From positions 7,553-71,552 of IMG/VR virus record IMGVR_UViG_3300025276_000029: 64,000 nucleotides of DNA. The stretch is one strand, 5' to 3'. Shown one piece after another: positions 1 to 64,000 of this stretch; position 1 is the first letter of the stretch; every line of letters begins with the position of its first letter. The stretch is from a virus. The notes below the pieces were generated by a model. It was given only the letters and a program-made list of their open reading frames with translations. It was not told where the DNA came from and ran no database searches. The translations under genes were made by a program, and so were the position numbers.

Positions 1-20
1 ATTGTCAACCTTTAATAATA

Positions 21-53
21 AAAAAAACCCTCTAAAATTAATTAGAAGGTTTA
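21..53 (-). terminator. Intrinsic terminator downstream of tmRNA
   Basis: Minus strand AAACCTTCTAA-ttaaat-TTTAGAGGGTTT followed by a T-run. Confidence 0.65.
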
Positions 54-96
54 ATTTGTTTTTGATGTTTTTTGTTAGTACAAAAAACGTCTTACG

Positions 97-459
97 TGGA
101 GTATTGGGGATTGAACCCCAGTCTCACTTACTTCTAATAAGTTTTCTACATGCTTAGTCAGTCTTTTCTAGACTAACAAAAATAGATAGTTTCATTATTA
201 ACCGCTGATACTAACAACTAACGGGTGTCTTTGGTAGGTCTCAAAGTCTTAAACCATGTTTGTCCCTGAAGGACGTGCATCTTCGGTTAGGCGAATGCTA
301 CCTCTCCTGAGAACTCTTCTACTTGAGAAGTTTCTAGGAAGTTTTTGTCAATGTCAAACTCGTTGTCATCTAAAAAATTGCAATAGGTTATTAAAGTGTT
401 TCCATTTAACACTGCATGCTTACTAATCACAACTTAAGTAATCAATAACAATATACCCC
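97..459 (-). ncRNA. ssrA: tmRNA (transfer-messenger RNA)
   Basis: 5' GGGGUAU pairs with 3' AUACUCC-A and includes the G3.U alanine determinant. T-arm UGGGG-UUCAAU-CCCCA. Helix-2 motifs GCAUGC / UAAGCAUGUAG. Internal tag ORF 367..287 follows UAGAU and reads (A)DNEFDIDKNFLETSQVEEFSGEVAFA*. Promoter upstream, terminator downstream. CCA end not fully encoded. Confidence 0.93.
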
Positions 460-487
460 ATAAATTAAAGAACGTATCTTATAAACA

Positions 488-518
488 CAAATATACTAAA
501 ACTTTACTAACTTGTCAA
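488..518 (-). promoter_or_regulatory. Bacteroidota sigmaA-type promoter for ssrA
   Basis: TTGACA-N17-TATATTTG, matching the -33 TTG / -7 TAnnTTTG consensus. Confidence 0.8.
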
Positions 519-528
519 GTTTTTTAAT

Positions 529-556
529 AAAAAAAATGGGGACCGTTAAGTCCCCA
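529..556 (-). terminator. Intrinsic terminator
   Basis: TGGGGAC-ttaacg-GTCCCCA followed by a T-run on the minus strand. Confidence 0.85.
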
Positions 557-604
557 CTAATAATTCGTTGCCCCGTTTATTATTAATTAGCTAATAATTC
601 CTTA

Positions 605-1021
605 TTAACTTTTTCTTGTTAAATTAGCTGAATCTAACTGATTTACAAATTCTTTTTCCGTAAGCTTAATAAGGTCGTGGAGCTTATCAGCCCTCGAATC
701 TAAATTAGACTCAAGTGTACTTAATATTCGAAATATATCTTCGACATTTTGGGTGAGATTACTATTGTTCTCTTCACTCTTTTTGTCAATTACTCGATAT
801 ATTTCATCGATACCTTGGGTGAGATTACTATTGTTTTCCTCATACCTTTTGTCACTTGACCTTTGGTTTTCATCAATTAAATTGATTAAACCTGTTATCT
901 CGTTGTTAAACATTTCGTTCCCAACCTTTTTGTTCAACTTCGTAAACATAACCACAATAGCCGTAACTAATGCAACCACACCTAGAGTTGATAAAACTGA
1001 AATTAAAATAATTGTTTCCAT
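605..1021 (-). CDS. Membrane-anchored coiled-coil protein with an internal 22-aa repeat
   Basis: N-terminal hydrophobic helix; EENNSNLTQ occurs twice (21-nt identical repeat at 749 and 815). Confidence 0.75.
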   Translation of the reverse strand: METIILISVLSTLGVVALVTAIVVMFTKLNKKVGNEMFNNEITGLINLIDENQRSSDKRYEENNSNLTQGIDEIYRVIDKKSEENNSNLTQNVEDIFRILSTLESNLDSRADKLHDLIKLTEKEFVNQLDSANLTRKS

Positions 1022-1063
1022 ATCTATTTATGTATTTAAATTGTTATATGGGGCAACCAATTA

Positions 1064-1381
1064 TTATTTTTTTAATAATTTATTATATTCTTCTGTACTT
1101 AATCTATTGTTTGAGTTAAATATAGTATAGTATTTTTTTCCGTTGTTCCTATTGTAATACATGATTAAATCATCACAATTTCCAACCTCCTCACAATAGT
1201 CAATACTATGTGTTGAATCACTAAAGAATTTTATTGAAACACCATCATTAAACCACCTTAACTTTGTATAATCAGTAAGTTTACCATATGCATATTCGAT
1301 ATTAAATGATTTAAATATATCATCTAGTATTGTAGAATAAGTTGACAGTAGGTCCTTTATGTTTTGTGAATCTTTATTCAT
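1064..1381 (-). CDS. Hypothetical protein
   Basis: 105-aa ORF packed directly behind clpP. Confidence 0.65.
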   Translation of the reverse strand: MNKDSQNIKDLLSTYSTILDDIFKSFNIEYAYGKLTDYTKLRWFNDGVSIKFFSDSTHSIDYCEEVGNCDDLIMYYNRNNGKKYYTIFNSNNRLSTEEYNKLLKK

Positions 1382-1383
1382 TA

Positions 1384-2121
1384 TTATTTCTTAGTGATAA
1401 TATCATCTATTATACCATATTCTAAAGCTTCCTTAGCGTTAAGCCAATTATCTCTTTCGCAATCTTCAAGAACTGTTTTGATATCCTTATCAGTATAATC
1501 TGCAAGCATACCAAATAAGGTTTGATTATACTTCTCAGCTTCTGCAATACTAATCTTCATGTCTTTAACGTGACCTTGAGCACCACCACTAACTTGGTGA
1601 AGCATAACCCTAGAGTTTGGTAGCGCAAATCTTTTACCTTTAGTTCCGTTACCTAATAAAATAGAACCCATTGACGCTGCCATACCAGTATTAACTGTTA
1701 CAATATCAGACTCAATATAGTTCATTACATCTACCATGCTTAGACCGCTTTTAACGCTCCCTCCTGGACTATCTACGTGCATCCTAATGTCAGACACCTC
1801 TAGGTTGTCTAAGAACATTAATTGAGCACATACAACAGTTGACATTTGGTCGTTAACTGGTCCAGCAACCCAAAGTATTCTATCCATCATTTGTCTTGAG
1901 AAGATATCCATTTGGGTTACTCTTAATTCTCTTTCTTCAAGAATATATGGTGTCATTGACCCATTAGGCGAGGTACTACCTACCACATTAACGTTATCGT
2001 ATAATGACGTTTGTAATTTATCCCAATAGTGAAATTGCATTCCACTAATCCCCATATGGTTCATTGCATAGTTCTTAAACTCACCATAGTAGTCTGTATT
2101 TGTATTTATGTAGTTTTCCAT
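1384..2121 (-). CDS. clpP: ATP-dependent Clp protease proteolytic subunit
   Basis: MTPYILEER...DIFSR..DRI and DSPGGSV motifs; catalytic Ser in AASMGS, His in MLHQ, Asp in RDNW; EALEYGIID. Confidence 0.96.
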   Translation of the reverse strand: MENYINTNTDYYGEFKNYAMNHMGISGMQFHYWDKLQTSLYDNVNVVGSTSPNGSMTPYILEERELRVTQMDIFSRQMMDRILWVAGPVNDQMSTVVCAQLMFLDNLEVSDIRMHVDSPGGSVKSGLSMVDVMNYIESDIVTVNTGMAASMGSILLGNGTKGKRFALPNSRVMLHQVSGGAQGHVKDMKISIAEAEKYNQTLFGMLADYTDKDIKTVLEDCERDNWLNAKEALEYGIIDDIITKK

Positions 2122-2133
2122 ATACTATTGTTT

Positions 2134-2358
2134 TTATCTAGCAGAAAATAATTCTGATTTGTATTTTGTTAAGGCTTCTAATTTGTCGTCTGCATCAACT
2201 AATTTTCCTAATGCTTCTTCAACATTGTCATAAAAATCTTTAGTAGAGTGGTCTCCAATACCAGCTGGGTATTCGCCCATAAGTTTTAAAGTTGTTATAG
2301 CTTCTTCTCTTTCAGATAAAGCTTTACTCTTTAGTAGTTTATATAATTGTTCTTTCAT
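2134..2358 (-). CDS. Small phage protein with GIGDH motif
   Basis: Likely start MKEQL at 2358; PAGIGDHS motif typical of a common small phage family. Confidence 0.7.
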   Translation of the reverse strand: MKEQLYKLLKSKALSEREEAITTLKLMGEYPAGIGDHSTKDFYDNVEEALGKLVDADDKLEALTKYKSELFSAR

Positions 2359-2359
2359 G

Positions 2360-2617
2360 TTATTCTTCGTTTGTATACACATAAACTGGTGTGTATTCAC
2401 CCATCCATGCCCCTTTTATATTAAAATCAAAAAACTCAATAGCTTCTTCATATGTCATTCCGTCACGATTCATGAGTATTTCATATATCTTTTCGACACT
2501 ATAAGCAGCAACGGGACCGAGATTTATTCTCTCGGCAACCCCTATCAATGCTTCATCTAACCCATCCGCAATTAATGCTTCTTCGTTGTATTCTGATACT
2601 TCTTCTGGCGTCATCAT
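2360..2617 (-). CDS. Conserved phage hypothetical protein
   Basis: ADGLDEALIG...GMTYEEAIEFFDFNIKGAWMGEYTP pattern. Confidence 0.75.
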   Translation of the reverse strand: MMTPEEVSEYNEEALIADGLDEALIGVAERINLGPVAAYSVEKIYEILMNRDGMTYEEAIEFFDFNIKGAWMGEYTPVYVYTNEE

Positions 2618-3045
2618 ACTTCAGCTGTTTCTTTTTCTACTTCATAAAGACTCTTAATACTCTCTTGTACCACTTCGTACATTTCTGGAGTAAACTTTTT
2701 AAGTATACCTGAGAAGGCTCCGCGATTAGTTATACCAACATCACCTTTCTTAACAGTTAATTTATCTTTTTCAACGTCAAATACAATGGCTGTAATTGCT
2801 TCTTCAGCAACTAGTACTTGGTGAACTTCTTCTAGTTGTTCAAATATTAATTCATTCACCACAATAAAGACTTCTTTATTAGTTTCACTCTTCATTAACT
2901 CACCACTCTTTTGGATAGTGTAGATTTCCTTTTGTTTATTGTTACCTCTGATTGCGATAGACACCACTCTGTCTAATTCTTTGTTTGCGATAACACCGTT
3001 AAAAATACTTAATGTGTCCTCATGTGGTTCGTAAAACTTTGTCAT
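2614..3045 (-). CDS. Hypothetical protein, weakly like phage metallopeptidase-like domains but without HExxH
   Basis: 143-aa ORF with its own promoter (3083-3113). Confidence 0.6.
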   Translation of the reverse strand: MTKFYEPHEDTLSIFNGVIANKELDRVVSIAIRGNNKQKEIYTIQKSGELMKSETNKEVFIVVNELIFEQLEEVHQVLVAEEAITAIVFDVEKDKLTVKKGDVGITNRGAFSGILKKFTPEMYEVVQESIKSLYEVEKETAEV

Positions 3046-3082
3046 AATTTAAAATTTAATTGTTATTTATTTGTTTCTGATA

Positions 3083-3113
3083 CAAAGATACTATTAATCA
3101 ACCTTAGTTTCAA
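3083..3113 (-). promoter_or_regulatory. SigmaA-type promoter
   Basis: TTGAAA-N17-TATCTTTG. Confidence 0.7.
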
Positions 3114-4146
3114 CCCCTTCGTGTATTTTTTTTAATTTTTTAATTAGTTCTAGCTCTTCACCTTCAATGTTTGTTGGCATTTCTATGTCTAAAATAATTA
3201 TCATTGCGCCACGAAAATTATTTCTAATATTGTTTAAGCCCTTGTTAATTATCCTTAAGTTGTCACCAATTTTACTATATTCTGGTATTGTAACTCTAAT
3301 CTTACCTCCCTCAATTGTTGGTACTTCTACTTTATCACCCATAACTAGTTGTGGGTAACTTAACTTTAACTGATATTTTAAATCATTACCACTTATTACA
3401 AAATCTTCATGAGAAGCAATGTTAATCTTAATAAGCAATGAGCCTGGTGTACCACCTTTGATAGCGTTACCCATCCCAGAATATTGAAGTGTTTCTTGTT
3501 CGGTAATACCTTTAGGTATGTTTACTGTAATAAGTTCTTCTTTATTACCTACACCCACACCTTTACAGCTATTGCATACTTTTTTAACTACATTACCTTC
3601 TCCTTGACAAGTTGGGCATGTACGTTGTGTTTGGAAGTTACCCATAGGTGTCATCTGCTGTGTTATAACAAAACCTCTACCGTCGCACGTTCCACAAACT
3701 TGTTTGTCGGTTCCACCAGCTCCGTTACAACTAACGCAAGCGGCTTTTCTTTTGTATTTAAATTGCTTTGTTGCACCATTAAATACTTCTTCAAGCGTAA
3801 TCTTCATATTAAATATTATGTCTTGTCCACGCTTTTCTCTCTGTCCACCAAATGGGTTTCCACCAAACGGGTTTCCACCCATTCCCCCACCAAAGTGATT
3901 CATCATATCTTCCATATTTACACCACCTTGCATTGGCCTTTGTTTGGTGTGTCCATATTTGTCATAATTATCTTTTTTTACTTTATCTGATAATGTTTCA
4001 TTAGCTTCTGATATTTCTTTAAATAAATTTTCGTCACCACCTTTATCTGGGTGGTGTTCCATAGCTAATTTTCTGTAAGCTTTTTTTATTTCTTTATCTG
4101 TTGCACCTTTTTTTAGTCCAAGTATTTCGTAATAATCCCTTGCCAT
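3094..4146 (-). CDS. dnaJ: Class A J-domain chaperone DnaJ
   Basis: DYYEILG..HPD J-domain, G/F-rich linker, four CxxCxGxG zinc-finger repeats, C-terminal domain. Confidence 0.96.
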
Positions 4147-4162
4147 AATATTTACATTTATT

Positions 4163-4180
4163 TAAATATACGTATATTTA
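4163..4180. promoter_or_regulatory. Perfect 18-bp palindrome between divergent genes
   Basis: TAAATATACGTATATTTA is its own reverse complement. Confidence 0.6.
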
Positions 4181-4186
4181 TTGAAT

Positions 4187-4843
4187 ATGTACAGGGTGAT
4201 TCTATTAAAAAACGGTAAGTATAGTATGACGATGCATCGTTGTAAAACAAGAGAGACTTCTTTTATTAATTACAGAAAAATTATTGACACCAACAAGGGT
4301 GTCATATTCCCTAGGAAATATGTTAACTATAAAGGTATAGTTAAAATAACCTACAAGATTGCTATAATTAAAGACACTGAAGATGATGACGAATTTAGGG
4401 TGCTTAGAGATAAAATGGGTAGGACTTATACCGAAAAAGCACTTGGAAGTTGGACTATATTAGATGATAACCCTTACGAATTCGAAGAGACATTTTGGAT
4501 GTTCGGTAGAAACCCAGTTCATGATAGAGTTACCATACATGATATAATAAAACCAATAATGGAAGGTGCTTACAAAAAGAAAATGGTTAAGCAGTTAATT
4601 GTAGTTCATAATAAATTAGTTTTATATAATGAGGACCAATTTGAAATGATTATTTGTAAATGTAAGAAAGATGCTCAAAGACTTCACCATGCGCTATCTA
4701 GTGCATGTAAGAAGAATAAGATTAAAAGTATTATATTTATGGGTACAGCACAACCTGCAACAATTTCATACATGTATGAAATCATAGCTGACCACACTGG
4801 ATGGCCGATGACCAAAATTCGCCGCACAAGCACTAGACCATAA
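4187..4843 (+). CDS. Basic hypothetical protein
   Basis: Long plus-strand ORF in a gap with no minus-strand ORF; ATG at 4187. Confidence 0.8.
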   Translation: MYRVILLKNGKYSMTMHRCKTRETSFINYRKIIDTNKGVIFPRKYVNYKGIVKITYKIAIIKDTEDDDEFRVLRDKMGRTYTEKALGSWTILDDNPYEFEETFWMFGRNPVHDRVTIHDIIKPIMEGAYKKKMVKQLIVVHNKLVLYNEDQFEMIICKCKKDAQRLHHALSSACKKNKIKSIIFMGTAQPATISYMYEIIADHTGWPMTKIRRTSTRP

Positions 4844-4967
4844 TTAGTTACGGATATAATAAAATTAATATCGGTCTTATATATCTAGTGTGTGTTATGC
4901 ATAGGTATTTATTAAAAACATTAATAAATGATAACATATTAAATATAATCTTGTCTCCTTTCATGTG

Positions 4968-5294
4968 TTAATTTCTTACTAATTCACTAATAATTACACT
5001 ATGGAAGTAACTATATATTTTCATGTCATTATCTTCATTAAATTTGTTTCTAAATTTAATTACTTTTAAAGTAACATCAATAAGTAACCCTTCTACTTGT
5101 CTATCTGTAACGTACTGCTTATTACCAAAATGTTTGTCGAATACGACTTTCACCCACTCTAATATTTTATCCATAAATTCTTGAGTGGGTACTTTCTTAG
5201 ATTCAATCCATGTTCTAAGTAATTCATCATTCTTACTTGGTAGTGTAAGATTAATTTCGTTATTCATTTTTTTTGTTTGTTTGACTGTTTCCAT
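4968..5294 (-). CDS. Possible sigma region-2-only (gp55-like) protein
   Basis: KNDELL..W.ESK and LKVIKFRNKFNED...IYSYFHSVI resemble gp55/sigma2 patterns. Confidence 0.4.
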   Translation of the reverse strand: METVKQTKKMNNEINLTLPSKNDELLRTWIESKKVPTQEFMDKILEWVKVVFDKHFGNKQYVTDRQVEGLLIDVTLKVIKFRNKFNEDNDMKIYSYFHSVIISELVRN

Positions 5295-5401
5295 TATACT
5301 ATAATTTTGGAGGTTAAATACAATTATATCTATATATAATTATATCAGTTTTGTCAATAGTTTCACTTATGACATCAAAACTAACAATATAATAAATTTA
5401 T

Positions 5402-5731
5402 TTATTTTTTACTTATTTTTTTAACGTCAATTATATTGTCTGGGTTGTTTTTTCCCTCGTCAGCACCGTGGCCAATGTCGAAGCTATTTTTAATATCTTC
5501 AATGATTTTATTAATCTTACCCATTTCTGTTTTTTCTACTAGAGCTGGGTTAATACATTCAATTCGCTCTTCTCCATCTGTTGGAATAAAGAAGGCCATT
5601 GCGTTAGCATCTTTTTGGACTAGTGCGTTATTTACTTGGTCTGCAAATCCTTGCATAATTTCGCTTTGCATCATTTCTCTATCTAAATAAAAGACAAGAA
5701 ATAATGGACTATTGTTTCCGTTACTTTCCAT
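5402..5731 (-). CDS. Hypothetical protein
   Basis: 109-aa ORF in operon context. Confidence 0.75.
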   Translation of the reverse strand: MESNGNNSPLFLVFYLDREMMQSEIMQGFADQVNNALVQKDANAMAFFIPTDGEERIECINPALVEKTEMGKINKIIEDIKNSFDIGHGADEGKNNPDNIIDVKKISKK

Positions 5732-5732
5732 T

Positions 5733-5966
5733 TTATTGATTTTTATATTCTTCGTATGTCATTTCGACAACATTATTTAATAGGTCTTCTTTGTTGTTTA
5801 CCCAGTCCTCTGGTGTAAAGTATTCACTAAGTAATTCATTTATTAATACTTTTTTTCTATCAGCATCAACAATCTCAGCCTTAAGTGCCTTTTCGTTTGA
5901 GTCAACCAAATATACTATTGATTGAGAGCCGTCTTCTTTAATAACCTTTGATATTATTTTCATCAT
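5733..5966 (-). CDS. Hypothetical protein
   Basis: 77-aa ORF downstream of promoter TTTACA-N17-TAAATTAG (6027..5997). Confidence 0.65.
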   Translation of the reverse strand: MMKIISKVIKEDGSQSIVYLVDSNEKALKAEIVDADRKKVLINELLSEYFTPEDWVNNKEDLLNNVVEMTYEEYKNQ

Positions 5967-6041
5967 TACCTTATTGTTTATATTCCTTATTATATGCTAA
6001 TTTAGCGATTATAATTCAAAGTGTAAACAATAAAAAACAGT

Positions 6042-6230
6042 TTATCTAAACAAGTCGTTAATTTTATCCTGAAATATATTTATCTTGGCTTGATTTTCGT
6101 TTATTTCTTTTTGTATATTGTCTGGTATATTAATCACATTATGAGATTTTAATGTAGAGTTCTTTCTTTCAAGTAGTCCAGCTTGAGTCACGTAGTGTTC
6201 GTATAACTTACCTTTTTCTTCAGTATTCAT
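6042..6230 (-). CDS. Small coiled-coil hypothetical protein
   Basis: 62-aa ORF, tightly packed. Confidence 0.6.
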   Translation of the reverse strand: MNTEEKGKLYEHYVTQAGLLERKNSTLKSHNVINIPDNIQKEINENQAKINIFQDKINDLFR

Positions 6231-6235
6231 AATTA

Positions 6236-6379
6236 TTAATTATTTTTTATGTAATTGTAGTAACTCTTAATCGCTTTACCTAAAGCCTTCTCTGATTCAC
6301 TATTTTCAATTAGTTTAATTATATAAGTTTTATCTAACTTTTCACTGATAGCTTTTACATCTTTTAGTTTAATTTTCAT
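6236..6379 (-). CDS. Small hypothetical protein (47 aa, not in ORF track)
   Basis: MKIKLKDVKAISEKLDKTYIIKLIENSESEKALGKAIKSYYNYIKNN*; fills the gap between its neighbours. Confidence 0.6.
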   Translation of the reverse strand: MKIKLKDVKAISEKLDKTYIIKLIENSESEKALGKAIKSYYNYIKNN

Positions 6380-6402
6380 TTTATTATCTTTATTACTTTT
6401 TA

Positions 6403-6897
6403 TTATATCTTTTTAAACCAAGCCCTAATTTTACTTGTTGTATTTTGAATATTGTGAAACTCTACATTATCTATTACTCCATCATCAACGAAATAAAAAC
6501 CTATGTTTGCACTATAATGACTCCCGCCAAATGTAGTCATATAATATAATGATAAGTCGTAATTAGTTGAACCTACTATAGAACTTAATTGATAATTCCT
6601 TGCAATAGTACCGTTAATAGTATACTTAGTATTTGAAATGAACTCTAAAGTATCATTAGGGTATTCAGTAGCAAATGATGTTACCATCTTAGTTAAAACC
6701 CATTTAGTTCCGTTAATTGCATTGCTATTACCAGTACCATTCTGTAGAGTACCACCGTTTGTGTAATTATCTTGCCACTTAGTGGTGTCTTGAGCTTCTG
6801 GGATATTAACCCATGGCTCATACTCATCTTTCTCACAAGATGTAGATAAGAATAATACTATTAAAGTAACTACCAATGTATATATTAATTTTCTCAT
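6403..6897 (-). CDS. Lipoprotein, possibly a lipocalin-like beta-barrel
   Basis: Signal peptide with lipobox LSTS-C followed by EKDE; NGTKWVL motif. Confidence 0.75.
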   Translation of the reverse strand: MRKLIYTLVVTLIVLFLSTSCEKDEYEPWVNIPEAQDTTKWQDNYTNGGTLQNGTGNSNAINGTKWVLTKMVTSFATEYPNDTLEFISNTKYTINGTIARNYQLSSIVGSTNYDLSLYYMTTFGGSHYSANIGFYFVDDGVIDNVEFHNIQNTTSKIRAWFKKI

Positions 6898-6920
6898 ACT
6901 GTAAATATATATATAAATAA

Positions 6921-7154
6921 TTACTTTTCCAAATCTTTTTTAATAAATCTTACCGTAACACTTCCGATTTCAACTTCAATTAGGTCTCTGTGTTCAAATC
7001 CAGTACCTTCTGGATTGGATTTGTAGAACAAATGTTCATCCATATCTTTATGTCTCTTATCTTCTAGTTCATATACTAGAGTTAATCCATTATTGTTAAT
7101 TTTTTCATTATTAATTATCTCTGAAACTGTGTTTATTAATTCTTCGTACCTCAT
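6921..7154 (-). CDS. Hypothetical protein
   Basis: Likely start MRYEE at 7154. Confidence 0.7.
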   Translation of the reverse strand: MRYEELINTVSEIINNEKINNNGLTLVYELEDKRHKDMDEHLFYKSNPEGTGFEHRDLIEVEIGSVTVRFIKKDLEK

Positions 7155-7155
7155 A

Positions 7156-7452
7156 TTAAAATTTAGTAAATATTTTCTGTAAAAACAATTTAACTTTCTG
7201 ACCAAATGTTTTTTTTATTATTATAACCTTACTTGGGTTTTTTTTAACAATATTACCTAACCCAGACTTAAGTTCGTTTATATATAAACCTTTCTTTAGT
7301 TCTACGTTTTGTCTAATTCCCTTTATGTCGTTTTGAACAGCGTCAATGGTTTCAACTCTTTCTATATTCTCCTCACCATCTAATTCTTTTATAAACTTTT
7401 TAGTTTGTCGATTAGCTTTGTCTAATATATCTTGTACTGTTAAATCTTTCAT
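7156..7452 (-). CDS. Hypothetical protein
   Basis: Likely start MKDLT at 7452, just after promoter TTTACA-N17-TAAATTAG (7488..7458). Confidence 0.7.
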   Translation of the reverse strand: MKDLTVQDILDKANRQTKKFIKELDGEENIERVETIDAVQNDIKGIRQNVELKKGLYINELKSGLGNIVKKNPSKVIIIKKTFGQKVKLFLQKIFTKF

Positions 7453-7556
7453 TATTACTAATTTAGGTAAAATACACCTATTTGTAAACACTATTCCTTT
7501 AATAAATATTTACATACTGATATATATTCACTATATTTAAATAAATTATATATATT

Positions 7557-7898
7557 ATGACAAATATTTTTATTTATTCATTCATTGTATACGGAGTATG
7601 CAATATACTTATTTGGGGTAGTAACTTCAAATGGTGGAGAAGTTTTTTATCTAACTTTGGTGAAGGTGATTACAGTCTACATAAGTTATTCACATGTTTT
7701 ATGTGTTTACCTACTTGGATTGGCGCTGGACTTAGTGCGTTATCAATTTATCTTGGTGATGGGTCTTTAGCTATTACAAACCATTTAGGTTTTGATAATA
7801 TTGCTATTATCCTTTTATTAGATGGTGTGTTTGCTTCAGGTATTGTTTGGTGTATTAACACTGTTCAAGAATACTTTGAAAATAAAACTAACGATTAA
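7557..7898 (+). CDS. DUF1360-like membrane protein
   Basis: Three hydrophobic segments; KLFTCFMCLPTWIG CxxC motif. Confidence 0.7.
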   Translation: MTNIFIYSFIVYGVCNILIWGSNFKWWRSFLSNFGEGDYSLHKLFTCFMCLPTWIGAGLSALSIYLGDGSLAITNHLGFDNIAIILLLDGVFASGIVWCINTVQEYFENKTND

Positions 7899-8010
7899 GG
7901 TGTTTAAACTTTTCTTTTAATATCTTTCTAACTCGGAAAAGATATACTTTAACTTGGGTCTCATTGGGACCCATTTTAGTTCCTATCTCTTCGTAACTAT
8001 TACTTTTCAA
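7888..8010 (-). pseudogene. Isolated ECF sigma region-4 HTH fragment (40 codons)
   Basis: LKSNSYEEIGTKMGPNETQVKVYLFRVRKILKEKFKHLNR*; in-frame TAG immediately upstream. Confidence 0.65.
7955..7977 (+). terminator. Intrinsic terminator for the plus-strand membrane gene
   Basis: TGGGTCTC-att-GGGACCCA followed by TTTT. Confidence 0.6.
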
Positions 8011-8039
8011 CTAAGGTAATAAAAAATAACCAGTAAAAC

Positions 8040-8065
8040 AAAAAAAACTTCAATTAAGAAGTTTT
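8040..8065 (-). terminator. Probable terminator
   Basis: AAAACTTC-aattaa-GAAGTTTT with flanking A-run. Confidence 0.55.
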
Positions 8066-8098
8066 AGTGGTGTAGATATTATATGTTTGGTGATTAAA

Positions 8099-8719
8099 TT
8101 AAGATTGTCCGAATTTCGATTCTTCACATACTGGACATACTTCGTTTTCGTCACATTTACAAACAACGTTACTTGAGTGTTCTTCTAGTATAATCTTTTC
8201 ACTCTTGGGCGGTAGTTCTATCTCTTGACCTTTAATCTTTGTAGTGTTAGATTCTGTCGTATCAATTGGCCCATCTACTTTATCTTCAGGTTCATTATTA
8301 AGACTTTCTTTAACTTCATTAAATTCTATTTCTATATCTTCATTTAATGTAGGTAGTTTTTCTAATTCACTAAATCTAAACTTAAGTGTACTTAATTTTT
8401 TTAATGAACTTTTCTTAAAAACTTCTTGTAGTTCCTTTACTTTAACTTTAAATAGTTCTTCTTTATTTTCCTTTTCTATATTAATAGTGATAATACCTTC
8501 AACATACTCTAATAAGTCGTCAAAAGTTACTTTCTCTTTTTCAGTGTAAAACATGTAGTAGTTTTTACCTTCTTCGACTAGTTCTTTTCTGATTATATCA
8601 GATTCTGGCACCGTCCAACCATCTTTAAATACAGCGTCTACGACCTGTAGACCTTGAATGTACCTAATACCTACAATGTAGGGTTGTAGTGAGTCTAGTT
8701 TGTTTTGTATTTCGCTCAT
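8099..8719 (-). CDS. Hypothetical protein with C-terminal Cys cluster
   Basis: CKCDENEVCPVC near the C-terminus. Confidence 0.8.
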   Translation of the reverse strand: MSEIQNKLDSLQPYIVGIRYIQGLQVVDAVFKDGWTVPESDIIRKELVEEGKNYYMFYTEKEKVTFDDLLEYVEGIITINIEKENKEELFKVKVKELQEVFKKSSLKKLSTLKFRFSELEKLPTLNEDIEIEFNEVKESLNNEPEDKVDGPIDTTESNTTKIKGQEIELPPKSEKIILEEHSSNVVCKCDENEVCPVCEESKFGQS

Positions 8720-8731
8720 AAAACTTTATTA

Positions 8732-8944
8732 TTACATATAAACACCACTAATTATTGATGTTAGTATATATGAAATGGACATACTCAATATCCATAATGA
8801 ACTGTCGTCTATTTTGTACTTTTGAGGGTTGTCGGAATCTGACTTAACCCATGCTTGTCCAAAATAATATAAATGTCTAGTCACATTAAGTGAAGACATC
8901 ATTAAGACTATTAACAGTAGTTTGTTGAGTATATCCATCCACAT
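8732..8944 (-). CDS. Small two-TM membrane protein
   Basis: Two hydrophobic segments. Confidence 0.65.
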   Translation of the reverse strand: MWMDILNKLLLIVLMMSSLNVTRHLYYFGQAWVKSDSDNPQKYKIDDSSLWILSMSISYILTSIISGVYM

Positions 8945-8951
8945 AATATTA

Positions 8952-9125
8952 TTAGGCGTTTTTCTTTGCAGAAATTTCTTTTCTTAGTTCTTGCGCTACA
9001 TTTTTTATTTCTTGTAACCCTTGTCTAACTCTAGTACCTGCAGCTTTATTCCCTTTTTCATCGAACTTCTGAACATCTTCATTAAGACCTTCTAGAATAG
9101 CTTTCATGTTTTCAAATTTTTCCAT
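8952..9125 (-). CDS. Histone H1-like (Hc1-family) small DNA-binding protein, not in ORF track
   Basis: MEKFENMKAILEGLNEDVQKFDEKGNKAAGTRVRQGLQEIKNVAQELRKEISAKKNA*; GNKAAGTRxR signature. Confidence 0.9.
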   Translation of the reverse strand: MEKFENMKAILEGLNEDVQKFDEKGNKAAGTRVRQGLQEIKNVAQELRKEISAKKNA

Positions 9126-9142
9126 TTTTTCGTTTTTTTTTA

Positions 9143-9355
9143 TTATTCGTTATTATTTGATTCATCCGTAGTGATATATTTAATCCACGTATCAATCATA
9201 TTGTTTGTTGTAACAATTTTTTTTAATTCATCTTTTATCTTACTAACTTTCGTTTCAGACGTGTATTCATTGTTATTGATGATACTCTGTAAGTTTTCTT
9301 CAGATTTTAATTTATCTAAAGTTAATTCAGTAGTAACTATTTCCATTAGTCTCAT
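9143..9355 (-). CDS. Hypothetical protein
   Basis: 70-aa ORF after promoter TTGATT-N17-TATATTTG (9391..9361). Confidence 0.65.
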   Translation of the reverse strand: MRLMEIVTTELTLDKLKSEENLQSIINNNEYTSETKVSKIKDELKKIVTTNNMIDTWIKYITTDESNNNE

Positions 9356-9393
9356 AGATACAAATATAGGACTATATTATTATAAAATCAAGT

Positions 9394-9885
9394 CTAAATG
9401 ATGTTTTTCTGTCCTTTTTTTAAAGATTTGTCTAAAATAGTATAAACTTCTATGAAATTATCGACATCAGAACGAGTCTTGATGGTTTCATAAGAAAATA
9501 ACTTAAACCACAATATACTTATAGTGGATGGTATGTGTGGCTTAGTTTCTTTGTTGGGTATAGAGTAATATACTTCATACATGAATTCTAAAAAGTAATC
9601 ATATGCTTCTTTAGATTGGCTAAAGTTTATACCTTCATCTTTAAAGTTCTTTAAGTTTTTATCCCAACACCATTTAAAATGGCTTACTTTATCAACCTCT
9701 TGTGTTATTTCGTCACCCAAGTATGTATCAAACACAATAGCCAATAATGATTGTATGAAATCTCCGTATAATTGTGAGCGCTCATGTTTTATATTATTAG
9801 CACTTAATAATACAACTATACTGTTTTCACTTAATGGTGTTCTAATATAACTCAAGAATTCTATTTTTTTATTGGCATTATTCAT
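9394..9885 (-). CDS. Hypothetical protein
   Basis: 163-aa ORF. Confidence 0.8.
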   Translation of the reverse strand: MNNANKKIEFLSYIRTPLSENSIVVLLSANNIKHERSQLYGDFIQSLLAIVFDTYLGDEITQEVDKVSHFKWCWDKNLKNFKDEGINFSQSKEAYDYFLEFMYEVYYSIPNKETKPHIPSTISILWFKLFSYETIKTRSDVDNFIEVYTILDKSLKKGQKNII

Positions 9886-9924
9886 TATGTCACTAATATA
9901 ATGAATATTATATAATAATAAATA

Positions 9925-10599
9925 TTACTTATCTAAATCTGGGTTTTTTATAATGTTTTCATTACCTTCATATGGTATGTACTTACCACCACCTAAAAAT
10001 ATTAGATTTTGCTTTCTATTTTTACCGTCTGGTCTATAAGAAACGTGAATCCAACCTGAATAACCATTTACTGGTTTTTCATATATTAACTGGTCGTAAT
10101 CTAAGTTCTCTCTAATCCAATCACCCATTTCTGTATTATTGAATTTATTAATTCCTTTTCTCCAGTAGTAATCATCAATATCCATTGCTGAACCGTAACT
10201 ACGCTTGCTAGGGTCTAAACCTACGCAATGTTGTGAGGTTTTTGACCCACCTATAGCTTTATTTAATTCTGGTCCTCTAAACACCGAGTTTATCTTTATA
10301 GGTGCGTCTGTATGTTCTCTTAGTTTGTCAAAAACATTGATACATACCTCTTTAATTAATTCTAGTTGGTCATTAGTTGGTGTATTATCCAAACCTCTAC
10401 TAATTGCTGTATTACTGTGTGTTACTTCAGCTAACGAAACATACTTTGAAACTTTTCCCATGTCTTTATCTTTTTTATTATCTATTATTATTTTTTCTTC
10501 CTTCGGTTCCACAATTTGTGGTTCTAGGTCATTATTAACCGTTTCAGTTTTTTTTGTTTTGAATAGGTTAACTAATAATTTTATTATCTTATATAACAT
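9925..10599 (-). CDS. Peptidase M15-family endolysin candidate
   Basis: INSVFR.PELNKAIGGSKTSQH, AMDID and WIHVSY zinc-peptidase motifs. Confidence 0.88.
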   Translation of the reverse strand: MLYKIIKLLVNLFKTKKTETVNNDLEPQIVEPKEEKIIIDNKKDKDMGKVSKYVSLAEVTHSNTAISRGLDNTPTNDQLELIKEVCINVFDKLREHTDAPIKINSVFRGPELNKAIGGSKTSQHCVGLDPSKRSYGSAMDIDDYYWRKGINKFNNTEMGDWIRENLDYDQLIYEKPVNGYSGWIHVSYRPDGKNRKQNLIFLGGGKYIPYEGNENIIKNPDLDK

Positions 10600-10625
10600 C
10601 TTATTAATAAATATCTGTAAAAAAT

Positions 10626-10658
10626 AAAAAACCCTCCTTATTAGGGGAGGGGTTTTTT
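10626..10658. terminator. Probable bidirectional terminator
   Basis: AAAAAACCCTCC...GGAGGGGTTTTTT. Confidence 0.7.
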
Positions 10659-10678
10659 AATAACTTATTATTCGTGTA

Positions 10679-10720
10679 TTACATTCCGTTTAATTGTTTT
10701 TTGAATTTAAGTCGTTTCAT
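10679..10720 (-). pseudogene. Truncated third copy of the MKRxxFK domain start
   Basis: MKRLKFKKQLNGM* versus MKRIKFKNPFNGI and MKRLVFKKEFKGI in the two upstream genes. Confidence 0.65.
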
Positions 10721-10764
10721 AATTTATAATAAAATTTTAATGAGTTTTTATTTTAAGCCGCTAA

Positions 10765-12579
10765 TTATCCCCAGTCTTCATATTCCTCTTCACCTCTATA
10801 TTTAATCTTACCATTACCTAATGGTTCAAAGTAGTACTCCATTTGTTCATCACTATCAATAAGTATAATTCCAAAATTTGGGTCCTTCTTTAACTTACGT
10901 GCTTTATCAGCACTTTTATAAACTTTTAAATCTTTTATTGTTGAGATTTGTGATATTTCATGCCCAACTTCTTCGTTGTCATAAAAACTCTCAGTAACTT
11001 CTTCTTCAATATCATCATCTTCATGCATACCTTCAAATACTTCGTCAAATCTATCCTTATACAAGTCTCTTTCTATTTCAGATTCTTCGTCTGGTTTCAT
11101 GTTAGCAAGTTGTTTTTCTATCTCATCATTACCTGCTTGCCTTAAGGCATGGTTTCTTGGTTTACCTTTCGACTCACCCTTAGTTAAGTGGCTACCTTTT
11201 AGCCCTCTCTCACCACCCATTCCTGACCTAGCAGTTCCAGGTTTTATTGCGTTAGCTTCATCAACACCTAATATGGCAGCTTGTAATTCGTCAGGTAGTT
11301 CATCTTGACCTCCTGTTAATTTATCATTATCATTATATTCATCTGTGAATGTAGCTTCGTCCACTTTAAACCCTTTTTGGTCTTCAGCACCTTCATCTCC
11401 TTCCGCTGCACCACCAGAATCAATAGCTTTATCAATTTCCTTCACTAGCATCTCTAGTTTCATTATAACAGCTGGTGAGTATGCGTTTGATTTCCCAGCT
11501 AGTTTTTTTATGATATCTAAAAGTTGAGTAGTAACTATCCTTTCTTTTGGTTTAAAGTCAGCTTTGGATATTGTATTTCCGTATTCCTTAAACTTTTTAC
11601 CAATTGCACCTTTTGAAAGTGCCCCTAATTCTTCTTCTTCTTCTTTTATATGAACTTCATTTTGGTTCATGATGTCAAAGTCGTTTTTGGTGATTTTACC
11701 ATCATTGTTTAAATCAATATGTTTTTTTTGTTTATCAGTTAACTCTTTTTCATTAAGTGAGTTGTTTGATTCGTAGCGTCTTGTAGCTTCAACATATGTG
11801 CGATGAATCTTCTTAGCTGTGTCGATATCAATATTATCCCTTTCTAGTATATCTTTTCTGAATATAACACCCATCTCCTCTCTAAATATATGCTCGAAGT
11901 GGCTTCCTAACCATTTTACCGCCTTTTTGGATTCTTTATATTCATCATGTTCTGCAGGTGAGTGGCGTTTAGTGATAGAACCTTGGTCTCTTTCTAAATC
12001 ACTTCTATGAGTAAAATTATCTAGAGCATCTTCATACGGTGCTTTTGCTTTCGCCATTTTAGTCATACTATATTTAAATGTATCTTCGAACCAATCATAC
12101 GCACCAAGTTCTTTTGCAACCCTACCTGCATCACCAAGAGAGTGTCTTAATATTGGTTCCCATTTAACCGCCCATGAAGAGTTATCTTCCTCGTCATCAT
12201 CATAACCATTTTTCTTCTCTAGTTCTGCATCTTGGTCGTATTCCGTTTGATACTCCTTAATAAGACCCTTTGATTTACCAAGAATATCATTAAACTTCTT
12301 ATTTTCATCAAGTCTTGCGGCACCCTTAACTGTACCAAGTGTATCTTGTGATTTGAAACCCATTAAGTGTTTCATCTTTCGCATATCTTCATTAATTTGA
12401 GACTTGTTGCCAGATGTAAGTGCTGTAGCTTCGTTTATAGATGATTCCCACTTAAGTCTATAAGTTTCGTTACCATCAGTCATTTCAAACTCGTGACCAT
12501 CAGTCTTGTAGGACTCTGGAATAAGTTTCTTTGCATTGTCTATCCCGTTGAATGGGTTCTTGAATTTGATTCTCTTCAT
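10765..12579 (-). CDS. Acidic putative internal head protein with duplicated N-terminal domain and an EF-hand-like loop
   Basis: Domain shared with 12617..14068; DLNNDGKITKNDF loop; many [ILV]xE motifs. Confidence 0.7.
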   Translation of the reverse strand: MKRIKFKNPFNGIDNAKKLIPESYKTDGHEFEMTDGNETYRLKWESSINEATALTSGNKSQINEDMRKMKHLMGFKSQDTLGTVKGAARLDENKKFNDILGKSKGLIKEYQTEYDQDAELEKKNGYDDDEEDNSSWAVKWEPILRHSLGDAGRVAKELGAYDWFEDTFKYSMTKMAKAKAPYEDALDNFTHRSDLERDQGSITKRHSPAEHDEYKESKKAVKWLGSHFEHIFREEMGVIFRKDILERDNIDIDTAKKIHRTYVEATRRYESNNSLNEKELTDKQKKHIDLNNDGKITKNDFDIMNQNEVHIKEEEEELGALSKGAIGKKFKEYGNTISKADFKPKERIVTTQLLDIIKKLAGKSNAYSPAVIMKLEMLVKEIDKAIDSGGAAEGDEGAEDQKGFKVDEATFTDEYNDNDKLTGGQDELPDELQAAILGVDEANAIKPGTARSGMGGERGLKGSHLTKGESKGKPRNHALRQAGNDEIEKQLANMKPDEESEIERDLYKDRFDEVFEGMHEDDDIEEEVTESFYDNEEVGHEISQISTIKDLKVYKSADKARKLKKDPNFGIILIDSDEQMEYYFEPLGNGKIKYRGEEEYEDWG

Positions 12580-12616
12580 CGTTTGTATTTATTTTTAGTT
12601 TTTTACACTTAATTTA

Positions 12617-14068
12617 TTAATTAGTCCATTCTGGGAATTTTTTACCCATCACTATACTAAAATAGTCGTAATAATCGGTAATTAGTTGATTGAATCTATC
12701 GTGTTCTTCTTGGGACTCTACGCTGGTCTCTCCGTCATTCATAATCGTATCTAACATATCGTCTAACATATCAGATGGGTCCATACCGTACTTAGTCGCA
12801 ACCGCTGTAACTCGTTTTAAAAAGTTATTAGGTAATGATGCGATTACCGACTTAATAAAGGCCATGTCATCTTCACTTGGTAGTGCCATTTTGGGTTTTT
12901 TAGACTTTTTTTTAGCTTCGTCTAAATCTAAGTCACCTGGAAATTCTAAGTTTGGGTCTATATCTTCTAATTCTCTATCATCATATTCACCTCTTTTTGG
13001 GTTACGAAGACTATTAGGTGCTTGATGTGCATCAGGGAAAGATACGTTGTCGTCGTAATATTTGTTTTCACCATCATCATAATCATCAAATCTACCATCT
13101 TTATCTGGGTTAGTTACAATATCATCCCAACTACTTTTAAATCCTTGCATACCTCCAGCAACTGGACCTTCACTTAATAAGTTCTTAGTCTTGTTAAGTA
13201 CATCGTTAAATCTTGCATTTTCATCAAGTCTTGCAGAACCCTTAACAGTACCAAGAGTTTCTTTAGAAGAATAACCCATAAGGTGCTTCATCTTTTGCAT
13301 GTCTTCACTCATAAGATTCTTATCTGAAGCTTTTAGGACAACCGCTCTACCTTCTGTTAAGCTTCCTTCCCATTTGATTTCATATTTCTCATTACCATCA
13401 GTCATGTGAAATTGTTTTCCATTAACCTTATAAGATTCTGGAATAACATTAAGTGCGTTTTCTATACCCTTAAATTCTTTTTTAAATACAAGTCTTTTCA
13501 TTTTACTTTTTTTGTTAATTTTATTTTCTGATAATGCTATTGATTTAGAATCTTCATTACTCATTGAGCTATCCTTAATATCAGCACCACTAACTGTAGT
13601 TTTTGGACCTCTTACAGTTTCAGCGTCATCTCTCTTTTTCTTAGATGCTTTAATAGTCTTTACAAGATTCTCACCGAACTTTTCTCCAGTGAATCCAGCT
13701 TGGTCTGCTGTAACTACATTTGCGTAGTCTGGGGAGTTACCCATTCTTGCTGAACCAGCTATAGCTTCCTCAGCTCTTTTTTTGAATATTTCACTAGGTT
13801 CGTTCCCGTACTCAGCCATTTCTTGACCATTCATAATTTCCATTTGGTCATGGTACTCTTTTTCTTTGCTAGTATATTCGTTTTTAACAGGTTTGGAGTC
13901 GTCTTTCAATGGCTTGTCGTAGTCTTTCATTTGTTTAGCAACATCTTTATTTGCAGCCTTATTTGTTTTTCCAGACTCATCTCGTATCTTTTTAGTTTTA
14001 GTTAAACCTGGCGCCTCGCTCTCTTCCTTTAACACTATTAAGTGTTTTTTGATTATATCTTTGTTCAT
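12617..14068 (-). CDS. Putative internal head protein (paralog)
   Basis: MNKDIIKKHLIVLKEE leader; internal IPESYK..MTDGNE.Y..KWE domain; ATATTTATA motif upstream. Confidence 0.7.
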   Translation of the reverse strand: MNKDIIKKHLIVLKEESEAPGLTKTKKIRDESGKTNKAANKDVAKQMKDYDKPLKDDSKPVKNEYTSKEKEYHDQMEIMNGQEMAEYGNEPSEIFKKRAEEAIAGSARMGNSPDYANVVTADQAGFTGEKFGENLVKTIKASKKKRDDAETVRGPKTTVSGADIKDSSMSNEDSKSIALSENKINKKSKMKRLVFKKEFKGIENALNVIPESYKVNGKQFHMTDGNEKYEIKWEGSLTEGRAVVLKASDKNLMSEDMQKMKHLMGYSSKETLGTVKGSARLDENARFNDVLNKTKNLLSEGPVAGGMQGFKSSWDDIVTNPDKDGRFDDYDDGENKYYDDNVSFPDAHQAPNSLRNPKRGEYDDRELEDIDPNLEFPGDLDLDEAKKKSKKPKMALPSEDDMAFIKSVIASLPNNFLKRVTAVATKYGMDPSDMLDDMLDTIMNDGETSVESQEEHDRFNQLITDYYDYFSIVMGKKFPEWTN

Positions 14069-14115
14069 AGTATTCTTATTTATATATATAAATATCTTAT
14101 TTTTACTTAAAGTTC

Positions 14116-15840
14116 TTATTTACTTATTTCAATTGCATCAGGCCCTTGGTCACAATACGGGAACTCAGAACACTTTTCTTTTACTTTAACTTCTTTACCT
14201 CCAGCTATTGTAGGTTTTTTCCATGTTGGACCTGTACCTTTTGGTGTGTCACCAGTCATGTCTGGATTAGAAAAACCTGGTGTATCATATTGCCCAGAAT
14301 TTTGAATCCCTTCTTCATTAATTTCGATAGCTTCACCTGATTTTTCTTTTTCTATCTTTTCGTACATTCTTTTTATATAAGACAATATGTTATAAACACC
14401 CTTAACGTGTTCTTTGTATTGGTTATATACTTCAGGCTCATGTGCGTTATCAGCGTATTTAATTAGATTCTCAATCATCTTTGGAAACTTGCGTTTAAGT
14501 GATGGTAAAGTTTTATTAATTACATTATCTTCTGTATCGTCATGATTAACTACAGAGGCTGCTAATTCATTTAGCTCAGTTTCATTTTTTAATATTTCAT
14601 CTGGGGCTACTGAATCCATGTTTATAATTTCTAATGCACCGACAACCGCCTTTCGTAATGGATTATCTACCTTTATTTCGACATCGTCACTGATTAATGA
14701 AGTCACAACATTTGACCCTTCCCGATGTATAGGTTCAAGTAAAGGGGCAACAACAGGACCTGAACTACCACCAGTACTAGCGGAGCCAGCTACAGTTGCT
14801 TCATCAACATCTTGTTCATTTTTAAACATACCTGGGTCACTGGTTGCTAAGTTAGCCATACCATTTTTAAATTCATCCCTAGCTTTAAGGTATACTGGGT
14901 TTATTATGTCTACATCTAAAAATCTATTTTCAGGTGTTAATTTAAATATTGGCTCTTCATTAAATTTCTTTTTAAATACATCTACGTACCCAAACACCCA
15001 CTTATTATCTACTCTTAAGTATTCATGTTCACTCCCTGTAATGTCATCATGACTCATGATTATTCTAGTTGCGTCCATTCTCCCAATACCAGGGAATTTA
15101 ACTTTTTTAACGCTTGTTGGTTCGTCTAGTGATGTCTCTTTTAGTTGAGATATTGGTGCGTATCTAAGTATATCAAGCCCTACGATACCCTCTGGAGTTT
15201 CTACTTCTTCTTCTCTAAGTGCTTCTTGCCCTAGTGTTTTGTAAAATCTCCAAGCTTCTTTATATTTACCTTTTTCGTAATATAATCTAATTGTATTATT
15301 TGTTACTTTATTGATATCAACATTTTTATCAAAAATAGTTTTGAACGTATCTTCTATGGTTTCATGACTATTTGATAGGTCAGCGTCAAGAGCCTCCTCC
15401 ATGGTATTCATAGCATTGTATTCGTTACCACCTTCATACATTTCGTGAAGACCCATAGATATTATTTCTTTTACTATGTTTTTATCACCTTTAAATTTTT
15501 CTTTAACTAGTCTTCCGTTGTTGATTAAACCAGAAACTTCCATTATTTTATGTAGTTTTTCATATACAAGTTCAGAACCTTCATTCATACCATATAATTC
15601 ATTAATGAATTTTTCATATAGTTCTTCTAGTTTTATCTTTGTATTTTTAAATTCATTTCTAGAGTTACCCTTAAATGCGGTGTTAAATGAGTGGTCTACT
15701 GCTGATGGTCCTGCCCCTTCTACAAGTCTTTCTGACTCTATAATTCTGTTATACTGTTCTTTAGTTACCTTAAGAACTTTGGTTTTACCGAGCTCTTGTA
15801 ACATGTTAGCCTGTTGCTCACTTATCCTTATCTTTTTCAT
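14116..15840 (-). CDS. Acidic putative internal head protein
   Basis: MKKIRISEQQ leader; [ILV]xE motifs; C-terminal KCSEFPYCDQG motif. Confidence 0.7.
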   Translation of the reverse strand: MKKIRISEQQANMLQELGKTKVLKVTKEQYNRIIESERLVEGAGPSAVDHSFNTAFKGNSRNEFKNTKIKLEELYEKFINELYGMNEGSELVYEKLHKIMEVSGLINNGRLVKEKFKGDKNIVKEIISMGLHEMYEGGNEYNAMNTMEEALDADLSNSHETIEDTFKTIFDKNVDINKVTNNTIRLYYEKGKYKEAWRFYKTLGQEALREEEVETPEGIVGLDILRYAPISQLKETSLDEPTSVKKVKFPGIGRMDATRIIMSHDDITGSEHEYLRVDNKWVFGYVDVFKKKFNEEPIFKLTPENRFLDVDIINPVYLKARDEFKNGMANLATSDPGMFKNEQDVDEATVAGSASTGGSSGPVVAPLLEPIHREGSNVVTSLISDDVEIKVDNPLRKAVVGALEIINMDSVAPDEILKNETELNELAASVVNHDDTEDNVINKTLPSLKRKFPKMIENLIKYADNAHEPEVYNQYKEHVKGVYNILSYIKRMYEKIEKEKSGEAIEINEEGIQNSGQYDTPGFSNPDMTGDTPKGTGPTWKKPTIAGGKEVKVKEKCSEFPYCDQGPDAIEISK

Positions 15841-15841
15841 A

Positions 15842-16096
15842 TTAGTTACCCTTATTTGATAGCATGGTTTTCCATACTGACCTCTTTACCCAAAGAGCCT
15901 TATATAATTGTGTTAGAACATTTTTGGTAATATCTACAACCTTATCTTCTAACGCTTTTTCATTCTTTATTCTATCTTTAACTATTTTTTCAACCTTAGA
16001 CTTGAATTCGCTGGAATTCATGTATTTACTGATTTCACTTTTAGCGTCGCTCTTAGTGAATTCTTCATTAAGTCTTTTTTTGATTATGTCTTTCAT
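15842..16096 (-). CDS. Small basic protein (MKDIIKKRLNEE leader)
   Basis: Start reassigned to ATG 16096, just after the GATATTTATA motif (16121..16112). Confidence 0.75.
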   Translation of the reverse strand: MKDIIKKRLNEEFTKSDAKSEISKYMNSSEFKSKVEKIVKDRIKNEKALEDKVVDITKNVLTQLYKALWVKRSVWKTMLSNKGN

Positions 16097-16131
16097 AAAA
16101 ATAGTGTTTATTATAAATATCGAAAAATAAT

Positions 16132-16157
16132 AAAAAAACCCCATTGCTGAGGTTTAT
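16132..16157 (-). terminator. Intrinsic terminator
   Basis: AAACCTC-agcaat-GGGGTTT followed by a T-run. Confidence 0.65.
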
Positions 16158-16435
16158 TTATTTTCTTTGTAGAATGTTATAAGTTTCTTGATTATATAGA
16201 CATCATTAGTGGAGTTAAATATGTCCTTATCTTCTATAGACTTGACTAAATCATCCATAGTGGTTGTGTTGTAGTCAATCGGTTTATGTTTAGAACGTTT
16301 GGTGTTAATTGGGTTTTTCTTGCCTGTCAACTCCTCGTATAGTGGGTTTAATTCCCCAGTGTAAGGGTCATGTGTTGGTATAGACTTACTTTCTTTTGAT
16401 TTTTTAAGGAAATTATGCATATGATTACTACCCAT
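16154..16435 (-). CDS. Hypothetical protein
   Basis: 93-aa ORF; DPYTGELNPLYEELTGKKNP motif. Confidence 0.7.
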   Translation of the reverse strand: MGSNHMHNFLKKSKESKSIPTHDPYTGELNPLYEELTGKKNPINTKRSKHKPIDYNTTTMDDLVKSIEDKDIFNSTNDVYIIKKLITFYKENK

Positions 16436-16436
16436 T

Positions 16437-16910
16437 TTAATTAGCTAAAAATAATAGTAGTATTGGTAATACAATTGCACCTACAACAGCAACCGACTTG
16501 TAAAATTTTTGTTTTTTAATCTCTTTCTTTTGGATTAATATAATTTCATCCTTTAATATAATTTCATCATCTTTATTAGTGACGATTTTATTTAAATTTT
16601 TAATAATGATATCAAAATTATCATTACTAAGTGAAAGTTTTAGAATTGTTTCTTTCTGTATTACGATTGAATTCGTATTTAGACTATCACGACCTTTGTA
16701 TACTACTAGTAAGCTATCTGAATATTCGTAATGTAATATATCTTCTAGAAGTACCCTGGCATCGTGATGACTCATTATAACTAACGTATCACCTTTTTGT
16801 GTAACAAATGTTTTAACTCTTTTATCTCCTATTGAGATAGTCTGCGAGCTCACTGGCAACACCATCAGCATTAAGAGTGTTAACGTAACCAGAAACTTTA
16901 CCTTTATCAT
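16437..16910 (-). CDS. Secreted coiled-coil protein with C-terminal anchor (spanin-like candidate)
   Basis: Signal peptide ending VSS-Q, coiled coil, C-terminal hydrophobic segment; overlaps the upstream gene by 89 nt. Confidence 0.55.
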   Translation of the reverse strand: MIKVKFLVTLTLLMLMVLPVSSQTISIGDKRVKTFVTQKGDTLVIMSHHDARVLLEDILHYEYSDSLLVVYKGRDSLNTNSIVIQKETILKLSLSNDNFDIIIKNLNKIVTNKDDEIILKDEIILIQKKEIKKQKFYKSVAVVGAIVLPILLLFLAN

Positions 16911-17172
16911 TTTCTAAATCTTTTAGTTTTTCCTCAGTGTTAGCTAATGCTACTTGAGTACTGTCAAAATTACTTATTAGTCTATTTATTTCAATATTAA
17001 GTAATTCGTTATTATTTAATATACTATCATTATTTAATATCAACCCCTTATTAACACCCTTAAGATTATTTATCTCATTTTCATATGTACTAATATCTTT
17101 TGATGGTCTAAAAATAAAACTTAATACTAAGGCTGTACCTAATACTAATATAAAAATACTCTTATTATCCAT
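16822..17172 (-). CDS. Inner-membrane spanin-like protein
   Basis: Start MDNKS at 17172; N-terminal TM helix plus coiled coil. Confidence 0.55.
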   Translation of the reverse strand: MDNKSIFILVLGTALVLSFIFRPSKDISTYENEINNLKGVNKGLILNNDSILNNNELLNIEINRLISNFDSTQVALANTEEKLKDLENDKGKVSGYVNTLNADGVASELADYLNRR

Positions 17173-17173
17173 A

Positions 17174-17719
17174 TTAATCTTTTTTTGTATATTCACCAAT
17201 TTTACCACCCCAGTCATCTCTCCAGTTAATATAGTAAGCACTTAACTTATCTAAGATGGTTTTGAGTTCTTCCGTTAAGTTAACGTTTGACGCATTAATA
17301 AATAATCCGTCATTCTTTGAGAATTGCCACTCTAGGTCTGTATTTTGAAGTTCACCGCTCATGGTGACATTACCATTATCTTCTTGAATCTCAAATGTTT
17401 TTACACTTACCATTTGACTAACCTGACTAGTTATGTTGGATATTTCTTCTTTAGCTTCTGGTGTATCTAAGCCATTGTCTTGGATTTCTTCTTCTTCAGC
17501 TTCAGCACTATTATCAACCTCTACTTCTTCGACGTCAATATTTGATTTAGCTTGGTCACCACTTATAGGTGCTTGTGATGTAGCGCTTTCAAACCCAGAA
17601 TTCATATCGCCACCTTCGTTTTCGTTAAGTCTTTTCATATGGTTAGATGACTTAGCTCTAATCGCTTCTAACATTAATTTTGTAAAGTCGTGTTCGTTTT
17701 CGTTATCCATGTTGTTCAT
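17174..17719 (-). CDS. Acidic hypothetical protein
   Basis: 181-aa ORF in operon. Confidence 0.75.
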   Translation of the reverse strand: MNNMDNENEHDFTKLMLEAIRAKSSNHMKRLNENEGGDMNSGFESATSQAPISGDQAKSNIDVEEVEVDNSAEAEEEEIQDNGLDTPEAKEEISNITSQVSQMVSVKTFEIQEDNGNVTMSGELQNTDLEWQFSKNDGLFINASNVNLTEELKTILDKLSAYYINWRDDWGGKIGEYTKKD

Positions 17720-18329
17720 TTTTTTCTAGTTTATTTTTAAAATACTTACAGTCCCACGCTGGGGTAATATCAGTATAGTATTTTTCAAAGTTACTTCTGT
17801 ATAATACTCCGTTAAAGTTTTGAGCATCATCTAAGTTGGTATTGTGTGAAACTACATCCGTAGGGATGTTAAAGTTTTTACATAATTCAGCAACTAATTT
17901 AATTGTTGAATCTACCTGCTTGTCTGTAAATGGTGCCCAATACATTTGACTTCTCCATCTCTTCTCAATAACAGAATCCTTTCTATTATAAATATGTCCA
18001 ACATAGTTAATGTACTTCTTTTCGTTACTTAAATCTTTAATAAGCCAACCTTCGTTTTCTAATAAGATAGTTATAGCACTTTCGTTCAAGTCTGGTTTTA
18101 GCATAAAGTCAGAAAAATAGTTAGGAGAGAAGTGTTGGTATACACTACCGTTAATCGCTACAGTAAACATAGCTGTCCTGGTGTATTTGCCATTATTTCT
18201 CTTTGACCACCCAGTATAATGACTCATGTTCGACGAATATGTGACACCTATAACTATCTTATCTTTTTTAGTGCCTTGAGATATGTAGTTGTCTTCAGTC
18301 AATTTATAACTCTTAGTATTTATATTCAT
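17703..18329 (-). CDS. N-acetylmuramoyl-L-alanine amidase-like protein with degenerate active site
   Basis: Amidase_2-like layout (KIVI..T, F.V...G.VYQ, FTDKQ..STIKLV..LC, D..P); expected His ligands not evident. Confidence 0.65.
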   Translation of the reverse strand: MNINTKSYKLTEDNYISQGTKKDKIVIGVTYSSNMSHYTGWSKRNNGKYTRTAMFTVAINGSVYQHFSPNYFSDFMLKPDLNESAITILLENEGWLIKDLSNEKKYINYVGHIYNRKDSVIEKRWRSQMYWAPFTDKQVDSTIKLVAELCKNFNIPTDVVSHNTNLDDAQNFNGVLYRSNFEKYYTDITPAWDCKYFKNKLEKNEQHG

Positions 18330-19549
18330 TAACCCCTTTTTTTAAAGTAAATAGTTTCGTTATTGCCGTCCCTAACCTCTTTATTAGTACCTATCCTATT
18401 TACAGTGTTAGTTCTTTTTCTTTCTGGAACTGGAACCGAAAATCCCCTATCACCTTTATTTTTTATTATATTTTTTTGGGGTTCTTGTTTGGGTTCTTCT
18501 TTGAGCTCTTCAATTATATCAATATAATTTGTAAAAACTTTACCAGTTGTAGTGGCAGAAGCTTCGTCTGGTATAACTTCATCAATAACTTGAGGTTTAA
18601 CTTGATTATGTACTTTTGGGGTTGTTTTATTTGATTTTTTAATTAATTTAGGCATTTTAAACCTTTTAAATAAAGAACCTATTGTTTTTATTTTATTTTT
18701 TAACTTATTTTTTATTTCAAACTTTCCACCTATATACTTTTTTTTTACAACCTTGTTTTCGTCAGTGTTGACAATTTTATTAAATACAATAATCATAAGA
18801 ACAGCCATAGGGTCGCCGATAATTATCAAAAGGAATATAAAATACTTCATAACCTCATCCATACTTTTACCAGTAACTTCTGATAAATACTTAAGTGGAC
18901 CTAGTTCTGCTGCACTATCATTACCTAACTTTACTTCAACAATCTGGTTGTCTAAATCGAATACCTTAGTGTTTAATTCATCGTACTTAACATTTATAAC
19001 GTCTAGTCTTTCTTGTCCTGAATCTATTTGTTTAACCAGTTCCCTTCTTGTTGAAGATGAGGTTGTTGTTATTATCTTGCCTGTTTCTTTGTCTTTGTAT
19101 TGTATAACGTTGTTAGATAAACCAGCGCTAAGTTCTGATATCCTAATATTAATCGATTCTTTTTCTTTATTAACATTGTTTAATTGCCCTTGGAATCCAT
19201 CTCTTTTCTTTTCTAGTAAAGTTACTTGAGCTTCTACGTTCTCAAGCTTCATAAACGTTTCCTTGTATGTAGACGATAAGAATCCGTAGATACCTACAGA
19301 CGTTATTACCATGGCGATACCAATACCTAATGATAAAAGCCCTTTATAAATCCATGATATCTTCTTTCCGTATGTGTGTATCGCTGAAGTAGCGACAATC
19401 TTAGCAATCTCAATTGCTGAAAAGAATAATAACCCAAGTGTACCAGCTCCGCTGAATACCTTTAATAACCCTCCTACCGATACGTAAGCTACGATACCTG
19501 CCATTCCTACTGCCATGACTAATATCAAATATAATAATATTTTTTTCAT
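18329..19549 (-). CDS. Multi-TM membrane protein with long coiled coil
   Basis: Three N-terminal TMs, coiled coil, ELGPLKYL motif, fourth TM with DPMAV. Confidence 0.8.
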   Translation of the reverse strand: MKKILLYLILVMAVGMAGIVAYVSVGGLLKVFSGAGTLGLLFFSAIEIAKIVATSAIHTYGKKISWIYKGLLSLGIGIAMVITSVGIYGFLSSTYKETFMKLENVEAQVTLLEKKRDGFQGQLNNVNKEKESINIRISELSAGLSNNVIQYKDKETGKIITTTSSSTRRELVKQIDSGQERLDVINVKYDELNTKVFDLDNQIVEVKLGNDSAAELGPLKYLSEVTGKSMDEVMKYFIFLLIIIGDPMAVLMIIVFNKIVNTDENKVVKKKYIGGKFEIKNKLKNKIKTIGSLFKRFKMPKLIKKSNKTTPKVHNQVKPQVIDEVIPDEASATTTGKVFTNYIDIIEELKEEPKQEPQKNIIKNKGDRGFSVPVPERKRTNTVNRIGTNKEVRDGNNETIYFKKRG

Positions 19550-19570
19550 ATGTACTATATAAATATATAA

Positions 19571-20416
19571 CTATTCATTAATTATATCAAATAAATCACT
19601 AGCGTTAAATCTAACCCTTCTGATAGCTTTTTCTTTTATTTGTCTAATTCTTTCCTTAGTTAGGTTATACTTGTCACCAATAGCTTCAAGCGTCATTCCA
19701 TTATACTCCTTATTAATACCAAAATAGCATTCAAGAATTTCTTTTTCCCTGCTGTCTAGTTTTGAAAGTATGTTGTTAATTTCTATTTTGATTCTTTCGT
19801 CAGTTGAAAATATCTCTTCTTCTATGTTAGAATTAGCATCTGCTATAAGACAATATAGTTCGTCACCGTCTTCATTTATAACGTCATTTAATGATGTGCA
19901 CTGAGGTGTTATTAAGTGTTCTATCGCATCACCGTTAGTATCTAATAAATCACCATACACTGGAAGTCTTTCGTTGTCTAATTCAAATCTTTCAATTTCT
20001 TTCCTTAGGTCTGAAACTTTTTTAATGACATTGGTAGGTAGTCTAATCATTCTAGCATTGTCATTAAGACTCTTAATTATTGACTCTTTAATCCACCAAA
20101 CCGCATAGGATATAAACTTAAAGCCTCTAGTGTGGTCAAAACGAGTTGCTGCCTTAACCAGACCTAAATTTCCTTCACTTATAAGGTCACTTAATGAAAG
20201 ACCTTGGCCTTGATAGTCTTTTGCTATTGATATTACAAATTTTAAATTTGCACCAACTAGTTTATTTACTGCTGAATCATCACCGTTTTTAATCTTTATC
20301 GCCAAATCTACCTCGTCTTCAGGTGTTATTAATTCACTTTTTCTTACATCTTTAAAATAATTAGATATTGTTGCGTCGTCTGAGGTGTTTGCAAATTTTT
20401 TCTTGTTCATATTCAT
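19571..20416 (-). CDS. rpoD: RNA polymerase sigma-70 factor, Bacteroidota RpoD-like (no region 1.1)
   Basis: ANLKFVISIAK.YQGQGL...DLISEGNLGL..AA.RFD.TRGFKFISYAVWWI; region 4 TLEAIG..YNLTKERIRQIKEKA. Confidence 0.93.
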   Translation of the reverse strand: MNMNKKKFANTSDDATISNYFKDVRKSELITPEDEVDLAIKIKNGDDSAVNKLVGANLKFVISIAKDYQGQGLSLSDLISEGNLGLVKAATRFDHTRGFKFISYAVWWIKESIIKSLNDNARMIRLPTNVIKKVSDLRKEIERFELDNERLPVYGDLLDTNGDAIEHLITPQCTSLNDVINEDGDELYCLIADANSNIEEEIFSTDERIKIEINNILSKLDSREKEILECYFGINKEYNGMTLEAIGDKYNLTKERIRQIKEKAIRRVRFNASDLFDIINE

Positions 20417-20494
20417 TTTTCATACTATAACTTCTTATTATGTTTCGTTAGGATATATAAATATCTATAATAAATAAAAAAAGTATCTTTTACT

Positions 20495-21037
20495 TTATTT
20501 ACTTATCATTTCTAACACTTTTTTGTCGAATTCACTTAGGTTGTCAACCCCCTTGTCTAATATTTCGTCAATTATAACCGCTTTCTCGCTAACACTTAAA
20601 TTGTCGTAATAACTTTTGTTCGGTCTTGTATCACTTTTAACAGTTTTAGTTTCCATTTTAAGATTTATAAATGGTATATCTTCTTCAGTACTACCACTAT
20701 TAGTGAATGATTCACTAATTTCATCCATTATCTTGTCAGATTTATCTTTTAGGTTACTATAGTTTTTTTCCATTTCTCGGAATAACCCGTTGTGCACTTT
20801 TTTATTATTAATATTATAACCCGTATTACCAGCACCAACTTCAAGTAAGAAAAAGTTTCTTTCTAAGGATTTAAAGTAATCTTCCAATTCCTTAGCATTA
20901 GCAACACTAATAAATGTAGATATAACTACACCGACAGAGTTTAAAACTTTTGGCTTACTGTCGGAAACTTTTGCTATTTCTGGTAAGACGCCTTCTGTCT
21001 TACCCATTACCACTATACAATAATTTGTAAAAATCAT
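20495..21037 (-). CDS. Hypothetical protein with C-terminal DUF6576-like helical motif
   Basis: IDEILDKGVDNLSEFDKKVL. Confidence 0.7.
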   Translation of the reverse strand: MIFTNYCIVVMGKTEGVLPEIAKVSDSKPKVLNSVGVVISTFISVANAKELEDYFKSLERNFFLLEVGAGNTGYNINNKKVHNGLFREMEKNYSNLKDKSDKIMDEISESFTNSGSTEEDIPFINLKMETKTVKSDTRPNKSYYDNLSVSEKAVIIDEILDKGVDNLSEFDKKVLEMISK

Positions 21038-21108
21038 AATTTATTATTTTTTTTTTAATATTATAACGCAAATATACTATTTTTTTGTTAATAAAGCTAC
21101 CGTACTTG

Positions 21109-23490
21109 TTAGTATTCCTTAATACTCAATTTTGAGATGTTATTAACTTTTTCAATAGTAATGATATTATCAGCCCAATCTTTAACTATTTCATTCTGTG
21201 TAATAAAGAATACTATATCAAACATATCAGATATTCTTTCGAATAAAGGTTTCATGTTTGGTATGTTTTCTGGTGCTACTCTACCCATTACTTCATCAAA
21301 CGTAATAAAGTTCGGTGTTGGTAGTGAAGACATCTTTCCTAATACACATCTTAACGCTATACTTGCCGTTGTTAATTCAAAACCACTACCAGACTTAAGT
21401 GCTTTTTCAACACCGTCCTTTACTAATAAATATCTCACTTCATTTTTATCGTCAATAAAAACTTCTATATCGAAATCTGTTATATCTTCCAGTAGCCTCT
21501 GTAGCTCACCATTTATGATTGGAAGTACTGACCTAAGAACTAGCTTGCTAATACCTTTCTTACCTACCATATCAATGTATATTTTAAAAATTCTCTCGAT
21601 ATCCTTTTCTTTTTTTAATATCTCAATTAAATTATCTTTTTTAAGAATGTCTTTATTATTTGAGTCTACATTAATTGCGATGGTTTGTAGTTCAGCATTT
21701 AACCTGTTCTTAGATGTTTCACTAACATTCATCTTAGTATCTATAAGACTAATGTTTATGTCAATCTTCTTGTTCTTGTCAATAGAGTCCAGATTTTCTT
21801 TATACTTTTTTAAGTCACCTTGTTTTTCTTTTATTTCAATCCTTAGTGTATCTACTTCAACACCAAGTCTATCTCTCTTTAATTCAAGATTGTTTCTGAG
21901 TTCAATCTTACTCTTAACCTCACTAAGTCCAAGTAAACTAGCTTCAACTACAGCTAGTTTATTACTTTTAACTATAAGTTTTTTTACTTTAGTTTCAATA
22001 TCTACCTCGTGTTGATTAATATGAGTACTATTATCTACATCATCTAATTTTCTGTTACAAGACTGGCAAATCCCACCCTTAATTAAGTCTTGGACCACCT
22101 TCTTTAGTCTATTCACCTCGGCGTAACCAACAGCGATATCTGTTGTTAGAGTTTGCTTGTCTTTTGTTAATTCAAAGTCCTTATCTTCATCGAAATTAAG
22201 TTTTCCTATCTCTTTTAAATCTAAATTAATTTTCTTTATATCAGTATTGTGTTGTTTGCCAGTATTTATAATAGTAGCAATTTCACTTTCCAATTTAGAT
22301 GGGTTCATGCTAAGTATTTCTGCATCAATCTTGTCCTTAGAGGCTACTTCGTCTAGTTTTTCTTGTGATAATCTCTTGTATGTTTCTGTTTCAGTCATTA
22401 ATAACCTATCTGTAGCTGTTTTACTAGTCTCTAAGGTGTTAAGTTCCGATTTATGACCTGTTATCTCCTCGGTAAGTGTTACCGTGTCGTAGATGTTACC
22501 TTTCATCGTCTTTCCGAAGTTCTTGTACATCTCTTTCGCTGCTTTTTCTTTTAAAGCAATCGGTTCAAGTCCGATGAACCTAGTTAATAGTCTTCCGCTC
22601 TCACCTGCGGTGGAGTCTACTAAACTGTCTAGGTTTCTGGATGTCGCTAACACTACTAAGTCAAAATCAGCTTCATTACCAACAGTGTCTTTGATTAGTT
22701 GTGTGGTTTTGATAGCGTCTTCATCGTTTAATTCTTCTTCTTCACCATCTGGAAGTATCTTATAGTACTTAATCTTATTAGTTATATTCCAACCACCTTT
22801 CCTTTTTGGTTTTCTCTCTAATAGTCGTTCAATGATAAGTTCTTCACTGTCTTCAATCTCTATAAGACCTCTAACAACTAATTCATTACCTTCACTATAT
22901 TGATTGAATACTTCAGAGTTGGTATCGGTCTTGGTTGTCTTACCAAAGAATAAGAACTTAACGGCGTCAATTGTTATAGATGTTTTACCTCCTTGATTTG
23001 CTGGTGTTGAATTAACGACAGTGAACCCTTTGAATCTATCTACTGGGAAGTAGTTGTTCTCGCCATAGGATAAAAAGTTATTAACCATCATCCACTTAAG
23101 TCTGTATTTCTTATGAATTTCAGCGTCAATATCAATATCTAACTCACCGTTTACTTTATCATCTAAGGTAAGTATTCTTTTAAAATCAAAATCTTCTTTA
23201 CCTTCTCTGGTAAGCCATTCCTTAAATAACTCTCTTTGATAATGAGTGCTCATTATGTTTTCAATATTAGCACCATCAATCTCAACGATATCACCAGAGG
23301 TGTTTCGTTTAATTGGTTTGTATACCACGTTGATAGATTGACTATCAATCCCGTACTTACTTCCAAAGTATTTCTTTACTCTTGTTCTAGATTCTCTAGA
23401 GTAGTTTTCTGGGTAGTCTGACCAATATACCTTTATCTTTGCGTTTTGTGGTATTTGTAATTTTACTAATCCTGTTTCTTGTTGTTCCAT
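21109..23490 (-). CDS. sbcC: SbcC/Rad50/gp46-like recombination ATPase with N-terminal extension
   Basis: NNFLSYG, Walker A-like NQGGKTS, coiled coils with CQSC zinc hook, SGFE signature, Walker B FITFDE. Confidence 0.9.
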   Translation of the reverse strand: MEQQETGLVKLQIPQNAKIKVYWSDYPENYSRESRTRVKKYFGSKYGIDSQSINVVYKPIKRNTSGDIVEIDGANIENIMSTHYQRELFKEWLTREGKEDFDFKRILTLDDKVNGELDIDIDAEIHKKYRLKWMMVNNFLSYGENNYFPVDRFKGFTVVNSTPANQGGKTSITIDAVKFLFFGKTTKTDTNSEVFNQYSEGNELVVRGLIEIEDSEELIIERLLERKPKRKGGWNITNKIKYYKILPDGEEEELNDEDAIKTTQLIKDTVGNEADFDLVVLATSRNLDSLVDSTAGESGRLLTRFIGLEPIALKEKAAKEMYKNFGKTMKGNIYDTVTLTEEITGHKSELNTLETSKTATDRLLMTETETYKRLSQEKLDEVASKDKIDAEILSMNPSKLESEIATIINTGKQHNTDIKKINLDLKEIGKLNFDEDKDFELTKDKQTLTTDIAVGYAEVNRLKKVVQDLIKGGICQSCNRKLDDVDNSTHINQHEVDIETKVKKLIVKSNKLAVVEASLLGLSEVKSKIELRNNLELKRDRLGVEVDTLRIEIKEKQGDLKKYKENLDSIDKNKKIDINISLIDTKMNVSETSKNRLNAELQTIAINVDSNNKDILKKDNLIEILKKEKDIERIFKIYIDMVGKKGISKLVLRSVLPIINGELQRLLEDITDFDIEVFIDDKNEVRYLLVKDGVEKALKSGSGFELTTASIALRCVLGKMSSLPTPNFITFDEVMGRVAPENIPNMKPLFERISDMFDIVFFITQNEIVKDWADNIITIEKVNNISKLSIKEY

Positions 23491-24020
23491 AAATCAATTG
23501 TGTTTGAACCTAAATAACCTCTTTTACCTCCGTATATATCGTCGTCTTCTTTCTTTGGCTTACTCTTTTCCGTTTCTAATTTTTCTTTTAAGATGCCTAT
23601 CTCTTTTTCTTTTTCGTCTAGATTACGTCTAAATTCGTCTAATTTTTCGTCTAGATTACGTCTAAATTCGTCTAATTTTTCAAAATCAGATAGACTTAAT
23701 TTAAGCGTTTCTTTAACTTTTGTTAATTCTTTTTTTAATTCGATATTAGCTTCATCGTCAGTAACAAATATCTCCTTCTCTACTTCAACAATCTTTTCTA
23801 CTTCAATAAACTTTTCTACCTGAACCTCTTTAATCACTTCCACTTCCTTAATTACTTCCACCTCTTTAACCTCCACAGGTTTTTCCCATGGTGTAGAGCC
23901 GAATTTCTCAGATGTAAAACCATTCGTTAACATCTTAACAATAAAACCATTAAGGTCGGTGATATCGTTAAGCCTGCAGTAGTCCCAGATTTCGTCTTTT
24001 ATATTCTTTGGTAATTCCAT
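23466..24020 (-). CDS. Coiled-coil protein with KEVEVI repeats
   Basis: VEVIKEVEVIKEV repeats; EKLDEFRRNLD occurs twice. Confidence 0.8.
   Translation of the reverse strand: MELPKNIKDEIWDYCRLNDITDLNGFIVKMLTNGFTSEKFGSTPWEKPVEVKEVEVIKEVEVIKEVQVEKFIEVEKIVEVEKEIFVTDDEANIELKKELTKVKETLKLSLSDFEKLDEFRRNLDEKLDEFRRNLDEKEKEIGILKEKLETEKSKPKKEDDDIYGGKRGYLGSNTIDLWNNKKQD
23610..23681. repeat. Exact 33-bp tandem duplication (in frame)
   Basis: TTTTTCGTCTAGATTACGTCTAAATTCGTCTAA twice plus a partial copy. Confidence 0.9.
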
Positions 24021-24021
24021 T

Positions 24022-24837
24022 TTATATATTTGTTAATATTTCAGAACCATTATCAATGTCGTTTATCGAATCTATTTTAAATTGGTAAAAACCGTAATCG
24101 GTTTCGACATCATGTTCTTCATATGTCTTAGTTTCAACGTCCCACCATAAGAAACCATGCTTACCAATCTTCTCGCCAAAATTCTGTTGAATAAGTGAAC
24201 TAGGCATTACGATAGGTATACCTTTAAATCTCAAGTCCTGACGTTTATGTATGTCACCACACATGACAATATCATTACCTTCGAATATATCAAGACTATG
24301 TCCATGTTCAATTTCATAACCTACATCAGTTGTTGAGCCAATAAGTGGTCCGTGGAATAATCCGATATATGTCTTATCATCTCCATGGTCAATCCTAGCA
24401 TCTTCAATATTTGGTCTGTCACTACCCGTTATGATGGAATAGACATCCCACACAACGTTATTATCAACATAGCACCCAGTTTCAGTATAGTATTGTATCT
24501 TTAACTCAGGAAGTAATTGAACCATAGGTGTGATACTATCAACCCTATCCTTATTGTTCTCAAGTAAGTCATGATTACCTGGAATAATTACAACTGGTGC
24601 TATTTTATCTAGTTTCCTAAGAAACCAAGTACCAAGTATAAGTAACTCATTAGAAATGGTTATCTTCTGGTGTACGTAATCTCCTGCTATAACGATTCTA
24701 ACCTCTTCTCTATTGTATGGTTCCACTAGTACCCTTATCTGCTTTAAGAACGTCTTAAAAGCCGCCCCATATTCCTCATGCATTCTGAATGTTCTGATGT
24801 GGATATCAGCTATATGTATTATTTTCTTAATTTCCAT
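24022..24837 (-). CDS. sbcD: SbcD/Mre11/gp47-like metallophosphoesterase nuclease
   Basis: ADIH, AGD, PGNHD, FHG and GDIH motifs; QQNFGE. Confidence 0.9.
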   Translation of the reverse strand: MEIKKIIHIADIHIRTFRMHEEYGAAFKTFLKQIRVLVEPYNREEVRIVIAGDYVHQKITISNELLILGTWFLRKLDKIAPVVIIPGNHDLLENNKDRVDSITPMVQLLPELKIQYYTETGCYVDNNVVWDVYSIITGSDRPNIEDARIDHGDDKTYIGLFHGPLIGSTTDVGYEIEHGHSLDIFEGNDIVMCGDIHKRQDLRFKGIPIVMPSSLIQQNFGEKIGKHGFLWWDVETKTYEEHDVETDYGFYQFKIDSINDIDNGSEILTNI

Positions 24838-24840
24838 AAT

Positions 24841-25791
24841 TTATCCTTTTAATAGTTTATCTAAATCTTCTATTCTTTTTTTCTCTCTTTCAATATCACT
24901 ATACTTCTTAGCCATAACTTCCTTTATTCTTGGTAGTGGAGGCATTGTTAATACTGTATCGCTAAATGACTTTGGTATTCTGTATTCTGTAAAAACACCT
25001 TCAGCTGTTAAATGAACAATAATCCCACCCAACACTTTTATGTTCTCATACTTAGTACCCTTAAGCATGTCTAAAAATAATCTAATATATAATGGCAGTT
25101 GAATCATATAGTGAGACAATGCTGTATCCATGTAGTCCGTGAACGGCGCAAGCATTGGTTCTGTATATGCGTGTACTTGAAAGTTTTTTGGTTTATTAGT
25201 TTTCCAATCACTAATAACTACACCTAAATCACCATTCTTATCAAACATAATCCACATCTTATCTGGTTGGCCAGTATATTCTAGGTCAGAACTACCTAAG
25301 ACCATTTCAGTATCTAGCAATACTGCACCTCTCCTATGCATTTGCCTGATAAAGTTATGGCCAGCGTCAATCATACGGTTACCATCAGTAGTTTGTTGTT
25401 CATCACACTCAAAGTGTGGTTTCCTGACTTCCTTGTACGAACCATATTCACTAAGTAAATCCATTTCAAGTAAATAATGAACCCTAGACCCCTTACTATT
25501 TGCGTAATCGGCAGTACCCGTCCATTCTCTAAGTAATTCATCTTGCTTTACGATGTCTCCGTTACACATGTCTAGTGATTTATCAAGCGCTGGAAAGTCA
25601 TTATAAAATTGCTTAATTACTGTAGATACACTAGGGAAGTCGGTGCGTATCTTCCCGTTATTATCTCTAATATAATAAATGTGGTCATCTTCAACGAATG
25701 AAAGTTCAAGCTCTTTTTGTTTGTCGTCTATTAAGTCTCTAATTTCCTGACCAATTCTTAATAGTTCTTTTTTTGTTTCTTTTTTATCCAC
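24841..25791 (-). CDS. PD-(D/E)XK (RecB/Cas4-like) exonuclease
   Basis: PSVSTVI, KGSRVH, GQPD, SDWKT and QLPLY motifs; GTG start; promoter TTGAAA-N17-TATATTCG upstream. Confidence 0.85.
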   Translation of the reverse strand: MDKKETKKELLRIGQEIRDLIDDKQKELELSFVEDDHIYYIRDNNGKIRTDFPSVSTVIKQFYNDFPALDKSLDMCNGDIVKQDELLREWTGTADYANSKGSRVHYLLEMDLLSEYGSYKEVRKPHFECDEQQTTDGNRMIDAGHNFIRQMHRRGAVLLDTEMVLGSSDLEYTGQPDKMWIMFDKNGDLGVVISDWKTNKPKNFQVHAYTEPMLAPFTDYMDTALSHYMIQLPLYIRLFLDMLKGTKYENIKVLGGIIVHLTAEGVFTEYRIPKSFSDTVLTMPPLPRIKEVMAKKYSDIEREKKRIEDLDKLLKG

Positions 25792-25855
25792 AAATGTTAT
25801 TTAGTTGCGAATATAACTATTTTTTATGTAAATTTCAAGTATTTATAGTAAAGAT

Positions 25856-26491
25856 ATGAAAATTTTAATAAAAAAATTACTTAGAGAAGGATTGTTGGAT
25901 GAAGCTGCGTTAACGACTTCGAGCCTTCCTGAAGGTACAGGGTTGTTTGCTAAAGAGCAGAATAGTAATGAGTTAGTATTATTTAACCCTAGTACGAAAC
26001 AAGCATACGCAATTATTAATTTTGTATATAACCCTAGTCAGTCAGACTTTCATTATGTCATAGCAGTTGCCGCTGAAAAGGGTTACGGACCACTTATTTA
26101 TGAGTTAGCTATGATGTATGTTGCGAGTAAACATAATAACCTGCTAACACCAACTAGAGGTGGTGAAATTAGAAGTAAAGCTTTTAACGTTTGGGAGAAA
26201 ATGTATAATAGAGAAGATGTTATTAAAAAAACATTACAACCGACTGATAAAAACTTTAACTATGATATTTTATTTCCAACTAGCGAAGTTTCGAACGATG
26301 AAAGACAAGAAGCTTTTGACGAGTTGTCGGGTAATGAAAAAAAGGATTTAATTGTATTTAACTCAGGATATACTAAAGAACCAAGTAAAGGGTATTATGA
26401 CTTATTGAGAATTGCACAAGAATACGGTGAAGATGTTTATAATTTAGCTTCTGAAGCTGGTGATAATTTATGGTCAATATCTTATGATTAA
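25856..26491 (+). CDS. GNAT-like protein with head-protein-type leader
   Basis: VAAEKGYGPLIYE resembles acetyl-CoA motif A; AFNVWEK; MKILIKKLLREGL leader; TATTTATA at 25840. Confidence 0.55.
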   Translation: MKILIKKLLREGLLDEAALTTSSLPEGTGLFAKEQNSNELVLFNPSTKQAYAIINFVYNPSQSDFHYVIAVAAEKGYGPLIYELAMMYVASKHNNLLTPTRGGEIRSKAFNVWEKMYNREDVIKKTLQPTDKNFNYDILFPTSEVSNDERQEAFDELSGNEKKDLIVFNSGYTKEPSKGYYDLLRIAQEYGEDVYNLASEAGDNLWSISYD

Positions 26492-27450
26492 TAAAGATTA
26501 CTTTCTGGTATCTTTTCTGAACTTCTAAGTAATTTAATAATACCACGATTGCCTTCTCTTTCAAATATTAACGATGGGTCAGTGTCTGCTGGTGGTGTAC
26601 ATAATTTTACTCTATCGTACAACGAGCCTACATTTAACTCCTTGTATATTCTAATAGCGTCATCCTTAGCATCGTCATCTAATAGTATTACAACATCAGA
26701 CTTGGCGTTCTTAAGTAATAATGATTTAAGTCTATCATACATAGTTTTACCTAAAAGAGGTATTGAGTTTGGAACTACAATATGGTCAAACACTCCTTCA
26801 ACTAGGTATATTGTCCCATCCCAATTAAGGGTAAACTCATTATATATAAATAATTGTTTCTCTACGTCAGGATTTAAGTACTTTGGTTTTTTCCATTTAT
26901 CCCAAGCTCTTGATATGAAGTAATTTAAATCACCTAATTCATCATAAGATGGTATAATAATTCTATTGTGATATTTACCAGTTACAGTGAATCCAATATT
27001 ATATTCTTTAATCATGGTGTCTGTGATACCGCGTTCTCTTAAGTATCTATAAGCCTTACCGTAGTTAAGGTCGTTGTAGTTTGATTCTGATATTTTCTTG
27101 TAACCTATTGGTAATTTTAGGTCTACTTTAATTTCTTTATTTTGATTGTTGGCGTCTAAGTCAGTAGGTCTTATTATTTGATACTCTTTTAATATTTTAT
27201 TATTACCGTATCTTTTGATTAGATTAGGTACACTGCCATGCATGTTATTTTCAAACTTACAGACCCAACATTGATATATGTTTTTTTTGTAATTTAACGC
27301 TAGTTTATGTTTGCCATCACCGCAACCATTAGCTAGTCCTTTGTCTTCAGCACAAGCTGGACAATCAAACGACATTTGCCCACTACTCTCGTTGTGTTCG
27401 GCTGGTTCGCCTAGAAATTGTTTTAATATATCCGATATTATTTGAGACAT
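26488..27450 (-). CDS. dnaG: DNA primase (zinc finger plus TOPRIM)
   Basis: CPAC...CWVC; YLRERGI; RIIIP; KYLNP; YLVEGVFD; LLDDDA. Confidence 0.9.
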   Translation of the reverse strand: MSQIISDILKQFLGEPAEHNESSGQMSFDCPACAEDKGLANGCGDGKHKLALNYKKNIYQCWVCKFENNMHGSVPNLIKRYGNNKILKEYQIIRPTDLDANNQNKEIKVDLKLPIGYKKISESNYNDLNYGKAYRYLRERGITDTMIKEYNIGFTVTGKYHNRIIIPSYDELGDLNYFISRAWDKWKKPKYLNPDVEKQLFIYNEFTLNWDGTIYLVEGVFDHIVVPNSIPLLGKTMYDRLKSLLLKNAKSDVVILLDDDAKDDAIRIYKELNVGSLYDRVKLCTPPADTDPSLIFEREGNRGIIKLLRSSEKIPESNLY

Positions 27451-27455
27451 AAAAA

Positions 27456-27486
27456 CAAATATATGTATTTTTTAATTAAAAAACAA
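27456..27486 (-). promoter_or_regulatory. SigmaA-type promoter
   Basis: TTGTTT-N17-TATATTTG. Confidence 0.65.
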
Positions 27487-27520
27487 ATAAAAAATAGTTT
27501 TAATTATACCTTATCTGTAA

Positions 27521-28177
27521 TTAACTATTCCACAACTCATCCCTCATCATAACAGCTCTAACACAGCAATATGCGTCTGTCATGTCAAAATTCTCTACTT
27601 TTAATACATTGTTTTTGGTGTAAAGCCAAGTTATTTGTGGTTCCAGGTCGTATACCTTGTCAAATATAACTTGTTTTTTATCTATGTCAAATGGTAAACC
27701 ACCAAACAGGACTTCTTTAGCTTTACTTATAGCGTTTTCGCTAAACATCTTGCCTGCTCTAGTTCCTGTTCTTTTTGCCATTAATTCTGGAAAAGCGTAC
27801 TTTCTAGCGTCGTATGATGATATAAATTCTGGTATTACACCGAGGATATCATACACTGACCTGGATATCATTCCGTTAAATCTAAGAAGGGTTGCTACGG
27901 TATTAACGTTGTTAGAACGTAGGAGGGGTTCTTCAATAATAACCTTAGTTATACCAATATCTGCATAATTAGTTAAAAATTCTTCTTCGAAAATCCTAGC
28001 TTTTTCAAAAAGCTCTTGCATTTTGTTTGTTGGTTTCGGTTTGATTTTGGGCGTTACGTGATGTAGTAATTTTAAATTACCAGTATCACCCTCGTCTTCA
28101 AATAAAGCAATACCTATTGTCTTGGTTGATACGTCAAGACCTAACACAAAACTATTTTCACCATTTTCTAATTCCAT
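27521..28177 (-). CDS. RuvC-like Holliday junction resolvase
   Basis: VLGLDVSTKTIG, VIIEEP and DMTDAY acidic motifs. Confidence 0.8.
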   Translation of the reverse strand: MELENGENSFVLGLDVSTKTIGIALFEDEGDTGNLKLLHHVTPKIKPKPTNKMQELFEKARIFEEEFLTNYADIGITKVIIEEPLLRSNNVNTVATLLRFNGMISRSVYDILGVIPEFISSYDARKYAFPELMAKRTGTRAGKMFSENAISKAKEVLFGGLPFDIDKKQVIFDKVYDLEPQITWLYTKNNVLKVENFDMTDAYCCVRAVMMRDELWNS

Positions 28178-28226
28178 TATATACTATTTTAATTAAGTAT
28201 AATATATAATTTACTAATGTAAAGTA

Positions 28227-29429
28227 TTAATAGTCTATTGTTATATTAAAAGCTACAAAATCGTTAGCTGATTTTTCGTATGTCTTATTTAATTTTCCAA
28301 TTGCAATAAGTGTATCGCTGGCATCGAAAAGACCTACTTCAGTGATTCTAGGTGTGTCTCCTGCACTCCATGTCGTGTTATTGGATACTCCAAACTCACC
28401 CCTGTTTGCGACACATGTGATTGATTGAGATACTTTATTTCTAACAGTATCAAAGTTAATTGTTGTTCCAGTGGCTCCAGAATAATTAGAATTAAATGAG
28501 TTAACTATTGTTGGTTCTGTTATTACCATAAACCCTTTGTCTAAATAAGCAATACCTACTGGTTTGTCAGCAACCTTAGATACGTTTGCATTTGTTATAA
28601 CATTATATAATTCTTTACCATTAACGCTAAATGGTTTAGTTTGTGCGTACCCAGTTGCCCAACTCTTACTTGCATCATTATTTGGTTTTTGAATAGTATC
28701 TGAGAAAAGCATTGCTCTGTTGGGTCCAAATCTAGTTATGTTAAGTGATGTGTCAACCACTGAGGCATCTTGATTAGTTAGTACTGTACCTGTGTTTTCG
28801 TAAGTTCCGTATATCTCATATGTTGAAGCACTGGTTTCTATATTAATTTTAACACTTTTACCATCTATTAATTCAGAATATTCTTTAACATCAAGACCTA
28901 TTACAAGCATTTTTGTTTGAGCGATATTACTAAGTGCGGTATCTTTATAACCACCTTGAGTAATTGTGAGTCCAGTATATACGTTTATTTCTTGTGGTGT
29001 TATCGGTAATCCAAACGAATAATATAAATTTGTAAGTCTATCAGTTTGTGTATCAGCAAGTGATACTGCGTTTTGTGTAATTACCCCACCGCTAAAGTGT
29101 GATGTATCATACCCAAGGTGCTCGTATGATGTACTGACTGACATAGATGCTATGTCAACAGGTTTTTTATCAGTATTTGCGTTATAATTAAGAGTACTTC
29201 TAAGCATGTAATTACTACCACCATTACTAATGTCTTTACCATTATAATTTCCAGATACAGCTGGAACTTCACCACCAGTAAGTCCTGATAATGTAGCGTA
29301 ATATGCGTCTGAATCACCAAGACTAAATGTCTTAATTAAACTATTTGTACTAGTAATTAGTCTTGTTCTTCCTTGCGGCGTTAATTTCGCAATTAGTTCA
29401 TAATTTGTTGTATTATCTAAAAATCCCAT
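28227..29429 (-). CDS. Virion structural protein (baseplate/tail)
   Basis: AKLT..GR...FSLGDSD N-terminus; C-terminal ITEVGLFD..LIAIGKL; paralogous to 29445..31601. Confidence 0.7.
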   Translation of the reverse strand: MGFLDNTTNYELIAKLTPQGRTRLITSTNSLIKTFSLGDSDAYYATLSGLTGGEVPAVSGNYNGKDISNGGSNYMLRSTLNYNANTDKKPVDIASMSVSTSYEHLGYDTSHFSGGVITQNAVSLADTQTDRLTNLYYSFGLPITPQEINVYTGLTITQGGYKDTALSNIAQTKMLVIGLDVKEYSELIDGKSVKINIETSASTYEIYGTYENTGTVLTNQDASVVDTSLNITRFGPNRAMLFSDTIQKPNNDASKSWATGYAQTKPFSVNGKELYNVITNANVSKVADKPVGIAYLDKGFMVITEPTIVNSFNSNYSGATGTTINFDTVRNKVSQSITCVANRGEFGVSNNTTWSAGDTPRITEVGLFDASDTLIAIGKLNKTYEKSANDFVAFNITIDY

Positions 29430-29444
29430 CTATATATTTGTTTT

Positions 29445-31601
29445 TTAAAAGTCAATTGCTAATTCAAGCATTACAGTATTACCTGAGCTCAATTTAACTG
29501 GCTTACTTAATTTACCAATCATCACTAATGAATTATTATCATCATAAATACCAACTTCAGTTACTCTAATATCTGGAGGGTTGACTAGACTGTTAGGTCT
29601 ACTTGGGTTCGCTGTAGTTTTGAAGTCATCTGCTGATAAGTTAATATTAAATACCGTTTTAAATATTGTAGCACCAATATAAGTTTCTAAGTTACCGTAG
29701 AAAAATCTCTCATCCCCAAACTGAAGTTTTTCAGGTAGGGAATTTGTTGCCATTTCTAATGAATCTATAACACTAAAAGTAGTTGAACTTCCTGATACTG
29801 TTGAGTCTATTAAGAATCCATTTGTTGTTGGGTTTTGAATCTCTAACAACTTAGGGTCTATTGTCTTATTAGCCACTGTTGTTATAGCAGTACTAGTAAA
29901 GTCGTGAACTTTCCAAGCGTCTGATAATGGTCTGTCGTTTGATTTTTCTACTATTTGGTACAATACCTTAAACTCCTTGGCTGAGAACCCCATTCCGTCG
30001 TAACCAGCTTTTTCTTCTTTTCTCATGTAGGGTAATAAGTCAATACTTTCAATATTGAATTCAATATCCTTAGAAGTTGACGTATTGTTTTCTATTTTTG
30101 TATAATACTGAGCAGGTAATGTGGTTGTTAGACCAAGACCACTAGCATTTTCAAAACTATATGTTATATACATTGTTTTGTTTGTTGCTAATACACCATT
30201 TGCTGCTCCACTAGCTGGAGCCACAAGCTTCGCTTTAAGCGCTGGGAGTGTCCAGTTTCTATTAGACTTATAAGATGTTGCAGCGATAATTTCATCGTCT
30301 TCAAATATTACAGTTTTTAATTGTGGGAATACTCTACCTACAACTTTTTCAGTACCACTAACTAATGAAGGGTCTTCAATTAAGTCTACGTATTCTAAGT
30401 CAGAAGTGCCTACGAATTTTGTAGTACCTGTTGCTATGAATGTCATTCCCATAGTTGTACCGCTCTCTGTACTATAATTTCTTCTATGGTACATTAGGTC
30501 TGGTAATTGTAATTTAAGTATCTTGTTGTTAGCTCCGTCAATAAAAAAGAACTCACCATAGTAATTAGATATCGTATTATTTGTATAGTGTAGTATTGAT
30601 ATTGATTTCTTAGCGTCATCTATTACAGACTCACCTGGATTAGCACAAATATCATTTCCTATTAAATCACCAACACAATCAACTTCGAAGAATGGATATT
30701 TTTGACCTAAGTAATCATTAGAACCGAACTTTTCAAAACTCTCGTTAGGTGTGGCTGTTATATTAGTAATACCTGTACCAGTCATACCTGCAAGGTTTTC
30801 GCACCAAACAGCGTTTTGATTCCAAATAGGAACATCACCGCATGATACGTCGCAACATCCAGCAAAGTCTAGTGTATTACTGTTCCAATATGGTGTTGTT
30901 GTTTCAAATCCAAATGCACTATATACTTCCCCACCTGGATAGATAAGTATTTGAGATGTAGCTGATGAAGCACCATTACTTGGTAGTTCTCTATCAAGAA
31001 TAGCAGATTTAGATACACCTACACCTGTGGTTTGTTGTATTTTATACCATAGGTTTGGTACTGGTGTTTTGTTTTGATTTAACGCAAGACTACCGACTGT
31101 GTCGTTACCTACCTTAAGTAGTACGTAGTCGCCAACATTAAATGTGGCTCCAGTACCAATTAAAAGTGTTTTACCACCAGTAAGTGATACAACTGTACTA
31201 GTCCCTTGACTGTAAGTGCTTGAAGTGTATGTAATGTGTGTTGTCCCGTCACCACTAAAAAACCCTCTATCTGTTGCTTCATTGTTAACAATCGCCTTAA
31301 TAGTGCTAATTTGACCTGGATTTAATAAATTCAAGTTATTATTATTATTACTATTTGATGTAATATACGACTTAATATCTGGTTGTCTGTCAACAGGTCT
31401 TAAGACCCTGCTACTGCCAGAAAGTGAAACATCTATAGCGGACGTACTTAAATCATGTATCGCTTCTCTGTTGTAGTTGATTTCAGAATCACCTATTCCA
31501 AAGGATGTGAAGTTTAATTGTCCTTGTGCTAACTTTTGTCTACCAGTTTCAGTTAACTTTATATTAACGAAGGCGCTTGTGTTGTTAATTATGTAGCTCA
31601 T
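29445..31601 (-). CDS. Virion structural protein (baseplate/tail)
   Basis: KLTETGRQKLA..FGIGDSE; C-terminal VTEVGIYD..LVMIGKL; ATATTTATA motif upstream. Confidence 0.7.
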   Translation of the reverse strand: MSYIINNTSAFVNIKLTETGRQKLAQGQLNFTSFGIGDSEINYNREAIHDLSTSAIDVSLSGSSRVLRPVDRQPDIKSYITSNSNNNNNLNLLNPGQISTIKAIVNNEATDRGFFSGDGTTHITYTSSTYSQGTSTVVSLTGGKTLLIGTGATFNVGDYVLLKVGNDTVGSLALNQNKTPVPNLWYKIQQTTGVGVSKSAILDRELPSNGASSATSQILIYPGGEVYSAFGFETTTPYWNSNTLDFAGCCDVSCGDVPIWNQNAVWCENLAGMTGTGITNITATPNESFEKFGSNDYLGQKYPFFEVDCVGDLIGNDICANPGESVIDDAKKSISILHYTNNTISNYYGEFFFIDGANNKILKLQLPDLMYHRRNYSTESGTTMGMTFIATGTTKFVGTSDLEYVDLIEDPSLVSGTEKVVGRVFPQLKTVIFEDDEIIAATSYKSNRNWTLPALKAKLVAPASGAANGVLATNKTMYITYSFENASGLGLTTTLPAQYYTKIENNTSTSKDIEFNIESIDLLPYMRKEEKAGYDGMGFSAKEFKVLYQIVEKSNDRPLSDAWKVHDFTSTAITTVANKTIDPKLLEIQNPTTNGFLIDSTVSGSSTTFSVIDSLEMATNSLPEKLQFGDERFFYGNLETYIGATIFKTVFNINLSADDFKTTANPSRPNSLVNPPDIRVTEVGIYDDNNSLVMIGKLSKPVKLSSGNTVMLELAIDF

Positions 31602-31656
31602 ATCTTATAAATATACTTTATTCTTATTTTAATAATAAATACTAAAAAATAAATGT

Positions 31657-34347
31657 TTAGTAGGCATTATTTTTGTTTGTTTGTAATGTTATCTCTGAAA
31701 TTTCACTATATGCTGACGTTTTAACTACTTCATTACATAATGTTGTGAAATTCTTATCATTTTTAACTCTGTAGTATTGTTTGTCTCCAAGATTACCTAC
31801 TAAGTTTGCTACAGCGTTGTAGCTGGTTTGACTAACGGTATATAGTGTGGTAGCTGAAGATACAATATTAGTAAAGTCTTTATTACTCGATACTTCAAGG
31901 GTAAAAATACCGTTAACTTCGCTAGGTGGGTTGTCTATAAACCAAGCAGCTTTTATTGATGTTCCGAATTGATTACCTAATACATTTGTATTTGTATTGT
32001 AATATACATTTGCTATGTCGTTAGGGATTAAATAACCCTCTAATATAATCCTTTTAGGATTACTTACTGACTGATAGTAGTCTATATTTATAGCTAGTGA
32101 AGTACCGTTAAGAGTTACACCTATATCATTATTTGTTATTGGATTCATGCTGGTAAATAATTCATACTTACCAGTGTCGGAATTAAAGTAAACTGTATTA
32201 TCACCTTGAGCGTTAGTAGCACCACTAACTATTGGTTCATTTATATCAAAAGTATCAGACTTAATATTATTACCTAGTTGACTACTAGTGAACGCATACG
32301 TTAATATGTCACCATTAACCGTTGCCCCAGATAGTGATACACTATTAGTAATAAAACTACCACTATTAACAACGTTCATAGAGTAGTCAAAGTCTCGTGC
32401 TAATGTGATACCGTTTAATGATATTATAAAATCACCTGAACTAAATGGTAATAAAAACTCTGATTTAGTACCATCTAATATTTGACTGGAAACCGTTAGA
32501 GAACCTATAGGATTCTCACCGTCGTTATTATCGCTTGATGTTAATTGAGGGATATCTGCATCGTTGAATGCTATGAAGTAGAAGTCTCTAGTTGGTTGGT
32601 ATAATCCAAACGACTCGCCACTAGTGTTTGATATTGTTGAATATTTATAATTTAGTTTATTAGCAAATTCAGTACAGATATCATGTATATAATGACCCTT
32701 AACTAAGTATTCGCCATCTGGATTTATAGTATTTGCTGTTACTGAGGTTGTAAACGCACTTGTTCCACTAATACTAGACCATTCGTAATAGTCTGAAGTA
32801 AATACAGGTCTGTTATTAAAATAACCTAATTCTGGTATAAATTTATAAATATCATATTTAAATAAAGCGTTTGTTGTTTCAAATGATTCCGTATTTGCTG
32901 TAAAGTCAAATGTCAAATCAAATGCTTCAGTTTCACCCGTTAACACGTATACATTGCTATCATTAAGCGTTATACCGCTGAAGTCTAAATCACATACCGT
33001 TTGTTTTGTTTCGCAAGCTCCAGTAAATACACACGCTATGTCTGCGTTTTCAATCTTAATACATTCCGTTAGACCACCCCCACATGTATTTAAAGAATAT
33101 CCAGTAGGGCAGTAATATCCAGCACTAGACCCACTTTCACCTAAATTCCAATAACCACCTGCAAAGTCAGTTGTTGTAAATATTGTAACAGCTGATAATT
33201 GAGCTTCTGTAGTGTATCCAGATAAAACCTCTGATGTTGCATTGTAAATCTCAGCCCCAAATGCTCCATCTGTATAAATGTCATTCATGGCTTCCATTTC
33301 AACTATGTGTTTACCAGAGGTTAGTGTTATTGGTACCACATGCCAGTATTTAAAACAAAACGTGCTACTAGTGTTTAAATTAAATATTAATTCACCATCT
33401 ATTGTGAGTCGGCATTGATTGTCCGCAGCTATACCTATGTTGTATACACCAGACGAAGGTATATCTACACACTTACTAAATCCATACCATTTACCATCGT
33501 CTGGCATATTTAAACCTGCGTTGTTTAATCTACCCTTGTTTGCGTTATTATCACCCCATAAATTACTAATTACACTTTCATATGTAAGTGTAATATTAGA
33601 GTTATCTTTTAAGGAATCACCACTACCCTTGACTAAGGGTTTTGGTCTTGTTGTTGCGTCTTCGTAGAATCTAGACCCATAAAATGCATATTCTGGCAGC
33701 TTGTTGGGGTTGGGGAGTAGCCCTATTGTTGGACCAAGACCGTTAAAAGTTGAGGCTGTTATTGTGAATTTTTGACAGTCATCTAACGCTGTGGTAGCTG
33801 TGTATCCAGCTGGACAACTACATGATGTAGAGCCAGTGGTGTTGCCAGTTACAGGACAGTTTGCGTCATAATCTAACTTAGTAGTTAATTCTAGTTTTAT
33901 ATTTTTAAACCTAACTTCTTTATCTATTGTAAATTCTGTACCACTAAACGAATAGTCGTAATTAAGCGTGTTGAATGCGGTCACTACGGAGCCACTAAAG
34001 GTAGTTATATCAATAACTGACCCAGTAAGGCTAGTTGAGCTATATATCTCGTTAGAGTACTTTAAAACGTCATCCTCGTACACGTTGGTTACCCAATCAA
34101 TACTATTGAAACATGAACCTGATAGTGCGCTTGTTTCAAAACATTCAGTAGTCCCTGTAAATAAGTCATTATATGGTACTCCGCTAATGCTACAAGTTAT
34201 TTCAGGACAATTAATACTACTTGCACCACTCATTGTAAATGATGGTCTGTTAAATACGCATATATCTGAACTTGTCTTTACTACTGGACCTACAAAGTTT
34301 CTATCGCATTTTCCATTTTGACTATATATTTTTTCTTGGTAGCTCAT
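31657..34347 (-). CDS. Tail/baseplate-associated protein with CPxGY-flanked PA14-like module
   Basis: GIAADN..RLTIDGE..LTSGKH.VEME pattern; Cys-rich; S/T-G-x-T motifs. Confidence 0.65.
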   Translation of the reverse strand: MSYQEKIYSQNGKCDRNFVGPVVKTSSDICVFNRPSFTMSGASSINCPEITCSISGVPYNDLFTGTTECFETSALSGSCFNSIDWVTNVYEDDVLKYSNEIYSSTSLTGSVIDITTFSGSVVTAFNTLNYDYSFSGTEFTIDKEVRFKNIKLELTTKLDYDANCPVTGNTTGSTSCSCPAGYTATTALDDCQKFTITASTFNGLGPTIGLLPNPNKLPEYAFYGSRFYEDATTRPKPLVKGSGDSLKDNSNITLTYESVISNLWGDNNANKGRLNNAGLNMPDDGKWYGFSKCVDIPSSGVYNIGIAADNQCRLTIDGELIFNLNTSSTFCFKYWHVVPITLTSGKHIVEMEAMNDIYTDGAFGAEIYNATSEVLSGYTTEAQLSAVTIFTTTDFAGGYWNLGESGSSAGYYCPTGYSLNTCGGGLTECIKIENADIACVFTGACETKQTVCDLDFSGITLNDSNVYVLTGETEAFDLTFDFTANTESFETTNALFKYDIYKFIPELGYFNNRPVFTSDYYEWSSISGTSAFTTSVTANTINPDGEYLVKGHYIHDICTEFANKLNYKYSTISNTSGESFGLYQPTRDFYFIAFNDADIPQLTSSDNNDGENPIGSLTVSSQILDGTKSEFLLPFSSGDFIISLNGITLARDFDYSMNVVNSGSFITNSVSLSGATVNGDILTYAFTSSQLGNNIKSDTFDINEPIVSGATNAQGDNTVYFNSDTGKYELFTSMNPITNNDIGVTLNGTSLAINIDYYQSVSNPKRIILEGYLIPNDIANVYYNTNTNVLGNQFGTSIKAAWFIDNPPSEVNGIFTLEVSSNKDFTNIVSSATTLYTVSQTSYNAVANLVGNLGDKQYYRVKNDKNFTTLCNEVVKTSAYSEISEITLQTNKNNAY

Positions 34348-34589
34348 TAATACGAAATTTGTAATTCAATAAATTCTCTATTATTGTTTATATTTAAACC
34401 TATATCTCTATTCTTACCTAAGTCGGTCATTTCGGTTACCTTCTTGTAGTTTTGTATAAAGACCTCTAGGTGCCCTATTTTGAACCAATCTTTATAACCA
34501 AATGAGGTTTCAACAAACCTTATGGCTTCAACATTACTATTTATGTTGTCCGATACTTTTCCTACTATATTTTTTATTAATACTGGCAT
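34347..34589 (-). CDS. Hypothetical protein
   Basis: 80-aa ORF coupled by TAATG to the next gene; TATTTATA upstream. Confidence 0.65.
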   Translation of the reverse strand: MPVLIKNIVGKVSDNINSNVEAIRFVETSFGYKDWFKIGHLEVFIQNYKKVTEMTDLGKNRDIGLNINNNREFIELQISY

Positions 34590-34605
34590 ATATATATAAA
34601 TAGTG

Positions 34606-37600
34606 TTAACTTGGTATTATTGTACCGTTAATATCAATTGTTGTAACTTCACCTAAGAAGTCACTTTCACAACCAGTATCCTTTATCCAAACCCCATTAC
34701 ATTTAGTTATTGATGGTTGTAGTGTAATTAACCCACCTGTAGTCCCAGTTGTAGGTATAGAACTCGGTAACACTTGACTGATTACACTAACCGTAGAGTT
34801 ACTTGCTAAGGGTAATATTGTAGGTGGAGGTGTTACAACTGTTGGTGTTGACGTTGTTGTTATTAATGATACCGTATTGATAGGTTTCCATATTAGTGGT
34901 GTTACTCCGTCAAGTTCTGTACGTGAATTTGTCCCGTTATCAAAATCAAAACTAACTGGACCTTGGTACGATGACGTAGTGTTTAGGGTTATTGTATCTA
35001 TTTGATTTACTTTAGTAATATCTTTTACTATAGTTTCATAAGCTAAATACTCTATATCAAAATATATTTCTAAATGTACATTTCCAGAAATCCCTTGCCT
35101 ACCAATAACTAAAGGATTAACAATTAATTTTACTCCATTCCTACTGAAGAAATCATTTTCAATGTCTGTTGCAAAATTAGATAGACTATAAGTTGTTGAG
35201 TCTGATTGACCCATAGTTACGGTAGTTCCGTCGTAATACTTTAACTCTCTCTTTCCTCCCTTAATAGTTGTAGTTGCGTCCCCTAAATATATATTATCAT
35301 TATCGATAACTACGTTAACCTTAGAGGGGTCCGAAGCATAGGGTCCAGAGTTGACTAATTCAGTATTATCACCACGAAACATAAAAAGATAATAACCAGT
35401 ATCTGACGGATTAGAGTTAGTACCATTTGCAGACCATAAATCTACGTATATACCGTCGGGTATGTTTTGAAGCACACTTCTAGCCTTTACTATACCTGTT
35501 GTCACTGTTGATGTTATTGTTGTTGGTAATGATGTTGTTCCGCTAGTTGGTATATTACATAGGTATAAATTACCACGTTTATAATTAAATTTCTGTTGGT
35601 CAAATACTGTATTTTTGTAAGCGTATGTTGAACCCCATATTGTCGTAGCTGGTACAACTTGTTCTATTAAGTCAATCCAATAATTACCAACGGTCTTTCC
35701 GAAGGTGTCCATGTCGGAATAATCATACTTAGAACTATTAATTCCACAAAATTCTAATGAACGAGTGTTATATCTGTCGTAAAGCATTCTTAATGTTGCA
35801 TAGCTACTAATTGTTTGTCTGTTTTTAACATCAATTAATTCACTACTTAATGTACTGGCAAATTCATTAACTGTATCTATTTGACTAAGTTCAGTTGTTA
35901 GTACGTCGTCTAGGTCAATACAGCCATTATCACCACATTTACTATAAACACACTTGCTAGTGTTTTTATCCCAAGTCGCATTTGGATATGCGTTAATACC
36001 CTGGTTAAACATATCAGCGTATATTTCAAATGCATCATCAATTACCTTACAACATGTCTCATTTACTTGACTTGACACATTTTCTTGTGTGTTTGTTGTT
36101 CCACTAATCCATTTTGATACATAAACCCCGATAGTTCCATTGTTTTCTTCTGTAATCCAAAACCCATCAAACGATGTTGTTGTACCTGAACCTATAGCGT
36201 AGGCTGTTCCACCGTTTGCCACATTAATAGGTTTTAATGTTGTAGTAGTTCCGTAATTATTTACTAGTGTGGTTATATCATTACATACAAAATTTGTTGT
36301 AGTTGTAGTCGTTGTAGCACTTGTTGCGCAACCTGATGCAGGAGTCACGGTTGATATCGAAGGTGATAGAGGTAGTTCAATTGTCTTATTTTCGTAACCT
36401 TTAACAATTAACGGAAATCCGTCACAAGGACAGTATTCGTCTGATTGTTCATCTTCTCTTGTGATTCTATCAATCTTAGTACATACTGTAGAGCCTGATA
36501 CACAGGTATCTAATGAATAACCTACTGGACATGAATAAGCGCTAAATTCACCTAAATCAAAAGTAGTACCTATTCTATCAATAGTACTAAATATCCTAAC
36601 TGAATTAAGTTCACTTTCAAATCTAATATTTTTTAGTTGTGCTTCACTAGCGTCATATATTTCACAAACAAATCCAGCAATACCACTAGTATTGTTGTAA
36701 CCTTCTATTTCTATAATGTTTTTACCAGCAGATAACTTAATACCCATGACCACGTAACTTTGAATACTTCTTGAGTAAGAAATACTAAAGTTATTATGTA
36801 TTCCAGCGTAATGTGATGGCGCTGTAACTGGGTTTATTAAGTACTCACCGTTTATTTTTATTTTTGTTTCGTCATCAGCAGCAAACCCTAACCTATATGT
36901 CTTTGTTTCTGTTAGTTCAAGACAGTATGATAAACCAATCCATTCTTGAACTGGAAGTGTTCCTGGATTAGACCAAACTGATGCGTTTAGTAATCTACCA
37001 GCATTGTTAGTACTTGTTAAGTTGTTATACGTTGAGGCTGATACTGAACCGTTTGTACCACCCCAAAGTATATTGGGGTTAAACATACTAGAGATTACGT
37101 CTGAATTATTTTTACCAAATTTACTTTTAATACCACTAAAGGCGTCTGGTGAAGAATATTGTAATGTTCCATCTGAAAACTTATTAATTCCGAAACCACT
37201 ATGTGTTAAATAATTTCCAGAAGAATCTATTAAATAATCTACGTTGTAGTAAGGTCCAACCCAGCTATCTTTAGTTGTCCCTGTCCAGTATATCGGCCAT
37301 TGGTTGTCTGTTACGTCTTCAACGAAGATAGTACCTCTAGATAAATAATGTACTGAGTTAGTTAAACCTACACCAGGACCTACTGTATAGGTTGTAGCAC
37401 TGCTTGTGGTTGCCGTTACCGTTAGTTCTGTACAACTGTCTCCATCAACATCTAATGTATATCCAGAAGGGCAGCTAAATGAGTTGTATGTTTCTCCGCT
37501 AGAAATGCAACCTTCAAGGATGCAGTTGTTATCAGATACGTAGCACCAAACATCTTGTTCAACTGCTCTAGAAGGACTTAAATTTAAATCTACTTCCTTA

Positions 37601-39267
37601 GTGTTAACTACGAGTTTGTGATGATTAGTGTTGTATTCTGTACCTCTATATTTTAAATCAAAGAATCTTTTGTCTTTTATTTCGTTAGATACCCATGATT
37701 TTTTATTATCAGGAACTTTGACTAATTCAAATTTTGGTGGTTCCGATATGAATTTTTTTATATTATCAACTTTGGTACACACTTTATTCATCTTAATCCT
37801 ATCTAATAAGATTGTGAAATCTACACAACTATTCTTTATTGATATCGTGATGTTAATTTTTCTATTTTCTATTGCATCTAAAACTAGTTTATCAGTAATA
37901 GTGGTTTCATAATTTAACCAACATGATTGATACCATCCAGTTAATCCGCTGAATATCTCTAACTGCTCTTGTTGAGTAGATGGTAGTGTATTTGTTTCTA
38001 AATATTGATTAAATAAATCCGTAACTAAGTTATCTCTAATTTGAGTACATAAATCAGCATTACTACTTAATAACTGACTTTGTGCGAGTGTTGGCATAAA
38101 TCCTGTATCACCAGTAATTATTATACCTGTCTTGCCAGATGTGGAGTCAATATAATTATATAGGTTATCAGTCCCAATATTCATTAGCGTTTCTTCATAA
38201 ACACTTGTTAGTATTTTTGTCGTACCTGTACTTTCTACTTCAAGTGTAAATGCAGTTTCGAATTGCTCAAACATATCAATATATGTAGTACATACACCTG
38301 GAATTGGGGCTGTGTAGGGTGTAGTTATGATGTTTCCTGTTATACCAGTAATAGAATTTGTTAAAGTTTGTAATTCAGCCTTACAGTTATTTAGTATGGG
38401 TGTATATTTGGTTATAGTGTCTTCCGCTCTTTCTCTATCATATATAGAGTAATTACACACACTTGTGTGATAGTCCCCTGGACTTGGTTCACTATCAATA
38501 AATGACTTGACTTGTGCGTTAGTGTAGGTTGTTGTGTCGGTACCGTAACTAGCTGACCATGTGCCACCTGTCACTACGTTAGTTTCCCATTCCTGTTTCC
38601 CAAGGTCTGTTAAACAATAACTTACCACGTTAGGGTCGAAAATACCATAAGCTAATGGAGGTAGATTGCCTCCATAGTATAACGATGGGTTGGTTGGAAT
38701 GGTTATACCATTTGGACCTATTACTCCTGGAGCTAAATATTGGATAACATAAGGTACTGAATCTGCGTTATCTATAATATCTTGGTAAAAGTCACACTCT
38801 GTACTTACTGTGTTTGCGGACGATTCTAGTTCGTCTAAAGTCGTTAATGTGGTAGAGTTGGCGCCGACAATCCCTAGAGCATTAGCTTTGGCTTTACGCA
38901 GTTTATCACATTCAAACATGTATAAATAATCAAAAGATATTTTTAGTTCGCAGGTTTCATTAGGTTCAACATTAAATAGTGTGCTTGAGTTTCCTTCTGG
39001 ATTCAATATAACCTTAAATAATTCGGAATTATCTAATGCCCACATACATTTTTGTGTTGTAACATCAAAAGTATAACCTAGTAATTCACAACATGGTTTT
39101 GTTTGGTGACTAGTTATAGGATTTTGAACTACAGCACCACTAGGTAGTGTTGTTGGTGGTTCGTATAGTCCAACTGTACCGCCAGATAGTTCAATTATTG
39201 TGTATCCGTCGGCTTCGTAAGAATCTTTAGTTCTACAATTTTTACTATATAAGGTTATTGCTGGCAT
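34606..39267 (-). CDS. Large Cys/Thr-rich virion protein with PA14-like module
   Basis: 1553 aa; GFAADD..KIKINGE..LSAGKN.IEIE; YWIDLIEQVVPATTIW. Confidence 0.7.
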   Translation of the reverse strand: MPAITLYSKNCRTKDSYEADGYTIIELSGGTVGLYEPPTTLPSGAVVQNPITSHQTKPCCELLGYTFDVTTQKCMWALDNSELFKVILNPEGNSSTLFNVEPNETCELKISFDYLYMFECDKLRKAKANALGIVGANSTTLTTLDELESSANTVSTECDFYQDIIDNADSVPYVIQYLAPGVIGPNGITIPTNPSLYYGGNLPPLAYGIFDPNVVSYCLTDLGKQEWETNVVTGGTWSASYGTDTTTYTNAQVKSFIDSEPSPGDYHTSVCNYSIYDRERAEDTITKYTPILNNCKAELQTLTNSITGITGNIITTPYTAPIPGVCTTYIDMFEQFETAFTLEVESTGTTKILTSVYEETLMNIGTDNLYNYIDSTSGKTGIIITGDTGFMPTLAQSQLLSSNADLCTQIRDNLVTDLFNQYLETNTLPSTQQEQLEIFSGLTGWYQSCWLNYETTITDKLVLDAIENRKINITISIKNSCVDFTILLDRIKMNKVCTKVDNIKKFISEPPKFELVKVPDNKKSWVSNEIKDKRFFDLKYRGTEYNTNHHKLVVNTKEVDLNLSPSRAVEQDVWCYVSDNNCILEGCISSGETYNSFSCPSGYTLDVDGDSCTELTVTATTSSATTYTVGPGVGLTNSVHYLSRGTIFVEDVTDNQWPIYWTGTTKDSWVGPYYNVDYLIDSSGNYLTHSGFGINKFSDGTLQYSSPDAFSGIKSKFGKNNSDVISSMFNPNILWGGTNGSVSASTYNNLTSTNNAGRLLNASVWSNPGTLPVQEWIGLSYCLELTETKTYRLGFAADDETKIKINGEYLINPVTAPSHYAGIHNNFSISYSRSIQSYVVMGIKLSAGKNIIEIEGYNNTSGIAGFVCEIYDASEAQLKNIRFESELNSVRIFSTIDRIGTTFDLGEFSAYSCPVGYSLDTCVSGSTVCTKIDRITREDEQSDEYCPCDGFPLIVKGYENKTIELPLSPSISTVTPASGCATSATTTTTTTNFVCNDITTLVNNYGTTTTLKPINVANGGTAYAIGSGTTTSFDGFWITEENNGTIGVYVSKWISGTTNTQENVSSQVNETCCKVIDDAFEIYADMFNQGINAYPNATWDKNTSKCVYSKCGDNGCIDLDDVLTTELSQIDTVNEFASTLSSELIDVKNRQTISSYATLRMLYDRYNTRSLEFCGINSSKYDYSDMDTFGKTVGNYWIDLIEQVVPATTIWGSTYAYKNTVFDQQKFNYKRGNLYLCNIPTSGTTSLPTTITSTVTTGIVKARSVLQNIPDGIYVDLWSANGTNSNPSDTGYYLFMFRGDNTELVNSGPYASDPSKVNVVIDNDNIYLGDATTTIKGGKRELKYYDGTTVTMGQSDSTTYSLSNFATDIENDFFSRNGVKLIVNPLVIGRQGISGNVHLEIYFDIEYLAYETIVKDITKVNQIDTITLNTTSSYQGPVSFDFDNGTNSRTELDGVTPLIWKPINTVSLITTTSTPTVVTPPPTILPLASNSTVSVISQVLPSSIPTTGTTGGLITLQPSITKCNGVWIKDTGCESDFLGEVTTIDINGTIIPS

Positions 39268-39348
39268 TAAATAAGTTTATTATAATTATTAGTTAATATA
39301 ATTTATTTTAAAAAATAGTAAATTATATTTCATTATATTATTAATATA

Positions 39349-42117
39349 TTACACTATATCTTTATAGCATCCGATTATATTTCTAGCTCTTTGTTCGTAT
39401 AACTGATATATAATATTTGTTTTAGTTGGGTTATCGGTAAATTCCTTAACACCTTTAGTGTTTAGTTTACATCCGTAACCTTTTTCACCTGTATATGGGT
39501 CTGTAATTAATTGATAATTAATATCGTAAAGGCCTCCTGGGCAAAAACCTGTATCGGTATTAACTACTCTTGAATCACCTTTAGGGTCTATAAATTTTAA
39601 ATAGTAGTTAGTTCCGATTAATTCCATACTACCTAGTGTCGAGCCTGCTAATACCCACTGACACGCTAAAGTGGAACCTACCCCTCTTTTTCTTGAATCA
39701 TGAAACGGAATTTGTGTACTTACTGAGCTAGTTTGGTTCGTTGGAACGCAAAGATATCCGCAGTTAACTAACTCCCATTGAAGAGTACTCCCAGTAGTAC
39801 CTGTACTTGTATTTATGTATTCTTCATGATAGAACGGTTTACTACCTGGGGCTAGTGCGTTGCAGCAATTCGGGTCTAACCATTTTGTCGTATTAGTGTG
39901 CGTACTTGATACTGTACCATCAGGTTCGTATAGTTCAAACTCTACTTCAATATAATTACCATCTAAAGTGACACCTGTAGGGTTTACTATATTTTGACCT
40001 ATCATACCTTCTTTACATTTCTTGTCTTTTTGTAGTTGATTTAAGTTGTTAGTGTATGGGTTATTATTAGTTACGTCAATCCTTAACGCTTCATCATCTT
40101 CAGGTATATCACATCCGCAGTCCGTTTGCTCTACTTGAGGGCACGGGTCTTTTATTATAGAACTTTCAACTTTTGAGATATTAGTTAAATCTACACCGCT
40201 ATCATTCTGAAGTGTAATGTGTGTGGCACCAGTGTATTGATTAAATAACCCAGAATTATAATTTGTAAATAACTTTGCGTCAGTTGTTGTGATAGTTGTT
40301 GACGTAAGTGTAAACGGTGTAAAGTCTGGAATTATATTTTCTAATTGATTAATATATTCTTTTCCCCCATCATAAGGTCCTACGTGTGGGTTATTACCAT
40401 TAAGTATGTATTGCGTTGCGGTTTCACCGCCAGTTTCCCTATACCATTGACCACCTTTTTGAAAGTACATATTTGGTGTGTCTCTAAAGAATTTAGGGTA
40501 TCCATCATAATCTACGTTGTATAGGTCTATGTCGTCGTCTAAGCCATTAGCTTCAAGCGTGGCATAGAATAGTTTCATATCTATTGGTTCTTTGGCTACG
40601 TATACGTGTTCGTCAAACTCAATAAGACCGTCTGGAGCACCTATTAATTTAAAGAAAAATTCAATTGTTTTTCTAGTACCTTTAGATTTCCAAATCCAAG
40701 ATGAATTAAGTATTAGCCTTCTCCATAATTCAGTCTCAGCTTCAGCTGGTGTTAGCCCTCTACTTTGTCCAGCGTAGGTCCTAGCGCCAACGTTTAAATA
40801 TGAGTTTACTAAGTCGTTCTCTACTATTGAACTTGTCAATTCCCAACCTAGTACTCTAGCTAAGTATTTAACTAATTGGTCTGGTGTGTTTTTTTTCTTA
40901 TCGTATGTTACAACGTTAGCAAATGATATACCGTCAATATATTTTTTTATCTCGTCAAATTCCCTACCGTAAATTTTTAAGGTTTTGTTCATTTTCTGAC
41001 CAGCAGTTTCTTCTTCATCACCTTCACAATTTGGTATAGTGTCAAAATCTGATATAGATTCAGCCGTTAAGAATCTAGCCATAAGGTTGGTTTCGATACC
41101 ATCCTTACTATTCGCTATTTCTATCAATTCACTTACAAATCTAACATATTCAGCAGTGTTGTAATCTATATTGTAACCATCAGTTGTTGGCCATGTTAGT
41201 GTTTTTTCAGAAATCGTAATTGTTCCATCGTCTTCATCTTTTTTGTAGTTGTATGTGGATGTGTATTTAGGTAATGTTAACCTGTTTAATAGATTATTTT
41301 CATATTGACTTATACTATTAAAAAAAGACTCTTCAATAATCTTATTTGGTTTTATATGGTATGTTGGGGTACTATCTGCTGAACCATTAAAACCAAATGG
41401 GTCACCTTCTACTTCTAGTTTGATTGTATCGTTACCAATACTTGTTGCTCCTGAAAACCCTAATACTTTATATTCGTTATCATTAATTAATATAACGTAA
41501 TCAGCATAACTAACTTGTAGGTTTCTGAGTTTGTTTTTTTTATTAAATGTATTTATTATTGTTCCGTTATTTAAAAAATTAATATCAAATTTATTATCAA
41601 TGAAGTTGACATCAACATTAAATGTTGCCTTATTCAAGACTGAATTATAATTATAGTTAGATATAGTGTCACCTACAATCGTATTTATACCATCATTTCT
41701 TAACGGTGTAACATATAGTGAGGCTGGCCAATTTGTAATTATATTTTCAAGACTAACTCTAATAAATTCCGTAGCAGAACCAAAGTATACTAAATCACAT
41801 AAGTTACCATTATCTAGATTAAGGGTTACTTTAATGTTGTTATTTAGTATTAACTTACTACCAAAACTTGTCAAGTCGTAGCTATCTAGTGAGTAGAAAT
41901 TACTATATTTTTTACTTGTATATAGTCTGGTGAGTCTACCCCCGTAATTTGTCGTAGTTACGAAATTACCGAATGTAAATACAGACGTCTCTCCGTCAGC
42001 GTTTTCAGTTTGCTGATTACCTACTAGTCCGTCACTAAAGTTTCTATATTCGATTCCACCATTATAAAAGACTCTTTGTGCGTAACCCGCTACCTTTACT
42101 CTGTTATTTTCACCCAT
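39349..42117 (-). CDS. Baseplate wedge/tail protein (P2 gpI/T4 gp7-like motif)
   Basis: PDQLV..LA..LGW, LWRRLILN..WIWKSKGTRKTIEFF. Confidence 0.6.
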   Translation of the reverse strand: MGENNRVKVAGYAQRVFYNGGIEYRNFSDGLVGNQQTENADGETSVFTFGNFVTTTNYGGRLTRLYTSKKYSNFYSLDSYDLTSFGSKLILNNNIKVTLNLDNGNLCDLVYFGSATEFIRVSLENIITNWPASLYVTPLRNDGINTIVGDTISNYNYNSVLNKATFNVDVNFIDNKFDINFLNNGTIINTFNKKNKLRNLQVSYADYVILINDNEYKVLGFSGATSIGNDTIKLEVEGDPFGFNGSADSTPTYHIKPNKIIEESFFNSISQYENNLLNRLTLPKYTSTYNYKKDEDDGTITISEKTLTWPTTDGYNIDYNTAEYVRFVSELIEIANSKDGIETNLMARFLTAESISDFDTIPNCEGDEEETAGQKMNKTLKIYGREFDEIKKYIDGISFANVVTYDKKKNTPDQLVKYLARVLGWELTSSIVENDLVNSYLNVGARTYAGQSRGLTPAEAETELWRRLILNSSWIWKSKGTRKTIEFFFKLIGAPDGLIEFDEHVYVAKEPIDMKLFYATLEANGLDDDIDLYNVDYDGYPKFFRDTPNMYFQKGGQWYRETGGETATQYILNGNNPHVGPYDGGKEYINQLENIIPDFTPFTLTSTTITTTDAKLFTNYNSGLFNQYTGATHITLQNDSGVDLTNISKVESSIIKDPCPQVEQTDCGCDIPEDDEALRIDVTNNNPYTNNLNQLQKDKKCKEGMIGQNIVNPTGVTLDGNYIEVEFELYEPDGTVSSTHTNTTKWLDPNCCNALAPGSKPFYHEEYINTSTGTTGSTLQWELVNCGYLCVPTNQTSSVSTQIPFHDSRKRGVGSTLACQWVLAGSTLGSMELIGTNYYLKFIDPKGDSRVVNTDTGFCPGGLYDINYQLITDPYTGEKGYGCKLNTKGVKEFTDNPTKTNIIYQLYEQRARNIIGCYKDIV

Positions 42118-42121
42118 TTAA

Positions 42122-43033
42122 TTATGTATTTGATACGTCGTTGAATCCTTTTGTGAAATCAATGTTATTAAGTCTATCTTCTTTAATTTCGAATAATGGT
42201 TTACCAGTAAATCTATCTTTAATTTCATATAGATTATATTGTTTATAAATTTCATTCGTAAAGTTGTATATACTATAAATACCATCCTCAAGACCCTTAC
42301 TTTGATTACCAAACATACCAATTGCGAGACTTTCAATGTCGTAGTCAACAATTTCTACTTCCATAATAAATGGTGAAAAAAATGTGTTTGTGATGATTAT
42401 TTCTTGATTTGGTGAACCAATGTACGGAAGTGTGTTTGGGTTAACATTTGATGGGGCTGATGGTGATAGCGTACAAAAAACAAGTGACGAGTTGTTATTA
42501 AATCTGTATCTAATAGCTTTTTGGTTAACATTTGTTAAGTTTTGGTTAACAGGTTCTGCTCTATTATTTGACGTAACTATTCTAAAGAAGTTTTTTATTT
42601 TTCTATCAGAAGCTGATGTGTCAGTATTAATATATTCAATTCTGTAACCAACTAAGTTATTGTTTTCAAATGCCCCTATATTTTGACTTACATTAAAGTC
42701 TGAGGTATCTAGAACTAGACCTTTTATGTCTGGAAAAGCAGATAAAACACCACAATCTACAATCCTAGTTCTAATTTCCCTAGGTTTGAATGTTATAGTA
42801 TATATCCCTTTAGTTCCAAATTCACTAATAGGTAATTTAAGTGTATATAACCCCCCGAAAATCTCAAACCCTGTTGTGTTCTTTGGGTTGTTTATTGGTA
42901 TTAAGTTAGATGAACTTAAACTAAACACTCTTGTGTTAGATGATTCTCTATTTGCTGAGTAAAATACTGTCATTTCTACGTCACTTGGTAACATATCTGC
43001 AGGTCTTATTGTACCGTAAACTCCACTTGCCAT
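42122..43033 (-). CDS. Virion structural protein
   Basis: 303-aa ORF in structural block; GATATTTATA upstream. Confidence 0.65.
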   Translation of the reverse strand: MASGVYGTIRPADMLPSDVEMTVFYSANRESSNTRVFSLSSSNLIPINNPKNTTGFEIFGGLYTLKLPISEFGTKGIYTITFKPREIRTRIVDCGVLSAFPDIKGLVLDTSDFNVSQNIGAFENNNLVGYRIEYINTDTSASDRKIKNFFRIVTSNNRAEPVNQNLTNVNQKAIRYRFNNNSSLVFCTLSPSAPSNVNPNTLPYIGSPNQEIIITNTFFSPFIMEVEIVDYDIESLAIGMFGNQSKGLEDGIYSIYNFTNEIYKQYNLYEIKDRFTGKPLFEIKEDRLNNIDFTKGFNDVSNT

Positions 43034-43068
43034 TTTAAATTATTTTTATTTCTTTATTATAAATATCA

Positions 43069-43971
43069 CTATTTTTGTAAATTATAGAAACCATTTCCAT
43101 AATTTATTAATTCTTCCATATTTGTTATATCACTAAGTTGCATATGACTCTGAATAACCGTTGACCTACCTCTATCGATGAATAAATCATTAAAGACTGT
43201 AGGTGATTCAGTTATCCCAAATAAATAACCTTCTCTAGTTTCTGCGGATAAGTGAATGTTGGTTTCGTTAAACCCTTCAGAATTGTAATTAATTTCAGTA
43301 TATGGTATTTTATATTTACCAAGAACATTACTAGTTATAGTTCTGGTTTCTCCAGTTTTAGTCGTATAATAAATACCTCTTTTAGTTATTGGTAATAGCG
43401 CAAGTTCTGCTGGGTCTGTATCGCCTTCAATTAAATATGTTATCGGATTTAGATTACTATTTGATATAACTCTTGTCCCAGAAATAAATGGTGCGTTTTG
43501 ATAATCAATAGCACTAATATTTCTGGTTATATCAAAATTTGGTTTGTACCTTAAATTAGCGTCGTATGAAACTACAGAGTCAAGTCTATTTTCTGTAAGT
43601 CCAGTAACTTGTATAGGTAGGGTAAAGTACTGATTAATGGTCTTATCTGGATATCTTGTATTAGGATAAGCTCCTGTTTGTGAGAAATTTGTTGTACCAC
43701 CTGTCATAAAATTAAATTTATAACCGTTATTGTAAATTGTAGTTCCAGATTTTATTAACCCTTGGTAGTCAACTAATAAATTTTTATTATTTGGGTCTGT
43801 AGTGTAATTCCATTTAGCTATAAACGGTAATTCGGTAGAAACGCCCATATCATCAGTGTCTTGTGTGAAAAATACATTAATATTAAATGTACTTGCAGTC
43901 ATTTGTCCCCAATTAGATTGTTCTCTACTTGTATAATTATCTAACGCTATTTTTCTCTTTATAACCTCCAT
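43069..43971 (-). CDS. Virion structural protein
   Basis: Context; DLFIDRGR C-terminal motif. Confidence 0.6.
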   Translation of the reverse strand: MEVIKRKIALDNYTSREQSNWGQMTASTFNINVFFTQDTDDMGVSTELPFIAKWNYTTDPNNKNLLVDYQGLIKSGTTIYNNGYKFNFMTGGTTNFSQTGAYPNTRYPDKTINQYFTLPIQVTGLTENRLDSVVSYDANLRYKPNFDITRNISAIDYQNAPFISGTRVISNSNLNPITYLIEGDTDPAELALLPITKRGIYYTTKTGETRTITSNVLGKYKIPYTEINYNSEGFNETNIHLSAETREGYLFGITESPTVFNDLFIDRGRSTVIQSHMQLSDITNMEELINYGNGFYNLQK

Positions 43972-45146
43972 TACATTGTACTTATTTCATACAGTTCTAT
44001 ATTATACTTACCAGTAGTTACATTAGATGTAGTTACATTTGATGTAGTTACATTAGATGAGTAGTTTTCATCTATCTCGTAGAAGTAACCGTCAATATCC
44101 CTTGTTAATATATATCTAGTATATAAGTTATTTTTAACACTTGTACCTGTTAAGTTCATAGTTGTCATCATTAGTTCATCAATAGGTAGGTTGGGACTAT
44201 TTGAAGATATCAGACCTGTTGATATACCAGTCTTAGCGTTATTAAATTTAGCCTTCATGTAAAGGTGTTTAGGTGCATTAAGTATTTTAGGTGGTATTTC
44301 ATCCTTAAAATGATATAAAGCAAATCCTTCACCATTTCCGTTTCTATCTAATAACGTGTTAGTTAATTCAAAATCCAATTGGTAAGTTGTTGGGTCTGGC
44401 ACATTACCCTGCCCTGCAGCGGCAATATCTATTGAACTAAATTTAGGGTATAGTGTGATAAATGATATAAAATTTTGATTTGTAGCTATATCGCTATCGT
44501 AAAAATCAAGCCTTAAAAAACTTTTAGTAAATGATTTCTTTTTAAAAAGAAAATCGTTATAATCGAAACCTATGTCAGACCAAAAGTTTGATTTTTTTTT
44601 AATTGAACTTTTGGTGATAGTCCCGTTGATTAAAGCTAAATTTGAAGGTGTAGGGTTTATGTCAATAACAAATACTGTGGGTGAATCAAGTCTTTTTACT
44701 GTAAACTCTTTATCAAAAATATTACTTAGCGGACTTAATATTACAATTTTTTCACCTAATTTTAAATTATGTACTTTTGATGTTTCAAGAGCTAACATAC
44801 TACTTGTTATTACATTCCCACTGTTTCCTACAATTGCAATGGAAGAGGAATAACTTAATATAGTTACCGAAGATGCTCCGATTAAATTATTGCTTTCTGT
44901 TTCTAGTAAATTAATATTATATGTTATATCAGTTATTGGAACAGTATCATCTTTAGGTAGTAGTTTTACCTTTTCATAATCATATATGACGTTAACAGCC
45001 TTGTCTACTTCAGTCTCTATGAATTCACTTTCAATTGACTCTTGTTGTCCGACAAAGCCTACATTTTGACTCATAGATAAACTAATGTCGTAACCTGTGG
45101 TCCCGCTTAATTGTGAATTAACTATCGTATATTTATTAACAAACAT
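43971..45146 (-). CDS. Virion structural protein
   Basis: Context; FTKSFLRLDFYDS; SNVTT three times. Confidence 0.6.
   Translation of the reverse strand: MFVNKYTIVNSQLSGTTGYDISLSMSQNVGFVGQQESIESEFIETEVDKAVNVIYDYEKVKLLPKDDTVPITDITYNINLLETESNNLIGASSVTILSYSSSIAIVGNSGNVITSSMLALETSKVHNLKLGEKIVILSPLSNIFDKEFTVKRLDSPTVFVIDINPTPSNLALINGTITKSSIKKKSNFWSDIGFDYNDFLFKKKSFTKSFLRLDFYDSDIATNQNFISFITLYPKFSSIDIAAAGQGNVPDPTTYQLDFELTNTLLDRNGNGEGFALYHFKDEIPPKILNAPKHLYMKAKFNNAKTGISTGLISSNSPNLPIDELMMTTMNLTGTSVKNNLYTRYILTRDIDGYFYEIDENYSSNVTTSNVTTSNVTTGKYNIELYEISTM
44014..44058. repeat. 15-bp tandem repeat, three copies (SNVTT)
   Basis: GTAGTTACATT(A/T)GAT three times. Confidence 0.85.
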
Positions 45147-46965
45147 CTTGTCCTTTTTTTACTATAAAATTATCAGTAATAGCGTCACCTATTGGGTCTG
45201 GTGGGTCAAAAGGTCCGTTCCCAGTGATATTACCTTGGTAGTATAAATCGTATTGACCAAATGGGTCTTGTCTTTTAGTCATGAGACATATGTTTTGGTG
45301 TATATAGTGGGCACCATTTGTAAATGGATAGTCTAGCTCTTCACCTTCCCCATCATAAACTCCAATATCTAATAAATCTCTCCATAGGTATCTCCCGTCA
45401 TTAACACCTAAATATTCACGGTAATCTGGAATACCACCTGTCTTCTCATCACCTTGTTCTATATATAGTGAGAATTCTCTAATTTTAAATAGATAATGAG
45501 GTTTATATAAATAACCTTCTCTTCTAGGACCTTTAGCGAGTCTTGATGCATTTGCATTTTCTCTATCAACGGTGTTAAACCTATGTAGTACATCTGCTAG
45601 TTTAGTTTCTCTAAGTGTAAACTTGTTGTACTCAACAACGTCACCATAAAACCAGTCTTTAGTGTTGAAAGTGCTACCGTATATATTACCTTCATTTGGT
45701 AGTGTAATGTGGCTGTCGAAGCCAGTCCAAGATGCAGGTCCGTCGTGAATTCTCCTAACATTACTTATTTTGGTATCAGTTAGATTACCTTCTATAAATT
45801 CTAAATCCAAACCTGACTTTAACGGACCAAACATACCGTCACTATCGGTTTTTATAAAGGTAATATATAACTCACTAAGTGGTCTACCTAAATTATCACG
45901 TATTTCAACACCTGAGTCATCAATCCCTACATCTATATCTTCGTTGATGATGAACTGGTAGTTTAAGTCATTAAATATTGTTCTACTGAAACCTAATGGA
46001 TACATTTCGTAATCATCCTTTAACAGTATCTTTTTGAATTTTCTTAAATAGTATCTTGATGGTTCACCGTTGACTAGTTTTTTCATTCTACCAGTACTGT
46101 TTATAATACCTAAAGTATTTGGTTTTACGTCTATTACGAAGTAATTAGCTAAGTAATCACCATTATTAAGACCTAGTCTTTTTACTGTATGGTCACCATT
46201 ATAACTTGCAGTCATTCCAGTTAGTCTAACCCTGTCACCGTTTTCTAACCCATGTTGTGTACTAGTACTTAAGGCTACCATTGGTATACCTCCCACTTCT
46301 ACCGCTGCTGCTGAAACTATTAGTAACCCGCCATTAACAACGTGATGTGTGTCGTCACTATCGTATGGGTATGTTACTGTTAGTTGCCAATTTTTATCAA
46401 TACTTGAGTTTAGGTCAAATCTATCTCTAGTTGGTTCGATATCAATGAAGTTACAAAAACCTGATTTACTAATGTCTGGGTTAGTAAATCCAAACCAACC
46501 TTGATTCTCTTGTAAGTAAGTGTTAAGTGAGTCTTTATATGTTAAATCTAATTTACCTATTGAATTCTGGAATATAGAGGGTGATGCGTCAGAACTAGTT
46601 TGGTCCTTTACAAAGTACTTTGCAAAGAACACGTCTAAACCATTACCTGTTTCGGGAGGAGTAAAGTTACTAACGCTACCATAAGTAAAGTTTGCAGTCA
46701 CATTATTAAGTGAATAAAAGGATGGTTTTGTAGTCACGTTCATTAGTGGATTACTAAATAAAGGTTGAACTGTACCTTGTAATCTGTATATTTTTGACTT
46801 ATTTCGCTCTTTAGCAAACTCAGCACCAACATCAACCACATGATTTATTTCACCAACGGGTAATACTTTTCTTTCACCACCGAACCCTACTTTTATAAAT
46901 GTATCCTGGTTCACGTCGTTTTTAGAACTACTCTCTCTTAATTTATATTTTAATCTATTTCTCAT
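45136..46965 (-). CDS. Virion structural protein
   Basis: HGLENGDRVRLTG..YNG beta-module; DNLGRPLSELY; YLWRDLLDIG. Confidence 0.65.
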   Translation of the reverse strand: MRNRLKYKLRESSSKNDVNQDTFIKVGFGGERKVLPVGEINHVVDVGAEFAKERNKSKIYRLQGTVQPLFSNPLMNVTTKPSFYSLNNVTANFTYGSVSNFTPPETGNGLDVFFAKYFVKDQTSSDASPSIFQNSIGKLDLTYKDSLNTYLQENQGWFGFTNPDISKSGFCNFIDIEPTRDRFDLNSSIDKNWQLTVTYPYDSDDTHHVVNGGLLIVSAAAVEVGGIPMVALSTSTQHGLENGDRVRLTGMTASYNGDHTVKRLGLNNGDYLANYFVIDVKPNTLGIINSTGRMKKLVNGEPSRYYLRKFKKILLKDDYEMYPLGFSRTIFNDLNYQFIINEDIDVGIDDSGVEIRDNLGRPLSELYITFIKTDSDGMFGPLKSGLDLEFIEGNLTDTKISNVRRIHDGPASWTGFDSHITLPNEGNIYGSTFNTKDWFYGDVVEYNKFTLRETKLADVLHRFNTVDRENANASRLAKGPRREGYLYKPHYLFKIREFSLYIEQGDEKTGGIPDYREYLGVNDGRYLWRDLLDIGVYDGEGEELDYPFTNGAHYIHQNICLMTKRQDPFGQYDLYYQGNITGNGPFDPPDPIGDAITDNFIVKKGQDVC

Positions 46966-46989
46966 ATCTTAAAGTAATTAATTTAGTAT

Positions 46990-49900
46990 TTAAATACTAA
47001 CACCACCATAATTTTGTAGGACTACTACGAAATCACTAGTAAGACAACCCTTACCGTTTCTGTCCCTAACTTTAATAGTATATTTAACAGGTGGGGCGAG
47101 TTGAGGTATGCCATTAACATCTATTATTACAGGATTAGCTGGTGGAAGGTTGTATACATCGTTTGAACCAGAAAGTTGTTTAACGACGTCTGGTGTTGTG
47201 CTTGACCCTTTATACCATTCTATCACGTATTTATAAATATCAATCCCGCTTGTAACATTAAGGTTAAATACACCGCCGTCAATAGTAGCTGTAATTGTAC
47301 CTAAAGTTGTATCGCTTTTTAGTACTGCGGTAAGAGGTATGTCTGGTGAAAATACATCAACAAATTCGCTTTTGGTGCATCCACTTACGTCTGTAACTGT
47401 AACCTCATATGCGTTAACACCATTCCCTTCATCTAGCCCAAGTCCTGAATTATCGAATGTTACATCGGTACCAGTTTTTGATTCTGTAGAAATAGTTGTT
47501 ATGTATGGTCCTCCTGACCCACCTACAATATTATTAACTGATATAGAAGCTATTGAACCGTTGCAGTTACCATCCACAATAGTTATAGGGTCGTAAGTTA
47601 TTGGTTGTGGTTCGTTTACGGCAACACTAAAATTTGTTGTCGTATTAGCTCCGTCATCTGTAACATCAACAGAATACGTTCCAGCATATAGGTCATCTAT
47701 TAGACTTGTTGTTTTCCCATTACTCCATAAAAATGAATACGGACCTACACCTCCACTAACGTAACTTATAATACTTCCACTTTTTTCACCGTTACAGGCT
47801 ACGTCCTCAGGAGTTAATACTACGTTTAATGCCTGAGGTTCAATTATTTCTATTAATTCGTCACAGCTAGTCTGAGGTGTGCTAGAGTCGGTTACAATTA
47901 CTTTGTAATATCCTTTACCTAGATTAGATATAAGTCTACTTGTGGAGTTACCAGTGGTTGGTGGCCCTACAGGGGATAATAAAGTACCTGGTGGTGATGG
48001 GTCGTATTCATATGTTGTGACAGTGTATGGTGGTGTTCCGTTACTTATGTCGATTGTTATTTTACCGTCAGTATAACCGTTAGCGGTTATATCAGTTTTT
48101 TGTGTGTTACAGTAAGTTGATGGTGCACCTGGAACTATAAATGTGCTGTCGGTTACATTTCCTGCTGAATCGGTAACTGTAACGGTGTATGTTCCAGCAT
48201 ATAATCCAGTTATTGAGTTTGTATTACCACTTTGTGGTGTGTAGTTGGGAGTTAATGGGTAACTTAAACCATTTATGGTTGGCCCATTCCACGAAAATGT
48301 GTATGGTCCGACACCCCCAGATACTTGTATCGTTATCTCACCTGAGCCATTACTTAGTGAGTCACTTGTGATATCAGTTGCGATAACGAAAAAATCTATA
48401 CCTGGTTCTGGTGTACATTTTGCAAAATATTTACTTTTCATTTTACTTAGTGCGGTTTTACCTTTATTTAAGCCAAAGTAGAAATAGTATGAACTTTCAT
48501 AAAACCATATTTGACCATCAGTCTTTTGAATTGAACCAATACCAATTAATAGAGGGTTAGGTTGAAAAAAAACTTGACTACCTACTGAGTAGCGTTTATT
48601 TACATTTCTAAATTCTTTGTAGTGTACATCCTCGTAATCATAGTAATCTTTTTCATCAATTCTAACTGATGGTATTTCTGTTAAGTTTGGTGAATTTAAA
48701 TACGTAAACATACCTCTTACAAAATCTGATTCAACATCCTCGTTACCAATACGATTATTAGGTACACTGCCAGTGTCATCTCTTCTTTCGTCTAAGCCCA
48801 TACCTAATTCACTTAACCTTTTTATGTTGTTACAATTTTTACTGTTGGTTTGAAGACCTCCACAGGTTATGTTTCCGATTAACCCTGATTTAAGTATTCC
48901 GAACGTTCCGATAGGGATTATCACTACATTAGGAGTTGCTGGGTTTACACCAACGTTATATATTCCATTGTTAATCTGTGGGATAGGAATATAAGAGTAG
49001 TAGGTTGAGAGTGGTGTGTCAAACCCTGTTATTTGTATAGGTCCGTTACCCCCAGAAGCTGTAGGTTCGTATTGAGCTACAAGTGGTGGAATATTAAAGG
49101 TTGTGTCTGTTAAATATTTATAAAAAACTGGTTCACCTTCCCAGTCACAATCGAATACTGAACCTAGGTTAACGATATCGGTGGCATATAACTTAATGTC
49201 ACCGTCTCTTGTTATCGGTGAATAGTATAATTCACCATCATTTTTCTTAATGTATCCACTTCTTATTTTTATAGCATCGTAAGCATTAACACCGCCATTA
49301 GGGTTTCCATTAGCGTCTGCAGCCGTAAAAGAAGTGCTAAATTGAGGTTGTGAACCTGTACATACGTCAATTATATAGTTACGTTGACATCTATTATCAG
49401 GTTTTCCGTTATCATTATTATCTACACCTGTGTTGGCAATCTGTCTACAATCTACCTCGCAAAATCTTTCCCTACCAGCTCCATTCCTTCTGATTTTATA
49501 TTTTAATAAAAAACTATATAGTGAACCATTAATCCAATCATTATAAAAATCGAATTTAAAGATATCGAAAGCGTCTGCTAATGCTAGTGTTTGACAGTGT
49601 GACCATCCAGCGTCACAGCCTTCTATTGATAGAAGTTTTAAAGCTGTACATTCATGTTCATCCGCTCCGTCGTTAACATAGTGGAAATCTTCTTTAGTTT
49701 CTAGTTCAGTTTCTGGGTCTACACTTGCGTAAGTTGCATCCCATGCCTTACGAAACACACTTGATTTCGTTTTACCACGCCTACCACCTGGAGCGTATTT
49801 TTTTCCACTATCATCGGCACTACAACCTAAGGTTATGTATGGTACGTATGGAATAATATCTTTACAATCACAGCTGTTGTCGCTAGCCTTAAAGGTACCT

Positions 49901-51531
49901 ATACATCCTCCTGACCTACAGGACGACTTATAATAAGCTAATTTAATCCCACATACAAGCGAACCTATTTGGTATAGTGCAATACATATACCTCTCATTA
50001 TGAGGTTAAGTAGCATCATAATAAGGTTAATTATCGCAATAATGATAAAATTTATTACACCAACTATTCTTGCTATAATCCTAATTATTATACAAATTAT
50101 TGTAAAAAGTGGGTTAATTTTGTTGTCCAATTTATTAAATGGAAATGGGTTTCTATTCTTAGAATCATCAACATTTTTAAGCCCTATGAAGTTTCTGACT
50201 TCATCATTAAGTGTAGGTTGTGCTCTAGTTATGTGATTTTTAACTGTATATATTTTGTTCCATGATAATTCGGTAAAATGTTCATCCTTTGTTGTACTGT
50301 CAAAACTAAAATCAACACCCTTTAAAAATGGACTATAACTAGTGGTGCCAGGAGTACCTATTTCTTTAGCGCCCTTCCATGTATCTGGATTGTGTGGTAC
50401 CAGAAATTTAGCTCTTGTTCTGTTTCTCCCTTCATCACCCTCTATATTCATTCCGATTCTAAATCTTACTTTAGCTTTTGTTGGGATACCTTTTGATGAA
50501 TCTTCTGATGGGATAAAATTTCCATATTCATCAGTTATCATGTAGTTTCTATTCATGGGTATTTGATACGCCCACGCACCATCTTCATCAATTAATTCAC
50601 CACCCTCAACATCATACCTTTCGGTTTTATCGTCGTTAGTTTTTCTTATCATTTCGATTCTACCTTCACCAGTTACAAGTTCGTCCATTTTACCTAAATT
50701 TTTTCTAGGTGCACATGATTTGCTGACCGCATGTTTATCGTTATCGCTGATGATTGAACCCATGAATATAGCCTGAGGTACTATATTTGTAGCTAAATTA
50801 ATGTCACTTCTAGCTATACCGATTCTACATTCTTCGGTGTCTCCCCAGAATGGTGGTACTGTAACACTTGTTGGTGAGGTTGTTTTTAATTGAGTAAGCG
50901 TTAAAGTTTCACTTATACCTTTAAATTTTGTTGTTGAGGTAAATTTACCAATAGGGTTACCTTCTCGGATTGAATCGTATGGTCTCTGAGAAAGTACGCC
51001 TATATCTGAAATGTCAGCGTCTACATGCATAAAGTGTGTACCTACTGGGACTCCGAAAATCATAAAATCACCAGATTCGTTAGTTGTAACGGTGAATTTA
51101 TAGTAATCACAATATATATCACCCATTTCTGGATTGTCTTGTATTTCCCTTTTACTTGGAAATGTGCCTATTGGTGAGAAACATTCATCTTTTCCCCTGT
51201 TGTTTCTAGGTAGGAGGTTGTATGGGATTCCTTTATCATTAGTATCAGTTATTCTTTCGTACGGATATAGTCCAAAGATTTCTGAATCTTCTGCATCTAC
51301 TTCATCAATTGGTATAAAAATTGACACTTTTGCATTAGGAACACCTACTCCGTTATTAACTATAACTCTTCCGACGACTACACCGTAGTCAGAGCAGAAT
51401 CGTCTGTACGCTTCAGCTTGTGAAATTTTAAGTGAAAGAATTTCTATAAAATCAAATTTTTGATTTATTTTTAAATTTATATTCTTACTCCTTGAGCCTG
51501 GTGTTGTTTTTATCCTGATATTATCTGACAT
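46990..51531 (-). CDS. Large structural protein with transthyretin-like N-terminus, hydrophobic core segment and SprB-like repeats
   Basis: GRVI..NGVGVPNAKVSIF; long hydrophobic stretch; repeats such as CNGEKSGSI..VSGGVGPYSFLWSNG...L.AGTYSV.VTD. Confidence 0.75.
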   Translation of the reverse strand: MSDNIRIKTTPGSRSKNINLKINQKFDFIEILSLKISQAEAYRRFCSDYGVVVGRVIVNNGVGVPNAKVSIFIPIDEVDAEDSEIFGLYPYERITDTNDKGIPYNLLPRNNRGKDECFSPIGTFPSKREIQDNPEMGDIYCDYYKFTVTTNESGDFMIFGVPVGTHFMHVDADISDIGVLSQRPYDSIREGNPIGKFTSTTKFKGISETLTLTQLKTTSPTSVTVPPFWGDTEECRIGIARSDINLATNIVPQAIFMGSIISDNDKHAVSKSCAPRKNLGKMDELVTGEGRIEMIRKTNDDKTERYDVEGGELIDEDGAWAYQIPMNRNYMITDEYGNFIPSEDSSKGIPTKAKVRFRIGMNIEGDEGRNRTRAKFLVPHNPDTWKGAKEIGTPGTTSYSPFLKGVDFSFDSTTKDEHFTELSWNKIYTVKNHITRAQPTLNDEVRNFIGLKNVDDSKNRNPFPFNKLDNKINPLFTIICIIIRIIARIVGVINFIIIAIINLIMMLLNLIMRGICIALYQIGSLVCGIKLAYYKSSCRSGGCIGTFKASDNSCDCKDIIPYVPYITLGCSADDSGKKYAPGGRRGKTKSSVFRKAWDATYASVDPETELETKEDFHYVNDGADEHECTALKLLSIEGCDAGWSHCQTLALADAFDIFKFDFYNDWINGSLYSFLLKYKIRRNGAGRERFCEVDCRQIANTGVDNNDNGKPDNRCQRNYIIDVCTGSQPQFSTSFTAADANGNPNGGVNAYDAIKIRSGYIKKNDGELYYSPITRDGDIKLYATDIVNLGSVFDCDWEGEPVFYKYLTDTTFNIPPLVAQYEPTASGGNGPIQITGFDTPLSTYYSYIPIPQINNGIYNVGVNPATPNVVIIPIGTFGILKSGLIGNITCGGLQTNSKNCNNIKRLSELGMGLDERRDDTGSVPNNRIGNEDVESDFVRGMFTYLNSPNLTEIPSVRIDEKDYYDYEDVHYKEFRNVNKRYSVGSQVFFQPNPLLIGIGSIQKTDGQIWFYESSYYFYFGLNKGKTALSKMKSKYFAKCTPEPGIDFFVIATDITSDSLSNGSGEITIQVSGGVGPYTFSWNGPTINGLSYPLTPNYTPQSGNTNSITGLYAGTYTVTVTDSAGNVTDSTFIVPGAPSTYCNTQKTDITANGYTDGKITIDISNGTPPYTVTTYEYDPSPPGTLLSPVGPPTTGNSTSRLISNLGKGYYKVIVTDSSTPQTSCDELIEIIEPQALNVVLTPEDVACNGEKSGSIISYVSGGVGPYSFLWSNGKTTSLIDDLYAGTYSVDVTDDGANTTTNFSVAVNEPQPITYDPITIVDGNCNGSIASISVNNIVGGSGGPYITTISTESKTGTDVTFDNSGLGLDEGNGVNAYEVTVTDVSGCTKSEFVDVFSPDIPLTAVLKSDTTLGTITATIDGGVFNLNVTSGIDIYKYVIEWYKGSSTTPDVVKQLSGSNDVYNLPPANPVIIDVNGIPQLAPPVKYTIKVRDRNGKGCLTSDFVVVLQNYGGVSI

Positions 51532-51549
51532 TTATACCTATTTATTTAC

Positions 51550-51873
51550 TTATTCCGAATCTAATAATTCAAATTCATCCTCATCATCAAAATCATACTC
51601 ATCATCATCATTATTTTTATTTTTCTTAAATATAACATTACCGATAGATTTTAAATTATCAGTAACATCCACACCTTTGTTGAAAAAGATAACTTTAAAA
51701 AGCATATAAATAGAAAACGGTATAACGATTATAGCTGTTAATAACGAAGCGAGTATAAATAAAAAACTCTTAGTTATTAATATAATACCTTTAATAACTA
51801 TTGGGTCTTTTTTTCCACTTGGTGTTTGCTTAGTATCAACACTATTATTGTCTTTTTTACAATTACATCCCAT
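51550..51873 (-). CDS. Small membrane protein (MGCNCKK start, acidic tail)
   Basis: Central hydrophobic segment. Confidence 0.7.
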   Translation of the reverse strand: MGCNCKKDNNSVDTKQTPSGKKDPIVIKGIILITKSFLFILASLLTAIIVIPFSIYMLFKVIFFNKGVDVTDNLKSIGNVIFKKNKNNDDDEYDFDDEDEFELLDSE

Positions 51874-51933
51874 ATTTTTTAATTTAAAATTTTATAATAT
51901 AAAAATAGTGTTTATTTATTATAAAGTGAATAC

Positions 51934-53751
51934 TTATTTTACCCTTACTTTTATATCGCTGGTGGGGTGTTTAACTTCAAACATACCAGTAGGGTCACCA
52001 AAAAGAGTGTATTCTCCAAGTAGGTCAATCTGTCTAGTTTCGTCGCTGACGTATGGTTGAGATACTTCGTTTGAAGAGTATTTACCACCACCTACTTTAT
52101 TATAAACCCTTAAGTCAACAACATTTAGTACTCCTGCAACGTTGTTTATTTGTTCAATAAGTTGTGCTATATATATGTTGTCACCCATGCCCCATTTATT
52201 AATATCAAAATAATCTGTAATATTATTAATAGTTTCGGTAATTACTTCAGATTGTGAAAATTGTTTATCAACAAATAAATCAACTTCAAAACCTAAGTTA
52301 AATACTTTACCGTTAGATACTTCAACGTAGTCATTAAGCATTCTGTAATTTGATAAATAAGTCCCTATGTTTTCTCTTAGTGTGGATGTTAAATTTGTAC
52401 TTAATTTACTATTTTCATCAAGAGTTAGTGTATATATTCTTATTTTATTTTGAATTTCGATTACGTTATTTCTAAACGGTACACCAAATTCACCTGGAAT
52501 AAGAGCGATTCTAACTTTATAATCTTCAATAGTAACACATCTTTCTTGTGACGCAAAATTATATCTAACAAGGTTTCTTAATTCTTCAATTGAAGGTTCG
52601 TCTTTACCACCAAGCGCTGGTAGGGGATTGCTAACTTTTAGTGAATTACGAACGTTTTGATTAATTGTAGAGTCCGCTCCATTAACGAATTGCTCAACAC
52701 TATTAATATTTATTAACGTATTAGGTCCAATGTTGGTACTTGAACCACCACCTACCCTGTAGGATATAAACATTGTCTTATTAGCTGTTAAGGTTAGCCC
52801 TAACGATAGATTATTGATAAAGTCACCAATCCTACCAACAAGTGATTTATCTACGTCAAAATCACACAATGAGCTTATGTCTTGGGTACCGCCACCAAAT
52901 ATTATCTTGGTAAATCCGTTATCGGTAAATTCTTTTATGAACCTTTGGTCAACTCTTTTAAATTTACCAGGTTTGACTGTTGAGTTATCACTGAGTCTTG
53001 TATTGTCTGGTATAAATACCACATCATCAGCAAGTGCACTTACTTCGTACCATCTAATATCTTCATCGTAAAATTGAGAACTAGATGGTGTTTTTGTTAA
53101 GTTTGTACCTTCAAGAGTTATAATAGAATTTATTGATAATATGTCATCATCTGGAAGTACTACTTCTAAGAATGGTTTTACGTCTGAGCTAGTTATTACT
53201 CTTTTAAATATTTTTGTAACACCATTTATTACCATTTCTCTTTTTGTTAACGTATAGTTAATAATATTTCCGTTACTATCTAAGTTAGGTAATACGAGTC
53301 TGTTTGGTATTCCACCTGTTGTAAACGGTGAGGAAAAATCAATTTCATCTGATGTTTCGAAAACTTTACCTGAGCCACTGATTTGCGCACCCCTTTTAAT
53401 TATTGGGGCGTAAGACACATCAAAAGTATCACCTATAACTGGTATTGTTACTGAAAAATCAGCAATACTTACTGAGGGTCTTTTTCCTGGAATCTTAAGT
53501 CCAAATGTTCTTGCCATTGATAGTATTGAACTTCTTTCCTGTGCAAAGTCTATTTGTGTTTCTTGAAACATTCTATCAGTTTGGAATGATAACATATCAC
53601 CTACCGCAGCGTTTAGTTCTAAAAGCATCATACCTACTGACGCATCGTTAAAGTCGTTAAGTGTGTCTGGGTAGTATTGTTTAACGTACCCTATCAGTTC
53701 TTGTCTGACGTCAGCAAAGTTACGACTATAATAATTTATTTTTTTTGACAT
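51934..53751 (-). CDS. Baseplate wedge protein (T4 gp6/P2 gpJ-like)
   Basis: Y.SRNF..VRQEL, AAVGDMLSF..D, IIFGGG, YRVGGG, GGKDEPSIEELR, QERCVT.EDY. Confidence 0.88.
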   Translation of the reverse strand: MSKKINYYSRNFADVRQELIGYVKQYYPDTLNDFNDASVGMMLLELNAAVGDMLSFQTDRMFQETQIDFAQERSSILSMARTFGLKIPGKRPSVSIADFSVTIPVIGDTFDVSYAPIIKRGAQISGSGKVFETSDEIDFSSPFTTGGIPNRLVLPNLDSNGNIINYTLTKREMVINGVTKIFKRVITSSDVKPFLEVVLPDDDILSINSIITLEGTNLTKTPSSSQFYDEDIRWYEVSALADDVVFIPDNTRLSDNSTVKPGKFKRVDQRFIKEFTDNGFTKIIFGGGTQDISSLCDFDVDKSLVGRIGDFINNLSLGLTLTANKTMFISYRVGGGSSTNIGPNTLININSVEQFVNGADSTINQNVRNSLKVSNPLPALGGKDEPSIEELRNLVRYNFASQERCVTIEDYKVRIALIPGEFGVPFRNNVIEIQNKIRIYTLTLDENSKLSTNLTSTLRENIGTYLSNYRMLNDYVEVSNGKVFNLGFEVDLFVDKQFSQSEVITETINNITDYFDINKWGMGDNIYIAQLIEQINNVAGVLNVVDLRVYNKVGGGKYSSNEVSQPYVSDETRQIDLLGEYTLFGDPTGMFEVKHPTSDIKVRVK

Positions 53752-53762
53752 ATTTTTTATTT

Positions 53763-54152
53763 TTAAATTTGGATTAATATAAAATCTGTTTCAACAAATG
53801 TATCCTCTGTAACTGTGTAATCTATTCTTAGTATTGATACGTGTTCATTTCGGTCACTGGTTGTGACTGATACGTCATTTATTGAAAGGTTTGGTAAGTA
53901 TTTTTTAACTGTTTCGTTAATATCATCTTTTATATTTCCTTTGGTTGCATCATCGTTTAAATCAAACATATACTTAAGAAGGTCTGTACCAAAATCTGGC
54001 ATGTAAAGTCTCTCACCTTTCCTTGTTAATATTAAGTGCATTAAATCAGACTTGATAGCAGAAGCGTCTTCATTATTTAACATTATATAATGACCTAAGT
54101 TACTGTCTTTAAACGGAAACTGTATATTTATAAACTTACCATTACCAGCCAT
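53763..54152 (-). CDS. gp25/GPW-like baseplate wedge protein
   Basis: IKSDLMHLILTRKGERLYMPDFGTDL. Confidence 0.9.
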   Translation of the reverse strand: MAGNGKFINIQFPFKDSNLGHYIMLNNEDASAIKSDLMHLILTRKGERLYMPDFGTDLLKYMFDLNDDATKGNIKDDINETVKKYLPNLSINDVSVTTSDRNEHVSILRIDYTVTEDTFVETDFILIQI

Positions 54153-54212
54153 AATATCTTTTCTTTATTATAAATATTATAATAAAACTTTTTTAAAAAT
54201 AAATAGATAAAT

Positions 54213-54244
54213 AAAAAAAGGTCTAACGTTACGCTAGACCTTTT
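54213..54244. terminator. Intrinsic terminator
   Basis: AAAAAAAGGTCTA-acgttacgc-TAGACCTTTT. Confidence 0.75.
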
Positions 54245-54267
54245 CTTTTACTTTGTGTTAATGTGTG

Positions 54268-54729
54268 TTAATTATCACACATTGCAATTACACGTTTATA
54301 TAATCTACTCACAGTCTGACCGTTCCAAAACCCGCCTGTTGAAGTTATAAACCCCATTTCGGTGACGTTTCTTGCTATTTCTGCAAAGCTACTCCCTTTT
54401 TCACGCATACCTACAATAATATCACTAACCTCTTTGTTAAATAACCTCGCTTCCCTTTTTTTTCTATCAGCACCTTTTTGTGATGCTTCTTTAGTGAGGT
54501 TTTCTGGTTTACCTAGTTTAACCCCTCTAGCTCTAGCTATAGCTAACCCCTCCTTAGTTAACTTAGAATGACCTTCTCTACCAGTGATACCATGAACTTT
54601 TCCGTGGCAAGAGCTACATAATGGTATTGTACGTTTACCTCCTCTTACTCTTGGAATAACGTGATGCATCTCTTCCTGAGGTCCACCACATTCGAAACAT
54701 TTATCTAAGTCTATTGTTAATTGATTCAT
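54268..54729 (-). CDS. HNH endonuclease fused to serine-recombinase-type DNA-binding region
   Basis: CFEC..HHVIP..GG....LC..CH..VH; KEGLAIARARGVKLGKP; SFAEIA...G.....GG.W....V.RL; own promoter TTTACA-N17-TATAAT; start moved to ATG 54729. Confidence 0.8.
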   Translation of the reverse strand: MNQLTIDLDKCFECGGPQEEMHHVIPRVRGGKRTIPLCSSCHGKVHGITGREGHSKLTKEGLAIARARGVKLGKPENLTKEASQKGADRKKREARLFNKEVSDIIVGMREKGSSFAEIARNVTEMGFITSTGGFWNGQTVSRLYKRVIAMCDN

Positions 54730-54785
54730 GTAATATATTATATCGAAAATAATTAACAATGTAAACCATTATTAAATTTACCCAT

Positions 54786-54819
54786 AAAAAAAGAGGAGAA
54801 CCTTTTGGAACCCCTCTTT
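54786..54819 (-). terminator. Probable terminator after nrdA
   Basis: AAAGAGG...CCTCTTT with A-run on the plus strand. Confidence 0.55.
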
Positions 54820-54851
54820 ATCTTATTTATTATTTATTTTAATATGTGTCG

Positions 54852-56720
54852 CTAACCGTCACATGCGATACAGTCAACCATTGCTGCTTGGGCAATGTCA
54901 CCCCTTAGGACGCTTTCAGTTCTCATGTAGTATAGAGTTTTAACGCCTAACTTCCATGCTTCTAAATGTACTTGATTAAGCCACTTTGGTGAAGCTTCTT
55001 TTGGGAATGCTAAATTAAGTGATACGGACTGGTCAATGTATTGCTGTCTAATCCCTGCTTGAGTAATTAAATCAAGTTGGTTAATCTCTTTAAAAGTTTT
55101 AAACACCTCTTTAAAAGCTACTATCTCATTAACTATTGTATTTTCTTCAATGGTGGTGATATTTTTTAATTTACCATCAATAAACCCCCAGTCATCAAAG
55201 TCTGAAATATCTTGAACAGAACCACCGTCGTAAAGCATCTTATCCCAGATTTCTTTAGTGTTCAATTTCATCTTTTTTAAGTACTTTTCTAATGAAGGAT
55301 TTTTCCTGATAAAAGTACCCTTAGCTGATTGGTCTGTCCATACATTTGCTGGCCATGGTTCTATACCTGCTGATAGGTTACCTGCATTCTTAGAGTTGGA
55401 TACCGTTGGTGCTACTGCTCTTAAGTGGGTGTTTCTCATTCCAGTACCTATACACCAAAGTGGTTCACCATACTCGTCAGCTAGTGCTCTTGACGCTCTT
55501 TCCGATTCTAACTTCATTTGTGAGAATATCTTTCTAGTTTCATATTGTGCTAAAAGTCCTTCAAACGGAAGACCTTTATTTTGTAGATAAGAGTGCCACC
55601 CTAGTACACCAAGACCTAACGCCCTACCTTTTTCAGCACTTCTAACAGAGTTTTCAAATCCTCTCATGTTTTTAGCTTTCTGAATAAACTCTTCTAATAC
55701 ACCATCTAGAAATATAGTTGCAGTATATATTAAGTCAGTATCTTTCCATTCGTCAAATTTAGCTAAATTAAGAGAAGATAAACAGCAAACAAATGAATGT
55801 GACTCATCGGTTGCGAGTGTAATTTCGCTACAGATATTTGTCATAAATACTTTTAAGTTATTTTTTTTATACGCTTCTGGGTTTTGATTATTAACATTAC
55901 CTTTAAACATAATATATGGTTCACCAGTTTGCCTTCTTTTCTTAAGGACCGCTCCCCACCTTTTCCTAGCGTCCTCATTACCAGATTCAACTTTCCTCAT
56001 AAATTTATTAGAAATAACAACACACTGATGCATGTTAAGACATTGTCTGTTTACATCACCTTTTGGTTCTCTTATCTCTAACCAGTCGTAAAAGTCATCA
56101 TGCTCTATATTCATGTTGACACTAGCAGCACCTCTTCTAACAGCACCTTGATTAGTCGCAAGAATAGTTGAGTCGTACATTTTGACGAAGGGGATGACAC
56201 CGTCAGACGTGCCGTTACCTGTGATACTAGAACCTGCTGGTCTTATCTGATTAATACCAATACCAACACCTCCACCATGCTTAGCTAAAAGCATCATTTC
56301 TAAGTTTTTTTGTCCTATATCTAGGATTGAATCTGCAATATCAATTCCAAAACATGAAATAGGTAAACCTCTCTCTGTTCCTGTGTTAGATAATACTGGC
56401 GTAGCTAAACATAGCCAGCCTTGCCAGATGTAATCAAAGAATTTTGAAGCCATTTTAGGTTTACCGAGTCTTCTAGCTACTGTCGTGGATACCCTCCAGT
56501 AAGCATCTTTTGGTGTTTCATCTTCCATTAAGTAACCTTTAGATATAGTCTTAATATAAACTTCGGTACATCCCCACTCTGGAATATCAACACCTTTTTC
56601 CCAACCTAACTCTTCAATTAGTTTTTTTACTTCTTTGTTTGAAGTCTCTTTAATATTAACTTCTTTTATACTTTCTGAGATTGTCTCAGTATCTTTTTTA
56701 TCCAAATTACTCTTATTCAT
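54852..56720 (-). CDS. nrdA: Ribonucleotide reductase class I alpha subunit (short, no ATP cone)
   Basis: LPISCF, GGGVG, TNICSEI, CCLSS, APTVS, KTLYYMR, C-terminal CIAC. Confidence 0.95.
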   Translation of the reverse strand: MNKSNLDKKDTETISESIKEVNIKETSNKEVKKLIEELGWEKGVDIPEWGCTEVYIKTISKGYLMEDETPKDAYWRVSTTVARRLGKPKMASKFFDYIWQGWLCLATPVLSNTGTERGLPISCFGIDIADSILDIGQKNLEMMLLAKHGGGVGIGINQIRPAGSSITGNGTSDGVIPFVKMYDSTILATNQGAVRRGAASVNMNIEHDDFYDWLEIREPKGDVNRQCLNMHQCVVISNKFMRKVESGNEDARKRWGAVLKKRRQTGEPYIMFKGNVNNQNPEAYKKNNLKVFMTNICSEITLATDESHSFVCCLSSLNLAKFDEWKDTDLIYTATIFLDGVLEEFIQKAKNMRGFENSVRSAEKGRALGLGVLGWHSYLQNKGLPFEGLLAQYETRKIFSQMKLESERASRALADEYGEPLWCIGTGMRNTHLRAVAPTVSNSKNAGNLSAGIEPWPANVWTDQSAKGTFIRKNPSLEKYLKKMKLNTKEIWDKMLYDGGSVQDISDFDDWGFIDGKLKNITTIEENTIVNEIVAFKEVFKTFKEINQLDLITQAGIRQQYIDQSVSLNLAFPKEASPKWLNQVHLEAWKLGVKTLYYMRTESVLRGDIAQAAMVDCIACDG

Positions 56721-56753
56721 AATTTATTTTTAGTTATTTAATTTTATTTAATT

Positions 56754-57755
56754 TTAAAATAAGTCATCCCAGTTATCATCTTCACCTGCTTTTGAGTAGT
56801 CGGTTGGTCTTACTGCGAAAAAATCGGTATGAGTATGTCCCCCAGTTAAATGATAAAACCACTCTAAGTTGTCAGCTGATTCTTTATCATATTCAATAAA
56901 TGGTCCGTCAGTGTAACCTAACTCTCTAATTTTATCGTTAGCTCTTGCTTTGATAAAGTTCTTAAGGTCGTCTTTTTTAAGATTTTCTAAGTCACCTTCT
57001 TCAAACATTTTATCTATAAATTCAAGTTCCATTTGAACCATTAGGTTCCCAGCTTCTATAACCTTACTCTTGACAGACTCAAGTAATTCAGGATATTCTT
57101 CACACATATGTCTAAATAGTTGACATCCCATTTTAGAATGTAATGATTCATCTCTAACTGACCATTTCATTTGTTGACCTATCCCTTTTAACATGTTTCT
57201 CATTTGGAATGAATACAGTACCGCAAACGAGCTGTATAATGACACTCCTTCTGCAAAGCCTGAGAATACAGCAAGACTTCTAGCTACTTCTTCTCTAGCT
57301 TTTGGGTTTATCGCTAATTCTTCATGGTTGTAAGTATCTCTAGTGTTCATTAGGAATTCAAACTTAGCTGATGTTGCTGGTTCATGTAGAAACGCTGCGA
57401 AATCGTCAAGACCAAGAGATTCGTTTAAGTAAGAATACGCTACTGCGTGTATTGTTTCTTGAGACCCAAACATCATTGACATGTGTTTTATTTCGTGCTT
57501 CGGAAACCAATTGGTTACCATCCCAGTCCAATAGTCAGATACTGCACATTCTGTTTGTGAAAAACCTAAAAGAATATTACCTACTAGGTTTTTTTCATGA
57601 GGCTTTAAGTTTTCATTCCAGTCCTTAACGTCACCACCCATAGCTATTTCAGTATGTAACCAAAATGCCTGCGCCTGAAGTAACCAACCTTCATTATAAT
57701 ATACTGGGTAATCAAAAGGTTTATATTCTACCCTATTTTCAAATAATTTTGCCAT
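56754..57755 (-). CDS. nrdB: Ribonucleotide reductase class I beta subunit
   Basis: ETIHAVAY, EGVSLYSSF, RDESLH, DFFAVRPTDY. Confidence 0.95.
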   Translation of the reverse strand: MAKLFENRVEYKPFDYPVYYNEGWLLQAQAFWLHTEIAMGGDVKDWNENLKPHEKNLVGNILLGFSQTECAVSDYWTGMVTNWFPKHEIKHMSMMFGSQETIHAVAYSYLNESLGLDDFAAFLHEPATSAKFEFLMNTRDTYNHEELAINPKAREEVARSLAVFSGFAEGVSLYSSFAVLYSFQMRNMLKGIGQQMKWSVRDESLHSKMGCQLFRHMCEEYPELLESVKSKVIEAGNLMVQMELEFIDKMFEEGDLENLKKDDLKNFIKARANDKIRELGYTDGPFIEYDKESADNLEWFYHLTGGHTHTDFFAVRPTDYSKAGEDDNWDDLF

Positions 57756-57775
57756 AATATTTATTTATTTTATTT

Positions 57776-59188
57776 TTAATTAGTGTTTCCGTTAACACCT
57801 GGTAATTTGTTAAGACTCTCAAGAGCTTCATTAACTCTGTTTTGGTCGTTAATAGCTTTTACTGCGTTACTTTGCAGGAATGTATTACCCTTGCCACTAT
57901 CTTCTGTCATGTCAATTTGAACAGTAGCGTTATTGAATATAACATTATCGAATTGAATACCATCCTTACCGAATCTAGACTTAAGAATCGCCATATTAGC
58001 AAAGCCAGTTTCCTTTTGTTCAAGTGACTTGGCGATTGACAATATAAAGTGACCTATTTGACCTTTCTTTATAGAACCACCCATCATACTTGAATCGACA
58101 GTCTCTGCGTTGATGGAACTTCTATTACCTTGTACCGCTGTCCAACCTGCGATATCTAATTCGCTAAGAAGTGTTTCGAATTGTCTCATTACGTTACCTT
58201 CACCAGACCATTCGTCAGAAAACGACTTACTTGGTTGCACAACATCAATATAGTCAAGAATAACCATATCAGGTCTAAATCCAGTAGATATTAACTTCTT
58301 AATATATTGCTTAATCATAGGGATAGTTGTACCATCACTAGGAAACTTCTTTAATTTAATCTGACCTGGTTGTTCTTCTCTAGCTTTAGCAGTCGCAATT
58401 ATCTCGTCAAAGTTCTCAGTTAATTCATTAAGAGTGTATTTACCCTCCATCCAACATGTTAAGTGTTTTCTTTGTATTACCTTTGGGTTGTCCTCAAAGA
58501 AAATCTGTAAGACGTTTTTTCCGACGTTCTTAGCGTTGTTTGCTATCTTAGTCATAAGAGTAGTCTTACCAACTCCGAAAGGCGCTAAAATTACAGCTAA
58601 CTCCCCTTTAGATAGGCCACCATCCATGTATTCGTCAAGTCCATTAATACCAGTTGGTATTGGGTTTCTAAAATCTTCGGCTAATACGCTTTCAAGGTCT
58701 TCAAACACATCCATTCCATCATCTTTACTGTCACCGACTTCTAGTGCTTTCTTTAGGATGTCCTCACATTCTGGATAGTCATCTAAGTTTCCTGTTTCGA
58801 TAATCTTTTGTATCTCTCTAACAGACTTCTTAAGTTCTTGTTGTTTACAGAACTTCATAGCTGTGTCTTGAATATGAAGACTGTTGTTAAGTTCTGCATT
58901 TTTTACCTTATCAAACTGCTCAATATACATTTCTTTATCAATCTCATTAGAGACAGTTGATAAAATCATTGATTCTAAGTTACTAACATCAGGTATTACG
59001 CCGTACTCCTCATAGTTGTCAGCAATCTTTAATGAAGCAGTTCTTAGGAAACTATCTTCAAAATAATTAGGCTGTAAGATGTCAATAATAGTTTCTCCAA
59101 ATTTTCTATCCACTAGAAGTTGTTGAATTAATCTATATTGAAAATCTAATCCTAAGTAACCTAATTTGTTTTTGTCAATTAAACTCAT
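57776..59188 (-). CDS. dnaB: Replicative helicase (DnaB/gp41-like)
   Basis: GGLSKGELAVILAPFGVGKTT, ILDYID, WTAVQGNR, KSRFG. Confidence 0.92.
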   Translation of the reverse strand: MSLIDKNKLGYLGLDFQYRLIQQLLVDRKFGETIIDILQPNYFEDSFLRTASLKIADNYEEYGVIPDVSNLESMILSTVSNEIDKEMYIEQFDKVKNAELNNSLHIQDTAMKFCKQQELKKSVREIQKIIETGNLDDYPECEDILKKALEVGDSKDDGMDVFEDLESVLAEDFRNPIPTGINGLDEYMDGGLSKGELAVILAPFGVGKTTLMTKIANNAKNVGKNVLQIFFEDNPKVIQRKHLTCWMEGKYTLNELTENFDEIIATAKAREEQPGQIKLKKFPSDGTTIPMIKQYIKKLISTGFRPDMVILDYIDVVQPSKSFSDEWSGEGNVMRQFETLLSELDIAGWTAVQGNRSSINAETVDSSMMGGSIKKGQIGHFILSIAKSLEQKETGFANMAILKSRFGKDGIQFDNVIFNNATVQIDMTEDSGKGNTFLQSNAVKAINDQNRVNEALESLNKLPGVNGNTN

Positions 59189-59216
59189 TTTATAAAACTT
59201 GTATTAAATAAATATC

Positions 59217-59762
59217 TTACTTTGTCTCAAACTTATGAGGTGCTAACGATTTTGTTATATCATACCCTCCGTATGATGTTGTATAGTTATCTCTACTTAA
59301 ATATTCTGAAATTTCAGCAATAATACTAGGTATAATTTCTCTAATATTTACCTCATACCTAACATCTTTTTGAAACCAGTTTCCAGAAAAAGAACTCTTA
59401 GCTATTACTTTTTTATCTACTTTAATTTCAAAAGTAAATATATCTTCATTTTCAAATACGTTCTTTGTATCGTCGTCAATCGGAACCACTCTGTACGGGT
59501 TGTAACCTGACCAAGCATATTTCTTAGATATCTTCTTAAGAAAGCTAGGAATCATACCCATAGTTGGTGTATGTATACCTGTTAGTTCATCGATTAATTC
59601 TTTAATCTCTGCAGAGTTAATTGCGTTTTTATTATAACCTCTAATGTCAAACATTCTTTGACAGATAATTGGTTTCTTCGCGTTTTCAGTTTTTTTAGCT
59701 GCTTCATTGATGTACAATGCAAATTCAAATCTAAAATTGTCCCATGGGTTTCTACTTTTCAT
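59217..59762 (-). CDS. Hypothetical protein in replication operon
   Basis: 181-aa ORF; IICQRMF motif. Confidence 0.75.
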   Translation of the reverse strand: MKSRNPWDNFRFEFALYINEAAKKTENAKKPIICQRMFDIRGYNKNAINSAEIKELIDELTGIHTPTMGMIPSFLKKISKKYAWSGYNPYRVVPIDDDTKNVFENEDIFTFEIKVDKKVIAKSSFSGNWFQKDVRYEVNIREIIPSIIAEISEYLSRDNYTTSYGGYDITKSLAPHKFETK

Positions 59763-59773
59763 AACTTTTAATT

Positions 59774-60841
59774 TTAATTTATAATATTTTCTTTTTTCTC
59801 TCTTTCCATTAATTTTTTAAACGGAAGTAAGTAAGTTTCATACCTAGACTGTCCAAGTATTTTATCTAGTCCGTCATTTTTTAACATTCTATATGCGTTT
59901 TTTATTGACCTATCATCACTTAGTGGTGAATCTATTAATAAATTAACATCTTTTAACGCTTTTTCTGACACTAGTGGTGTTGTTAAGTCAATAAGTTTTC
60001 TATTGATTTCATATAGATTATCACCTTGAACTCCTTCGGTTGTTCCGTTAATGATATTGTCAAGAACCTGTAACTTATTCTTTTTACCTTGTAATCTTTC
60101 TTCTTGTAATTTACTAGCATCATTGATAATTTCATCTAGTGTTACTTTTCTTTCGGTAAGTTGAGGGAAGTGTTTGAATAGAGTACCTTCACCTAGTCTC
60201 TTAACACCCTTTATATTATCGCTTGAGTCACCGCAAAGAATTTTCATTACCGCAATGTTTTCATGATGATATCCAAATTGTTCTTTGAAGTTACTCGGTG
60301 TAATGTATTTTTTTAAATGAAGAAGGTATAGTCTTATATTTTTACTTACAAGTTGTGCAATATCCATATCGCTTGTAACTACTGTTATATTTTCTACATC
60401 TTGTTTCACTTTGCAAAAGTACGCAATAAAATCGTCTGCTTCAACCTTTTCGTCAATTAATTGTCTAATATATAATTCTTCTAGATAATTAAATACAACT
60501 TCTCTCTGGTGGACCTCCATTAAATCATCTGGAATAGTTCCGTTAATGTAGTCTTTATTTCTATTGCCTTTATAATCTTTATAGATTTCCCATCTCATTT
60601 TTCCAGAAAATTTACCATCCCAGAATACATATACTTTGTGATATAGGTTTTCTTCCATTAATTTTCTTAGTACAGTCAGAAACTGATAAACACCCCCGTT
60701 TTGATTACCACTTTCATCGTAGTCATCCTTAGTTGCGGAATACCCTCTTTTAAAGAGGGCATTACCATCTACAACTAATGTGTTTATACTAAGTTTATTA
60801 TCTAATTTACTAATGCCAGTTTTTGGCGGTGTTCTTTTCAT
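59774..60841 (-). CDS. 5'-3' exonuclease/flap endonuclease (T4 RNase H-like)
   Basis: VVDGNAL, FWDG, YKGNR, EADD, TSDMD, CGDSSDNIKGV..LG. Confidence 0.92.
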   Translation of the reverse strand: MKRTPPKTGISKLDNKLSINTLVVDGNALFKRGYSATKDDYDESGNQNGGVYQFLTVLRKLMEENLYHKVYVFWDGKFSGKMRWEIYKDYKGNRNKDYINGTIPDDLMEVHQREVVFNYLEELYIRQLIDEKVEADDFIAYFCKVKQDVENITVVTSDMDIAQLVSKNIRLYLLHLKKYITPSNFKEQFGYHHENIAVMKILCGDSSDNIKGVKRLGEGTLFKHFPQLTERKVTLDEIINDASKLQEERLQGKKNKLQVLDNIINGTTEGVQGDNLYEINRKLIDLTTPLVSEKALKDVNLLIDSPLSDDRSIKNAYRMLKNDGLDKILGQSRYETYLLPFKKLMEREKKENIIN

Positions 60842-60880
60842 TAAAACCTATTAAAAGGGTTAAACAATATATTTAAAATA

Positions 60881-61978
60881 TTAAGCTTTTGTTTCAGCTT
60901 TTTCTTCTACCTCTTCCTTAACAACAACAAAGTCAGCTGATTCACTGTTAAGTTTTTTAAGGATGTAGTCTCTATGTTCTTTTTTGTATTCCTCAATCTT
61001 AGATGGGTTCCAGTAACCATGTGGAGTTGACGCTAATTTACCTTGCTCTTCAACACCGTTAACTTGATTCTTCTCACATCTTACCTTTGTTTCAATACCA
61101 AATTGATATACCTCACCTCCAGAAGTTGCTTTTAACTTAACTGTTGAATGTGTAAGAATCCCTCCAAAGTGTACGATTACTCTTGGTGCGTAAAAAAATG
61201 CTTCACCACCCTTGTGTTTGATAACAGTATTCATGTTATCTAACCAAATCTTTTGTACCACTGCGAACGTATTTGTGTACGGTTTACCCATTCTTCTAGA
61301 TGATGGAAGTCTGTGTTGAGTTAACGACTTGAAAGCCGTTTCCATAGAACCAGCGTTCCATTGATTATTACTAGACTTAGACATTACCGATTGATAACCG
61401 TTAAGTGAACCAACGGAGTCCCAAAGAAAACATAAATCTCTGTCTAATTCACCTTTTTCTTGTAGGTCAAGTAATTCAGTCATAAATCTAGCAATATCTT
61501 CAATAATCGGCTCATACCTAAGTGGTTTAGTACCAACTTTACCATTTGAGTAATCAACATTCTGAAATCTCTTCATAAGGTCGTCACCGTTCATGAATAC
61601 AAAGTCACCCTCATAGTCGATTACTTCACCAGTACTTTCGTCAATAACTTCTTCGAATTGAACACCGATATTCCTAGCGTGTTCCCATGACCAATTACCC
61701 TCAGTTTCCATAATCACTGGTAAATCACCAACTTTTTGTGCTCCAGCAACTGCTTCATAAATCGCTGTAGACTTTCCTGTATTACTGTAACCTCTAAATG
61801 AAGTGAAGTATCCTCTTGCTAAACCTGGAATCTTTAATGCTTCGTGAAATGAATCTGATAACGGTATCCATGATAATTCTTTTTCTTTAACTACAATATC
61901 AAGTCCATTATTCTTTTTAAACGCTTTATTGTCAAACGCCTTCTTTTTAATTGGTTTTTTTGGTGCTTTACTTGCCAT
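60881..61978 (-). CDS. recA: RecA/UvsX-like recombinase
   Basis: GYSNTGKST Walker A, METE, FLWDSVGS, KGGEAF, EKNQV. Confidence 0.85.
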   Translation of the reverse strand: MASKAPKKPIKKKAFDNKAFKKNNGLDIVVKEKELSWIPLSDSFHEALKIPGLARGYFTSFRGYSNTGKSTAIYEAVAGAQKVGDLPVIMETEGNWSWEHARNIGVQFEEVIDESTGEVIDYEGDFVFMNGDDLMKRFQNVDYSNGKVGTKPLRYEPIIEDIARFMTELLDLQEKGELDRDLCFLWDSVGSLNGYQSVMSKSSNNQWNAGSMETAFKSLTQHRLPSSRRMGKPYTNTFAVVQKIWLDNMNTVIKHKGGEAFFYAPRVIVHFGGILTHSTVKLKATSGGEVYQFGIETKVRCEKNQVNGVEEQGKLASTPHGYWNPSKIEEYKKEHRDYILKKLNSESADFVVVKEEVEEKAETKA

Positions 61979-62012
61979 AACTTTTTTTATATTTATTATT
62001 AATTATTAGAGG

Positions 62013-62037
62013 AAAAAAATGGGCAACAAAGTACCCA
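62013..62037 (-). terminator. Intrinsic terminator after SSB gene
   Basis: TGGGTA-ctttgt-TGCCCA followed by a T-run. Confidence 0.65.
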
Positions 62038-62061
62038 CCTTTTATCTATATATTATTTAAT

Positions 62062-63000
62062 TTAGAATGGTAAGTCGTCATCCTCATCCTCAACATTAGT
62101 TGTCGGAGCTGGAGTTACTACTTCTACCACTGGTACAGTTGGGACTACTTTTTCTGTAGTAAGTGTTAAGTCCTTAAAATCAGACGCAGTACCCATTGTT
62201 AATTCAGAATCATCATCCTCGGTCCGTGAAGATGTTTCAATAGCGGCAGCATCAAGGCTACTCTTAGATACCCACTTATCATTCTCTTTGCTCCATGTCG
62301 GGACTTCACCAGATACTACAATCTTTAAGTAGTTATAATCTCTAAGACTATAAACATCTCTCCATGTTCTAGTGTCGTTAGCCCATACTGAAGCCTCGTT
62401 ATCATCCTCACTTAATGGTGTTGATTCTAATGGGTAAGCTACTGATTGAACTATTGGAACTTTAAATTGATTTCTTGCAATATTTAAAATTAAATCTCTA
62501 CCTGATTGCGGGTCTGTAATGTCATGCTTGACAGCTTTAACTGCTCCCATTATTTTATCTAGTGTTCCACCGCCATCCCATGCGTGATTAAATCTCCAGA
62601 ATTTTACACCTTCTTTTTCATTACCTCTTTCAATAACCTTAAGGATGTACATTTTTCTAGCTGAATACTTCTTTGCTAATTCCTTGTCAGCTTCTTTACC
62701 AGTCGCCCTTAATGTTTGATTAACTTCGCAGAACGGACACTCAGTATCTTCTTCGTGTTTAAGACATGGAAACGTTTTCCATGCACCATCAACTTGTGCT
62801 TTGTGTCCCCATAAAGTATCCCAGAATACGTTTTGACCTTCTTTAGGTGGTAGGATTCTTATTACCTTTGTTGTTGAATTTTCGTTAGGCTGTAAAAAAG
62901 TACTAAAATAGTTAGATAACTCGTACTTCTTTATTTCTGTTTTTTTTTCGGCTTGCTGAGAGTCAGCGTAACCTTTCATCATGTTTTCAAATTTGTTCAT
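62062..63000 (-). CDS. Single-stranded DNA-binding protein (T4 gp32-like)
   Basis: IRILP, H...C...CPFC zinc site, TDPQSGRDL, acidic DDDLPF C-terminus. Confidence 0.88.
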   Translation of the reverse strand: MNKFENMMKGYADSQQAEKKTEIKKYELSNYFSTFLQPNENSTTKVIRILPPKEGQNVFWDTLWGHKAQVDGAWKTFPCLKHEEDTECPFCEVNQTLRATGKEADKELAKKYSARKMYILKVIERGNEKEGVKFWRFNHAWDGGGTLDKIMGAVKAVKHDITDPQSGRDLILNIARNQFKVPIVQSVAYPLESTPLSEDDNEASVWANDTRTWRDVYSLRDYNYLKIVVSGEVPTWSKENDKWVSKSSLDAAAIETSSRTEDDDSELTMGTASDFKDLTLTTEKVVPTVPVVEVVTPAPTTNVEDEDDDLPF

Positions 63001-63045
63001 AATTTGCTTTTGTTTTTTTTTAAATTAGTTTATATTATTGCTATA

Positions 63046-63097
63046 GTCTTACAGGTAACCCCTGCTTATATAAATATCGGTAAATAAGCAGAAAGAC
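63046..63097 (-). promoter_or_regulatory. Structured 5' leader of SSB gene with promoter motif in the hairpin loop
   Basis: CTGCTTAT/ATAAGCAG stem, GTCTT/AAGAC outer stem; the TATAAATATC motif spans the loop. Confidence 0.55.
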
Positions 63098-63142
63098 CAA
63101 TAATTAGTTCTTTTTTTTAAACTTTTTAACCACCCTGTTACA

Positions 63143-63173
63143 CAAATATATGAGTAAATTAAGTGTAGTGCAA
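63143..63173 (-). promoter_or_regulatory. SigmaA-type promoter
   Basis: TTGCAC-N17-TATATTTG. Confidence 0.75.
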
Positions 63174-63184
63174 TAGTTAAGGAC

Positions 63185-63219
63185 AAAAAAAATGAGGTAA
63201 TTGTTATAACTACCTCATT
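63185..63219 (-). terminator. Intrinsic terminator
   Basis: AATGAGGTAGTT-ataac-AATTACCTCATT followed by a T-run. Confidence 0.8.
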
Positions 63220-63244
63220 ATTAATTAATTAATTTTAATTTTAT

Positions 63245-63979
63245 TTAGAAATCTTCTTCCTCAAACTCGTTTTTATCAATAAAACTATCTTTAAGTTTAT
63301 CGTCAGAGTAGTCTTTTTGTATTTCCTTTTTATCTAATACATATTCCGTTTCTTTCTTCTCACTTGACATCACATCGTACTGACCTTCTTGGTCTTTCCA
63401 GAAGTCACCTAGTCTCATATTAAATGGAGCTGAATCCATAGAAATCATTTCTAATTTTTCGTTAGGTGTTGGTGCTCTCTTTTCTAATTCACTTTCAAGA
63501 CTATCAATTTTAGTTGATATTGAACTCATTGAGGTTACTTGGTTCTCTAAGTTGTCAATCATTCCCATTAACTGGTCAATCTTTTGATTAGCTGAATCTG
63601 CAGACGCTTTAGCTTCTTCGGAACCTTTTACTAATTCAGTAACATCTAGCTCAACGGCATCGTCCATGGATTCCATTTCTGGCTCTTCTACTGAGTCTTC
63701 ATCACCGAAACCTACTTCATCATCACCAAACCCTTCAGCGTCTTCTGAGTCGTCTAATGGTTCGTCTTCACTTTCTTCTTCTCCAGGTATGTTTATATCC
63801 TCGTCTGGGATATCTAGTTCTTCGTCTTCTTCTTTAATGTTACTAAGTAGTAAGTCGTCTACAGTTTGTTTAGTGTCTTCATCTTCATCTTCATAGAATA
63901 GAAAGCTGTTTTCTAAAATATTTTTAAACCTGTTTACTTCTTCTTTTAATAGACTTTTTTTATTGTTTTTCTTATTCAT
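63245..63979 (-). CDS. Highly acidic protein with coiled coil (scaffold/head-associated candidate)
   Basis: SLLKEEVNRF leader, E/D-rich tract, ELDVTELV, PTPNEKLE. Confidence 0.7.
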   Translation of the reverse strand: MNKKNNKKSLLKEEVNRFKNILENSFLFYEDEDEDTKQTVDDLLLSNIKEEDEELDIPDEDINIPGEEESEDEPLDDSEDAEGFGDDEVGFGDEDSVEEPEMESMDDAVELDVTELVKGSEEAKASADSANQKIDQLMGMIDNLENQVTSMSSISTKIDSLESELEKRAPTPNEKLEMISMDSAPFNMRLGDFWKDQEGQYDVMSSEKKETEYVLDKKEIQKDYSDDKLKDSFIDKNEFEEEDF

Positions 63980-64000
63980 ATTTGTATGTGTTACATAAGT

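Follow-up and report, generated by a model that had tools for sequence, protein, structure and literature searches.

The closest described systems are bacterial trans-translation with its Clp proteases, exemplified by tmRNA-SmpB, ClpXP/ClpAP and SspB of Escherichia coli, and the variant found in Mollicutes, organisms without ClpXP, whose tmRNA tags of about 27 residues end in AFA and are read by Lon. We analyzed a 64,000-nucleotide stretch of a virus record (the window) in which a first-pass annotation had reported a tmRNA gene, a ClpP protease and a DnaJ co-chaperone lying co-oriented within about 4 kb. All three are real genes on the minus strand, as judged by Rfam, Pfam and motifs read in the sequence. 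The source genome is a jumbo phage of roughly 350 kb, of which the contig covers approximately 20%, and its host is probably a marine member of the Bacteroidota.

Several features of the locus are those of bacterial trans-translation: an acceptor stem with alanine identity, a resume codon following UAG-NN, a tag with non-polar residues plus alanine at its C terminus, an intact ClpP catalytic triad, and a Clp unfoldase and SmpB encoded by relatives. Unlike in bacteria, every component here is virus encoded, ssrA directly adjoins clpP, and the tag, at 26 residues versus 9 to 11, is unrelated to the host-type GENNYALAA. The E. coli system differs further in that the phage unfoldase is of the ClpC type rather than ClpX and in that SspB and ClpS were not found among complete relatives (Pfam models for each matched 0 of 5 records, three complete genomes included). 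In its length and its ...AFA C terminus the phage tag resembles the long tags of Mollicutes, but, unlike the Lon-dependent Mollicutes, the phage encodes a Clp protease alongside its tmRNA.

Phage-borne ssrA genes are known from cluster C mycobacteriophages, Bacillus phage G, the pelagiphage-like Melnitz and huge phages; phage G carries ClpP and ClpX besides its tmRNA, and huge phages carry tmRNA together with SmpB (PMC4131195, PMC12484599, PMC9004378, PMC7162821). As far as the portions of these reports covered here go, the locus is similar in having ssrA on a phage, sometimes with SmpB or Clp genes in the same genome. By gene numbers, the tmRNA and clpPX of phage G lie far apart, whereas ssrA adjoins clpP here, and the Melnitz tmRNA is a two-piece molecule, unlike that of this phage. 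The covered literature on known phage tmRNAs contains no report of an ssrA adjacent to a clp gene, nor of a lineage-wide long tag distinct from that of the host. In the part of their survey covered, Iyer et al. (2021; PMC7824862) predicted that jumbo-phage DnaJ proteins lacking a phage Hsp70 recruit host DnaK, and they viewed the sporadic ClpP of jumbo phages as deployed against or alongside the host. The DnaJ described here likewise comes without a phage Hsp70, none having been found in three complete relatives, but, unlike those cases, DnaJ and ClpP share one packed unit, a tmRNA adjoins it, and complete relatives encode ClpC.

A tmRNA with a long, conserved tag

The tmRNA (ssrA) gene (94 to 459, minus strand) was recognized by Rfam model RF00023 with 55 bits against a gathering score of 47 (E 7.5e-19), the match covering the whole model (1 to 374). 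The mature RNA probably spans 97 to 459, with CCA, which the gene does not encode, added after transcription. ARAGORN, named beside Rfam in the first-pass annotation as a means of confirmation, reported 0 genes anywhere in the window; of the 15 lineage tmRNAs tested, a set that includes the window's, it recognizes 12. The tRNA-like domain could be read directly as a 7-bp acceptor stem with G3:U70, a T-arm and a discriminator A, and the G3:U pair is present in all 15 aligned relatives. Compensatory changes among 15 sequences affect 26 of 45 predicted pairs, including 4 of 6 in the acceptor stem and 4 of 5 in the T-arm, and extend to the long helix. The pseudoknot region (PK1 to PK4) aligns poorly among sequences, with low posterior probabilities in the Rfam alignment, and RNAalifold, the program used on the tmRNA alignment, cannot model pseudoknots. 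The tmRNA is real and under selection.

The tag reading frame (287 to 367, minus strand) follows UAG-AU, begins at the resume codon GAC (367 to 365), continues for 26 codons (367 to 290) and closes at UAA (289 to 287), encoding (A)DNEFDIDKNFLETSQVEEFSGEVAFA. The same register is given by the sequence reading, the Rfam alignment and the ARAGORN tags of relatives. Frame, resume context and stop are kept in 16 of 16 lineage tmRNAs, whose conserved tags have 25 to 26 residues and end in a non-polar X-Ala C terminus. Differences within the frame among 13 lineage tmRNAs number 733 at third codon positions, compared with 466 at first and 464 at second positions, and synonymous changes are found at conserved tag residues. 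Conservation of these long tags well past their C-terminal residues suggests a dedicated reader. The phage tag differs from those of five Flavobacteriia genomes (GENNYALAA in four, GNNNYALAA in one), and a second phage lineage has a different tag again, of 21 residues. The relative G002 retains clpP (78% identity), but the tmRNA in the same slot is a different one whose tag, GNAEYAMAA, is short and host-like, so the long tag is not required there.

The tmRNA is predicted to be a separate transcription unit with its own promoter and flanking terminators. A promoter-like site (TTGACA-17-TATATT; 490 to 518, minus strand), the top match within window positions 1 to 5000 with 11 of 12 positions agreeing, overlaps a TAnnTTTG motif that occurs 19 to 50 nt upstream of 14 of 15 lineage tmRNAs. 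Terminator-like hairpins followed by T runs, both on the minus strand, lie at 535 to 558 (10-bp stem), where one would close the upstream protein-coding unit, and at 25 to 52 (11-bp stem), downstream of the tmRNA. Contigs from RNA libraries (four metatranscriptome runs, three studies) match the tmRNA within 122 to 449, two of them without a single difference, although such matches are not proof of transcription.

ClpP, DnaJ and their linkage in related phages

DnaJ and ClpP, together with three to four small proteins, are encoded by one tightly packed unit upstream of the tmRNA. The ClpP (1384 to 2121, minus strand) is of the cellular, Bacteroidota-like type and bears an N-terminal extension common to Bacteroidota ClpPs. 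It scores 198.2 bits with Pfam CLP_protease (cut-off 20.2) and can be aligned to solved ClpPs along some 190 residues that take in the catalytic motifs GMAASMG, MLHQ and ERDNW, the top match having an E value of 2e-49 or better. The intact Ser-His-Asp triad noticed earlier holds up in these alignments, with S150, H175 and D224 invariant across 11 phage ClpPs. NCBIfam models of cellular ClpP score 229, 219 and 189 bits over its full length and fall short of the equivalog cut-offs of NF011091 (229.3 versus 361) and TIGR00493 (188.9 versus 308.6); the protein is a diverged family member. The DnaJ (3094 to 4146, minus strand) is a full class A co-chaperone, as first described: its J domain, CXXCXGXG zinc-finger domain and C-terminal domain each exceed the Pfam cut-off, and HPD, a Gly/Phe-rich stretch and four CxxCxGxG motifs are legible in the translation, with a TIGR02349 score under the equivalog cut-off (328.3 versus 377.2). 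It is found in 14 of 15 informative close relatives and is not at its slot in L016, L206, L209 and L215.

The linkage is kept in relatives, which the first-pass annotation had named as one test of its proposal. Each of the 16 closest relatives has its tmRNA on the strand of clpP and downstream of that gene, 80 to 1,975 nt away in 15 and about 6 kb away in the sixteenth, and a tag-motif scan, approaching from the tmRNA side, placed clpP upstream at 17 of 18 informative loci. In a second lineage a ClpC-type gene lies upstream of the tmRNA by 2.5 to 5.7 kb (about 3 kb) at 38 of 38 informative loci, defined as those with at least 4 kb of upstream sequence, and clpP is roughly 10 to 23 kb away. Because unrelated flanking genes also keep their order in the 16 relatives, which are collinear over the entire region, the linkage may in large part reflect inherited gene order. 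Shared ancestry accounts for part of it, and the arrangement in each lineage represents roughly one evolutionary event. One 62-kb record (L212) has DnaJ, the 143-residue protein and the tmRNA, with ClpP neither between them nor elsewhere on the fragment.

The first-pass annotation had asked for smpB and for clpX or clpC in the rest of the genome. Of 50 related records, three encode SmpB (the closest relative, G001, as well as G015 and G016), among them two of the four complete genomes, and a ClpC-type unfoldase is encoded in all four; ClpX was not seen in relatives, where the AAA_2 model matched ClpC-like ORFs only. The complete genome G007 yielded no SmpB, and neither ClpC nor SmpB was found on the present contig, with its fifth or so of the genome. 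The four complete genomes all combine tmRNA, ClpP and ClpC, the tmRNA of G026 scoring 38 bits, under the Rfam cut-off. The top solved matches of the ClpC-type ATPase are ClpCs, aligned in one continuous stretch (784 and 734 bits), and ClpB matches a shorter part. In the relatives it combines two AAA+ modules with a short middle domain, and GVGF/GIGF loops can be read in its sequence at the position of ClpP-docking loops. In the clpP-tmRNA lineage, ClpC lies at least 50 kb from clpP.

A possible function and its alternatives

We give about an even chance to the reading that the locus is a phage block devoted to protein homeostasis and the quality control of translation, tagged products being one substrate class of a phage ClpC-ClpP. 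Host AlaRS would charge the phage tmRNA with alanine; tmRNA and SmpB, the latter supplied by the phage in the closest relative and by the host otherwise, would enter stalled ribosomes and free them; and the phage-specific 26-residue tag would be added to the stalled products. Host defences that cleave RNA may be the trigger, as the first-pass annotation suggested. ClpP presumably partners the ClpC-type unfoldase encoded elsewhere in the genomes of complete relatives, and delivery of tagged products to this protease would be the most likely link. DnaJ presumably recruits host DnaK, since no phage Hsp70 was found. A tag-and-degrade role is plausible, and we infer that the phage Clp protease would degrade the tagged proteins.

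Possible, if on the unlikely side, is that these are independent host-like auxiliary genes, together only through the shared ancestry of collinear genomes. The tmRNA would then merely add ribosome-rescue capacity, with tagged products passing to host ClpXP, Lon or FtsH; DnaJ would aid the folding of virion proteins; and the phage ClpC-ClpP would instead target host proteins, defence proteins or phage regulators. The collinearity of the whole region, unrelated neighbours included, fits such a history, as do the host-like tag beside a retained clpP in G002, the L212 fragment with its tmRNA and no ClpP, the four loci lacking DnaJ at its slot, the separate transcription unit predicted for the tmRNA and the distance of ClpC from clpP; the covered portions of published surveys also regard tmRNA, ClpP and DnaJ in phages as acquired sporadically and separately (PMC7162821, PMC7824862, PMC9004378). 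Against it, two differently arranged lineages keep the tmRNA beside a Clp component, clpP in one and clpC in the other, the three genes recur together in all four complete genomes (with the sub-cut-off tmRNA of G026), and the long tag is conserved far beyond its C-terminal residues.

Two further readings are far less probable. Tailed phages commonly have prohead proteases of the ClpP fold, and the best PHROG families for this ClpP are labelled "head maturation protease" (phrog_94, 136 bits), so that the gene might encode a virion maturation protease unrelated to the tmRNA. We regard this as very improbable: the ClpP-related head maturation model NF045542 reaches 72.8 bits (cut-off 120), well below the cellular models, and both the solved cellular ClpPs and the Bacteroidota-type extension point the same way. 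The gene moreover sits between a chaperone gene and the tmRNA, away from head genes, and all four complete relatives encode a separate T4 gp21-type (S77) prohead protease in addition to the ClpC partner. It is just as doubtful that the tmRNA-like sequence is non-working, either an integration-site relic or a decoy that blocks trans-translation in the host by titrating SmpB. Its Rfam score is low (55 bits versus 140 to 152 for flavobacterial tmRNAs), ARAGORN was negative in the window, the pseudoknot region aligns poorly, and the TLD-only sequence of mycobacteriophage DS6A, suggested to be a decoy in the part of that report covered (PMC4131195), offers a precedent. The Rfam match is nevertheless full length rather than a 3' fragment, and is the only one in the window, leaving no partial duplicate there; the acceptor stem, the T-arm and the long helix all show compensatory changes, the tag frame persists in 16 of 16 together with its resume context and stop, and several relatives encode SmpB.

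Small proteins and neighbouring genes

The first-pass annotation had listed four small ORFs, at 1064, 2134, 2360 and 2614, and envisaged one of the small intervening proteins as a possible adaptor. The ORFs exist, and no adaptor was identified among them; no small ORF of the window has a Pfam match above cut-off. The sole one kept in 16 of 16 close relatives, a 143-residue protein adjoining clpP (2614 to 3045, minus strand), is zincin-like in its model (pLDDT 80) and unlike known adaptors. In the PDB it comes closest to two minigluzincins, jannalysin and selecase (E 0.024, TM 0.48/0.62), and among its ESM Atlas neighbours PF18894 is found in 14% and 68% of members; the protein itself has no Pfam match at E 0.01 and falls outside PhageMetallopep (PF18894), which, like the minigluzincins, it resembles at the fold and language-model level only. 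By our reading of the alignment and model, AEEAI stands on the helix where HEXXH is expected, and for this reason the protein is probably a zincin-like fold without metal ligands and not a peptidase.

An 85-residue protein of phrog_13182 (2360 to 2617, minus strand; 85.7 bits) is shared by 12 of 16 relatives and also occurs 5 to 9 kb from clpP in many phages that are more distant; its AlphaFold model is of low confidence (pLDDT 63). The small protein at 2134 to 2400 (minus strand), found in 2 of 16 relatives, matches phrog_1811 (E 1.8e-6) from residue 15 onward, and its true start is probably the ATG at 2358. The 105-residue ORF at 1064 to 1381 (minus strand) is phage specific, present in 0 of 16 relatives, with no family and no tblastn match among 80 related loci. 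Nearer the tmRNA, an ORF (605 to 1021, minus strand) encodes a 138-residue protein with a hydrophobic N terminus and a repeat-rich tail; it matched no family above cut-off in Pfam, PHROG and NCBIfam searches, and 10 of 16 relatives have a homologue in the interval from clpP to the tmRNA. The cluster extends downstream past the window on the same strand, with an FKBP-type prolyl isomerase (G000:C1:7053-7502) and, beyond the window as well, ribosomal protein bS21 (G000:C1:5449-5640).

Layout and detection of the tmRNA gene

The cluster of tmRNA, ClpP, and DnaJ genes reported in the first-pass annotation was confirmed and is extended here by Rfam and by related phages. The clpP (1384-2121) and dnaJ (3094-4146) genes match their earlier description, and from dnaJ through the ORF for a 138-aa protein (605-1021, minus strand) neighboring genes overlap or are separated by at most 48 nt. 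This dnaJ-to-clpP unit ends at a terminator-like hairpin (558-535). Beyond it come, in order, the strongest promoter-like match in the region (518-490), the tmRNA gene, and another hairpin (52-25). Because terminator-like hairpins lie on both sides of it, together with the promoter-like site, the tmRNA is predicted to be its own transcription unit, immediately behind the dnaJ-to-clpP unit. Downstream of the tmRNA, outside the window and on the same strand as the cluster, the parent record (G000:C1) encodes ribosomal protein bS21 (G000:C1:5449-5640; 43.3 bits) and a SlyD/SlpA-like FKBP prolyl isomerase (G000:C1:7053-7502; 67.9 bits).

tmRNA was the sole Rfam family found in the window (94-459, minus strand), matching the whole model at 55 bits, above the gathering score of 47. 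Of the two tools proposed earlier for confirmation, Rfam (RF00023) recovered the gene, and ARAGORN found no gene in the window. Pairing of the 5' end, GGGGUAU, with the 3' end, AUACUCCA, gives an acceptor stem of 7 bp with G3:U70; CCA is not encoded. In an alignment of 15 tmRNAs from this lineage, the tRNA-like domain and the tag region match well, and the RNAalifold consensus has compensatory changes in 26 of 45 pairs and an invariant G:U pair. Since flavobacterial tmRNAs score 140 to 152 bits in Rfam, the phage tmRNA is strongly diverged. ARAGORN missed 12 of 31 phage tmRNA loci, and the tmRNAs of two related records, G026 (L263) and G030 (L243), scored 38.4 bits in a direct Rfam scan, below the gathering score, and were missed in the genome-wide search. 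Surveys resting on ARAGORN or Rfam alone therefore undercount phage tmRNAs.

Four metatranscriptome runs, belonging to three studies, yielded contigs over parts of positions 122-449, all within the tmRNA gene. Two contigs of run X15 match the tmRNA without any difference, and X15 and a further run, X16, contain exact contigs over the ORFs for the 85-aa (2360-2617), 143-aa (2614-3045), and 138-aa proteins. These contigs are consistent with expression of the tmRNA, with the qualification that RNA libraries can contain DNA. Short matches at 1613-1647 and 4064-4095 were rejected as transcripts of this phage because they continue into unlike sequence and belong to ClpP and DnaJ of other organisms.

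Linkage of tmRNA to clpP and clpC

Scanning viral contigs with ClpP uncovered 91 relatives, and 80 of these were retained. In each of the 16 closest relatives (ClpP 60 to 90% identical), Rfam detected a tmRNA that is co-oriented with clpP and downstream of it; the distance is 80 to 1,975 nt in 15 of them and about 6 kb in the phage record G002. The proposed synteny thus held in 16 of 16 for ssrA and clpP. For dnaJ it held in part: tblastn detected DnaJ in 14 of the 16, one locus (L007) being too short to judge, but DnaJ was absent from L016 and was not found within 10 kb in the other 64 ClpP loci. In the latter, the tmRNA, where present, was roughly 10 to 23 kb from clpP. By tblastn, the 143-aa protein was present in all 16 closest relatives, the 85-aa protein in 12, the 138-aa protein and the FKBP protein in 10 each, and bS21 in just 2; the 105-aa ORF (1064-1381) was detected in none of them. 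The order of unrelated flanking genes is preserved as well, which makes these genomes collinear and means that the counts do not represent independent events. In two tallies, 30 of 50 and 13 of 29 records carried a tmRNA over the Rfam cutoff.

A scan for the tag-coding motif, independent of ClpP, yielded 20 loci, 12 of them on contigs outside the ClpP search; some look like copies of one phage from different samples (L209/L210 and L211/L220). Among the 18 with enough upstream sequence, clpP lay upstream in 17. At the remaining locus, L212, genes for DnaJ, the 143-aa protein, and the tmRNA are present, but ClpP is encoded neither there nor elsewhere on the 62-kb record.

A second phage lineage has its tmRNA downstream of clpC in the same orientation; of the three genes that separate them, two are on the opposite strand. 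Ten records combine an AAA_2 match with a tmRNA that exceeds the Rfam cutoff, and in these the gap is about 3 kb. Starting from the tmRNA, a motif scan gave 38 loci that extend at least 4 kb upstream; every one has clpC there, at 2.5 to 5.7 kb. The encoded ClpC proteins are 654 to 681 aa long (e.g., L224:2826-4838) and lack the N-terminal domain. These loci are closely related (ClpC 75 to 100% identical), and the linkage therefore counts as about one event. Even so, these genes have been shuffled between the two lineages, and each still has ssrA next to another component of the Clp machinery; in our judgment, no other comparative observation argues more strongly that the genes are functionally linked.

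Two further features were seen at these loci. Divergent from and ahead of the second-lineage clpC is a gene for a 125-aa protein with two UVR-like motifs (L224:2275-2652). The mature tmRNA end is directly preceded on its 5' side, in both lineages, by a conserved leader, GTTCTTTAA-N-TAT (window 460-475), and one flavobacterial tmRNA (L199) has a comparable sequence ahead of it.

Tags, partner proteins, and a possible degradation pathway

A GAC codon after UAG-AU opens a 26-codon tag frame, DNEFDIDKNFLETSQVEEFSGEVAFA, followed by a stop. Tags of 25 to 26 residues occur in all 16 tmRNAs of the lineage, with the pattern [DGA]-N/D-x-F-x-[IV]-x-x-N-[FI]-[LF]…G-E-x-x-x-A. Codons at the conserved tag residues show synonymous changes, and in 13 sequences 733 of 1,663 pairwise differences are at third positions of tag codons. 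Second-lineage tags have 21 to 24 residues (e.g., GNTFAKMATLGLTREASVVAA). Five Flavobacteriia genomes picked from ClpP matches encode short tags (GENNYALAA in four, GNNNYALAA in one); a long tag whose interior is conserved is therefore characteristic of the tmRNAs of these phages. At their C terminus the phage tags retain the nonpolar X-Ala character typical of degradation tags. A long tag is missing from G002, in which the tmRNA (L004/L097; 81 bits) is not alignable with the others, encodes the short host-like tag GNAEYAMAA, and occupies the slot between the 138-aa gene and the FKBP gene; clpP and the 138-aa gene are separated there by some 5 kb of additional genes. This tmRNA may be an in-place replacement. 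The complete 380-kb genome G007 has two ClpPs and two tmRNAs (L009 and L083; 59.7 and 106.7 bits), the second of which, from its sequence, probably encodes GNILENATVGHFVAEDAAVVA.

A search for smpB and clpX or clpC in the rest of the genome had also been proposed, and in related records it was partly successful. All four complete related genomes (G007, G015, G016, and G026) encode ClpP, an AAA_2 protein, a T4 gp21-type prohead protease, and a tmRNA, that of G026 at only 38.4 bits. The best solved match of the AAA+ proteins is ClpC, over one continuous stretch, and they have a GVGF or GIGF loop; they pass no NCBIfam model, the top match being ClpB, below its cutoff. The AAA_2 search matched just these ClpC-type ORFs and no ClpX. 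SmpB was found in three records (G015, G016, and the closest relative, G001) out of 50, most of the 50 being fragments, and Hsp70, ClpS, and SspB were found in none of five records searched. Neither ClpC nor SmpB is on this contig; in G001 and G007 the partner genes lie on the side outside its reach.

The suggestion that one of the small intervening proteins is an adaptor has so far found no support. The 85-aa and 88-aa (2134-2400) proteins belong to phrog_13182 and phrog_1811, respectively, and the model of the former is of low confidence (pLDDT 63). The 143-aa protein (pLDDT 80) has as its best solved neighbors the minimal zinc peptidases jannalysin and selecase (E 0.024; TM 0.48/0.62), and part of its ESM Atlas neighbors carry PF18894. 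It has AEEAI at the place of HEXXH and no conserved histidine, and we read the model as that of a zincin-fold protein that has probably lost catalysis. A role as adaptor is speculation; complex prediction with ClpP gave a score of 0.00, which is neutral on binding. A 252-aa HExxH protein beside the second-lineage clpC was rejected as a relative of the 143-aa protein (hhalign probability, 0.1) and is also unrelated to a 456-aa ORF of this contig.

Singly, phage tmRNA, ClpP, and DnaJ are already known, since published papers list these parts and SmpB: huge phages with tmRNA and SmpB (PMC7162821), phage G with one tmRNA and ClpP/ClpX (PMC12484599), jumbo phages with ClpP and DnaJ (PMC7824862), ssrA of mycobacteriophages and phage G (PMC4131195), and tmRNAs in 402 of 18,146 phage genomes, with a proposed tagging of host proteins for recycling (PMC9004378). 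ARAGORN is the method stated in those papers, and surveys based on it miss part of the tmRNAs described here. In the literature library searched, we found no description of ssrA-clp adjacency or of lineage-wide long phage tags.

The tag-and-degrade pathway proposed for this phage is a plausible hypothesis, partly supported by comparative evidence such as the position of ssrA beside clpP or clpC in two lineages. One extension, to which we assign a low probability, is a private degron system: the phage tmRNA would write a phage-only tag of 21 to 26 residues, whose conserved acidic N-terminal part (…FDIDENFL…) would be read by phage ClpC-ClpP or a phage adaptor, bypassing host ClpXP. One possible tag reader is the zincin-like protein conserved next to clpP. 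If this were true, the phage would clear stalled ribosomes, mostly on decaying host mRNAs, and recycle the products on its own terms. The lineage offers a handle on the function of phage tmRNAs, having a conserved, host-unlike tag, an adjoining phage ClpP, and ClpC and SmpB elsewhere in the genome, while the second lineage ties tmRNA to clpC; whether a virus owns an orthogonal tag-and-degrade pathway becomes a directly testable question.

The phage, its likely host, and a shared peptide

The parent record, of which the window spans bases 7553-71552, is 71,552 bases long and 20% complete according to CheckV; GC content is 32.5%. Relatives with end repeats or 100% completeness measure 326 to 380 kb, and the window is therefore a jumbo-phage fragment. 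Its other genes encode a ribonucleotide reductase, a DnaB-like helicase, an exonuclease, a UvsX-like recombinase, SSB, and a baseplate wedge protein. With positions 1-4900 as query, a blastn search of the phage collection retrieved no close relative, its hits being confined to short stretches of ClpP and DnaJ with about 70% identity. All DNA runs containing at least 22% of the sampled words of positions 1-4200 (X1 to X13, from eight coded studies; X1 is perhaps the source sample) are labeled marine metagenome.

The host is likely a member of the Bacteroidota, probably a marine flavobacterium, as judged from the nearest cellular ClpPs and the motif upstream of the tmRNAs. These ClpPs are 42 to 47% identical, and all 80 kept record titles of cellular matches, from candidates preselected by two peptide patterns, name, as read, taxa that we take to belong to the Bacteroidota. 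TAnnTTTG, the Bacteroidota-type -7 motif, lies upstream of 14 of 15 tmRNAs of this lineage and of 12 of 12 tmRNAs from other phages of the set. A 1513-aa protein (46990-51531, minus strand), whose gene adjoins that for the baseplate wedge protein, has SprB repeats (58.6 bits), a feature of Bacteroidota gliding adhesins, and may be a host-recognition fiber.

The peptide M-K-x-x-I-K-K-L-L-[RNK]-E-(G)-L occurs in five ORFs that are unrelated in other respects: four on the minus strand outside the window (G000:C1:178, 1033, 2981, and 3543) and one on the plus strand within it (25856-26491). The peptide is N-terminal in four and internal, near residue 283, in the 456-aa ORF, and reversed translations gave no matches. 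Possibly it serves these proteins as a common leader or as a targeting signal. In T4, capsid-targeting leaders are removed by cleavage after L/I-x-E, and the complete relatives have a prohead protease of the T4 gp21 type. An ORF of a distant phage (L224:4881) starts with a similar peptide.
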